From: Trichosphaerium sp. ATCC 40318
Lineage: Eukaryota; Protista; Tubulinea
NCBI GenBank assembly: GCA_038496445.1
Contig: JALMLS010000304.1
Span: forward strand, 496,001-560,000
Direction: 5' to 3'
Length of the DNA stretch: 64,000 bases
The position numbers were made by a program, and so were the translations under genes. Shown one piece after another: positions 1-64,000 of this stretch; positions within the stretch are counted from its first letter, which is position 1; each line of letters starts with the position of its first letter. The notes beneath the pieces are model-generated. The model searched no databases. It was not told the DNA's origin and saw only the letters and a list, made by a program, of their open reading frames with translations.

Positions 1-93
1 AACTTACTCTCTTCTTGTAGATCGTGTAGCACGAGCGCTATTAGTAACTAACTGTTCGGTCATTGGATCATACTTGAACTTGTGCCTTCTCAT
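1..93 (-). CDS. First exon of a gene running off the window edge (MRRHKFKYDPMTEQLVTNSARATRSTRR...), product unknown
   Basis: ATG at 93 on the minus strand, open frame to a GTAAGT donor at the window edge. Confidence 0.45.
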
Positions 94-262
94 GAGGAAT
101 TTACAGAATGTGATGGCGGTAAAAGAATTTCACTTTATCAAATTTATTTTGATCAAAAAAAGTTGGTTGAGAATTAATCAAAAAAAGAACGAAATTTCGT
201 TTTTTTAGTCATAGTCTTGGTCTTTTATAACTGTTCTCTTTTGCTTTTATTCTTTGTGTTTT

Positions 263-3200
263 TTACTCTTCTTCTACGAAGTAATCGCTAAAGACATCTT
301 TTGCTCGTTTATCAACGGTATTTGATATAGCTTGAACATATTGTGAAAGAAATGGTGATGATGGGTAGTCTTGTTGTGGTTTAACTGTATAAAATTTTGT
401 TGGTACTTTCTTGCCTTTTTTCTGTTTCTAAAAAATGTCGTTAGTGTTATTGCAACCTAAATTGAAACTTTTGTTCTTTTTTTTTTTTGCTTGATGTTGT
501 CAACAATGTACTAACCTTTAACTCGTTCTTTTTCATCATTGATTCAAGAGGGTGTACTTTAGGTTCAAGAGCAGGAGGGTCAAGCTCTCTTCGGCCATTC
601 TCCATGTCATATTTTTTCCATAGTGCTAAAGGTTCCATAACTTTATCAGTTGGTAGTAAATTCGGTAAATCCATAGCATCAACTATCAGAAAATCATTAG
701 AACACGAAACGAAAAAGCAAAAAAAAAAAAAACCCAAAAAAATCGTACGCATGGCGCCTAATTCGGCAACAATCGGGTGATAATGTGTGTGTAATAATGT
801 AAACTCCCATGTAGTAGATGCCATAGGATTACAATGTTCGGGCTCTAAAAAAAGCCGTAAATAAAATAAAAAACCAAGTGTACCAAAAAGAATGTGCTTA
901 AACTTGTTTTTTAAGTGAAAGAAATTGCGAATCATCATGATCGCGCTAAATGATCAAATGTAACTACGCTGTATCATACCATTAGACTCGAATATATACA
1001 CACCAGCATTATTTGTCTCTATTTCGTGCAACTGTTCCAAGGTATTAAAACGCTACAGAGGAATTGTTAATAAAGCGTTTAATCAACCTTAATACTATGT
1101 ACGTACCATTAATAATCGTCTAACAACAGCGAGAAGTCCAATGCAAGCATGAGGAGGGAAATAAAAACATAGCATAATAACACGTTTCAAAAACGCAGCA
1201 GCGCGTACAATCGATAACTAGAGTACACATAAGACCTCTTTCGTTTTCCCAATTGAAATAACAAAAAATTCACGTACGTGTTTTACTTCTGTGAACATGA
1301 GTTTCAAGCACTGTAGTATCAAAGGTGCTGCTACTTGATGCATATCTGTTTTAGGAACAATATCAAAAAGCAAGCTGTAAAATCGCCTGTAGAACTCCCT
1401 CAAGTCGATGTTTAATGCACCGCCTGTTTACAATGTATGGTTAAAATGTACTACTGGATATTATAACTAAAAGGATACATACCTTGTAGCCTTATTACTT
1501 GAAATGCAGCCACCATACAATGCAAGCAACTGATTAGATTGAGTGAGTTTTCTTGTACTAGTCTACGTAGGACATCCATGAGGTTAATAAGCAAGGACAA
1601 GTTGATTAAATGAGAGAATCTACAGCGTGTTAGTGAATGAATGTGGAGTATCACCAATTAAAAAAATAGTACCTTGCTACACCAGCAAGTACAACTGGAA
1701 CAAGCTCTGAACTAGGTTTCTTCTTAAGAATGGAAAAATAAATGAGGAACACCTCTTTAAGTGTCTCAATTTCCTTAAATACAATGTAAGAAGACAACCA
1801 ACAAACCAATGTATTTGAAGATTTGTACGTACACGAACACGTGCTTCTTGTAAGCTTCTTTCAGCTTCCACTTTTTTTAAACCTTTTTGTAACTCCATCT
1901 CTTCTTTGGCAAACTAACATGGTTTTAATTTCAATGTCTCATAGCAAGCAAAACAAAAGAGTCGTACCAGTTTCTTCTTAGATGTCAAATGTCTTATTTT
2001 ACGTTTATTCCAATTAGAACGATGTTCAGGTTGTGTGATATCATCAGACTCTTCCAATTTTTGACGTAGTTTCAGAGCTGTAAGAGGTAGAAGAACTTCC
2101 GGTCGGATTTCGAATTTGGTTTGACGCAGAAGATTCCTTACTGTTCGCACTGCAAATAATGTTGGTCTACCATCTTTGTCGTTACGAAATAGTTGCTTTA
2201 ATCCTATTTGAGCATACTCACTCATCTAGTACTTGTGTTAGCATAGTTGTGTAATGATGGACACTTCAATGAACAGAAGTATACCTGGGAATTCTTTGCG
2301 TTGAGCGCAAAAACAAGAGATTGTGTCAAAAAGTCGGCGTAGTTAAAATAATACTTCTCTGATAGTAGCTCAGCCAAACACTTTGTTGCAACTGCAGGAA
2401 TTGTATTTGGTGGAGCCTAATATATTGTCAGTAAATGAGGACCATTACATGTGATTTTGAAACATCAAAAAAAACCAAAAAAACTAAACGCACATCTGCA
2501 CGGACTGATGAGTGCTTCTGTTTCATACGGTCTAATTAATGCAATTAATATTATATGTACAAACTAATGTAGCAAGGGGAGCCAATGCATGACAAATTAC
2601 GTACATTTAATGACTCCATTAAGACTGTCAATATACTTTCTGTAGTAGAATAATAATTTTTTTTCAGCTTGACGGCGTTTGGAAACTGCACGTGAAAGAT
2701 TATCCTCATCATCTTGAATTCTTATTTTGAAACCAGGTAGAATACTCTTATAAACAAGAAGTTCTGATAAAAGACCCATCTTACTAACAATTTCATCACT
2801 ATCAAGAGCAATATTGCGCAATCTGCCAAGATAATCAAGCTAAAAGGTATGTAAGATACTTGGTTCTAAGTCACAAAAAAAGACACCACGTTACGCCAAT
2901 GTAGCCAAGATCTTCGATCTACTTGGAGACAATATATCACGTACATGTTCTAAGGTTTCTGGTGCTTCTGTAAGAGCCATAGAATATTGTGCAATTAGTC
3001 TCTTCTTAGCTGACACTCTTTGTTCTCTACTTTCGAATTCTTCTTCTTCTACATCAGGTGCTGTGAGTGTCAAGCCAAGTGAACGCGGCTTCTTCATTTT
3101 GCGTGGTACATCCTCGTCATCGGAGTCATCATCGTCGAAGGCTGCAAGGGCAGTCTCTTTTTGAGCTTTTGTAGGACCTTTGCTAAAATACGTATTAATA

Positions 3201-3633
3201 CTCTGCACGCGTAGGGTTTTCTGTTTATGTCATTTGGACGCTTTGTTGGAGAGTTGTCCAGTAAAATGCCAGTATTGATTCATACCCGTCTACATCCATG
3301 TTTTCTATTACTGACACATAATTTCCATGCTCTTTGAAGAATTTCAAGTCATCATCGCCAATTTCAAATTCACTGGCCGGATTCTGTACTACGGTTCTAA
3401 TTTTACCTGCTTCTTCTTTCTCTCCCTGTAAAAACTGTAAATTTATGGAGATAATACTACAGCCTTCTAAAAACGACATATACCTTCGAATATCGCCGTT
3501 TTTTACGTTGTGTGGTCTGTTCCGTGCCATTCACATCTTTTCTTGGTCGTTTCTGCGGATTTCCCTTTCTGTACTTATGCCTAGAACCTTGCGCCTGCTT
3601 GTTTTTGAATTTAATATTACCACTGCGCCTCAT
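263..3633 (-). CDS. NOC3: Nucleolar complex protein 3 (NOC3/CBF-domain), multi-exon; 3' end approximate
   Basis: Spliced peptides LLVYKSILPGFKIR, FSHLINL, GALNIDLREFY and PEHCNPMASTTWEFTLLHTHYHP match NOC3 family motifs; GT-AG introns join the frames. Confidence 0.85.
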
Positions 3634-4314
3634 TGCTAATAGTTGGCTTGCTTATTTGACTTTCGTTGAAAATGATTGTAATGGTCACCAAAAAAAAGAA
3701 AATGTCTTCAACTGAGTTGGTTCTGCAACATATGTTGGCCTTTTTCAGTGGCAGAGAATTGGTAGTCATGAGGTTGCTAACGAAACGTACTCAGCACGTT
3801 GTAGGACTCCAAAAAGCACGTGAATGCAGGTGAGACACTAGCTAATATAAACTATTTACTGTAACAACAGACATTTGTTGTTTGTGCAACAATGCCATCA
3901 GGTTATAATATCTATTTGTGTGCTTAGAACACTGTGAACTCGTACGGTAACTTATAATCTATTGCATTTGCAAATACGTACCTACCTTGTTTTGTGTTCA
4001 ATAAACTCAATCACGTGCTAGAAGCATTACTCCACGATAATGAACTCAAGTTTGTTGAGTACAAAACTCGACAGAGTTAGCTATAGCGCCAAAGCGCCGT
4101 ATATTAGAAGTGCAAACAATCGGTTTAGCCACCAGTACATTCGAAAACAAGAATTGATTGGACTGACACTTTATTGTACGCAACGTGGTTTGTCGCCAAC
4201 GTATGAGCTCAGCCTTTTAGTCTTAGTAAACTCACGCCTGGCATATTACAGAACAGAGGGAACAAATCACTAAACAGATAAACATCAGAAAGTACGCGTA
4301 AAGCAACTACAAAC

Positions 4315-5655
4315 ATGGCGCAGGACCAGAAACACTCAAATAATAATATGCAAAGTAATTACGAGCCACCTCCACCCCATGTCGAAGTACGCTTGTAAAT
4401 CGACTACTCTGAGCGTAACACCGCGTTAGGAGAAGATATTATTGCATTGGCGTAAACTTATACCAAACAGCCTGACTGCGCTGGCCATTGTAGCAGGCAT
4501 GTCAGCGCTTTTCGTAGCGCTTGAAGGGGAATTCAGATATCCTTTTAAACACCATTTCGCCACATTTTTTACCGGTATTAACAGTTCGTGTACAAAGCGT
4601 CACGACGCCTAATTTCCTTAACAAACGTACATGGGCAGTTTTTCTGACATTCCTGGCAGCAGTACTTGATGGAGCTGATGGACCAGCAGCTAGATACCTA
4701 AACGTACGCTTGCATGATAATTAGATGCATAAATAATAACTGTAATAGGGTGCTAGTCGATTTGGTGCTGAGCTAGACTCATTAGCAGGTACACCTCATA
4801 TTCCAAAATAACTGAAAAACGACCTCATTTCTGATGTTGTATTAGATTATGCCAACTTTGGCGTTACGCCTGCATTTGTAATTTATTTATGGAAAAAGGA
4901 AATGGTTCCTATCCATTGGTGGGGATCTATATGTGTGCTATATGCTGTAGCAATGGCATGTAGGCTTGCAAGGTACACTACACTATGTTTAAACAGTTTA
5001 ATTTTTCTTTTGATTGAAACGTTTTGAAATGAGGCCTTAATTTATAACAAACCTCTTAGGTTCAATGCTGGAATTGATTTTAATGCAAGCGAGGCAACGA
5101 TGATTTTTTTTATGGGCGTCCCAGCACCTGCAGGTAAAAACAAAAAAAACACAATGAGTGTTGACTTATATTGATTTCCTATTTTAGCTGCTATGCTTGC
5201 AACATTTCCTCTTTGTCTTGAATTTTTAAATCTATTACATGGTGGAATTTTAGGAGATATTAGATTCCTTACACTATACTACATATTTGTTTCTTGGTAC
5301 GTACAACGCAACATTGCTCAATTTGAAAAAAAAAATTTGACAATCTTCTGAGCGGTTTTGTAATGCGCTCGATGGTTTGTGGTTAACATAAATTTTCAGG
5401 TTGGTAATTTCTGAAATCCCTACATTCTCGTCTAAAGCCGTCAAGCATAAATTTTTTAAAGAGAACCCAGTATACTTATATGGATGTGTTGTGATACCTG
5501 GTTTGGCTTTTTTTGTTGGACTTTGGTATCATTTTTGGCTATTTATGGTTATCGGAAATGTCATTTATCTTGGTCTAATTCCAGTATCTGCATGGACTTT
5601 TCATGTATTACAGAATAGACCAAAAACACCACGTAATAACAATAATAGACACTAA
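4315..5655 (+). CDS. pssA: CDP-diacylglycerol--serine O-phosphatidyltransferase (PssA/CHO1 type), multi-exon, includes an AT-AC intron
   Basis: LIPNSLT, the CDP-alcohol phosphotransferase motif DGADGPAARYLN..SRFGAELDSLAD, RLARFN and FFMGVPAPA. Confidence 0.88.
4537..4630 (+). other. U12-type (minor spliceosome) AT-AC intron
   Basis: 5' ATATCCTTTT, branch TTTCCTTAAC at 4613-4622, 3' AC; removal restores the frame EGEFR-WAVFLTFLAAVLDG. Confidence 0.92.
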
Positions 5656-6120
5656 AAAAATCCAAACCTAATTCATTATGTATGCAAAGAAACGTTTAAT
5701 AATAAAAGGAAAAAAAATTGTAAAGTATTAAAGATTGTAGTCACTTTTTTGTCCTGTTCCAAAGATCTAGTCCAATAGTGACGTAAATCTTTTGTTGTAC
5801 AGTGTACGAGTGGCAAGTTCTATTTGAAAATTTGACATATAATTACCAAAATGTCAGTGAAGGCACTATCAGCAAGAGTCGACGTGAATTGAACAAAGAC
5901 AATTTTTCATGAAATCGACAGCATCTCATGTACCTATTAGCTGGTACAACAATATCAACTGTTCTAAGTGTTTCTATTGACATCGTTCACGACAGACTTC
6001 TTCTGACACATGACAATAAAAAAAACCCACAGCAAAATGACTCGAGTCATTTTAAATAAGTTCACAAAACCCACAATTTTTCATTTGGTATCGTAATCTC
6101 CTCCAGCCCAAACAGGCATA

Positions 6121-6950
6121 TTATTCACAAGGATAGAGGTTTTTTATAAGTACAGTATTTACAAGGCTATTTACATTGAAAATCAGTTCAAGTTTCATTT
6201 TAAGAGCAAGGACTTGGTCCGCCTGATAACAATGGTAAGGCACTGGCGTTAACTATAGTTTTTAAACGTACGTAGAGCGAGTAACGGTTTTGGTAAAGAA
6301 CCACAGCTGCCCAAAGCAGGTTTCATGCTATTACCGAGGTCCACCAAGCAAGCAATGCTAAGCTTTTCAAGGTTGCTTAGTTTTTTTGGCGCTCCCCAGA
6401 CCTTTGCTTTTTCAGATAGCTTCGGTTCAGAAACGGTTTCAATCTCCATTTCAGACTCGCTGCAACTATTAAAGAGTTAGTATTTACGTACAGAGATTTT
6501 TTAGTTCACAGAAGGCATAACGCTATTAAAACACTAATGTACCTGTTGCTATCGCAAGAATCGTCGTCTGAGTTTGAGTTGGGAAGAATTCCACTAGATT
6601 TTTCGCGCATGACTTCAGTGACTGTTGCGACAAGTCTTAGCCGTTTCAAAATACGGCTCTCAATAGATTCACGGCTGATTCGTGCTACTTTTCGCTTGAG
6701 TGATAAGTGTTTTACCCCAGTCTGCTCCGACGTAAATAGCTTACGCGATGCTGATACTGCGCCAGTTGATGCAGACACCTATATAGCTGATAAGTAATTT
6801 ATTGGGGAAACGTTACAACACTCTTTTTTGTAAACTCGCAATATTGATATTGTTCGTACCTTTCGTTGGCGACAGCTGCGTACAGCTCTTGAAGAAACAG
6901 ATTCGACGCGTTTTGGTACCGACGTAACTGCTCTTGCTTGTTTACTCATT
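6121..6950 (-). CDS. Hypothetical Ser/basic-rich protein, about 4 exons; 3' end uncertain
   Basis: ATG near 6950 (MSKQARAVTSVPKR...), GTACG donors linking ORFs 6506..6778 and 6249..6449; no recognised domain. Confidence 0.5.
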
Positions 6951-7403
6951 GTTATGAATGATGCTCTGTGTGAGGGCTTCGGTCACGTTGTTGTTTGTTG
7001 TTAGTAGTGAACTTATAATTTTTAACCGCAAAAAAAAATCACCCAGAAGCCGATGGACTTCGTTCTACAACTCGCAAAGTCTCAAAGTCTCTTACACCAC
7101 CTGCTGCGGTACACTCTTACTACCAATCATCGATCACTCCCGCGTTTTCAAAATATCGTTAATAGTTGTCAAAAAAAAGCGTTACCGATCCCATCACTCC
7201 ATTAGCGTGGTTCTATTACGATATATACCACTTTTCACAAGAATTGTACGAACTTGGCGTCATAACACTTTCTAAAACAGCATATTTTTTGCATCACGTG
7301 TAAAACTGCACTACTCGTTGGTACGAATACAACTCAGCGCAATGATAGCCCCAAAAGCTGTTTTTATTCATTTTATTCATTTTTCTTTAAATCCCTTTTT
7401 GCT

Positions 7404-10400
7404 CTATTCGAGCTTTGTTACTTTCCTTAATAATGAGGCAACATTCCAGCCTGTAGGCTTTCTTCCCAAAAATTGTTCGAAGCGGTTAAATGTCTCCGCT
7501 ACTGAGTATTCATTAGCGAATAGCGTGGTTCTAAATTTCGTAGAGAGCTGCTCAAGTGCAGGAGATTTCTCGAAACCGACTTTCTAGAGGACAAAGCGTT
7601 AGAAACTAGTTTTAAATTCAAAAAAATTGTCGGGGTCTTTTTTTTCCTTTTGCGTTTATCGTACCGTAAACTCCGCTACGCAATCCAGTGCCTAAGTTGA
7701 AGGGTTAGACGATTAAAAGACAGTGTGTGGTTATTTTTAAAGCAAAAACAACTTACCATCATTTTATTTAGTGCATACTCGTAGTACCGCCCGTCACCAT
7801 TCTTTCCCAAAGTAAAAATATGGTGAAATGCATTTAGCATACAATCGTTGTCTTTTGGGTAATTTTTCAAGCAAGAGTATTTTCTTTGTATTTCTCGTTG
7901 CTTTTCATAAACATCATTTCTATCAGGATCAATACTGTGTATGCCCAAATCTATGAGTGCGTTCACTACATCCTCCAAAAGTAATGATGCTTCTCTAAAA
8001 AAAGAATACATGTCAGTACAAAGTGTTGGCAAACAAGTAGTTATTTAGAAATTCTGTTTGTTTGGTTTGCGAAAAAAGTTTGTACCTGAAGTTTTCTATT
8101 TGCGCCATTTTTTCTACTTGTTGCGTTGTTAATGGTTTCCCTGTCTTAATACTCTTTGAAAAAAATTGTAAAACACGTGGATCCCTTGTCAGCTCTTCAA
8201 AGAACAAACTTGGGAACTCTGCAAACTTTCTAGTACACAAGCCATCTACAATGTGTCAAACAAGATACAACATTTTTACCCCTATCAACAAACTTGTAAC
8301 TTACATGGTGAAAGCACGTGTTGTAGAGAGTGTCCGAATTCGTGCATGATATCTTCGAGCTGTGATAGAGCCACTATAGTTGGTGGTTCATCTTCTGAAG
8401 GTTCTGCGTTGCCGGCTGTCATAGCTTCACCCCTTTCGCACTTTATTAGCTAATAACTAAGTGTACTATTAAAGTACCCAATGGCGAATATAGCAACTGG
8501 TATGCGCGCTCCGTTAACCTGTTTGATTAAAAGTTAGAAGAAGAAGGAAGAAATAATGTACCGATGAATAAATGGGAAGCATCCATTCACCTGGACTCTT
8601 TGTGGACCGGCTGTACGGATCGAAAAATATTCTACCCAGTAATGAACCATCTTTTTCTTTAACATCGAAAAGTTGTACAGTTGGATGCCAAAATTCGCGC
8701 ACTATATCGCTCTTGCATATCTAGGAATATAGTAATGAGTAATTACAACTCATTTCATGTGCTTCGAGGACTACTTTTTTTGCATACCTCAATATTAAAT
8801 ATTATTGATCCAAACTCTAACAGTTGTTTTACTACGTGATCAATTGGGAAGTAATCCATGATACGAGGTGCATCAGGACCCCTTTTTATTGCAGCGTATA
8901 CTTCTGTTAAGTAAGGGACATCCCAAGGCTCTAAATCACCTCTGAGAAGACCTTGTTGTTTACCAAAGTTCTAGAAAAAGACGTTAGAGAAAAGCAATTT
9001 AAATTGAAATAAATCGATAAACAATTCCTTTACTATTTTCTCTACGTACTTCCAACACCTCCATTTCTCGCTTAGCGGTAGGTACAAGGGACTAAAATTA
9101 TTAATTAGCAAAATAAGATGCATTGTTTCTTAATACCTCAGCTAGACCAGTTAGACATTGCACAACTTGATCTAGATTATAAGGTGACATATATTCAGCG
9201 TATGACTTGCAACGAAGTTCTGTAGCGAATGTATATCTATTTGATAGAACTGTTCTGACATTGACAGTGTTATCATGGACAGTTTCTAAAAAGCATAAAG
9301 TGAGTTTGTAAACCAAAAAAAAACTGTGAATATTTAGTTGGTGTACCTTTGCCACAACGAGATATTGACTTCATGTAGATTTCTTGTCTTAGTTTTCTGT
9401 TTGGGATTGTTTGTAATGCAAGACCTACATCTCTATCTTCCATTGATATCAACCACGGACCTTGATATAACATTAGTCGAAAAGAAAAAGTGACTTTGTT
9501 TTACCTTGTTCCAAGTTGTCTTGGGTAAGAGTCTCTTGATCTGTAAGTCTATCGTATGAATCTCTAAAGTAATTTTTGGCAGATACAGGAACACCTGGGA
9601 AATTCAGTTTCATTAATTAACTGGTTTTAATTACCTGAAAGGAGGTGTCCATCCAACACAGATACATATTCGTTTACCATCTTGATTAGTTATTTTTAGT
9701 CAAACAGAATATAAGTTGTAGTATTTATTACCTTCTCGTAGTTCTCTTGATAATTAACAAGATGCGGTTCAATAATCAGGGAAAGCATTTTGCTTAGCTT
9801 TTCATCGCGAGGTTTTCTAGTTTGCTCTAAGTGGTCCTCTACTAGCATTTTTTGACTCTCTGGGAGAGACTCAAAATGTGTGGAATTTGCCAATTCGAGT
9901 AGTTTCTATATTCTTTAGTTAGAAATTACTCATTATTACACCCTAAACATGCCTTGTGCAATCTATCAGAGGATATTCGGTCATATTCTAGCTTTGTAAC
10001 CGCTTCCATGTATTTTTTTTCCTCCTGCATCCATTGATCGCTTGATTTAAGGTCAGAAACAACTGCGATAGGATTCCATAGCTAGATGAATAAATAAGCA
10101 TTTAATCTGTTGAGATTTGTTAGGACACGTTGGTTGCTAATTCAACGCCTTTTTGTATAGGTCTTACCCTGTCAATCAAGGCAATACATTCTTCTAAGCA
10201 TTGTGCGGATTCTACAACGTGCGTTTTGGAGTGTTTGGCGAGGGAAAGATGTGCCATGTATGCATTGGTTAGATACGCTACCTGCACGAGTATTGAATAG
10301 ATAATTCAGTTAGCGCGTTGCGTACGGCAGGGCCAATGTGGCGAGGTTCTAATTTGTTAAAATCCGGCAACCCAAGTCCTGGAATCAATTCTACTATTGG

Positions 10401-10629
10401 GTTGTCGTTGCATACCAAGTCGTTCTCTATTTTGGTAAGCGTTTCTTCGGACTGCACTTGGCGCTTTCTTTTGCTATACCTACGCGACAAATATCGCCGT
10501 GGGGCTTGCGCGCGTATGGTATTTGTACATTGTACCACCTATGCCAAATTATAAGTTTACACATCAATTGTTTGCGGAAAAGCAACGTACTGGCGTAGTG
10601 CGCCCACTTTTAACTAACAGAGCTCGCAT
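7404..10629 (-). CDS. M3-family metallo-oligopeptidase (oligopeptidase A-like) with an Arg-rich, probably mitochondrial presequence
   Basis: HEFGH zinc motif near 8330, FWHPTVQLF, FFDPYSRSTKSPGEWM, FAEFPS, AFHHIF; many small introns. Confidence 0.85.
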
Positions 10630-10769
10630 ACTAATGGTCAACCCTTAAATGCCTAGGAAATGGTGTTTTACGTAGGAGAAACCGTGGAGAACGCGCAAGG
10701 CAGCAAATATTTACCAAACTACACCAGAAGTGAAGTCAACAACATTTCTCGAGTATTTAAATCAAGACA

Positions 10770-11538
10770 ATGTTTGCACACAAGTGCAGGCTCGCTTTTA
10801 CCAGACAAGCACGCTCAAATGGGTTAGTTACACGTAGCACAGTTGCTAGCAGCCAAAAAAAAGGTAATTTAGAACCAAAATTGTAGATGGTTAACGAAGC
10901 GTTAGTCGTTGTACGACTATGTACTGGCTCTGGGTTGCCACAACTAGAAAATTTTCGCAGAGAACGCATGTGTACAGTTGCTGACGCTTATTCTGCTGTA
11001 TTGGGCCACACATACCCGGTAACTATACTATGGTGGTTCTTTTTAATGTTTCTAACAAAACCACAGCTCTTCCTTGACCCACGACCAGAAACAGAGTTTA
11101 AACATTACCACACATGCGGCGCATGCAACGTCCCACCAGAGATGCTTGAATCACCAGAAATCCACACTGTACGCTCAATAGCTCGTTGTACAAGTCAAAT
11201 AATTTGTTTTTACACCCAAATAGTTGCCGCGAACAATAGAGCGTCCAATCTTTATTACCATCGGTCAAACAGACCAAGATCATGTGCTAGCTAATAAACT
11301 AGCTGATAAGCTAGAATCGTTGGGCTACCCTAAGATTTGGTGCGTGATTTTGTTGTAAATGAACCTCGTGTGCCTTCATTAATACGTCTCCAGGGTTATT
11401 GACGAGGATATTGACGCGATGGTCACTCAAGGATTTATGTATTACAAAGACGTTGGTAAAGAGGTTAAAGAAATGCTTGACGATCCAACAGGCGAAAAAG
11501 AGGCTGCCAAGAAAGCAGAAGAAGCAAAAAACAAGTAA
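10770..11538 (+). CDS. Rhodanese-like single-domain protein with a putative mitochondrial presequence
   Basis: Spliced frame MFAHKCRLAFTRQARS..., LFLDPRPETEFKHYHTCGACNVP (rhodanese D-R..EF..H..GA.N.P pattern), ...LESLGYPKI. Confidence 0.6.
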
Positions 11539-11980
11539 AAAAGAAAACACCAGAAAAAACAAAAAAATCACAGCAGCTTGATACAACAACTATGCACACT
11601 ACATATACAAGATATATATACGCACATCAATTGTATTTTTATGAACATAGCAGTATAAGTTTCGTACCTGTTTTATTTCATTATGCGCCAGAATACGATG
11701 AGAAAGTCTCAAAGTGTACAAACTTTTTTTTTTTCGGGTTTTGACTCAATTACTTGCACTGAGTTCTTATCACATGCCTGGAGTATGAAAGATTGGCATT
11801 ACTGTAGCGTTAGCCTTACTTTTTTTCTTTGTTTCTTTGACAGAAACTAGACTTCCCACGTGCAACATTACAAATGTCTTTATTTTGTAGCGTCGATTCA
11901 TACATTTATTTACAGTTTTTTCTTGATTTGAATAGCTAATTTCTGGCTTGTTGATTCTCATAATTAGTAAAAAATTGCAG

Positions 11981-13661
11981 TTACACAACTGCTTTAAGTA
12001 TAGGATACCGTGTGCGTACAGCCTAGTTAAATTGTTAGCGAGAGTAGTCAATAAACAAATGTGTACTTGTTGAAGCAAGAAAAGAGTTAGACTTATTGAC
12101 ACTAATGAACCTGCTTGATGTGATGCCGCCAGAGGCGTAGGTACAAGCCATAGTAGTGTAGCTACGCCTAAAGAAGCTTGTATCCATCCCATAGCTCCAA
12201 GCAGATTCATGGCGATCCTCGCTTGAGGTGGTAGAGGCAAGTATCTACTGTATAACCATAAACTTGATACAGCTGCAACACTTGTAACTCCCTATGAAAA
12301 GTGTAAGTGTTAAGTCTTCACACAGTAGGTACGTACAAGTACGCGATGGTTAAATTGTACGGCAGCACCATTTTCAAACATGTTACGCCACATTGGCGTC
12401 ATTTCTGAGTACTCTTCTGGTACAATTGTGTCGCCCATGTAAGGGAAAGTATTGTACATTAAACCAGCGTCTAACCCAGCTACAAAAGCGCCTATGCATT
12501 TTTCAGAATTCCGTATGAATTTGATATATTACCTGCTATCGCTGTAGTGAATAGTAATCCGAAAACACCCGTAGAAGCACTATTTTTTGGGTAAGTTAAT
12601 ATCCAAGAACGTTGTGTGCTTACGCAATAAAGGTGCGTGGCAGTGCCACTGCGGCTGTGGAAAGAACTGCCCGAGGCCACAAAGATAGGCCTGTCCAAAG
12701 CAGTCCACTATATATTGTAAAGGCACTTCCAAGGTGCAACGCTAGGCGGTACTAATATTACTGTCATCAAACAAATCTAAACAAGAAGCCAAACCTGCGA
12801 AACTCGCGGATAAAATCCCTTGTCCATGTCATCTCGCAAGCCACTCTTTACCATCCACCAGCCTATAACACCCTAGAATAGCATTATTACATACAACTAA
12901 TGATATAATACCCACCTGCATACCGCCCAAGGCGAATAATCCAGCGAGTTTTGGTAATAGAGAGCCTCTGATCTTCCCTCGAGCTAAAAAGTACAAAAAT
13001 GGGACCTACGCTCTTGTCATTTACCTTCCATTGTACGTTAAATGCGTACACCAAATACAACTCCAACACCACGCGCTAGGATGCGATGAAACCATTCCCA
13101 GAAGAAAATACGCTTAAACTCTGAAAGGGTCATCCAAGGAAATAGCCTGTTAAAAAATCAGCAATCAATTTGTGGAAAAAAGGTCAGGACTTTTTGTATT
13201 GGTCGTATTGTTTGTATCTGTCAAATTCTTCTTCCCACTCCTCTTCGGTGGTAGGTGGCATTAGCGATAATGGTTTCCATTGTACCTACAAATGCGTAAA
13301 TGATGGAAAGTATTTGAAATAAACTGTACCATGCTTAATCCGCTATCAGTAAGTCTGGTGATACCCCCAACGACTAGTTTCGTAAGTAAACCGTAATTTA
13401 AAAAATTTTCGTACCTACTATGCCAAATACGCATCCAGCGGATAATAGGAGCCATGAACTCATAGAACGGGATTGAATTGGCGCTGTATCTCTTCGTACT
13501 TGTTGTTTGCAGTATGATTTGTTGTTTCGGTCATTTTTATGCCATTTACTAGCGCCATTTAAGAAACAGTAACGGAAAAACATTGAAGCGATTAGTACTT
13601 ACGTCCTTTGTGCGTAACACACTTGGTTTGTTCGCGTACCACGCTTTAAGAAGCGTATCAT
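11981..13661 (-). CDS. COX15: Heme A synthase COX15
   Basis: [69 protein letters not shown]. Confidence 0.93.
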
Positions 13662-13730
13662 CTTATTCTTAGGTTACAATGCCACTTAATCGTTTTAGTG
13701 CATAAGTTGCTCATTGTCAATTCAGGAAAC

Positions 13731-13991
13731 ATGTCACGTGCTTCTTTCCGTGAACCAAGCCAATTGCAAAATGGATGGCTAGGTCGGAAATCCTTTGGTA
13801 AGTTGTCGATGCGCGAATTGTCGTGTGTCGCAGTAGTTTCGAAAAGAGCGTACCACGATGTGGAAAGAAAACCAAAAGAACAATTGCACTGTTTTTTGTT
13901 TCGAATTGGATACGAAGGTACGTCCAATGCTCAGGCCTGAGATGTAGTCGTAGCTGGATGGCGCACCTGTATAAGTACTTGTAATGAATAA
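13731..13991 (+). CDS. Possible small two-intron gene, unknown product
   Basis: GTAAGT...TAG and GTACGT...TAG intron-like segments can be removed to leave a short open frame; reading frame ambiguous. Confidence 0.25.
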
Positions 13992-14727
13992 ATAGTACAT
14001 TTGCAAAAGAAGTTCCCACATTATTTTGCGACGAAGACACTGAGTGCTATTGGAATGTCTTTTGCTACTGCTTTTTAACAGTGCGGTTCGATCACGTCAT
14101 CACGTGCTATAGTGCACTACTGTTCCCTCAGTGATGCGTTGAGCAATCCTCAACGTACAGGAGCTCGAAATACTACAAGTCATTGCTGTTTTATTGTGCA
14201 AGTGTGCACCTGTCTAAACATAAAAAATAAAATTTAGAGCGACTACTCGCCAAGTTGTGAGTATCGTTGTTTAATTTATTCCAACCATGAGAGGCTTTTT
14301 CAGATTTTTTTCCAGACAGTCGGTTTTTACAAACCATTGAGGTAATATTCATTAACACACGGTCGTTCCAAATTGTAAAATAAGGGTTGTCTAAAAAAGG
14401 ATGTCAGTCTGAAAAAACCTCAAAGTCCCTGGAAAATTTCCCAAGCCCTGGAAAGCATTTAAACAGCCGTTATACGTCAAATACAACAATTAAAGCGTAA
14501 TATTTTTTTTTACGTTATTTAATACGCCACGGAACGTCTTTCAGGTTTTTTTGCCCAAACCGCACATATAAAATATTCCCTGGTTGCAATAGTATTCTCT
14601 AGCGACTCTCTACGCGTGTGAGAGTCCACTGAACTTAAAATAGCGATGTAAAAGCTTAAGAGTTTCAAAAACAGTTTTCCAGCCACACAACACCGACTAC
14701 TACTCCTGTAACTACATCATACCAACC

Positions 14728-16714
14728 ATGAAAAGTATAGTGCTCATTCTTGCGCTTTTATTTAGTGCTACTTTGGTTTATTGTGAGGATGATGATCACC
14801 ACGAAGAAGGTGAGCCTTACTGTCGTTTATTGCAACCAAGCGTTGTTTAATCGTGTGGCCACGCTTGCTAATACAACTCCTTAGAATGCACTCATGCCAA
14901 TATCACTACCAATACAGAAGAGGTAAGAGTTTCCGACCGTTTAGTCACACTTTGCTTGGTGTACCCTTTTCTTATCGTCGTTAGATGCTACACAAGTTTG
15001 ATAATAACACTGATAACAGACTAAACGACACTGAATTCGATGCTTTATTTGCAGCTTTCTTTCCTCTTGCGTCTCACGGGCACGAGGACGAACACGGTCA
15101 CGAAGATGAACACGCGGACGAAAAGAACGAAACAGTACATGATGAGGTACTAACCGCAACTTGCTTTCACAAACTATATCACGTTATTTATCCCGCTTTA
15201 GCACGAACACGAGGAGAGCTGCATTGACGCAGACGAACTATTTCATTGTCTAGATGAAGATGAAGATTCCTTTATTGGTACTGCTGAAGAACTTGCCGAG
15301 GCTCAGCATATTCTGTTTGCAATGAAGTTGGAAGGTTGTTTTAGTACTGAAGAAGAAGAACACAGCGACTCCGTCTGTAAGAAACCTTCAAAAGGACAGG
15401 TAATTACGACTTGCTTTGGGATTCGTTTTTTTTTCTTTTTTTTACGTTTGGTCACGACAGTGGTCTAACTTTTTACGATAGGTTTGGGGATACACTCTTC
15501 TTGCTACGTTTATAATATCTGCTGCTGCTCTCGCAGGCGTTCTGCTCATCCCTATTAATGTACGTAATTTATGAAAAAAAAGTAACCTCACATTGAAATT
15601 CCACCGGCAAGGAACTTCAAGTTTACCAGTTCTATTTATTTTACTGCCAAGCTGTAGTTTACTCACTCGCGATTTTTAGTCCAATTACAGGGAGTTAGTT
15701 ATGGAAATTATGTTATCTTTTGCTGTTGGAGCTCTACTTGGTGACGGCGTACTCCACCTCGCGCCTGCTATTTGGGGCGAGCATGGTCACGGTGCTTCAA
15801 GTTCGGAAGACAGTCACGACGAGCACGCTCACGAAGAGGAAGAAGAAGAACAGACTGATGAAGAGAAAAAGGTATTACCAATCTTGTTTAATTATAGCTC
15901 TAACTCTTTTACTTAGAATGAAGCTTTGTTCCTTGGCTTAGTTGTAGTTGTTACTATCTTACTCTTTTTGGTAGTTGAGAAACTATTAAAACATTGGGTT
16001 AACATTAGAAGAAAAAAGGCATCTGCTAATGGTGTCGTTTCCGAAAAGACAGGAGATGATGTTGAAGTACAGTTGAAGACTGATAGCAACTCGGATTCTA
16101 GCTCCTCAGGTGGCAAGGTCATTGAAGCAGTAGCTTACTTGGTACTCATTGGTGACGCTTTCCATAACTTTGCTGATGGTCTAGCAATTGCGTAAGCTCA
16201 AAGAATTTAATTTTTTCCACGTGGAGAAGTTTCATCAGTTTAATAATTTTATTTCTAGTGCCTCGTTTTCTCTATCTACTTCTGCTGGTCTTAGCACGTG
16301 TATTGCTATTTTTTTCCACGAGTTGGCACAAGAATTGAGCGATTACACAATTCTTATCAAGGCTGGCATGAGCAAATGGCAAGCTATCCTTTGGAATTTG
16401 TTGGGAGCTTGTACTGCTTTCCTAGGCGCAATTATTGGTGTTGCTGTATCAGATGTACGTTTTATTCACAATTGAACCTTTTTTGGTGTTGACGTATTTT
16501 TTATTAGCTCGGAGACACTGAAAAATGGTTGTTGGCTATCACTTTGGGCACCTTTTTGTATATTGCCCTTGTAGATATCTTACCAGAGTTACAAGAAAAG
16601 GATAAGGTCAGCCCTGCGCACTTGTTGATTCAAATTATTCCGTTCTCCATTGGTATTCTTATCATGTACCTTTTGGGATACTTTGAGAGCGAAGGAAAGT
16701 GCGATTTGGCTTAA
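14728..16714 (+). CDS. ZIP (SLC39, LIV-1-like) zinc transporter with signal peptide and His/acidic-rich ectodomain
   Basis: LSFAVGALLGDGVLHL, GDAFHNFADGLAI, HELAQELSDY, GTFLYIALVDILPEL. Confidence 0.92.
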
Positions 16715-17248
16715 TGTAGTAATATAAAATAAAGTAGACAGTGCCAGAGTTGTACACGTTTTAACATTGGCTTTCTCGGTTTATAAAAACCGTACGGAAC
16801 AAACTGTATGATTAATGATTTTATTTTCGAACAGCAATTGGTGTTTTATTTAGTACTGTGGAGCAGCCTTGATCATGCTAGAGTGGCTTCAAGTGATTGA
16901 ACCAATAAATAGTAATTTAGACAACTGGCCACGTGATGCCGACAACAAGAAGATATCCCAGTTAACCTCTTATACCTATACTCTTAAACGAATAGTATTG
17001 GACACGTTTTGTTTGTTAACTTACCAAAATATATACGCACGGTTATAGAGGCCAACTGGGCCGATTCACGGACAGGTTACGGTAGTTTGTGGCGTTGATG
17101 AGTTCTTCACCTTATGTTCATGTTCCACTAGTCTAGAACACGAACAATACGGTGGATACCCATTGGCCAATTCATCTTGGTGTCTAACTTTTATTTGACA
17201 TTTACTGACCAAACAAACCATCAATACTGTCTGTTATTTCTAATTGGC

Positions 17249-17663
17249 ATGTCAAGAAAACGTAGGTCCTCAAAAAAGACCAGGGTAGTTGAGGAGCTAA
17301 AGACTTTCAAGGGTTTCAGACAGACTACTCTTGGTGTTTGTTTGTCTAAAGCGATAGAAGATATTGTTACTACGCGACCAGGCGCATTTAAGAGCGAATT
17401 ACGTGACACAGTGCTTGTTGAATTCGATAAGGTATTTTAACGCCTCATTTTGGTCTTCTTACGTATTCTAGGCGATTGCGAAGGCGCTACTGAGAGTAAA
17501 AAATAAAACAGAGATTAAAGCGCATAGCTTATTCTATCGCAACCAAAGTAACACATGGGAGTTTTTTATGGATACAGCTACTGTAAAACAAGATGCTAAG
17601 TCTATTCAATGCACAGGAAACACTAAATTCTTGGCATACGATTCATCTCAATGTAAAAAGTAA
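17249..17663 (+). CDS. Divergent transcription factor IIA gamma (small) subunit-like, 2 exons
   Basis: FRQTTLGVCLSKAIED, VLVEFDK/AIAKAL, YRNQSNTWEF and KFLAYD follow TFIIA-gamma spacing. Confidence 0.75.
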
Positions 17664-17984
17664 ACTAAAACTCGTATTTCTAGAAACTAGTCTCTCAGAG
17701 TTGTTGTACTACGTTACTTATTGTGAATGATATGCAACAGTGCTGCAATAAGAATTTAACTTTTGAAGTCACGTTTAGGCAGCAAGAGGTTGCTTTTTTT
17801 CAGATTTTTACTGCAAGCTATCACGTGTTGCTTGTTTGCAACTCACAAGTACTTTTTGTATCTACTTGCTCCTATTGGGTATCCTTTAAGCTAATTGCAC
17901 CAGAAGGAAAGGTGTAAGATCAGGTAGAGTATCAAGCGGTACCACACCTCAAAGAACATTAATCAGAAAAAATTAGTGATTTAT

Positions 17985-20900
17985 TTATTTAATTTTTGTA
18001 CTGTCATTTTTTGACTTTACGGAGTGTGTTGCTTGTGCAATAATTAGAAATGTATTAGTGAATATCAATGTGAATGCATCAAGGCAGAACTTTGGTGTAA
18101 ATATACGCCAAACGAATAAGTGTCTTCTTTGGAAGTGAGTAAAGACGGTTGTAAAACTTGTTGCTAGTAACTGAAGAAGCATAAAAAGCATGTACAGATT
18201 AACTTTCTTTTTGTATCCATTCTTTCTTCTCCCTTGTATCATATACTCATTAAGTGTTGGTACATACGATATAACAACTAGAAGGCCAGAATACGTATTT
18301 AAAAAGATGAGAATACCATTCACAATAGGAAAGTATTGTACACCAATAAACCCTTTGTCAAAAAAAGTCAGTGAAACTTAGGAAAAAAAGTCTCAAGAGA
18401 TTAACTTCTGCTAATGAATTTGCGTGAAGTTTAATTAGTTTGTACCTGACCAAATATGTAATGAACTAAACTGAGCGTGGTGACCAGTGTTGTAATAGAG
18501 TTTGGTAGATGCCAAATAGAATATAAATACAAGTGCACACCAATCCACAATTGTTAGATTATATTCTCCCTTTTGTTGCTGCTTTTTTATACGATTTAGC
18601 AGCAATTCCATCAATACAATTATCGCTAATCATGATTATTGGACATAGTAAACAAGTTTCGCATACCTGATAAAGCAACTACACCTTTAGCAGTTGACAC
18701 TAAGAAAATAGCAGGAAGCAATGCTTTGCAAACTTTTCTGAAGTTTGTTCCTTCTTTCAACCCCACAAATATTATTCGTCCCACACACAAAATATAAATC
18801 AACTAGTAGCTATGAGTTAACAGTAAATCTACATTAATAAAAAGTCCAACTAACCCAAGGAAGTACAATCTTCGCAGCCGAAAAAGGGAACGGAAGTGTT
18901 GGGAACAGGCTTGTACTCCAATACAGTACAACGTAAACTACCTCGGAAGGGATAACGAGATAACAACCTACTGTATAAAGTGCGTATACAATAACAAGTG
19001 AAACGCTTGAGAGTGTCCTTAATTCGCTAATCCAAAACAAAGCCTTCACAAAGAGTCAACAAAGATGCAAAATACTTTGGCAAAAAAAAAAAGGAAGCAT
19101 GAACGTACTAAACTTAATACCATAATTAGGATATTAGGTACTTCTATGGTTTTTGCAAAACCCATCAAAGTGAATACTGGGTAAATATTTATAGTTGTCG
19201 TTTTGTTAAGTTCGTTGTTGAATAAACAAACTAGAACTACAGTGAGCATAGTTTGTCCTAGATAAAAAATCTGAATGTCTTCCGCTTCAATATAACTGTT
19301 AGATAATAGTCCAGCGAGTCTTAGTATCTAATCTGTTGTTAGTGTTTAGATAAATATAAATGAGTATTAGAATTACCAGACATAGAACACCAACAACCAC
19401 AAGTATTGGTTTTGTATTGAATGTAAAGTTGAATTCCATTGCTAGGATTTGCCTGTAGATGCGATACAGTAACCAGAAAATAATTGTTAACGATACAAAG
19501 AGTGGCCACTGTCGTTCTATCATGAAATCTCTAGTGAAGAACCATACAGTTCCAGATACTATCGGTACAAAAATACTGATACTCCAATCTACCGACTTAC
19601 TTTGAAATACATCTAATCCTAGGGAAAAGCAGCTGACCAATAGTACCAAGCATCCTTGAAACATTGTTTGATAATCAAATGTAGTCCATAGTCTTCTACA
19701 AAGAGCACTTGTGGATAATCCCCATTCTTTATTGGCTTCAAATAGAGCCATCAAGTCTTCAACGTTCTAAATAAGAAAAATGTAAGAACAAGAAATGACA
19801 CAAGGGTTTACCTCTGTCTTCGGTATAATTGTAGTCATAGTTTGTAGTCTCTCTCTGAGGTTTGATACAGTACTTGAACTGAATTGTGTGGTGATATTAG
19901 CGTAACTCTCCAAGTACGTTAATATCTGCCAATTATTTGTGTTGACAGCCATAAGAGCTCCCATTAGAGCATCACTTTCTGCTTCCTTTGGATCAAAGAA
20001 TAAAGAAGGAATGGAAACGCCAAGCGAAGTGTAAGGTATAGGTACACCTAAAAGCATTGCTATTGTTGGAACAAGATCAACTTGATGTATGTAGGGATCT
20101 TGTTTGTTGTTAACTTGGTTAAGGGATGCTGCGTGGTTTGGATACATCGCAGATGAGTTTATATTGTCTTTGGCATAAAAGAACATCACTGTTTCACGCT
20201 CTTCTGGCGAATCACCTCCGTGATTTCCCTTGGAAATAAATAAGCTAAGGGTATGTTTGTGAATTCGTAAAGTACATCAGGTGTCATTCCGTGGTCACCA
20301 AGAACTACTAGAAGAGTGCGCTCTGGTAGTTCTCTAGCAACATCTTTTAAAACAAAATTTATTTCTGTGAGCTTGTGGCTCATGTCAAGATTGTTAGGAC
20401 TAAATGTGGGTCAGCCTAGCCTATAGCTAGTAGATTGTGTACCCTAGAGTGTGTCCTATGTGGTCAATGCCTAAGAAATGTGCGATTAACACATCCCAGT
20501 CATCTTTGGCCATCTCTGGAAGGAGGTGGTCTTCACATCCAGTGTCGACAGTATCAAAATCTGCAACGTTCAAAGACGGATAGCAATACTCACGAAAAAA
20601 ATGCTCAGGATAGAGGTAGCACCAAGTGTCGTCTCCCATAAACACCATTTTCTTATCTAGTGTGTTTTATGAATATCAGTGTGGTGTTAATCGTAGGTAC
20701 CGTGGTGGAGGAGTTGCCTCAGGTAGTTATCCTCACGAATAGCCTGTGATGGTTCAAAATTATTTACAATATCAATAAACGTGGGTACACCACCTAGTGA
20801 TTCGTAAGTTAGAGCTAATGTAAAATATGTTTATGTACCTGTGGTCATTCCTTTTAATCGTTGCATTGTCGTTGTAGGCGGGTCGGCTATTGATCTTTAA

Positions 20901-22610
20901 TGGAAAGTTAGTGTCGCCGAGTTGAATGTTTTAATGAAGTTTGCCTTACTTGTATAACAAAGTGCGCTCAGGGTGCTACAAAAAGAGTCACGTGATTATA
21001 GTAAACACTTTCAAAAAAACGCACTTGCTTCATCAATTGATTGAATACAGGCATTTTGTTTATGTAAGGCATGTCTTCTTTGTTCTAATGCACACGTTAA
21101 GTCCGCATGACATGATGTCCATTAAGTAAACCAACTTTTTAAAGTTTACGAAAACAAAATGGGTTGTGGCGAATCAAAACCCGACCCATATACGCTAACA
21201 GAGACTGTAGATGAAGGTGGGTATATTTTCAAAATATTATTGCTAGGTGACAGGTAGGCGGGTATCAAAAAAGGGTTTTGTACTAATTTTGCCTCAGTGA
21301 CGTTGGTAAAACAAGTTTAATACGTCGTATGACCGAAGGAAGTTTTGAAGAAGAAAACAATAGCACGATAGGCATAGATATGAGAGTACGTTATCACGTG
21401 TTAATTAAGAAAAGCGATAAGAGAAATTCATGTTTTTTTGTGAACCTACATACGCATTGACGCCTGTTTTTAGGTGCATTCGGTAACTATAGGTGATAAG
21501 AAAGTCAATTTACAAATTGTACGCGTTCTTTGCAATAAATTTACGATATCACCACTTTTAATTTGTTGACACGTGTTAGTGGGATACTGCTGGACAAGGT
21601 GAGAGTTATAAAAAGATCCTTTACAAAACTGTATTGTATTTTATTTTAAAAAGGGTTTAAATGAGTGTTAACTAACCAACCTCACAAGAGAAATTCCGTT
21701 CTATTCCACCAGGATTTTTTAGAAATGCTCAAGGTACCCTTTGTGACACTCAAAAAAAAAAAACCGCTCGCTACGTATTCTGAGAGTTGCTTTAAGGTGT
21801 ACTACTGGTGTACGATATTACTCGTAGTGCAACATTCGCTAATGTGAGCGAATGGTCTGAAATGGCGAGGGAGAGAGCTAATTCTGATAACGCAGAGGGG
21901 GTGGAGTTTATATTGATAGGAAATAAGGCGGATTTGGTGTACAGTAGACAAGTAAAAGCTGACCAAGGAGAGGTACTTCGTTTTTTTCAGAAAAAAACCC
22001 TTCACGTGATTAGACTAAACCCTTATTCTCAGAAACTTGCTGCAAGTCTTGGAGTCGTATTTACTGAGACGTCAGCAAAGGAAAACACGAACGTTGAAGA
22101 CCTGTTTCTCAACATGGCAAAAAAAATGTTAAAAAAGATTGAAGGATGAAATGAGAGCTTTAAGTATACTTATAATGGGAAAATAGGCGTAGGGATTATC
22201 ACAGGAAGTACGTGGTAACGATTATTGTGTATAGAAGGAAATAGGCGTTGTAGCCATTAAATTGTTGCAAAAATGCGTGTTCGTACCTCGTCGTAGACTG
22301 CAAAGTCGTACCGTAGCGCGTCAAGAAGTACAATGACTGCGCGATCAAATCTGGCTTTAGGGAAGCTCCAACAACTGCGGTTTTCTGTTACGTGTTAGTG
22401 AGCGCATTAGAGACTGATTAAACCTTGTTTAAGCAATGGTGAAGGAACCACGTTGCATGTTGATTCCAAACCGACATCATAACGCGTAATAAAGAACCTG
22501 TACGCTGTGTTAGTATGAAAAACAGGCTTTTGACTATTCTTCTACCCAAACGCAAATAAAAAAACACCAAAGAACTGAATAACAAAGTGCAACAATAACG
22601 GTTCTCGCAT
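17985..22610 (-). CDS. PIGO: GPI ethanolamine phosphate transferase 3 (PIG-O/GPI13), multi-exon; a 1.2-kb intron hosts the Rab gene
   Basis: VIVLLDALRYDF, ADPPTTTMQRLKGMTTG, FMGDDTW, HFLGIDHIGH, GDHGM..GNHGG, QVDLVPT, RRHLFVWRIFTPKF. Confidence 0.92.
21159..22149 (+). CDS. Rab-family GTPase with N-terminal MGC and no C-terminal cysteines, 6 exons, nested in a PIG-O intron
   Basis: FKILLLGDSDVGKTS, TIGID, WDTAGQEKF, GNKAD, ETSAK; protein ends KKMLKKIEG*. Confidence 0.92.
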
Positions 22611-22675
22611 CTGATTCCCTAATAGCTTGCGACTCCAAAACAGATAGTGACTTAGCGTGTACGTTCAGTCAGGGT

Positions 22676-24197
22676 ATGTCAATGGCTGCGAACAACAGTA
22701 GCAGCCGCAAGTCCCCTCGCTCTGCTTCGAGGAGGAAGCGGCGTAGTAAAGAGTTCATCCACAAAGTGCACAACCGCGACAGACTAGCAACGTCCCAAAA
22801 CGAAGTACGAGATTCAACTGAGTTGATGATACGCGCCACAAACAAAATAGTTCGATTAAATATAGGCTCGTGCCGCTACACAACATCCCCTGATACTCTG
22901 CTATCAAAAGGAGAGAATTTCTTCACAGCATTATTGCGTGAAGATATTCCAACAGTCAAAGACGAAACTGGTGCCACCTTTATCGGTAACACGCACTATC
23001 TACGCTAATTCAGTACTAAATGGCTTTTTAGACCGCAACGGTGAGTATTTCTCCCCAATACTGGAATACCTACGTCACGGCACTGTGTACATACCAGAAG
23101 ACGTCAACTTAGACATGAATATGTTATTCAACGAAGGTGCGTATTTTTAATAGCACAATGTCCTCCAACGCATGTATTTATAACCATTAGCCGATTTTTA
23201 CCTGGTGGATCTCGTTCCAGGCCTCTGTGGAGACGTTAAAGAAGGACTTTACACAAGTCAAAATTGGATTATTTTTCTAGAACGCGATCAAACTCACCCT
23301 TGGTTATTCGGTATAACAGGTACGAAGGGATCCTGATACTGGCGCTAAAAAGAGGGAAACTTGCGTATTTTTATCTTGAAACACTAACCGTTATTTACTA
23401 GGTGTGTTGCAAGAGAAGCCTTCTGATCTTGAGAAAAAGCGTATATTTATAAAGGAGGTATGTGAGGTTAAGAATGGGATGATAAATTGGGGTGGTACGT
23501 TAACCTTGTAAAGCATAAGAAAACGTTTAGTTTGGATTGTTTTTTTTTCTGCTTTTCTGACAATATTAACTTTTGTAGACTATCGAATATACACCAAAGG
23601 TGATAGCCACGATGTGTACATATGGAATCCGAAGTTTTTTGGAAGCGAAACACGGTTGTTCTACCGGTACGTCAAAAAGAAATTATTTTGTGTTTTGGAT
23701 GGTTGTGTTTTAACTTAGTTTTGATAGGTGCCCTAAAAGCCAAGAGTTCCCTTTAGATATCAAAGTAGAAGCATTGGATAACTATCCAATCTTGCTAGTA
23801 TTCTCTAAATCTCGAGGTACGTATATGGTTGTCAGTTGAGTGTTTGGATGTTTATTGTTGCTTTTATAGGTAAGATTGTTGTAAAGTCACAGCAAAAGGA
23901 TTTCACTACAGCAGAAAATACTCGTGAAGGGGAGCGTAAAGTACATGAAACTATAGAAGCGATAGCAGAAGTTCTTTGTAAAGGTATTGCTATTACATTA
24001 ATTCAAAAGATGAAACCCAAGGTATACTTATACTAGTCTTACTAGGTCTTGTTATAATGAATGTTGTAACGGAAGATGTTGGTGATTGGTTGCTATATCT
24101 TCACAGTGATGTGGCATTTTTCTCATTTAACCACCCGTACATGAGTTTTGGTGCACCATTCCAAAAGATTGCACTCTCTACTGTTGTTCCTTTTTGA
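22676..24197 (+). CDS. KCTD-type BTB/POZ domain protein
   Basis: IVRLNIGSCRYTTSPDTL, FIDRNGEYFSPILEYLRHG, EADFY. Confidence 0.85.
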
Positions 24198-24408
24198 GAA
24201 ATAATCGTGGTCTTGCAAGGATATATTGTAAATTAATGTAACAATAAATAGTACAACAATTTAATGACGAACATTGTCCAATAATGTCAATACAAAAGAG
24301 CGTTGTGTTGAGAGAGTCAACTGCAGTCTTTAATTTACAGCTTTAATTTCTTCAATCCCCAAGCATCACAATACGCTCGACTTCCAGTGTGGCATTGTTT
24401 AATTGCTA

Positions 24409-26171
24409 ATGGCTGCAAGTAAGAAGACTTTTTTCGAAAACCCGTTTAAACGCGTACGTTAACTTCATCATACGCTGTTAAACACCTCAAGGGTGTATCG
24501 GAAGGGTATACGTGCCCGTACACAGCTGATGATTTAATAAAAAGAGTACAAAGCGTTGTGGCTGACATTGAGGGAAAAGAAGACGACTTACAAAAGCAAG
24601 GGTACTCCACTTCCGTTTTAGTTTATTGATTAACAGAATATTAGAGGTACCGCTATTTATCATGGTGCGCTCTTGATTTTATTAACTGCGCCTCACAAGA
24701 TATGCAGGTATAGGAGGTATTGCATATATGTACTGGCGCCTACATCATATTGGTATAAAGACACTGGGAGAGGTTAAAACAATCCAAAGAGCTAGACATT
24801 GGTTGAGAATTGCAAAGAAATGTGTTGACAATATTGACAAGAAGCACGTGGTCATTGTATTAAAAATAACTGACTGTCGACTAGGCAGCGATCTTTTATG
24901 GCAAGTTACCACGGCGTTGTAGCTCTTGCTGCTGTAGTTGCACATGATAGCAATAACAAGGAGAAGAGGTAAAAAATAGTGGCTACGTGATGCTGTATAA
25001 ACTTTTTTGGTAGTCTGTTTGTGTTAGAGGAGTGCAGATCGACTAAATGTAAGGCGAAGAATTCTTCAGAAATAATGTATGGCACTGCAGGTAAAATTTT
25101 AGGTGAGTAATAGCCCTTTATTACTAATTGTACACGTACAGGTGAGCTGCTTTGTCTTCTCTTCTTAGAACAGAATTTACCTTCATCATATTTTGATGAG
25201 ATTGGATGGCATATACGCGATTATATGAAGTCTTTGTGGAATAAATTATTCGATAAAGGAATGGCCAGTGGCAAGGAATTGTAACAAAAACAATCACCAC
25301 AACAGTATGTGTAACGGAACACTAGGTCTATTTCTATCGATCGTAAACGTGTTCTTGGATATACTTGGTATTCTCAAATGTATCTTGGTGCTGCTCATGG
25401 AACTGCAGGTGCGGTAAATATCGAAAGCTTTTGTTAATACTGAGTACATAAGGTATTCTATACACTTTGATGTTGTTCAAGGAGTTTATAAAAAGACGTC
25501 ATAAAAAAGTTATCTCTCGAACACTTAAATGGCTTTGTACTGTTGCTAAAACCCAAGATCAAAACTGGCCAACTACTGGTTATGAGGGTACATCATATAT
25601 GTAAGAGTATATCTAATATACTACCATAGATAGGCATAAAAAATACACATCAGTTCAGTGGTGTCACGGCGCACCTGGATTTATTTATACTCTCACAAAA
25701 GCAGCTGAGGTAAGGAATTTATTTATAGTTTCGCGTTTCTCAGTTGTTAGGTTTTGTCTGACCCTCAGTGGCTCGAACAAGCAAAAGCTTCTGGGGAATT
25801 GATATGGGAGAAAGGTTTACTTTGTACTTCAATGTCGCTATGTCATGGTATTGCAGGCAATACGTAAGTTACTTAAAGTTCAAAAATTTGTAATACTCTT
25901 AGATACTCTTTGTTGAACCTTTGGAGAGCCACTGGAGATGATAAGTACCTTGTAATGGCAAAGCAATTTTGTTCGTTTAGTCAACAAGATGAGTTGATGG
26001 CGTCGATGAGAACACCAGATAGTCAATACGCTCTCTTTGAAGGCACAAACCATGATTACACTTTTTTTTAAATTGATGTTACCAGGCAAAGCGGGTGTGG
26101 CAGTATTCTATGCTGACATGATTAAACCAGAACAAGCCAGATTTCCAGCTTTTGAGGAAGAGAGTAATTGA
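24409..26171 (+). CDS. LanC-like protein (LANCL family)
   Basis: YLGAAHGTAGI, VQWCHGAPG, SLCHGIAGN, SLFEGKAG, RFPAFE. Confidence 0.92.
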
Positions 26172-26714
26172 TGGACTATGTGGTAAAGTTAGCAGAAAGC
26201 ACTATTGCCAAAAGGTGGAACATATTAAGGCTACTTGGCGTGTTGATATTGCCGTTTATAAATAGCATTGTTGGCTTTGTGTATTTCGTTTTTTGGTGCT
26301 AAATAGCCTCAAGTACAAAAAAGATACAAGTACTTGTTGCACTGTAGTCTTGTTACAATGGGCGCTTCAAGAGCAAGATACTATGGCATGTCGATGGTTT
26401 TATTGGGTGTACTCAATGACTCAAAATGAATGGGTAATAGTTAGCATTCTACCTCTATAAAAGCAACGCAATAATAACACGTGATTTCTTTAGAACGTGC
26501 AGCATATTGTCGCAAATCTTTTGAGTCAAGATGTCGCAGCGTTTAAAAAAGAAAAGAACTAGTATTGCTAGCTAGCAAAACAAACCAAACTGGTAGCAGA
26601 ACTACGTGGTAAAAAGTGTTAACTTTTCTCAATACTGGTTTTAGCGACCAAACTCGCTAGACTTAGATGCTCAAAAACGGCCAATAGATGAAGTACTTTT
26701 TAGCACCCAAGAGT

Positions 26715-27358
26715 ATGACAACACCTGCAAAGAAACCAAAAACAACTACAGGTGCCCTTTACAAAAACTTTCGATACAAATACATACAACAGCATAGCAG
26801 TATTCCCATCACCACGTGTTAACATAATTACACTCGGTGTGAAGGACTTGAAAGCGTCAGAAGCGTTTTATTCTTTGAAGTTAGGCTGGACCAAACTAGA
26901 GGCTGCCAGCACGCCTACTATAACGTTTTATCAACTCAATGGCAATCAGTTGGCGTTGTATCCTCGTGAAAAGCTTGCTGAAGGTATTTTGTATTTTTCT
27001 GCATTACTTAGGCCTAAAACTTCTGTAGACGCATGTATGGAATCAAACGACGCGAAAGGGTTCCCTGGATTTACTATGGCTTTCGTGGCTAGATCAGAAA
27101 AAGAAGTTGACGATATTTTCGCTGGATTGGAAAAAAACGACGTAGAGATAAAGAAAAAACCAAAAAAGGTACAACAGCGCTTAGTTGAGTCGAAATTTCA
27201 TTATTTTTTTAAAGGTGTTTTGGGGTGGTTACAGTGGCTATTTTGCAGACTTGGATGGTTATTTATGGGAGGTAGCATACAATCCTTTCCTTCAAGTGCA
27301 CCTAGACGGTACAATAGCGATGAAGGAGAAAGAAAAAAATACAGATGTCAAAGAATAA
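26715..27358 (+). CDS. VOC/glyoxalase-bleomycin-resistance family protein, bacterial-like, 4 exons
   Basis: ITLGVKDLKASEAFY..LGW, LALYPREKLAED, FWGGYSGYFADLDGYLWEVAYNPF after splicing. Confidence 0.88.
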
Positions 27359-28030
27359 AAAAATGTCAGAGACATTTTGACATTGCGTGTCAAATACTTA
27401 ATAGCGTTTAAAGCATGCTGCCACTTTTGTACATAAACAAAGAGTCATTTTTGAGAAACAACACGCTTCAATTTGGTAGCTATTCGGAAAAAAATTGAGA
27501 CAGGAAAAAAAACTCTGCCACGCATTCTGTCCACATTTTATTCTTGCCTACACTGTATTCACAATAGTTTGTATCCAGTTTGGTGGAAAGACCAATATTT
27601 CTTCGGGCTTAGTACATCTGTACTGATTTTCTACTACAAAAACTACCGCAGTACTTTTTATTTTAACGATAAAATGACTCTTCAAAAAACTAAAATGTCA
27701 AGCCGCCATTTACTAAAAATGTCTGGTAAATAACCGAATAATGTTTTGACAGATTAAAACATGACGCATTAGGTGCTCTTACGCATGTATAATACAACGC
27801 GAGACCTTTTGCAACGCAAGACAAACTAGGAAACGTGATATTGAATAACGGTTATGCGAAAATAAAAAAAGGCGCAAATTCTGTTCAGAAAGGTCTTATT
27901 CAATTTTCTTTTGTTACAATTACATGCGTTGCCGGCGCTGTGTATGGCGCCGAAAATGCTCCTCCGTCTTAAGATAGAGTTCAAGCTTTTTGGTGGCAAG
28001 ATACACCAGAATCGTTATTTTTTTGAGGCG

Positions 28031-28438
28031 CTAAAACCAGTATACAAGCGCATTTTTTACAGGTGGACGATTCTTGAGTTTGCCATTAGGAATTTTTTTG
28101 ATCTCAAAGCCAGGAAGCTTTAAGGACGAAGACAGGCGCCTTTTCTTGCGCTTGAACTCGTCTATTGTTGTGTATTGTCTTTTGTTGCCAGTTATCGTTC
28201 GACGCAATGACGCCCCTGTGGCTAAACGTCGCTTTGATGCAAACGCTATTTCTCCTGCTATCATCTCCATTGTAAAGGCTGGTTTGCTTGGCGACTGGTT
28301 CGATCCCTTTCGCCTTGGGCGGGAATCGTTTCGCCTTGTTGTTCGTGCTAGGCTCTTCTCTCGCTTTTTGAGCGTACTTGTAGTAGTTTTAGGCGTTTTG
28401 AGCGGCATATGAGCGAGTTTGTATACGGATGTCATCAC
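28031..28438 (-). CDS. Hypothetical basic, low-complexity protein, apparently intronless
   Basis: 135-aa ORF with ATG start, K/R/S/T-rich with NLS-like KRKKRR; no recognised domain. Confidence 0.5.
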   Translation of the reverse strand: MMTSVYKLAHMPLKTPKTTTSTLKKREKSLARTTRRNDSRPRRKGSNQSPSKPAFTMEMIAGEIAFASKRRLATGASLRRTITGNKRQYTTIDEFKRKKRRLSSSLKLPGFEIKKIPNGKLKNRPPVKNALVYWF

Positions 28439-28888
28439 TGGGTAAAAAGATGTGTAGTGGAGTGTGTAAAAGCCCAGGTGTGTTGTTAACCAAGAAGTAA
28501 CGATACAATTAGATGCCGCCTAAAAGTAAGGCGGTAATGTTTGTGAAATTTTGGAAATTTCCATATTTTCAGGCTAGTGTAACAGATAAATTTTAACCCG
28601 TTGAACAACGGTAACTTAGAGCGGGATATATGTGCATGTACGTGACGCTGTGAGCACATGCTGTAAGCTTATTCATTTTTACCCGCTTTTCTCAACGGCT
28701 AACCTACTTCACGCCGTTCGCGCAAAATATTATAGCATACTCCAATACGTAACATTCTGATTATTGGTGGACAGGCTTCACAAAACAGGTTTTTTGTTGG
28801 CAAAATTTTTGGTCCAAAAATTTATTTTAGAGCCAAATGGCTGTTAGAATTTTACAGTTACCCGCGGCTATTTTACGCGTGTATGATA

Positions 28889-31065
28889 TCAAGCAAGTGT
28901 CATGATATTAGTGATATCGTTTATCACGTTCTATTGGTAATCGTAAGCATACAAAGTAAGTAATTTCGACGTACTTTATCGTTAAGAATTTCGACGTGAC
29001 TGACGCCAGGATACTCTTTGTAAGTAATTGGATGACCACCTAAGCGCATTTAGAACAAGAATATAAAGCTACATGACCAAAATGTCTAGTACCATTATCG
29101 GCGTTATCTCTCCACCACTGACACACGCGAAGACTTTCAGCCATCACTGAGCCATCTCCGTTTCCACAGTACGCTTGAGGATACCCTAGAAATATATTTA
29201 ACAACCGTTAAAAATAAAGTGCCATACCTTCATTGACATCATCAGTGCTGTATACAAAAAAGCGCTCTGTTGGTAAGTTCTACTATAGTGAGTATAATGC
29301 ACAATAATCTCATACATACAATGCCATTGAGACAATAAAACGGTACTGAAGGCGGCTTAAGGTCACCATAAAAATCGCCGACACTTTCAAGTATTTCAGA
29401 AGGCTCTTGTAGTTTTGCGAACCGCAAAAGTTCTTTCAAGTCGCTTCCTAAATCCAGAAAGTTAGCATACTGCATTTTAGTTGAATCTCTACCTGTGAAT
29501 GTTTTATTGGACTTTTCAAAATGGACAAGTGGTTGCTTTGCCCATACGTGAGCGTCTGGAAGAAGATTTACAAGGCTTCCGTATCCTTGAGCCAATTGCT
29601 GAATCTGTACAAAAAAAGTCAGAAAAAATGTAGTTTTATTAACTTTATCAGTACCTTTGCTCTATCGAATATATCGAAAGTGTTTTCAAACCAATTATCA
29701 CCAATTATATCGTCTCCACTAAGCAAATCTCTTACAGTCTTTGAGGTTCCTTTAAAGAAAAATAAGAACGCAAAAAAATAAAACGTCAAATAAAAAGTTA
29801 CTTGCCTGCCCAAGGTCCTGATAGAGCGATGAACGCTGCAATATGTTTGTCTTTCCACTCTTGCGTTTGCGTGTTCAAAAAATTGAGACTCATTAGGCAT
29901 CCATAGCTATGTGCTACAAGCTTTATTTTTTTGTTTCCATTTTCAGCCACCATGGTCTCTATCAACTTCTACAAACTACTTGTTAGCAAACAATGATCAC
30001 TCCTATTCTACGTACCTTGAGATCTACAAAAAACGAGGTACGCTCCCGCAAGTGTTTCACTGGTTTTCTCCAGTCAAATGGCGCTACATGAATGTCAATA
30101 CTTGTATTAATTCAGGTAAATTGTACCTCCGCGTAAGTTCTTTGTTCGCTCGAACCCATTAGCTTCCATGCTTGAGATAATGTTTCCATAGTAACTTAAG
30201 AATCGGTAGCCTAACAAAGCTTGTTAGACACCCAACAAGGACGAGAATTAGTTACCAAATAGTTCTAACATGTAGTCCAAACCACGGGTTCCACCACCTT
30301 CGCCCGTTCCACAATACTCAACAGGAAGCACTTCAAGGCCTAATATTGGTTTAATAAAACCCGCCAAATGTCAAAAAAAGCGCGGAAAAAAAAATAAAAT
30401 CGCGCGTTTTGTTGCTTTCTCAGCGCACCAGTTTGTGAAGAAAAGGTGTCAGTTGTTTTATTATACTGTAGTGCTACCATCTTGAACCAACAGTCAACAA
30501 AAGCAGACGATCTTGTTGAGGTAAGGAGTAATTTAGGTTACAAAATCAAAACGCACCTCAATGGATTAAAAAAGTCCAGATCAACCCATAAGCGAAATGG
30601 CTTTTCGTCTATATCATCGACATTGCATACAGCTGGTAAATCAGCCCAAACAAGTGTTAGTGACGGTAGTAATGCAAAGTTTTACAACTTACATCTATTA
30701 ATTGGCCTTGTAGCATAGCACCAGAGTACCCTGGCACCAACAATACTGGTTGTAACTGCTCTGGTACTTTCGGTTCCCCTGTTGAAAAAATTTCATCACT
30801 AGCAACCTAGCGACATTAACCAACGCGTTTCGTTCGTTCTTGGTAACTAATTAATAAAAAACAACCGAAAACATTTCCGACTATTATTTCGCAATTACAC
30901 TACAACGCGTACTGTTGGGCGTAGAGACTCTGCAGGTATTGTTGAATGGTGCTTAGGATCTGGTAATTTGCAAGAAGTTCCCAACAAACCAGTTTCAACC
31001 GCTGGCATACTTGAGGCTGTTACCAGCGCCGTTATAAAGAACAAACGGAGAAACAGGAGCATCAT
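28889..31065 (-). CDS. LCAT/lysosomal phospholipase A2 (PLA2G15)-like lipase with signal peptide
   Basis: VLLVPGYSG, DCW, APFDWR, nucleophile AHSYG, PWAGT, GDGSV, SHVEIL. Confidence 0.9.
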
Positions 31066-31269
31066 TGCTAACCACTCCAATGTACTCTAATAGGTCGTAC
31101 TACGCGTGCAACAATCCCACTAAAGTGATTACCACTGTTGACGAACTTTTCTCGCTTATGTTGCATAAACCAACATTATTTCTGGCTTCTGTGAACAACG
31201 TGTTGAGTTCTGTGAGTTGCCGCAAAAGCACTGCCTTTTATTGCACACACAACTCGCAACACTGCCCAA

Positions 31270-31717
31270 ATGCAAATAGTAGTTGGTAGTACTAACCCAT
31301 TGAAAGTTAAAGCGGTTCAAAGCGTATTCCCACAAGCTAAGGTATCGGGACTGAAATCCTTTCAGTCTAGTGTATCGGAAGAGCCCGAAGGGAAACTTGA
31401 AACGTACCAAGGAGCATTGTACAGAGCCACGTACGCTAGAAAACAGTTCCCTCTCGCTGATATGTGGATTGGCGTTGAAAGCGGTTTTGACCCTAAGTAC
31501 GGCACCATAGGTTGTAAAATTGTGGCTGACTCCTTCAAGGCAAGAAAATGGACGTTGGATAGTATTCGTCGCAACAGCAATACTTCAAAAAGGAACTGAC
31601 GCAGCTGTTCAACTATGGAGCGCTAAGCTAGCGTGTCCTATAACACAACAGCAACGTTTGGAGCAAATAGCGGCGCCGCTACGCAAGTATAAAGAGGAGT
31701 TGTCCAAAAACAAATGA
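31270..31717 (+). CDS. YjjX-like inosine/xanthosine triphosphatase (non-canonical purine NTPase), short, 2 exons
   Basis: IVVGSTNPLKVKAV, SSVSEEP...ETYQGALYRA, WIGVESG. Confidence 0.8.
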
Positions 31718-31905
31718 AGAACTGTAAAATAAACGTAAATTGAGTGTAAACGCTGTTGGCATACTGGTCAAACTCGGTGGGCACTAAAGGAGACTTTACA
31801 CGCACATGTATTGACTACTTTTGTTGAATTGAAATTTCGCACAATTACACGACGTCGCTCTATAATCAAATACGTAAACACAGTGTACAGCTATATGTTA
31901 AAACA

Positions 31906-34900
31906 AGTATGTACAGTCTCCAATTCAGGTATTATGACTAACGGAGTACAGTGAAGCGATGGATATATATATTATTGGTTGTAGTCGTAGTGATTACAAC
32001 CTCTATAGCCACAGAGCATAAATCAAACCAAAAGCAACTGGTGCACTTCAAACCTCGCGAACGGCTTGTATTATCGCATACTATAAGGTACAACGTTATA
32101 CAGGGCAAAAAAAATCCTAAAACAGTGTATTAGCGAAAGCGTGGTGCTGGGGGATATGAACGGGAAAATATACTCGCTTGATGCCAAAACTGGTTCAGAA
32201 AAATGGCAATTCGATACTGGTGCACCACTATATTCATCAAGCAGCTACCCTATTATTCCTGGCGTTGACGGCTCCATTTATTTATTTACAGACACTGGGC
32301 TCGAAGTACAAATGATGCCACGTATATCCGTTAATTATACTTTAGAAACACCCACTCAGCGCTGCTGATATTGTAGCGAATGCGCCATTTGCCTTTGAAG
32401 ATGAAGACGATGGAATATTTTACATGGGATCAAAAACGGTTCGTGTTCTCAGTAGACACTCGTATTTGAGTGCATAGTGTCGCTTGAAAAAGCCCCTAAG
32501 TGCGCTTGTTAGACTTCCGTATACGGTATCGACCCTGTACAAGGTGACATGCACGTGTACCACAGCGGAGATCCGTCAGTACTTCAAAACGATAACCTTG
32601 AGCATGATGATGCCTTGCTGTACATTGTCCGTATTGACTACACAATTAAAGCTATAGATAAGATAACAGGATCACAAAGGTACGAATTGATTGAACTACA
32701 CTATCTCTAGTGGGTCTCTGGCGCTCAACAGTGTTAACTTTTTATTAAGATGGAATGTTACATTGGGCGAATTTAAAGAATTTACGTCGTACACCTTTGA
32801 AGATCCTGAGGTAGATGGTAAACGAGCTATCATTGCTACAACAGACAAACGTGTCGCGCTAGTCAATGTAAGTATGAGTGACAACGTCACCAAAAAAAAA
32901 GGAACATTCTCTGAAGGTAGTGCTTTAGGTTGATGAGTCATCAATGGTTTGGGAAGCGGAGCTTGAGTCTCCTGTTTTATTCGCTTCGACGCCTGGTATA
33001 GATAATGACCTCGATCTTGTGTATAGGGAACAACTAGCGCTTATGAATTTGCGTGAACAGAATGTATTCGTAAGCGAGTTTGATGGCATCTTATTTGCGC
33101 TACCAACACCTTCTGAAAACAAACTTATACAAGGTAAAGTCAGTTTGCAACACTACTGCTCTGATACTAACTTGGTACTTAAGGTAGCAAGGACATATTA
33201 CTCATTGATAGCGGTAATCACAAGCCCCAACAACATCACCCAGATCGTGATCAAGGTGGACAGGTGGCTATACCCGATGACGATGATGATTGGTCTTCAG
33301 GTAAACACGTGAACGTAATCGTGTTTATACTCATTTTTTTCTTACTACTAGAGTTTTGTAAGCCTGCGAATATGGATTTTCCTTATTGTTTGGTTGGTCC
33401 ACAAGTTCTCAAAGATCAACCCCTCATCATTTCTGATGGTACCACACGTGTCACCATTAAAGATGAAAGAAAACCTGTCAAAGAAGATAACTTCTGTAAG
33501 CAATTAAATATGTGCGCTCTCATAACCCTTGATTTTAGTGGTTATCGTTGGAATTGCATCAGCTTTCCTACTCAGTGCTCTTGTAATGTCTATCCTGTGG
33601 ATTTTTCAGGTACAGTGTTTGTAATTGCTTGCAAGTATCTCGTATTAATTACAATTAGAAACCAAAACCCGCTACACCAGCTAGAAGAAAGCGCAATCGC
33701 GCTAAACAACAATCAAACAGCGCAGAAAGAAGGCGTCGTAAAGAGGCTGAAAGGGCAAAGAAATCAACGAAGAATACTCCAAAGAAGGAAAAGATAACAA
33801 AAAGCACACGTGATAGTAGAGTGCGTAAATTACACGTACCGCAAAAGTGAAATTGATGCTTAATATTTTGTAGGGTAATTTGATAGTTGGACAGCTAAAG
33901 GTTAAAAAAGAAGTACTTGGCTATGGAAGTTCTGGAACAATAGTTTACAAGGGATCCCTTCAAGGTCGTGATGTTGCTGTCAAGGTATGCTAGAGGTATT
34001 GCACGTCATGCTTAATAGTATTATAGAGAATGTTAAGGGATTTTGTTGACACAGCAGAGAAAGAAATAACGCTTTTACTGGAGGTGAGATTCGCGCATTG
34101 TATTGCAAAATTAAATGTTTTTATTTAGACTGATGTTCACCCAAATTGGGTCCATTACTACCTTATGGAGAAAGATGAACAATTTGTCTACCTTGCACTT
34201 ACATATTGTGAGTGTACTTTAGATGAATACTTGCACGACAAGAAAAGGTTAGTGCTTTAGGACTCTGTTTTGTTTAATCCTCTCTTTAGGATGCCAAGAA
34301 AACAAAAAATGCAAATGATTTCACAGTTAATACTAGGTGTACAGCATCTACACAAACTCAACATTGTTCACAGAGACTTAAAACCTCAGAGTACGTACTT
34401 TGCTGATGTGCCGCCCTATTTAACTTTAAAACAGATGTGTTGCTTGATGATAAAAATCAGATAAAGATATCCGATATGGGACTTGCGAAGAAGATGCCTA
34501 ACGGACGTAACTCAATGTCACAGACAACCAATGCTGGTACTCAGATTTTTCTTTGATATGTACTGTAATTTTAACTTATAATGATCACTAAGGTACTATT
34601 GGATGGATGGCCGCTGAAGCAATGAGAGAAGGAGGTAGAATGTCAAAAAAAGTTGACATTTTCAGTTTGGGATGTCTCATCCACTATATTTTCAAAAAGC
34701 GTCATCCTTTTGGAGACAAGTACGCCACTGAATATAGTGCATTTAAGAATTAACCAAAATATAGATTCCAACGCGAAGGCAATATTTTGAACAACAAGCC
34801 AAATATACTTGAAACTGGACTTTCAAGATGGCTTATAGGCGTACGTGATGCGGTATACTTGTTCTAATACTAATCTTGTTTCAAAATTAGACAATGATAG

Positions 34901-35499
34901 CTTATGAAGGACTAAGACGTCCTACTATTGATGAAGTAGCAATCCACCCGTTGTTTTGGTCAGCCGATAAAAGACTAAGGTTTTTGATTGATACTTCTGA
35001 TTTACTGGAATTTCAAAGAGAAGACTCATCTATGGTAACATTCTCTTACCTTAAACATTCTTTCTAACATAATTACGTAAGGTTTTGGCTTGGGAAGCAT
35101 ATATAACTAAAATTGTAGGACCAAGTGGTGACTGGTACTATTAATCAGAATTTTTTGTGCGGTTTTCTTATTTTTTTCTGTTTAGGAGTAAATGTATAGC
35201 AAAAGAACTAAAAGCGGATCTTGTTCGATACAGATCTTATAACACAACGAAACTACGCGATTTAATTCGCGTAATACGTAATAAGGCTGGTCACTACAGA
35301 GACTTGCCACCTGCGTTACAAAACGTGCTAGGTAAGTCATTATTACTTAGGTGCCATTACTTATCTCTATTTAGGATCTCTACCTGAAGGTTATACTGAA
35401 TACTTTCAAACAAAGTTTCCGATGTTGCTGCCACAAGCGTACTTGTTTATTAAACGGCATAGAGCGCCTGGAGATGTATTCGAAAAGTACTACACATAG
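31906..35499 (+). CDS. IRE1: IRE1 ER-stress sensor kinase/RNase: signal peptide, luminal domain, TM, kinase, KEN
   Basis: LGYGSSGTIVYKG..VAVKRM, HRDLKPQN, ISDMGLAK, GTIGWMAAE, HPLFW, YRSY...DLIRVIRNKAGHY. Confidence 0.93.
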
Positions 35500-35781
35500 A
35501 ATAGCCTTCAAAAAAAAATAAGAAAAAGCACCTTGTAATTATTGTACATACAACTCAAAGTAATAAGAGATTTACCATTTAGCGAATCGCTTTTGTTTCA
35601 CGTGTAGGAAGTGTGAAACAGTCCTCAAAATAATAATAAGGAAGTTCATTGAAAGACTTTGAAAGAACAAAAAGTCAATGACAATCTGAGCAGGCAATCA
35701 ATCAGGAGGTTTTATACTTGTGACTACAAAATGACTGTGAAGCTGTTGTTATTTTGGAAGTGTTTTAATATGAAATTTTTG

Positions 35782-38182
35782 CTACATTGTCTTTTGAAGT
35801 GTGTCATATTTGAATAAATATTGGCCATTCTTTTTCTGTACAATTTTCCTAGATGCTCTCCTCATGCACTCCTTTACGGCGTATGTGAATAGTTCATCAA
35901 TGTTTTGATTTGTTTTTGCATTCACCTCCATTGCGGCCATATTTGCTCTTCTACAAAAAGCCTTTTTTGACAAACATTAGAACCTTAGTTCAAACAATCT
36001 TGTTGTACCAAAATTTCGTCAGAGTCAACTTTTCTCACTGTGTCATCCGCGTTTGTCATTGCTAACATACGAACTGTTCCAGATTTAGTATATTTTCCAA
36101 CATCTTGCATCCACTCAAGGCGCTTATTCCAACCTAGATACAGGTTAATGTCAGCTGTTGTACTGTATTATCATAAAACAAAAAAATGATGTTTCAGTGG
36201 TGTACAAGCGTACTATTTATGTTTGTCATATCACAACAAATTATGATACATTGCTTATTATGGTACAATGCAAATTTTTGCATCTTTTGTTTTTCGTGCT
36301 CAATACGCTATAAATAAAAAGTCAGTCCAAAAAAAAAAATTCACTTTTTGTTCCACGTGCAATTATAAGTTTACATCGATGTTCTTGAACTGTAATGATT
36401 TTTTCAGTCATCTAAATAAGTTCTTTTAACATCGGTGTAGATGGTCAAGGTAAAAAAAGATAAGAGATACACGCACTGACTGTACATAAACAATATCACA
36501 GTACTTTGCAATCAAAGACTTTAAACTATTATGGTCTCCTATAATAAGAAATTCTAGCTGTATGTCCACACTCGTATCTACGCGAGGTGAACGTCTAAAG
36601 GTGGCGTTAATTTATTTTCAAAAACCAACAGCACGTGAAGAACGTACCTCAAATTCTTTGATATTTTTAACTTTTTCCTACTCCAAAACGAAGGTGTTCT
36701 GACCATCTTTTTTTGACCAACAGCGGGGTTGGCAGATTTATTCTGTTCTAATAATATTGTCACATGATTGCGAAAAAACATAATAAATACCTAACAGTTC
36801 AACATCTTTCACTGACTTTGATAACCAACCATAGGATACTAAGAAAAAAAAAGTTAACCAATATAAAAACAAACCACATTTGTGTACTCTTTCGTCGTGA
36901 TACTGTTCTCGCCGTTAAGTGTGTAAATGTTCTACAAGTCCATGATAAAGCCACCATAGGTTCTGAAGATGGCACAAACTCGAACACAAGTGACCAAAGT
37001 TCAAGAGGGAGTAAAGATGTAAAATATTGCTGATTTCTTTTGAACTTGCGAATCAATTGTGCATGTTTGAAGCTATAGGCGCTCTTCAGCAACTGTTTAC
37101 AGATATGTTAGTGCGTCTTAACTATTATATCATTCTAGTGCCGTACTTCACGTTCGAGCAAAAACTCCAGGTGCATCTTTTTGACGTGGATCAAGAGCAA
37201 CTTGAGATACTTCGGAGACTCTCTTCTAGCAGCCTACTTAAAAAGGTCAACTTTTTTTTGTTTTATCATCTTTGCGTGCAGCATAAAGAGCAGTTTCTCC
37301 TTTACTGAAAGATATTAGAGCTTACTTAACAATCATAACTAACTAATACGCACTTCGATCGGTGGGAAATATCAATACCTTTTGATAACAAATACTTGAT
37401 TACAAACAGGTTATTTGATGATACAGCACAGTGTAATAATGTTTCACGTGTATCAACAAGTGTGGTATTGATATTAAATCCTTGTGTTCAAAAATAAGAC
37501 AATCAAAATACTCATGTTAGCGTCAAAAATAAAAGAAACGTAAGCAGAAAAAGGCAGTACCTGTCGAAATAATTTGATTGAAGAAAGAGGTAAACAAACT
37601 CCGTTGTCTGCTACCTTCAGGTTGCACAAACAAAACCATATGCATGACTGCCTTCCCTATACTCCTCTTCTTTATACTCTCTTGTGCAACAAGAGCCATT
37701 AATAAGTCGTATAGAGGTATCTGATTCTTTGTGGTGTTCAAAGAAGATACAACGTGCTCAAGAGGAGTTTCGCCGAAGCAGTTCTTTTTGTTTACATCGG
37801 CACCTAATTGTTCCATAAATCACGTGATTGGCGCTTTTTATCATGCGAATACGATTTTCGGTTTTTCAGCGTACCACTATCCACTATCATGTTTACTAGC
37901 GATCTAATTAAGTCTTTGGGAATAGGTCCATTGCTAGCTAGCCCTTTTACTAAAAAATGAAGCTCGTTGTTGCCTGTGGCGATATCTATTTGACTTGCGA
38001 TGTTTGGACTTCCCAATAACTGCTGTGCTAGTTCATACCGTCCTAATTTTCGTCAATATCTTGAACTAGCGCGATTTTATCTGCTGTTTGATATTACCCC
38101 GTCTTATTGCGTTGTGTAGAGGAAAGCCGTTAAAATCTTCGTCCCTCACACCACGTGGAAACGCCTGCTGAAATCGTGCCAT
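35782..38182 (-). CDS. Ankyrin-repeat + F-box + degenerate Rab-like domain protein
   Basis: PLHNAI, GETPL, ETLLHCAV, GETALYAAA ankyrin motifs; LPLELWSLVFEF...LSWTCRTF F-box; MEVNAKTNQNIDELF G5-like motif. Confidence 0.7.
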
Positions 38183-38480
38183 TATGACCTCCTTTTCAGT
38201 TTCCACAAGCAGTGAAAGCTATGTTTCAATAGTCAAGTTATTTCTTTGTTTGCTGTTCAAACTGATTCCTCTTTGTTGTTGTTGTAATAAACGGCGCTAG
38301 TTGTTCCATTTGTAATATGAGTAGATCTAAATGAACAACTACCCGAAGCAACTTGCGTGTAGGCGAATCCAAAATCAGTCTGCAGTAGCACAAAGCGGCT
38401 TATGGTGCTACCAAATTAAAAAGATCCGCCAGTGTTGAATGTGATTGTCAGTTTTGTAATAGCATGAGAAATGTATTTTC

Positions 38481-38561
38481 AACTTACTATTTATTGTCTA
38501 AATAAATAGTGAAGAGGGAGCCACGGCTCGCTCCGCTTGAAAAAAAACTTACTATTTATTG
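38481..38561. repeat. 16-bp exact direct repeat (AACTTACTATTTATTG) flanking a 49-bp insert with a GC-rich hairpin and an A-run
   Basis: Copies at 38481-38496 and 38546-38561. Confidence 0.75.
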
Positions 38562-38722
38562 GCTGCGACTCGATGTTCCAAACGAATAGAATACGAATCC
38601 ACTGCTAAAAGGTAAAAAGTTGTAAATAGTCGACCATTCCGATTCGGTTTTCAAAGAACAAAGCAACATAGAACTGGGAGTTGTTGGCTTTTTTTCAGTC
38701 TCTATGTGCTTATTTAATCCAA

Positions 38723-38952
38723 GGAATTGACCCGAATTAGCGACAAAAAAAAATTATGGATAATTCCAATTTTGAGTTCGTCATTACTCATAAGCAAAAC
38801 CTTTTTCATCCCTCATAATTGTCACGATGGGTGCTAGCAAGTATTTAAACATTTTTTGGTTGTTAACAAGAAGTTCATGCCCACAGTGATAAACAATACC
38901 GAACTCAAAATTGGAATTATTGATTTTTTTGTCGCTACTCCGGGTCAATTCC
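38723..38952. repeat. Imperfect inverted repeat, arms about 55 bp (38723-38780 and 38900-38952)
   Basis: Perfect 21-bp core ATAATTCCAATTTTGAGTTCG/CGAACTCAAAATTGGAATTAT plus matching TAGCGACAAAAAAA and GGAATTGACCCG blocks. Confidence 0.88.
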
Positions 38953-39933
38953 ATAACTACTCTCATATGTTTTAAAATGCATAGTTCTATACATAGCGCG
39001 GTTGAAAGCCCTATATTGAGTGAGTTTAAGATATCTGCATTTTAGCGGTAAAACTTTGTAATGGCGAGCTTTTTCGTCTTCAAGAAATATCACTTCAAAA
39101 AAGTTAAAAACATCGACATGACAAATTAGGCTCAATTTGGTAGAATCTGTATTACCATCGTTGAGTTTCAAAGATTGACTCTTCAATAAGTAACTTGTAC
39201 AAATTTGGTAAAAAACACGTTATATTTTTACGTGAGTAATGCTAACACCATAACTTTTACAGAAATACGTTTATTTACACTAGTTACCTTCGGTAGAACC
39301 AGGAAGAGAATCAACTAGATTGTGTACAGCCTTCTCAAACGTTATAAAATCGAACAGCGGGTTGAAGTTCATGCCCTTGTCGCTCATTTCTTTGAGCGTA
39401 GTGAGTTCCCATATGCTCACAAATTTAAGCATGTGGCGTGCAAGTGCACCGCCACTGTTTAAGAATGCGATCCAACACTCTAGTCTTTGCGCACCGGCAA
39501 AGGTGAGTGCGTACTTCTCGCAGTAGTACGCGACAGCATCGTCTAATCTGCCCAGACAGTACGCCGTGAGGCGATGGCACGCCGCAACAGTTTCGGGGTC
39601 CAGCAACTTTTGTTGTTAGTACTCAAAAACAGAAATGGTACTTACGTTTAACTGTGGCTCTGCTGGTAGAGTAAAAGGTTGTAAGAAACCGCTGCAAAAA
39701 ACATCAGATGCAAGACTACAAAATTCAAAGCGTACTCTAGCACTTCTTGTGTAAGGAATAGCCCTTCAAACTCTCCGTGCTTTGGGTTTAAGGTCTGAGA
39801 TTTGACTACGCTACTTTTTGTAAGCTGGCTGACAAGACGTAGCAAAGACGCACTCTACTGCAGCAACAGGTTTATCTATGAGATCTTCTTCGAGAATCTC
39901 GCCTTCTTCCAGTTCATATTTTTGTGTTGCCAT
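38784..39933 (-). CDS. Hypothetical multi-exon protein (MATQKYELEEGEILEE...)
   Basis: ATG at 39933 and a chain of minus-strand ORFs separated by GT-AG-like gaps; no domain recognised. Confidence 0.5.
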
Positions 39934-40130
39934 GTTTGTTGCTTTATGAAATGAAAAAAAAAGTACCCAATTTACTCCGTGTGACTTGTAACCATAACAT
40001 TTTTATGCTCTGAATAGATGCTATCTACACATTAACTACAGCGTCACCACAACCAGTTTTTATCCCGCCGGTGTCGCCCTAACAAAACAAGGGATAACCT
40101 CAAAAAGGTCAAAGCAAAAAATTCCGAATT

Positions 40131-40383
40131 AGAGCATTGCATTGGCTACTCAGATCAGACATTTCAAGTCTCACCACTGCAACTTAGGTTATTAATCTAA
40201 GAAGAGCCAGAATCTACGGCCCCTTGTGCGGGTACGACATTTGTTGTGTTGTTGAAGGAATGTCCATGACGCCCTACTGCTACCCTAACCATCCGCCCAG
40301 CAGCAGTTCTTCAAGGATAGGACAGTGGGTCTTCCGTCTCGAGGCCGCATCCTGTTCCGGTACCTACTAAACCCTTTTTTTTT
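40131..40383 (+). ncRNA. Candidate structured non-coding RNA ending at a T9 run; identity unknown, telomerase-RNA-like template present; 5' end a guess
   Basis: GC-elevated segment without an ORF in the track, several complementary blocks, ACCCTAACC at 40282-40290, T-run at 40375-40383. Confidence 0.35.
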
Positions 40384-40799
40384 CTTTTAACCTCTGCAAT
40401 TGCAAACAAAAAAAAAAAGTGGGACAAGAGAAACTGCATTAAAACGGATCAAAATCACCTCAAGCTGTTCGCATGGTAAACGCGGACACTCTGTGGCTTC
40501 GTTTTAGTAAAGGATTGCAACAAGTGTGTTTATTTGTGGATATTTCTGTGAAAACGTCGCTTGGCAATGATAACAACCTCCATAATGTACAAAACGAATA
40601 CGTTTGGTTTTGTTTTAAGACTGCACCTTCTCCGCCTCACTCTTTGTATAATACAGTCATCCAACAGAGCTTGAAACGGAAAGGATGCGTGTGGAAATGG
40701 ATAAAACGCCACTGTGGCCTCTCGATTACCTACTACGCGCGTATAAACGCCATAGCGCGTCAAATAACAATTTAAACATGTTAGAACGATCTTTAGCAA

Positions 40800-42175
40800 A
40801 TCACGTTTGATGAACCGAAATTAACAAAAAGAGCATCTGAAAGGCTCCTGACGCACAAAAATTACGTAGTCCAATCAGCAACTGTCAGTAGGCCCGCATT
40901 TTGTCGTTTGAGCATTAACGTTACCCCTTTGGCGTCTAATAATCATTTTAGCGCCATACAACGCTCCACTACGGCAAATCACGTTTTAGAAACGGAAACC
41001 ACGCTAAAAACGGTGCAAAGAGTCTTTATGACTAGACGCGTTACGAACAATGATGGCAAACTGTAGCAAGAAACGGTTTCAGTATTAAGCGCAGTGCAAG
41101 TGAGTTCATACAATTGCGCATTACGGACATTCAGAAAATACGCTGTTTTCCACATGATTTTATTTTGGTTGACCTTCAAATAGATCAATAAATTTGTTAC
41201 AGGTTGAGATAAGAGCGGCATTACTAGTCAACTCTTTGGCACACATCTTTCTATACCCTTCAACGGCAGTTGTAAAAAGACACAAGGCTTCGTCTATTTC
41301 GCCGCTGTTTTTACCTCTACAATGCAGATACGTGCGTACAACCCGCCACATTTTTGGTTCTGTACACAAAAACGACCGCCAGAAAAAAATATTTTGAGCG
41401 CTCAAAAACGGCAGGTCTGGCGGAAGGGTAATTTTTGCGTGTTGGAAGATAGCTGTGAATACGAAACACAGTGCGTGAATTTTTTTGGTGACTGTTTTCA
41501 GTCCCACCAGGCGGACGTCGCTTCTACGTGCCAGTACCACAACGCGGTCTAAAGCGCTCTTGTACTTCCTAATACACGTTACTTTATTGGTGGACTTGAG
41601 CATTAATCGCACTCTTTGTTTATCCGTAACTTGGCACCTACGACACAATGTCAACCACAAGCAGTCAGAGACGGTAACGTACAGTTAATATCTGTGTGTT
41701 TGTAACACAGCGGTCGCAAGTTACTGAGCAACACCTTGCACGCTTGACTCAACCGCGAAAACGATACCGGTTCACCGTCAACCCACTCATTGTGCAGGCG
41801 ATGTACAGCTCGCTTTACCAGAGTAGCTCTGGCGCAATGAATGGCATACTCGTTTAGGTGGTCTTTACTAACCATGTATTCGTCCCACTGTTTGTAAGTA
41901 AAACAGCGTAACCGGAACACCAACAGGTAGTCTTCACGACCAACTACTCGATCAGAGAGCAACACTAACAAGCTGCGGACTGTCTCCAGTTTGCCGTTAA
42001 TAACTTCGATCTCGCTACATGGGAATGAATATTTTGCGAAACAAGTTATTAAAATGCGAGACGCACCTCTCACTCAGCTTTAGCAAAGTTTTTTCGTTGT
42101 CCTTCGCCTCAGTAGCCTTCTACATGCGTTAAAACGGATACGCGCAAACATACGTACTTTGTCTGATGTTGCCAT
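40800..42175 (-). CDS. Hypothetical multi-exon, probably helical protein (MATSDK/KATEAKDNEK...); 3' end uncertain
   Basis: ATG at 42175, GTACGT first intron, continuing ORFs 41651..42073 and 41160..41660. Confidence 0.5.
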
Positions 42176-42668
42176 AGTGTTAGAGAATTTGAAATATGGA
42201 ATTCACTACAAAAAAGGCAATACGATTTTAAAACGCTGTGCAGTTTCGAGGTTTGACATCCGCTTTTCGAGCCTATACACGCACATTCTCATGCTATAAA
42301 GATAAATACCATCGTTTGAGTTGTGTTTACGTGACTGCGCTTATAAATTAGAGTCTTCAACTCTTTCTGCGTTTCTGGAGTGGTTGGTGAGAACTACAAG
42401 AAACCCGAAAAAGTTGCAGTAAATGCTTGATGCCCAAAATGGTAAAAGAGCTACGGCATCGGAGTTCTGCCGGATTAGAGCAACTACTCAATGGCGGTAG
42501 AAAGTGCACAAGCCTAAACAAAATCGGTTGCAGAGTAAACAAAACTTTAAACAAATTGAGAAAAACGTTTTTAATTTTGAGAAATGAACACGAGGTAACA
42601 AATGCTGTTCAAGCTAACGCAGTCAACAACGTTGAGTATTTATACACGAGAATAACTACGTGTATAAA

Positions 42669-44699
42669 CTAATTCCTGTCTTCAATGTCGCCAAGCATGC
42701 CTTTCCATAGATCGAGGACCTGCTTAGTGTAAGACAAAACTATATCAAAAAAAAAACCAAAACAGCTACTCACTCTTAATTCGTAGTTCATGTTGCTCTG
42801 TACTAGCTCCCTCAAAGCGCTTGTGATCTCCTTATTTTTTGTTTTAAAGTAAACGTGTAATTCAGCTTTGACTTCACCACTAATTTCTTCAAAAGTGCGT
42901 TTAGAAGTACTGACTTCCTCAGTGGCCTAAAAACAAATAAGACCTTGCGGCGGTATCACTGAAACTCACCTGTGTAACTTCACTTTGGGCTGCTGCTTCT
43001 TTTGAAGTACCAGCAGCTTTTTGCGCCTTTTCTTGCTTTGCTTTTAATGTTTTCTCGGCGAGTTGAAATTGTTGAAGAAGTTTATCTCTGTTTGCCAAAG
43101 TTTCCTAAAATACTCAGATCAAACGCACTAACTAAAAGTCACATACCTTTACAGCCAATGTAATGCGTACGTAATCCCGAATAGTGTTCTCGAAAAAGTT
43201 TGTCTCATTATCAGCCTTTATCATAATATATTGTAAGCCTCTCACGCGAATGTACAAAGGGTGAAAACGTGTAAAAATAAAAAAGTATGTAGCAGCATCT
43301 ACAAAATGTTTACGCACCAACTCTTGCGTGAGGCTAGATACATTACCAGTAACGTCTGATAATTTATCAAAGAGTTTGTGTAGAGTCTTATCTTTATCTT
43401 TTTCAACATCTGAGTAATCGTTTGCGGCAAGAGAAAAACCTCCCCATACGCTTACCAAGTCTACAAAAAATTAAACAACCTCTATTTAATAGCGACGTAC
43501 CCCGGCGTTTCTTCGTGACAGCAGCGAATTTTGCGTGAAAATTTGAGAGTTGTAAATGAAGATTATTAATATACGCTTTGACGTCATCAAACCAAGTGTC
43601 AACCTAACAATTTATATTAGCCAAGCTTTGGCGAAAGTTGAAGTTTCAAATACAAAAGCGAAGTAATAGCGTACCTCTACTACTGTAGACGTTAACTGCT
43701 GTTGATAGTTGACTGCAGTCTCTGTCATGCGTGAAAACCAACCCTTCTTTTTTGAGGAAGCGGAAGAAGAACTGGTCTTAGTTTTCGTGAGCGTCTAATA
43801 GCAGTTAGCTCCGTAGTGCCATCAGAAAAGTGCTCAACGCAGCAAGCAAGTATTGTATTATACGTACACCAGCGGCTAGAAAGGTTTTAAGGCAACCAGT
43901 TTTGACAAGCTTTGGGTGACGCGTAATCCTACGCAAAAATCGTTCAAGTTCCGCGCGACGATACTCTATGAATTCAGGAGAGAATCTGTCTAAAATTCTC
44001 GTTAATCCAGATATGATTATTTTGAGCAAATCTACCGACAACGAGAAATAAGTTACAACGTACTCATGAGACCCTTGTCAGGAAGAGGTGGTACAATCAC
44101 ACCTTTGTGCTCTGATGAAAGTGATTCTCTGAGCCATACAAAATCACTACATCGCTGTAAATGTACAGTCGACTAACGACAGAATTCACGTACGAATAAC
44201 GACGGACAGTTGTCATCTCGCTTGTATCAAACACTGAAACTTTTGACTACCACGCGTTAGGAACACTACATCGAAATTTACATCTGAGGAAAACGACATT
44301 TTTTTCAGTGGCTGTATTCTCAATTGTAACGCTCCAAAAAATAACGAAAGGTTGTAATAGGCGAAATACCTCAGTTTTGATAGTGTAGGTGATGTAGGCG
44401 TTCATCCCGTCACCATTCTTTTCACTGTCTGTAATATTTATGTCAATGTCGCTCTAGGTGAGTACTATGTTAGAGGGTATATTACAGCAATTCTTACGCA
44501 CTTTTTCGTCGTCGTCATCGTTAAAAACGAGTTCGAGAGGCTCTTGTTGTGGTACGTCCTCAATTGGTTGTTCTGGTTGGGCAGAAGGGGCAACTAGGTC
44601 GTCTGTTGGCTCAAGCGGTGCCGGCTCTTCAATATTGTCATTCTCGTTGTCAAATTGACCGATCTCACGTTGGGCCTCTTCAGCCGAAACTTCTTGCAT
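42669..44699 (-). CDS. PX-BAR sorting nexin (SNX1/2, Vps5-like)
   Basis: GDGMNAYITY, RRYSDFVWL, IVPPLPDK, FIEYRRAELERFL..HP.L...FL, VDTWF, coiled-coil BAR C-terminus. Confidence 0.9.
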
Positions 44700-44770
44700 G
44701 TGTATTTGACTGCACTACAATTTTTGACTTATTTATTGCTTTTTTGTCTTTGGCTTATAGTAAACGCAGC

Positions 44771-47700
44771 ATGAGTGAAGATAAACGTGTCCTCCTTCCT
44801 ACCTCAGTAAAACCTAAGGTGTACAACCTTACACTTGCACCTGACTTTGAAAAGTTTGTGTTTGATGGCCAGGTGCGTGCAATAAGGCTTTTATCGCGTT
44901 ATTAATAGACTCGTAGGTTGACATCCAAATAACTGTTGCTGAAGAAACTGATAAAATCTCACTACACAGCCTCGAAATCACTCACAATGAAGTTACGTTA
45001 TGTGGTGCTTCCGGAGAGTTGAAAGCAGAGGATATTTCCACAAACAAAGGTAAATGACAAAATTTTACGTTAGCGCGTGACCTGATGTTCTGTTCGCTCA
45101 GAGGACCAAACTGCTACATTCACTTTCGATAAAAAGCTTGAAAAAGGTGACTACACCTTAAAAATCAACTATCAAGGTATCCTAAATGATCAAATGGCTG
45201 GCTTTTACAGAAGTAAGTACACTGACGAGAGTGGAAAAGAAAAGTACGCGCGAGTCCAAGCAATATTCGCTAAAGAATGCCACCTAGGTGGATGGGTACA
45301 ACACAATTTGAGCCAACAGGTACGTTAGTTTTTTGTTGAATTATTGGTTCTTGAATTGACGTTTCTGCGCCTAGACGCACGCAAGGCATTCCCATGTTGG
45401 GATGAACCAGCAATCAAGGCCAAGTTTATTGTCAATATAAAAACACCAGTTGGTTATGATGCGCTCAGTAACATGCCATCTTCTAGCGTCGATAAACATG
45501 ACGACGGTAGCGTACGTTGTTTTAACGAGAAAGCAGTATTCTGAATAATTAATAATAATCGATTTGTAGCGTACTTTCCACTTTGAAGAAACACCTCTAA
45601 TGTCTACATATTTGCTCGCCTTTGTTGTTGGCGAATTCGAATGCGTTGAAGGCACTACTACCCATGGTGTAAAGTTCCGAGTATGGACACCAAAAGGTAG
45701 AAAAGAAGAAGGTCGTTTCGCCTTGGACGTAGGAAGTACGTGCTCTTTTACTTTGATATTATGTTAAGTGTCTCATGTCTTTCTAGTGAAGATCTTGGAC
45801 TACTATGAGGATTGGTTTGATGTCAAATACCCACTACCAAAGCAAGATATGATTGTGAGTTGCTTATTATTTTACCATGTCAACACTCACGCTCATTTGC
45901 TCTAGGCTATTGCTGATTTCGCAGCTGGCGCTATGGAGTACGTTTTAAGAGATATCAAGGTCAATAATGTTGATTATTCTTTAGGAACTGGGGTCTTATC
46001 ACATACCGTGAAACTGCTTTGTTGATTGATCCTAAATCCGCCACAGTCACATCTAAACAGGTTAGTTTGTTAATTGCTTTTATATCTTGCTTTCCTGACT
46101 TTATTTGTTAGCGTGTTGCTTACGTTGTAGCACATGAACTTGCTCATCAATGGTTCGGAAACCTAGTAACAATGCAATGGTGGACTGACTTATGGTAACG
46201 TTACCTCGTTGCTATAAACACAACTAACTTGAATAGGTTGAACGAAGGTTTCGCAACTTTTGTTGGTAACCAAGCTGTAGATCACCTTTTCCCTCAATGG
46301 AAGGTATGGACATCTTTCGTTTCGGATTACGTATTCAGAGCACAAGGTCTTGATAGCATGAGGTAACAATCCTTAAAGGAATTAGAGTTTTTACCTAACA
46401 TTACACTTGCTAGATCTTCTCACCCAATTGAAGTTGAGATTAACCGTTCTCAAGAAGTAGACGAGATTTTTGACGCTATTTCTTATTGTAAGGGAGCTTC
46501 TGTCATTCGTATGATTGCTGCTCTTGTTGGCGAACAAGCATTCAGGGATGGTTTAAGAGCTTACTTGAAAAAATTTGCATACGGAAACACAGTCACAAAA
46601 GATCTTTGGGAAGCTTTGAGCAAGTCAAGCGGAAAGCCAGGTGCGTTGTGATTCATCAAAAAGAAGAAATTCTAATGTGATTACTAGTCGGAAAGATCAT
46701 GGCCAACTGGACACAAGCAAAGGGTTTCCCTGGTATGTTTTTCAACTTGTACCAGGGATATTTTTAACCCATTCCGTAGTTGTTATGGTCAAGTCTTTGG
46801 GCAAAGGTAAATTCAATGTATCCCAGCGCCGCTTTTTGTCAGCTGGTATGCCAACCGCTGAAGAGGATAAGGTACTGAAGAACAAGAGTTTTAGAGTTTT
46901 TTATTTAATTATTTCTAACTCAACATCATAGATTACCTGGTGTATCAACCTTTCCGTAAAGACTGACAAAGGTGATAAGTCCATCGAATTATATGGTGAG
47001 TAAACTATTTTGTAGATTAGTCAATTGACATTTTGTTTAGACAGAGAAGCTGAGATTGATCTCGGTGAAGTCTCTTGGGTAAAGTTCAATGTCGGACAAA
47101 CAGGTTTCTTCCGCGTCCAGTATGACGCTGAAACCACTAAATTGGTATCAAAAGCCCTTGAAGCTATGCAACTCGAGCCTGTCGATCGTCTCGGTATTCA
47201 AAATGATGTCTTCGCTCTTGCTCGCTCAGGTAAGTATTTACTTGTTTTTTTAGAGTTTTGCTCTAAAATTGAAAATAGGAAGCGCAACTGTTGCTGATGC
47301 CTTGGAACTATCAAAGGCTTACTCAAACGAAACAAACTACGCAGTGTGGAGCGATCTCTCTGGTAACTTGGGTTCTGTCTCTGCTCTATTCTCTGACCAC
47401 GAGAACTTTGAAAAATACAAGAAGTTCATCTTGTCTGTGTACGAAAAGATCGGCAAAAAGCTTGGTTGGGAAGAAAACGAAGGCGAAAGCGATTTAGACA
47501 AGCTATTGAGAGCTATTGTTCTACGCAAACTGGTAAACTATTTATTTGCAAGTGTTGATAGTAACCGAAGTGATTAGGGCGCTAACGGTGACGCTTCTAT
47601 TATGGAAGAAGCCAAGAAGAGATTTGTCGCATACATGAAGGATCCAAAGAGCATGAAAGCAGATTTGCGTTCTATCATTCTTCAATTGGTTGGTAAAAAC

Positions 47701-48312
47701 GCTACACCAGAGGAATACGACCAATTTATTGCTCGATTCAAGGCAGCACGTACGTTATTGCGCAATTATTGACGAGGTGGGCTAACAAGAATGTAGCTAT
47801 GCAAGAAGAGAAGCTCCAAAATCTTCGCGCTGGTTGTCTAGCAAAGGATGAAGCACTTATTGTAAAGTCCCTTGATTTGACTTTCAGTGGTGTTGTGAGG
47901 TGCGTAATGACTTCTTAAATCACGTAAGCTAACTCATGAACTAGATCACAAGATTTAATTTACATTTACGCTGCTGTTGTTGCTACACACAAAGGACGCG
48001 CAATGGCATGGGATTACCTAGCTAAAAACTGGGCTAAATTCACCGAAACTTTGGGTGGCTCTTTCTTGCTTGAGCGTATGGTCTCATACGTATGTGGTGG
48101 ATTCCACACTGAAGAAAAAGCAGCAGCCATTGAAGCTTTCTTCAAGGACATTGACACAACAAGAATCGGTACGCCAATTTTTTTTTGTTTGGTTTTTTGC
48201 TTACATGTGTATAGCACGTGCCTTGGCACAGAGCTTGGAAGGTATCCGCACTAACGCTAAGTTCGTATCAGCCAACAAGGAAGCTTTTGCTAAATTCACA
48301 GCTTCGTATTAA
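44771..48312 (+). CDS. NPEPPS: Puromycin-sensitive aminopeptidase (M1 family)
   Basis: [57 protein letters not shown]. Confidence 0.93.
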
Positions 48313-48404
48313 GATCCACATAATAAATACAAAAAAATCATTTTGTTGTGCTGTCGCTTAAGTTATTTTTAAAACAGTGTTTAAAATATTATTAAAGTGT
48401 CACC

Positions 48405-50476
48405 ATGCTTCGTGCCTGTCGTTTTTCGGCGTTTAAAACACAATCAAAAACTCTACAAGTCTCAACTGTTGTTAGAGGTACTAGACCCCCTGTTTCGTGT
48501 TCTATCGAACCTGTAGGAAAAAGAAGGCGCCAGAGATTCGTGACACAACCTACCAGGGATTATACCGTCCAATCGCTCTCTACGGCTTCTCGGAGGTACC
48601 TAGAGCAGTGTGGCGTATAGCTTACCCCTTTAGTTCATTTTCATGGGGTTTATCAGCTATCGCAGCTTCTGCGGTAATGGGCGCGTTTTTGCTTTTCTCT
48701 AGCAACGATTGTACGCTTTTTCAAGTGAACCGTTAACGTTTACCTTTTCGTTGTACAGCGGACAATCAAGCTTCGGCTGAGAGTAATGGAGGAGGTTCTA
48801 CAAGCAAGAAAGAAAGATGGAACGCCGAAAAAACTTATCATCATCACATGGGCACTGAAGCGCCTATTTATCGCGTCGTACGCATTTGTTACCTTCTTTT
48901 CTAACCACAAAAAGGTTCTTACTGGAGGACCATGCGGAGGAAAATCTACTGCGCTTGCTCAAGTGGATAAATACTTGTATGTAACACCAAATTGAATGAA
49001 GTACTGACAGTCCGTAGATCTGGTCTTGGATTTAATATTTTTGCTGTCCCTGAAGCAGCAACCATTCTATTCAAAGGAGGCGCGAAGGTAGGCTGTTGTT
49101 CTATTAGCGTACACTGTTACAACATAATAAACGAGCTAGGTTGACTTTTCAGACAGTGAACAACTTTCAATGTTCCAAACCCAACTATTAAGAACGCAAA
49201 TGGGACTAGAAGATCGGTTCTATGCGCTTGCCAAAATGACTGGACAGCCAAGTGTTATTATTTGTGATAGAGGAGTTATGGATAGCTCTGGTAAGCCCGT
49301 GATCTGGCCCATATTTTGTTAACAAGAATGTCTAGCTTACATGCCCGACAACCTATGGCTACACGTTCTTGATGATAACGATTGGACTGTCGTCGCTCTA
49401 CGCGACAAGAGGTATTTGTTTATTCATTGACAATCTATTTAATGCTTGAGGTAGATACGATGCTGTTATCCATTTGGTTACTGCTGCAGATGGTGCAGAG
49501 AAGTTTTACACAACAGCTAATAATTCAGTGCGTTGAATTGTAACTGAAGCTCTTTTAATGAACTAGGTGCGAACTGAAACACCAGAACAAGCTAGAGCTT
49601 TAGATAGGAAACTACGCCAAGCATGGATTGGGCATTCTAATTTGACTGTAGCCGATAATAGAACTGACTTTGCTGGTACAAAGTGAAAGATTATTGTGAG
49701 TTAACAATATTGTAGACAAGATGCAGAGTGTTGTGTCAAGTATATGTCAGATTATTGGTGCTCCACTCCCTGTTAGTGATGATAAGCAGCGTAGGTTCCT
49801 CATTAAAGAACTACCAAAGAGTGCGTTCCGCTTGTTAGGTATGTATGTTTCTCACTTGATTTAGACGCGCCTGTTAAAATGCAAAAGTTTGAAATTGGTA
49901 CACACTTAAACTCTTGGATACACAGCAGTTTATTGTTTCTTAGAGCAAAGGTACCTTCGATCCCCTGGTGGTAATGAAGCACGTATTATGCAGAGAAAGC
50001 AAAAAGGCAACGCAACGTACAGCTACTCAGTTAAAACAAACGAAGGAAATGAAAAAGTTATTATTGAAAGACACATAAGGTATTTCTTACAACTCAAAGC
50101 TCCAGGTGAAACCTTACTTTTAATAGTGGCAGAGAGTACTCAGCTTTATGTGAGCAAGCTGATCCTAACAGAACTACGATCAAAAAGAAAGAGTACTGTT
50201 TCTTATGGGAGAACGAGGCTTATACATTGAACGTTTACTTGGTAAGTCTTTGCAACTTGGTTACTAGATCTAAGTATTGTAGGAACCAAAGCAATTTATT
50301 GTTTTGGAAGAGAACAGCTTAGGTACAAAAGACCTACCTTCTTTCTTTGATGTTGGTAAGTGCAGCGATTTGGAGTTATCAGTTTACTTACAAGGGTTTT
50401 TTTTGTAGATAAAGAAGTTACAGATGATATCACATACACTGGATACTACATGGCTAACATGTCGGACAAGAACTAG
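48405..50476 (+). CDS. Ttd14-like P-loop (AAA_28-like) plus CYTH-like protein with an Arg-rich presequence
   Basis: VLTGGPCGGKST, VPEAAT, CDRGVMD, RYDAVIHLVTAADGAE, AWIGH, EQRYL. Confidence 0.8.
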
Positions 50477-50555
50477 ATATACCACGTCCCAATATGGCTC
50501 TGAGAATTACAAACAGAAGAGAATTGCTCAAAAAAATAGTATAAGTAAAGACGGT

Positions 50556-52240
50556 TTATTTCTTAGCTTTTCTTCTCAGTTCTGTTGATGAAATGTCAAG
50601 CCTGAAATTATCTTCTGGTATAGCAGAAAACATTGCCTTGGCATACTCTGGGAATGTTATATCGTCACAAGTCTTGTATGATCCTAACACTAAATTAGAT
50701 ATTTCTCTGAGTTTGCAACACCACTTACCATCAACTGCACGTCCTGCCACAAGGAAAGAACAACCCTTACTTGCAAGGTCAAGTAATGCGTGCTCCATTT
50801 CGGAATCACTGTTGTTGTAGTATTTATTTTGAATAATTCGAATAGCCTAAACAATGCTGTCACTTTGACGCTGAAGTAAAAGTAGTATGCTTACTGTATC
50901 ATAACCAACTACAAAATTTGTATTCGGCATTTGCATGGCTTTCATTGCATACGTGGGTGCGTTTGTCACTACAATGGACTTCCCTTTTAACAGCATTACT
51001 TCACTTCTGTTATTTTTAGTAAGTACCTGCAAACTGTGCTAGCCGTGTAAGGATATTATCAACATCTACTGAACCTTTTGCAGCGTTCTTAGCAGTAAAC
51101 TCGAATGCTGATGGATAGTTTGTGGCTGCTTGAGCAGCTTCCAAAAGTTGCTTATGTCCGTCGTGAAGAGGATTAAAAGAGCCTATTGTAACTTATTTTA
51201 TTGGGTTTTGTTTTAAAAGTCTACCTGGAAGTATCACGTGTGGTGTACTTAATTTAGTTTCTTCTAGAGTACCAACATCTCCGTTAGCGTCAATCTATGA
51301 TCATTGTTAGTTGAGGGCATTCTGAAGAGTTTGTAGCAAACCATAAACGAAGGGCCACCAGCAAGTAACTGCTCCACATATTTTCTGTACGATATCTCGT
51401 TTTTTTCTAACTCTTTGCAATCTACAGGTAATCGAAGAGACTTATCAATACCGCACTCTTTAGCTATGGTATTTAAGATCATGTGGCTACAACCAAGTCA
51501 GCAGTGACGATCAAAGAAGAACAGCAACCTCACAACTTGTTCTTCGGCCTTTCTGTCACCTGCACCTTTCTCAATACCAATGTAATATGTAGTCAAACCT
51601 TCAAGAGACTACAAAAACGCATAAACATCGAGTTGCACGTGATAGCTTGAAGTACCCTTGCGGAGATACAAGCTCTATGTTCACCCTTTTTAGTTTTTGT
51701 TGTAACTACGGCAGCAGTACACGAAATACCCAACAGATCTCTGTGTACATCTACATCACAATTAAACACTTTTTTTTGTGGGTTAACGGTTGGAACCTGT
51801 GCTAGAGAGTTCACGTGCGCGCAAAAGAGCTCTGAGAGGGGCGTTAAAAATATGTAGAGTAAAATTAGTATGTTTTACCTCCCAGCCATCCTTTGGGCTG
51901 TTGATGTTGATACATGTTGAAATTTAGTATTGTGGGTCTTTTTAAGCTGAAGTTGCAGGGTTTTAGTGTTTTCGTTAACGTATTGTTTTAGGGCGTCTAT
52001 TTTGCTATCAAAACGCGATATAAAAGGTGTCTAACCTTTACTGTATGGCACTACACCTTCTAGTAATGTATTGGAGCATCCTAATACAAGTAAGCCATGG
52101 CTTGCGTCTGGAAGCGTACCTGGTACGGTTTGAAGCTCCATTAGTGATTGTGTACCCGCTCCAGTAACTGCTAGCACCAATTGCTTATTAGACGCATGAA
52201 TTGCGCTTACAAGCCTTGCCATAATATCCTCCGTATTCAT
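50556..52240 (-). CDS. Nucleotidyltransferase-superfamily protein (CinA-like N-terminus, HIGH-type C-terminus)
   Basis: AVTGAG...PGCSNTLLE..VPYS, KKGEHRA, PGSFNPLHDGH, FVVGYDT, FLVAGR, DISSTELR. Confidence 0.8.
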
Positions 52241-52280
52241 ATGCCTCGCTGGTACGATAGGCTAACAATTAACGTGATGC

Positions 52281-54739
52281 TCAGTGTCTGACGTCTTTAC
52301 AAGCAAAAAAAGTCATGTACAGTCTTTTGTGAGGTTTCGCTTCAGTGTAGTCTGAATTCACAAGTAGATTTCTCGAATCTTCTGTAATTCTTGAATAGAG
52401 GTTGCACGTGGCAAAGTTAATCGTAACAAACTTAGGAACTAAGGTGATAGTTTTATTTACATCTCATCAACATCGTTTTTGTTTAGCTTAGAACTCAAGC
52501 GTCACGCGTTCTATTTGGGTTGCTGTGGTAGTTGTAACATGTCCAAAGGGTCACTAAAAATATACCCACGTGAATAAGAGCATATTTGAGAAAGAATTAA
52601 TCGTACCAACGAAAATACACAAATCAAACACTACGCAAACACTGACAACAAACCAGAAAGCTGCACCACCAAGTATTTCGCATTTAGTTTCTCCTTCATC
52701 TGATGTGAGCCAACTACAAGATTTACACACGTTTCCATTTTGATAGGATCCTATGACATTGTTTAACGATGGAGAAATATAGCAGGAGCAGGTACCTGCT
52801 TTACATGGTGTACAATAAATTGATGTTAAATCAACAATTGACCCTTCTGTACATTTATGGCATTCTGCTTTTCCTGAATGCATTTGATACATACCGCCAG
52901 GGCAAGGATCACAGTTAGGAGCTCCGCTTAATCTCAGGTTAGACAAACATAGGTAAAAAACACTGACTTACGCTTTAGCCGAATAAGTACCGGGATCACA
53001 AGGAGAGCAAAACGAGCCAATAAAAGGGTTGGCATACCCTTACAGAAATTAAACAATGAACACATCTCAGTGTTGGGTGCATACCTCTAGGACATGGATA
53101 ACAATTGTCTTTTCCGCTAGTACTACTGTATCCTGCTGGACAGTTCGCAGGACCCAGGAAGCCTTTTAGAATGAACTCGCCAAATGTTGCATACGCTGTT
53201 TAACCAAATGTTAGTCGTAATTATTTGTTGGAGCATACGTGTTGGATGTATTATAACCCTCTCCAACGTGGTATTCAAGTAATGCAAGTCTTGATAATGT
53301 ATACCACCCATATTTTCAACAAAAAAGGGAGCAGGTGCATACTATTCAATTATGAGTTGAAATTCGAAACGTTTACAGCAAGACAACAGGACGTACATGA
53401 GCGCTTGTATTGTGAGGTGCTTCAAACTTGCTATCTTCTATAGTTATATGTACTGGCTCTCTTTTTTCGGGTAGTTTGATGCGACCAACCATACCAACTG
53501 ATAAATATTGTGCGACACTTTTTACCAATGTCAACATTGTGGAAACAAAAAACTGTCGAACGTGCGTTGAGTGGAAGTTTGAGTGTGATATGGTTACTGA
53601 TGGTTCTACTTCTTCTGTAGAGAGCAATTCTATATCAAAGAATCTTCTTTTCGTGCCGCTGTTTACAAATTTGGCAGTTGCTTGAGAAACAGACAGCGTA
53701 GAGCCTGCAAATGAGAACCCGGCATCAAAAAATTTGCAATTCTTCACCTCCATTGTATCAACTACATATTTTAGATAAATTTCACGTGATCGCGTTAATT
53801 ATGTACCATTAAATGATGCAACACTACTCTGAACTAGACAATAACTTAGAGAAGCAGTTTTCCCATTTTTTGCAATAACATTAGAATTATTGAACATGGT
53901 TTCACTTATTTGAATTTTGCCTGTCACATTATGTCCAATTTGTACTAGCATATCAGTTAGTTTACAAACAAGGTAATGAAGCAGCGCTAGAATGAAAAAA
54001 AACGGGGAACTCAAACGCACACGCTGGACCAGTGTCAAAGCTACATCGATTCAATGTAAGTGTAAGAGGAGACTGGGAATCACGTGCAAAGAAGTTGACA
54101 CGTATAGCCAAATCTAGGTCCGTATTAGAAGATACAATAAGGTGATACTATCGTGCCATTAAGGATAATTTTGGCAGCATTTGCCGGACAAACGGAAATA
54201 TCCTAAACAAAGGTTGGCACATTAAAAATTTACTGCAATCAGTAGTAGAGAACGCACTTTAATTGCTGAGAAGGTTGGATGGCTAGTAGATGAGTTTCGT
54301 ATGCCTTGTATTGTTACTGTTGTTTCAGTCGTTAGGCACAAAGGCAAAGTTTCGTTTTGGTTTGTGTAGCTTCCACCTAATGCGTTATGGTAGTTCGTAG
54401 ATGGTATACTAAGCGTACTTTGCAAACAAATAGTGAAAGTACCACCATTGGTTGGAATTTTACTAAAAGCGTGGTTTAAGGTTTCCCAAGGCGACTTCAC
54501 TGTTCCAGCACCCTACAGAGACATACGTTTATCCATTCATTGTCGAAAAAAACTGAAAATGCGTTACGTACCTTGGTATCACTCCCTTTAGGCGCAATAT
54601 ACCAATTGCATGCGTCAGCAGCGATGGTGCGATAGGGTATTTTATTACCGGTCACCAATACGTCAGTACTCGCTGCTATCACTGCTAAGTACGCTAATAT
54701 CACAAAACCTACACGCGCAAATGTCACAGTTGCGGCCAT
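52281..54739 (-). CDS. Single-pass surface protein: signal peptide, beta-helix-like N-terminal region, Cys-rich CxxCxxG repeats, TM; 3' end approximate
   Basis: WYIAPKGSD...SPWETLNHA, repeats such as CDPCPGG/CTPCKAG, hydrophobic AAFWFVVSVCVVFDLCIFV. Confidence 0.7.
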
Positions 54740-55025
54740 GAAACAAAATCGAAGCCTTTACAACAATAAACACCAACAAGTGGAAAAATACAGTCTGAAG
54801 ATTAGGACGACTTTTTTTGCGTCAATTTTGTTCGATTATTTGAAAACTCAACACTCTACGAAATAGGACCGAGCTAGCTTGTATGACAACATAGTATTCG
54901 CGAAGTCGGGTTCTCGAGAAGTGTAAGCGAAGCTCGCAAAATGTTAGCACGTGCTACATTCTTGTTTATCACGTGTTTTTTCAAAAGGAACAAATATCGA
55001 AAAAATACAGGTTTATGTAACTAGT

Positions 55026-55680
55026 TTATTGCTCAATAGCTGATACTCCTTTGTTTTCAATGGAGAAATTGTACTTGATACACAAAATCAAGTGCTTGTC
55101 TTGATCGTAGGCAGTAAATTGTCCAGAGTATCCATCAGACTAATTCGTGTTAATGAAAGCGTTCAAGATAGTATTTCGTACAGTAATTGCGAAAGAAGGG
55201 ATCTCAACAGTCAAAGCAGTGGTGTGAGGGCCAACTGGGCATGGGCAAGGACAGTCAGGGATGATTGGAGGGTTACAGATACTTCCTAGGGGAAAGGGAG
55301 TCAAAAAACAATGTCGAAAAGGAACAGGACAACATACCAGTGAACTTTTTTACTGGTAGGCCATCAAGGTATACAGTGGTGTCCCAGTCGCCTGTGTTGG
55401 TGGTTAGGAAAAAGTACATTTTACATGTAAAATTCTGAGCGTACCGTTCGAGTATGTTTTGTTCTCCATGCCGTGTGCGTGTACAGTAACAGCCTTTCCA
55501 GCAATAGCTGGGTCTAACAATAGTTTTAAAATACAGTTTTTGTTAAAACAACGTACAAGGAGTCATTGTAACTTGGCTTACATCAAAAGTAGCGCCAGAG
55601 TCGCATTTTGTCCAGGACAATGGCTTGGCACAGAAAGCTACAGCGAAAACAAGTGCGAGAGCGAGGAGAAGCTTCATCAT
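55026..55680 (-). CDS. ML-domain (NPC2-like) sterol/lipid-binding secreted protein
   Basis: Signal peptide, WTKC, VTMTPYPAIAG, SIC...CP, LILCI; about 150 aa. Confidence 0.8.
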
Positions 55681-56028
55681 GATAAAAAAGTTAAGTATTA
55701 TGGTTTTTGGGTCAAGAACGCGATTGTGCACGTTTTTAGAAAAGTCGACTTACCTTTGGTGGTTTTCGTAGTAGCGGTGGCAGTATATTTAGCAAGGAAA
55801 ATAAGGGAGATTGTTTTGGAACTACACAGAAACGCTCATTTCACAAAACGGTGAAAAAGATTGGGTTTTGAGTTTTTCCCGCACTCACAAAAGATTTTTA
55901 TCGCTGTTAACAGTGATGTTACGCTGCCCTATGAACTCGCGTGAACCCACCAGTCGCAGAATGATAGTTTTGCAGTATGTCAATATAAAGTGGAGAAAAT
56001 AGGCCCACAAGTGAGTTTAGCTCAATTC

Positions 56029-56054
56029 TACGCCAACTACACTATGTTGGCGTA
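56029..56054. repeat. Perfect 9-bp inverted repeat TACGCCAAC-N8-GTTGGCGTA, intergenic
   Basis: Directly visible between the lipase 3' end and the NPC2-like start. Confidence 0.7.
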
Positions 56055-56385
56055 ATATAGTTGTTTACTACCCAAAAACCTTTTTGCTAGTCTCTAACAC
56101 GTTAATCACGTGTTAAAGTTATTATAAACGTGCGATATAGTTGGCCTAGTCAAGCTTTTAAAAAACGTTCTAAATTCAAAATATTGGTGGTAGAGTGACA
56201 TAATCACAGCAGAAGTCGCCAGTGTGAACTGTTATTCGTTCCCTACAACGTTCTTAGTGCTTCTTACGAACGGAAAATTCACATCCGCTTTTTAAAGCTT
56301 CAAGATAAACAGTCTAATACTTAGTGTAATAATAATTGCATTTTTGAACCTTTTGGTTTTCAAGTTTATTGACGTTCAGAGCAGT

Positions 56386-58130
56386 CTAAATAGAATTGTC
56401 TCTATATTTTTCTATTTGCTTTACCGCAAGCGGGTACACTGTTTCGTGCGCTGTATATCCTAACGTAAAGTCCATGTGGCCAAAAGACTACCAAAGAAGT
56501 AAAGAAGTAGAAAACAAGAAATTCTTACCGGTTCATTGTGAACATATGGTTCTACAGGTAAACGAGATAGAAGCGTTTGAACATCCTTTGGATCAGCTAT
56601 AATGTATTAGAGCTCGAAGAAAGTCGCCTACAATAGTACCCAAACCATCCAAAGTACCCGTAAACATCGCAACAGGTAAGTCTCTACAAAAACTGTAAGT
56701 TTCTTTTTCACTATGTATTTGATGGAGTACCTTGGAAATTTCGACAAGTCGTAAATAGGTGGTACTAGTTGACCATACACTATCAAGTTCTTGACTGAGC
56801 CATAATCATACATTTCAAAAGCGTTAGAGAAAACACCTTGTGCCCTAAAGAGAGTTTTAAAGAGAATGTAGACAAATATCTTACCAGTGGATGAGGTTTT
56901 TTGTGGATGTGGGTGCAGGCTCGAACTTTGTGTAAAACGGAATCTGAGATCTGTTTTTGTACGTGAAATCGCCGCTGAGTGCGACAAACAAGAATTCACA
57001 TGCACTAACTCAGCGATTTAGTAGAAGAAAAAGTATTGAAACAAGTTTGAAGGTTTCTGTAAACTAACATACGGGGGATTTATAGTGCATAAGTTAGGTA
57101 TAAGTGCCTTCAATAGAGTGGGGACGTTTACTTGACGGACGCTTAAGATAAAGGCATTAGATTGACAATTTACTTCAATAACTTTTTTTCAAAAAGTGAC
57201 AAGTTTACCCTAACAGTTGAAGAAGCGGTCCCAAGTCAATGGCAGCAAGCAATCTATAGATTTGTACTGTAATATGTGTAACCCAAGCTACAGGAGCGAA
57301 GCAGATAAACACGGATACCATTTTGGCTGTCGAAGGCTCCAAGAAGCCCGAAAAAGCCTGTACAGTGCCCTAGAAGAACAGCCATTAGTAAAGAAAAAAA
57401 AAGTTCGCATTGTGCCTGTGAGTGACCCATGTATGGTATCTTTTTCTGACCTGTTGCTCTTGTAACATACAGCAACTGGGCAGGCAAATCATATTTTGCC
57501 ATGTCATCCCAACTACATACGAAGTAAGAGAGGAAATTCAACTTTAGTTTTCCACCTGAAATCCCAAAACTTGTCATCCTTGGGCGTGTATTTCACATGC
57601 TCCATGCTGATGCCATTACCGCGACTGTTACCCAACCTATGATAGAAAAATAGAGTTATTCTTCCGCTACATAGTGTCGGGGAACAATTACCAAACGTCA
57701 TAGCCAAGATCGGCCAAGTAAAATGCCAAACCTTCAGGAGGAGGGTTTGCTACAGCCGCAAACCTAATAAGAGCGTAATCACGTGATTGGTTTTCGAAAA
57801 AAGAAAAAGCCGTGCGATGAATCAAACAAGCCGTGTTGAAATAGTACAGCTCCTTTTGTAGCATTGACAGACCTCCCATGAGGAATACGCTTTTAGACAA
57901 AGTAAACTACTAATATTGGCCGTGTATTTGGTTACGTACGTTCATAGTGAGTATATATCCATCGTCTGTGGTAACTTTATGCTCTTCTGCCGGCTATTGA
58001 TATTATTGTCAATTAACAGTCATAGCGCACGTACGTAGCCTTGATATTTAATTATTTCCGTTACACTTTTGCCATTTTGAGCGTATACAACGTACAGAGC
58101 TACAAGTAAAACAAATGTACAAGCTTTCAT
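56386..58130 (-). CDS. Lysosomal acid lipase / gastric lipase family
   Basis: EEHKVTTDDGYIL, QHGLFDSS, LADLGYDVWLGNSRGN, SWDDMAKYDLP, GHSQG, YDYG..KN...YGQ..PP.Y, GHMDF. Confidence 0.92.
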
Positions 58131-58787
58131 GACAGTTCAAAAAAAGTTAAAACTGGCCTTAAGTAACACAGCATTCTAAGCAAATCTTAGTTATTAACTT
58201 CCATGTAGCAATGCCTCCAGAGGTGTTGTACCCATTACCACGCCTGTTCCTTCACCTTTGAGACAGTTGCAATCTTGCGATGTTGTGAAATTAATAAAAA
58301 CTAACAACTCTACAAAAAGCACTTTATTTTTTACATGTCTTTTTGAAAAGAATCACGTTCCGTTAGATGCGTGTACATTAGGGAATACCTTTGGAGCAAT
58401 TATCTCAATGACGAACGCACCAAGTAAGTCAAATCTAACTGAGGTTAGCACAAAATTGTTAGGTTGCACAGAATAGTACATTCCAACGAACATGTCTACG
58501 GCAGAGAGTTCACCAAGCAAGTATTGCCCTCAGGCCAAAGCCTTCTATAGTACTGGCCACTGGTAGATGCCCATTTTTTTGAATACTTCTCAACAAGGCT
58601 TGATTTGACTGCTTTGATTCCGTCTACCTCATATGGCAAAAATCGCCAACATTTGCAGGCTAACAAAACACTGACAAATCACTGTTGATGCATTCTATGT
58701 AACTTGGATTGATGCATTGATCTCCCAATATTGTTTTCACAGAAAACGACAGCGTATCTTCAAAATAGCTAATTTATTTGAGTACAC

Positions 58788-59553
58788 CTAAGCATCAATC
58801 CATTGCTTGATAGGCGCTAGAGAAATAACAGCATTGTACATCTTGCTGAGACGAGGTACAGGTTTGAGGTCGAGAGAATCAGGTACGGTCAAAGACACAT
58901 CTCTTATCATTGACGCGACCAGAACATCGGCGAATGAAACATCCTTGCCTGCATAACAGTTAACAACACTGAACAAGAACGAATAATATTGTTCCTGAGA
59001 AGTAATCACCCTCAGTTTGACCCAAGATAGTATCGAAAGCTTTCAGTTGAGTTTTTTGATACTCAGCAAACTTTTTCTTATCTCCACCTGCCAATACAAC
59101 AGGTACCCAAGCATCACGGTAAGAAACGTACGCAGACGCGGCTCTATCAGTGTGATAGTCCTTAATGTCATCAACGCCGTATTTACCCAGTTTTTTTGCC
59201 AAGTATCTAATCATTGGTACGTGCTCGCACATGTTAAGACCTGGTTACTTGGTTAGGTGTATACAAACGAGCAATCCCCTTACCGTTTAGGTGCAAGATT
59301 GGGACACCACCAAAAGGATTTGCTCCGCTGCTAATAATCTCTTCTTTTTTAGAGCCCCAAGCGCCTGGGAAGTCAATAATCTCTTCAGTAAACTTGATAC
59401 CGTTTAATAACATGTAGAATCTAAACAGTGTTGTTAGCTGATTGTGTAGTTGTAGATAGCATACCTGACTGGACCACCGCGTCCGCCTAGTTTCCCCAGT
59501 TGAATGTAAGTGAGTTTAGGAGTACATCCGATTTTATCGTTTGCTGTTGTCAT
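58788..59553 (-). CDS. Glutathione S-transferase
   Basis: GRGGPVRF, NPFGGVPIL, IRYLAKKLG, YFSG.DVSFAD, IKQWI. Confidence 0.88.
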
Positions 59554-60093
59554 TGTTGTTGTAGTTTTTGATTTTGATTGTTTAATGACCCACAAAGATA
59601 GTCATTCGATTCTCCATTTAGAAATCATTCCGCGGTAAACCATTATTGTGTACTAACACGTAATACGAATAATCATGGTATGGTAAGCACTATAGTTATT
59701 ATTTTAGTTTGGGTTGGTGGTATTTGGATTCTCCTCGGGTCGCTTTCCTAATTTAGAAGTTGACCCTCGTGATTTTTCAAAAATGGGTACGCACCCATTA
59801 CGTGTAATCTTACGTGTAACAAGTTGCCATATGTTGCTCAACAAAGCCATTAATGCATTAAAAGGAATATATATGACGCTGCTTAGTTTGTTGTGATTGT
59901 TGGGTTGTATCTTTTTCTTCTATTCTTGCAAGTTTACTGGCTAAACCGTCACCTGATTCTCGAATCTCGTTACCTTTGACACCACCGTAATTCGCTACGG
60001 TAGGACTATTTCAATTGTCTTCACAGCAAGCTCGCCTTAATTAGCTAGAATAAGTACGAATTTGTCACATATTGTCGTGTAAACAGCATTATT

Positions 60094-61386
60094 ATGGCCG
60101 ACGTCACTAAAAATGAGCGCACCTTTGGTGACAGAGCTAAATCCTTTGCCTCCGATGTGTTAATGGGCGGTGTAAGCGCTGCGACGAGTAAAACACTTGT
60201 AGCGCCGATTGAACGCGTAAAGCTACTTCTACAGACACGTCCGGGGCAATATAAAGGTATTAGAGACTGTGTATCCAAAACATATCACAAGGACGGTTTT
60301 TGGCAGTTCTGGCGCGGAAACGGGACTAACGTTGGACGTTACTTCCCTACACAAGCGTTAAATTTTGGATTCAAAGATATCTATCGCGGTATTGCTTACC
60401 AAGGCAAAGATCCCAGCGAATTTGGATACTATGAACTGGTAAGCGAACATGACACTACAATTTTCATCAAACTGTTCCCAACACCCAAGTTGTAGTCTCA
60501 TCCTTGTTTCTACGCTTAAAAACACTTTGCAGGCTGCTCGGAATATGGCTGTGGGAGGTATGGCTGGATTTACGTCTGCGTGCTGTTGTTACCCTCTGGA
60601 TCTCGCCAGAACAAGACTTGCAGCAGATACTGGTACGTGTCCACGTGTTTTACCTCACGACCAAGAGAGCAAACCACGTACAAATTAGTTGTAAGGTTCT
60701 CACTTTTTACACTTATAAACTTTCTACTTTTGTAGAAATTTCGCCAACCTTTTGCCAAAACGTAAAAGTATCTTAGGCACAGTAAAACAATTCCAAGGCT
60801 TCTTTGATGTACTCCGAAAAACTGGTCAAGAAGGCGGTAAGTAAAACGCATGCTCTAAAGAACGTGCAATGTTTGCCCTTTAGAGTACATGCTAATAATG
60901 CTCAAAAGGGTTTCGAGCATACTATAGAGGCTTTGGTATTTCTATTCTAGGCATTGTTCCTTATAGGGCATTGTACTTTGGAGGTTACGATACTATAAAG
61001 TCAATAGTCATTACAGAACCAGAGCACAATAATTTTTGGCGCAAATGGGCTATCAGTCAGACAACTACTGTTATAGCACAATATGTTGTCTATCCTGTGG
61101 ATACAATACGAAGGAACCAAATGACTCATGGACATAAACTAGAGTTTAGTTCAAGGTTCTTCAGCATCATAGACATTTAGCATAAACTAATGTGATGTAG
61201 TTACCGTACAATGAAAACGCTAGTAGCACGGAAAGGTATGATGGGGTTGTATCAAGGAGGTACGGGATGTTACTTTAAGTTAAATGCTGATGTATTTGTT
61301 AAGCGTTGGCAAACACCTTTAGAGCAACTGGTGGAGCATTGACAATTGTGTTTTATGATGAGTTAAAACAGTTTACTGGTCTCTAA
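60094..61386 (+). CDS. ADP/ATP carrier-like mitochondrial carrier with a non-canonical signature
   Basis: [60 protein letters not shown]; RRRMMM replaced by RRNQMT. Confidence 0.88.
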
Positions 61387-61895
61387 ATTTTCTTTATTTT
61401 TTGCCTTCACCATTCACTAACAGCATGATATACATCTCTGTGCCATCTTTACTCATTAGTCGTGATGGAAGTCCTAACACATGGTGGATTGTTACATTCG
61501 CTATGAACCTTAACTGTATTTACTTTTGTTCCAATCAATAACACGTTCAACTACTTATAAATGACTTGATTGCTCAGCCATTTTAAATGCATGAGACTGT
61601 TTCTGTTTAACAGTTTTAAGCTCAAGATTACTTCGCTTTTGTTCACAAAAGTTCTAGGCCGGCTTCAACAACGTGAACTCTTGTGATGGATTCACTAAAT
61701 TTTCGCTATTGGCACAATAACTCTAACCAACGGTGGTAACTAATCAAACTGTAACATCTTGAGCCCAAGTTGTTTATCAGAAACGCATTTACAATTCAGC
61801 TAAACCGAGATTGGCGGCCTCGGCATTCTAATAATATTCCATTGTCGTTACTGAGTCAAGTCATAAACGTCTATTTAGAACCGTTGTAACCACAA

Positions 61896-63668
61896 ATGGA
61901 ACCTGAAAGATGTAAAGCCGTGTTAGACCGCATTTCTGGTAGTTTGATAGGTCTTGCTTGTGGCGATGCCTTTGGCTTCCCAGTTGAAGGTGTGTATTAT
62001 ATACGCGTAGAAACGCTAAAAAGAGTATGTTTAGGCTTAACAACAGATAAAGTAATACAAAAGCTGTGTCTACCGAGCCAATACCAGCCAAAAAATATGT
62101 GGGACACGTCTGCACTTAATTTTTCAGGCACAGAAGAAGAAGCACCAACACCTTCATTTATTGTGCGCGTTACAACTTCAAATGCAATTTCTTAACTTTT
62201 TGGTTTAGGAATTTGATAGTGGCCCGCCTGGTACTTATAGTGATGATACACAGTTTGCTCTCATCTTGCTACAATCTATTTTCGAGGTACGCACGTTGCC
62301 CACGTGCACTTTATTTTTAAAAGGAGAGTTCGCTAAAGCTTGTAACACCTTTTGCTTAGAAAGGCAAGTTTGACCCGAAGCGTACCGCTGAGGTTTTTGT
62401 ACATATGACACAATGCAAGGGTATGTTGAGGGGATGGGGATTACTCAGGTATGAGTTTAAAAAGAGGTTGTGAAAAAATGTTAACGTTGTATTTTTAAAG
62501 AGGTACTGGAAAGAATGCAAGAAGAGCTATCAAAAATATGGGAATTGGATTATCTTGGAAAGAGTGTGGACAAGATTCTGCAGGTAAACATAATAATACA
62601 ATCTAATTTTCAGCGAGTGCAACTACTGATAAGACCTCCTTTGGAGTATTTTGTTGAAGAATTTTTGGTTGTTAACTTGTTTTATTAGGTAATGGTTCTG
62701 CAATGCGAGTTGGTCCCCTTGGTGCTTATTATGCTTCTAAGACTGAGGAGGAGTTACTTCACAACGTAACACTGTCAAGTTTCTTGACACATCGGCACGT
62801 TGCTTCTTTTTTGTTTTTTCTTACCCATTTCTTTAGTGATCCACGTGGAATTGTTGCTGGCGTAGCTGTAGCGTTTGGAGTTAGATATCTTGTAAATCTT
62901 CCAGAAGGTAAAGAAGGTACTATATTACTTTTTGAACTAGTGCTTCTTTGTTGCGTAATAGCTAAAACATTTGTTTTAGAGGATGAAGAATTTTCTGCCA
63001 AAGATTTTATTACATACGTTGCAGAAAAATGTGTTTACGCTGAAGAATACCTCTTGTCAGAATGGAAAGCCTTGTTAAAGCCAGTTGTAAACTCTGATAA
63101 AGTGGATAATGATTTAAAGAATCAAAGAAATGGCAGAAATCAACCGCTACAACCTATTCATCAGTTTAGCTCATGTTTCTCAAAACTTAAAAGACTGATC
63201 ACTATGGACTTTGGCAAAGCTACAACAAATATCACAAAACAAGCGCGTAAAGTATCTGGAACGAAAGGACTTCATCCTTGTCAGGGATTTGCACTATGTT
63301 CTGTAATTACTGCATTTTTAGCTGTTTGTCAAGCTGAAAAATTCGAAGATGCTGTGATAAATGTTGTTCAGCTAGGGCAAGATACTGACACGTGCGTCAT
63401 ACATAACTCATACGTGTTGGTCTCTAATGTATTTTTAAGCTGTGGAGCTATTGCTGGTACCCTTGCTGGTGCAAGGTTTGGTCTCTCAGAAATTCCTGCT
63501 GTTTGGAAAGATAATCTAATAAACTCCAAAGAGTTATTAACAAAAGCTCAAGATATTGGTAAGCTATCACTATCATTGGCCGACAAGGACAAAATATCAT
63601 CTGTACATACATTAGATCATTTAATTGCAATGGAAAGCTTAGATTACTTCGCAGAAACATCAAAATAG
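61896..63668 (+). CDS. ADP-ribosylglycohydrolase (DraG/ARH family)
   Basis: GLACGDAFGFPVE, YSDDTQ, GNGSAMRVGP, THRDP, GQDTDTCGAIAGTLAGARFG..IP..W. Confidence 0.9.
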
Positions 63669-63858
63669 AATAAATAAAACAATGTACTATAAATCGTTTT
63701 GTAAGCTTGTTTGTCCTGACGGTCATAGAAGTCCAAATAATTTAGTTCTCCGCAACTGAACATAACTAGAATCTTGAAAGACCCCTTTCGGCTGTGAGTG
63801 ACTTCTACTAAAGAAATAGCGAAAAGCAAAGTGTCAATTTGAAATAAGCATTTATTCT

Positions 63859-63980
63859 TTAGAACAAAGGATCAAATCCGGCATTTACGTTCACAGATGC
63901 ATCTACAGTGGCTTCTCCACCAAATTCTTGATCACCTTGGCCGGAGCCAAGAGGTGCAAAGAAGTCATCATTAGGGTTAG
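63859..63980 (-). CDS. Last exon of a gene entering from the right edge (…NPNDDFFAPLGSG…GFDPLF*), possibly an endocytic/adaptor-binding tail
   Basis: TTTAG acceptor at 63981, open frame to TAA, acidic-Phe motifs. Confidence 0.5.
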
Positions 63981-64000
63981 CTAAAACAAAAAGAGTCAGA

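Follow-up and report, generated by a model that had tools for sequence, protein, structure and literature searches.

Introns with GA and AG ends are already known as a rarity (PMC7072748). In plants, GA-AG introns make up about 0.01% of introns (PMC10668435), and one of the described cases, intron 12 of the Trema orientalis SYMRK gene, acquired its GA donor from an ancestral GC by a single-base change and is still functional, as proven by complementation (PMC10668435). For human FGFR genes, a canonical site located 6 nt upstream is reportedly required for GA-AG splicing (PMC7072748). In Oikopleura dioica and Eurytemora affinis, GA-AG introns are frequent, at about 3% of introns and more than GC-AG introns, and their donors are flanked by an exonic AG upstream and an A at position +3 (PMC7072748).

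Here, we analyzed the third intron of a glutathione S-transferase (GST) gene in a 64,000-nt stretch of the Trichosphaerium sp. ATCC 40318 genome (C15:496001-560000), which we refer to as the window and whose own numbering is used for all positions given without a contig or locus name. An initial annotation of this stretch had called the intron a probable GA-AG intron. We found that the intron is real and has GA and AG ends, but a functioning GA-AG intron is not borne out. Intron 3 was ancestrally a U2-type GT-AG intron, its position is conserved, and the T-to-A change at donor position +2 is a derived state in one of seven gene copies. The GA-AG ends are therefore neither old nor conserved. 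The intron would be a further case of this rarity, with an origin that is unusually clear, or else the mark of an ordinary nascent pseudogene.

Like the sporadic GA-AG introns of SYMRK and FGFR, GST intron 3 has a single change at +2, while the rest of the intron is ordinary, unchanged, and conserved in position. It differs from SYMRK in that its ancestral donor was GT and not GC, and in that its splicing is putative, whereas that of the SYMRK intron is complementation-proven. It also differs from FGFR, since the nearest upstream GT in the GST gene is at -15 and not 6 nt upstream. The GST context CAG/GAA (a slash marks the exon-intron border), which lies in a compact genome whose introns are about 46 nt long, resembles the donor context of Oikopleura and Eurytemora. 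In contrast to those species, there is one GA candidate here among roughly 320 to 600 introns, GC-AG introns are commoner, and nothing indicates a lineage-wide GA class.

The GST gene and the borders of intron 3

The minus strand of the window contains a compact gene of four exons and 210 codons that encodes a sigma/nu-like GST. Exon 1 (59465-59553; 89 nt, with the ATG at 59553-59551 and an equal length in five close paralogs) is followed by intron 1 (59421-59464; GTATGC..TAG, 44 nt), exon 2 (59284-59420; 137 nt), intron 2 (59241-59283; GTAAGG..CAG, 43 nt), exon 3 (58995-59240; 246 nt), intron 3 (58949-58994; GAACAA...TTATGCAG, 46 nt, phase 1), and exon 4 (58788-58948; 158 nt plus the TAG at 58790-58788). 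The exon lengths of 89, 137, 246, and 158 nt are conserved in the GST family, and there are no stop codons or frameshifts in any of the four exons of the window copy. The 3' end of exon 3 encodes GDYFS plus the first base of a Gly codon, while exon 4 begins with GC AAG GAT, which encodes (G)KD, and contains the S-x-x-D cap. Upstream of the GST gene, exon 1 of an ADP/ATP-carrier-like gene is found on the plus strand (60094-60495), head to head with the GST gene, whose start codon is about 540 nt away. An Rfam search of the window returned no matches.

Profile and structure comparisons predict that the window gene family encodes cytosolic GSTs that are sigma/nu-like and of the GST_C_3 class. Exon 4 of the window copy alone matches Pfam GST_C_3 (PF14497) with 19.7 bits (E=0.001), and exons 3 and 4, searched separately, have weak matches to solved pi/sigma GSTs. 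The window exons are 64 to 75% identical to P0001, a full-length relative of 212 amino acids that scores 46.2 bits against GST_C_3 (cut-off, 21.6) and also passes GST_C. Residues 11-209 of P0001 align with residues 13-211 of the solved GST 4q5f (E=1e-11), P0001 also aligns with 2on5, and both alignments are free of gaps across the motif …GDYFAGTEVTFADL…, the equivalent of the window exon 3/4 junction.

On the minus strand, exon 3 ends with GAT TAC TTC TCA G at 58995 and is followed by g (58994), a (58993), and acaa. The 3' end of the intron is ttatgcag, with its final AG at 58950-58949, and exon 4 opens with GC AAG GAT GTT at 58948. When the exon 3 frame is extended into the intron, it meets a TAA (58960-58962, minus strand), so that a transcript retaining the intron would encode a product of about 168 amino acids that lacks the last 52 residues, and the exon 4 frame is offset by one base. 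Removal of the intron restores both the frame and the homologous protein, with a GDYFS-G-KDVSFAD junction that is gapless against P0001, and in a tblastn comparison of P0001 with the window, exons 3 and 4 abut with no missing and no extra residues. The initial annotation had placed a 46-nt GA...AG segment at 58949-58994 of the minus strand and had matched the resulting junction, EGDYFSG-KDVSFAD, to a conserved GST motif. Both points hold, since the borders and phase are exact and agree with the paralog sites and with the splicing of transcript L014, and since the solved GSTs and the spliced P0001 run through the junction without gaps.

We also considered other ways of reading the intron. The end of exon 3 and the end of intron 3 have only CAG in common, so the same product could otherwise be made only with GG-CA, AG-GC, CA-TG, or AA-GG ends, and a GT, GC, or AT-AC register was rejected because sliding the borders yields none. 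The nearest upstream in-frame GT is a cryptic site (59008-59009, minus strand; AGG/GTGATT) located 15 nt from the GA donor, which would produce a 61-nt intron at a cost of five codons (DYFSG). This loss of five residues had been pointed out in the initial annotation, and we could confirm it: the residues are conserved, the donor scores at the 6th percentile of local introns, and GTGATT is found in none of 320 local GT introns. Use of the GTCAAA at 59021 would remove 73 nt and nine codons, and two further frame-keeping GT donors are internal and pair with an AAG acceptor at 58944. Every frame-keeping GT would delete or add residues that are conserved, and, judged by the paralogs and the protein, we rejected all alternative in-frame GT and GC sites.

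Seven gene copies and the ancestry of the donor

We searched the 70.3 Mb of the Trichosphaerium genome for copies of the GST gene and compared them in a MAFFT alignment. Six further full-length copies were found, on C153, C238 (two copies), C50, C169, and C141, and all seven copies have an intron at exactly the window intron 3 site, in phase 1. The intron 3 donor is GTACAA in four of the six other copies, GTAGAT in one, and GTTCGT in one, while GAACAA is present in the window copy only. Position +2 of the donor (58993, minus strand; C15:554993) is thus A in the window copy and T in all six paralogs. Across the family, 20 of 21 aligned introns start with GT, as does an additional intron of the C141 copy.

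The C141 copy encodes P0001, and its transcript L014 is a polyA-tailed contig from a JGI transcriptome with 99.4 to 100% identity to the genome in each exon. In L014, the homologous intron is excised exactly at the aligned borders, which gives P0001 the junction …DYFAG/TEVTFAD…. The presence of an intron at the identical aligned site in six paralogs, one of them with a spliced mRNA, argues that intron 3 is not a chance pattern. The conserved site in the paralogs, the exact splicing of L014, and the gapless mapping of P0001 together indicate that intron 3 and its borders are real and ancestral and that the GA is derived.

The GST family includes decaying members. There is an extra GST fragment with a TAA at C238:25341-25493 (L007), and exon 2 of the C50 copy (at about 25600-26400; L005) is 138 nt long in the alignment, which may reflect a frameshift. 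In several copies (loci L003, L004, L005, and L006), intron 2 ends with GAG or AAG instead of YAG, and acceptor position -3 seems, from these alignments, to be loosely read in the Trichosphaerium genome. The L014 contig also has a leader of about 790 nt on the GST mRNA (L014:1-793; C141:~125800-126900) with three GT-AG gaps, of about 38, 44, and 297 nt, on the GST strand. This leader sequence crosses a head-to-head lumazine synthase gene (PF00885) in antisense orientation and could represent either a natural antisense transcript or a long 5' leader that undergoes splicing.

The copy closest to that of the window is its sister on C153. The two copies share a 1.18-kb unit on the minus strand (58638-59819 in the window and C153:132717-133894) that is 96.9% identical. 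The C153 copy was rejected as a haplotig because the similarity ends after 1.18 kb, and the unrelated flanks beyond this unit identify the pair as a dispersed duplicate. Within the gene body, about 1% of positions differ (eight differences), with 5 of 633 nt in the exons, 0 of 87 nt in introns 1 and 2, and 3 of 46 nt in intron 3, while 16 of 266 nt differ in the 5' flank and 13 of 150 nt in the 3' flank. Besides the T/A at 58993, intron 3 differs by a 1-nt indel and a further substitution. The exon 4 differences (window/C153) are T/G at 58941, C/T at 58917, and G/A at 58806. The initial annotation had remarked that GAACAA parallels GTACAA donors, and this turned out to be literal, since C153 has GTACAA at this same donor and the two differ by T to A at +2. 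Comparison with outgroup copies showed that the donor A, the 1-nt deletion, and an E-to-D replacement at 58941 are all derived on the window lineage. Exon 4 differs from its C153 counterpart at 3 of 161 nt, compared to 16 of 196 nt in the adjacent intron 3 and 3' flank, and this lower divergence than in adjoining non-coding DNA would fit continued constraint that is not assignable to the window copy alone.

Splice signals and GA-AG frequency in the sampled genome

A genome sample of about 300 kb (the window, C1:100001-300000, and C153:113000-149379) was used to train models for coding sequence and for donor, branch, and acceptor sites, with 320 confident locally predicted GT introns as the reference set for percentiles. 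The local introns have the donor consensus AG/GTACGT, a yTnAy branch site 11 to 16 nt before the acceptor, a YAG/G acceptor, and a modal length of 44 to 47 nt, so that the 46 nt of intron 3 are of modal size, as previously annotated. The candidate branch site of intron 3, TTAAC (58959-58963, minus strand), has its branch A 12 nt before exon 4 and fits the local yTnAy model, and the CAG/G acceptor, the 46-nt length, and the TTAAC spacing are all usual for Trichosphaerium introns. With +2 ignored, intron 3 has a total signal of 21.6 bits, at the 94th percentile of the 320 local GT introns, while the donor context ranks at the 58th. The sister donor, GTACAA, is a working donor type in this genome, found in 7 of the 320 local introns and in an intron of another gene (encoding P0002, below). 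The intron 3 donor does not have the consensus +5 G and +6 T (ACAA, not ACGT) and therefore has no compensating strength. When a realistic prior of about 8 bits against GA is included, the model no longer favors the GA site over the GT at 59009, the margin between them being 6.7 bits.

GST intron 3 was the top and only credible GA-AG candidate in the 300 kb, among roughly 320 to 600 introns, and the other GA candidates were no better than a GG control. This corresponds to a GA-AG frequency of roughly 0.3% of introns or less in the sampled DNA. GC-AG candidates were clearly commoner, and several of them had GCACGTG donors. In this GC-AG class the same spliceosome tolerates a base other than T at +2, as it would in GST intron 3, but the GC donors have the full ACGT(G) after +2, whereas the GST donor has ACAA. 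A literature search for splice statistics of Trichosphaerium found nothing specific.

A second GA-AG candidate (L033:3539-3575; 37 nt, GAAAGT..TTTCAG) was rejected, since the 903-amino-acid protein P0002 shows that the donor is a GTACAA located 24 nt upstream. The segment is part of a 61-nt GT-AG intron (L033:3515-3575; C1:283515-283575) in a gene for a Chlam_PMP-repeat membrane protein. This case shows that a splice model without a prior against GA over-calls GA, and it is a warning that GA-AG calls from reading frames alone are unsafe in this genome. In a repetitive coding region of C1 (143000-153000; L019-L020), we also observed numerous spurious intron candidates on the strand opposite the coding sequence, with recurring ...GACATCAG/CATCAA... 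units.

Fate of the GA donor in the window copy

The reading we lean toward, at somewhat less than even confidence, is that intron 3 of the window copy may still be spliced as a GA-AG intron. The A at 58993 would then be a real DNA change in a redundant young duplicate, in which T to A at +2 turned GTACAA into GAACAA after the split from the C153 sister. The major (U2-type) spliceosome would still recognize the site by its CAG/G exon end, A at +3, C at +4, TTAAC branch, and YAG/G acceptor, and the intron would be excised at its ancestral borders, probably less efficiently than with GT, to give a full-length GST. This reading is based on the intact remaining signals, the tolerance of GC donors in this genome, and the SYMRK precedent (PMC10668435). 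The finding of GA in only one of seven copies counts against a functional GA-AG intron, since it gives no sign of the donor having survived selection.

Almost as likely, and a substantial possibility in its own right, is that a real T-to-A change disabled the donor of a young duplicate. The intron would be retained, or the weak cryptic GT at 59009 would be used, and the gene would be a nascent pseudogene or a hypomorph, tolerated because six other copies exist. Retention would end translation at the TAA at 58962-58960, giving a protein of about 168 amino acids without helices alpha6 onward, or would lead to mRNA decay, while the cryptic donor would cause an in-frame loss of the conserved DYFSG. 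In most eukaryotes, a T-to-A change at +2 abolishes or cripples splicing, as seen in yeast and in human disease alleles, and mutations at this position are classic null alleles. A defective donor is also consistent with the restriction of GA to one of seven copies while the other 20 aligned family introns are all GT, with the absence of compensating +5 and +6 consensus bases, and with GA-AG introns being at most very rare in the 300 kb. In addition, three of the eight gene-body differences from C153 are inside the 46-nt intron 3, and a fourth is 8 nt downstream.

The searches for gene products bear on the same question. A word search with window exon 3 for transcript or protein products gave no match, one with the 125-amino-acid open frame of the paralog L003 recovered P0001 from the C141 copy only, and no products of the window copy or its five close sisters, spliced or intron-retaining (45 to 218 amino acids), were detected by word search. 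The absence of this close-copy subfamily from the transcript-derived proteins searched is in line with a defective duplicate. The window copy resembles splice-donor null alleles and nascent pseudogenes of duplicated families, in that the change affects a single recent duplicate, its sisters are intact, and further damage has yet to appear; in contrast to splice-donor null alleles, the GT-to-GA change here is a candidate lesion. Against a defective gene, a second lesion was not found: every exon is open and has kept its ancestral length. Exon 4 is also better conserved than neighboring non-coding DNA, although the mutation may be too recent for decay to have set in.

A base-call or polishing error, with T as the true base at 58993 and an ordinary GTACAA..CAG intron, is unlikely but deserves consideration, as one base would suffice, the site is functionally constrained so that real substitutions would be selected against, and about 3 of 1,440 aligned bases differ between L014 and the assembly, so some error or polymorphism exists. 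However, A is found at +2 in no paralog, so mis-mapped paralog reads cannot be its source. There are also two more differences from C153 in intron 3 and another just downstream of it, as true divergence predicts, and paralog divergence in this part of the gene is about 3%, compared to a mismatch of about 0.2% against RNA. It is highly improbable that the segment is removed by a different mechanism, either as a minor (U12-type) intron or after its GU has been restored by RNA editing. Editing has been raised as a theoretical route for GA-AG sites (PMC7072748), with nothing specific to the window GST, but A-to-I editing would be read as G-like and not as U. The donor GAACAATA is unlike the U12 donor RTATCCTT, the branch is TTAAC in GTTGTTAACTG and not the U12-type TCCTTAAC, and the paralogs use ordinary U2-type signals with GT at the corresponding position.

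If intron 3 is still spliced, it would represent a cleanly dated birth of a GA-AG intron, with one substitution, a known ancestor, and a sister that keeps GT, and it would suggest relaxed recognition of +2 in a protist already rich in GC-AG introns. If it is not spliced, the window copy would be an ordinary fresh pseudogene, and in either case only one locus is involved and the event is of a known type. For genome annotation, gene callers limited to GT and GC donors would truncate or mis-splice the window GST.

A broader reading, possible but doubtful, is that the major spliceosome of this amoeba is loose at donor +2, so that a few per cent of introns have GC and an occasional one GA. A GT-to-GA change would in that case be close to neutral, and point mutation would repeatedly create GA-AG introns that persist. 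If so, the C15 (GA) and C153 (GT) copies would provide a natural near-isogenic pair for the in vivo cost of a GA donor. Variant copies of U1 snRNA, if present, would be relevant to the GC-AG and GA-AG donors found here. We observed about 10 U1 snRNA loci, four of which are above the Rfam gathering score (C122:19165-19328, C144:124528-124691 and 125555-125718, and C100:91164-91327) and six of which are weaker and below it (on C289, C22, C13 [three loci], and C39).
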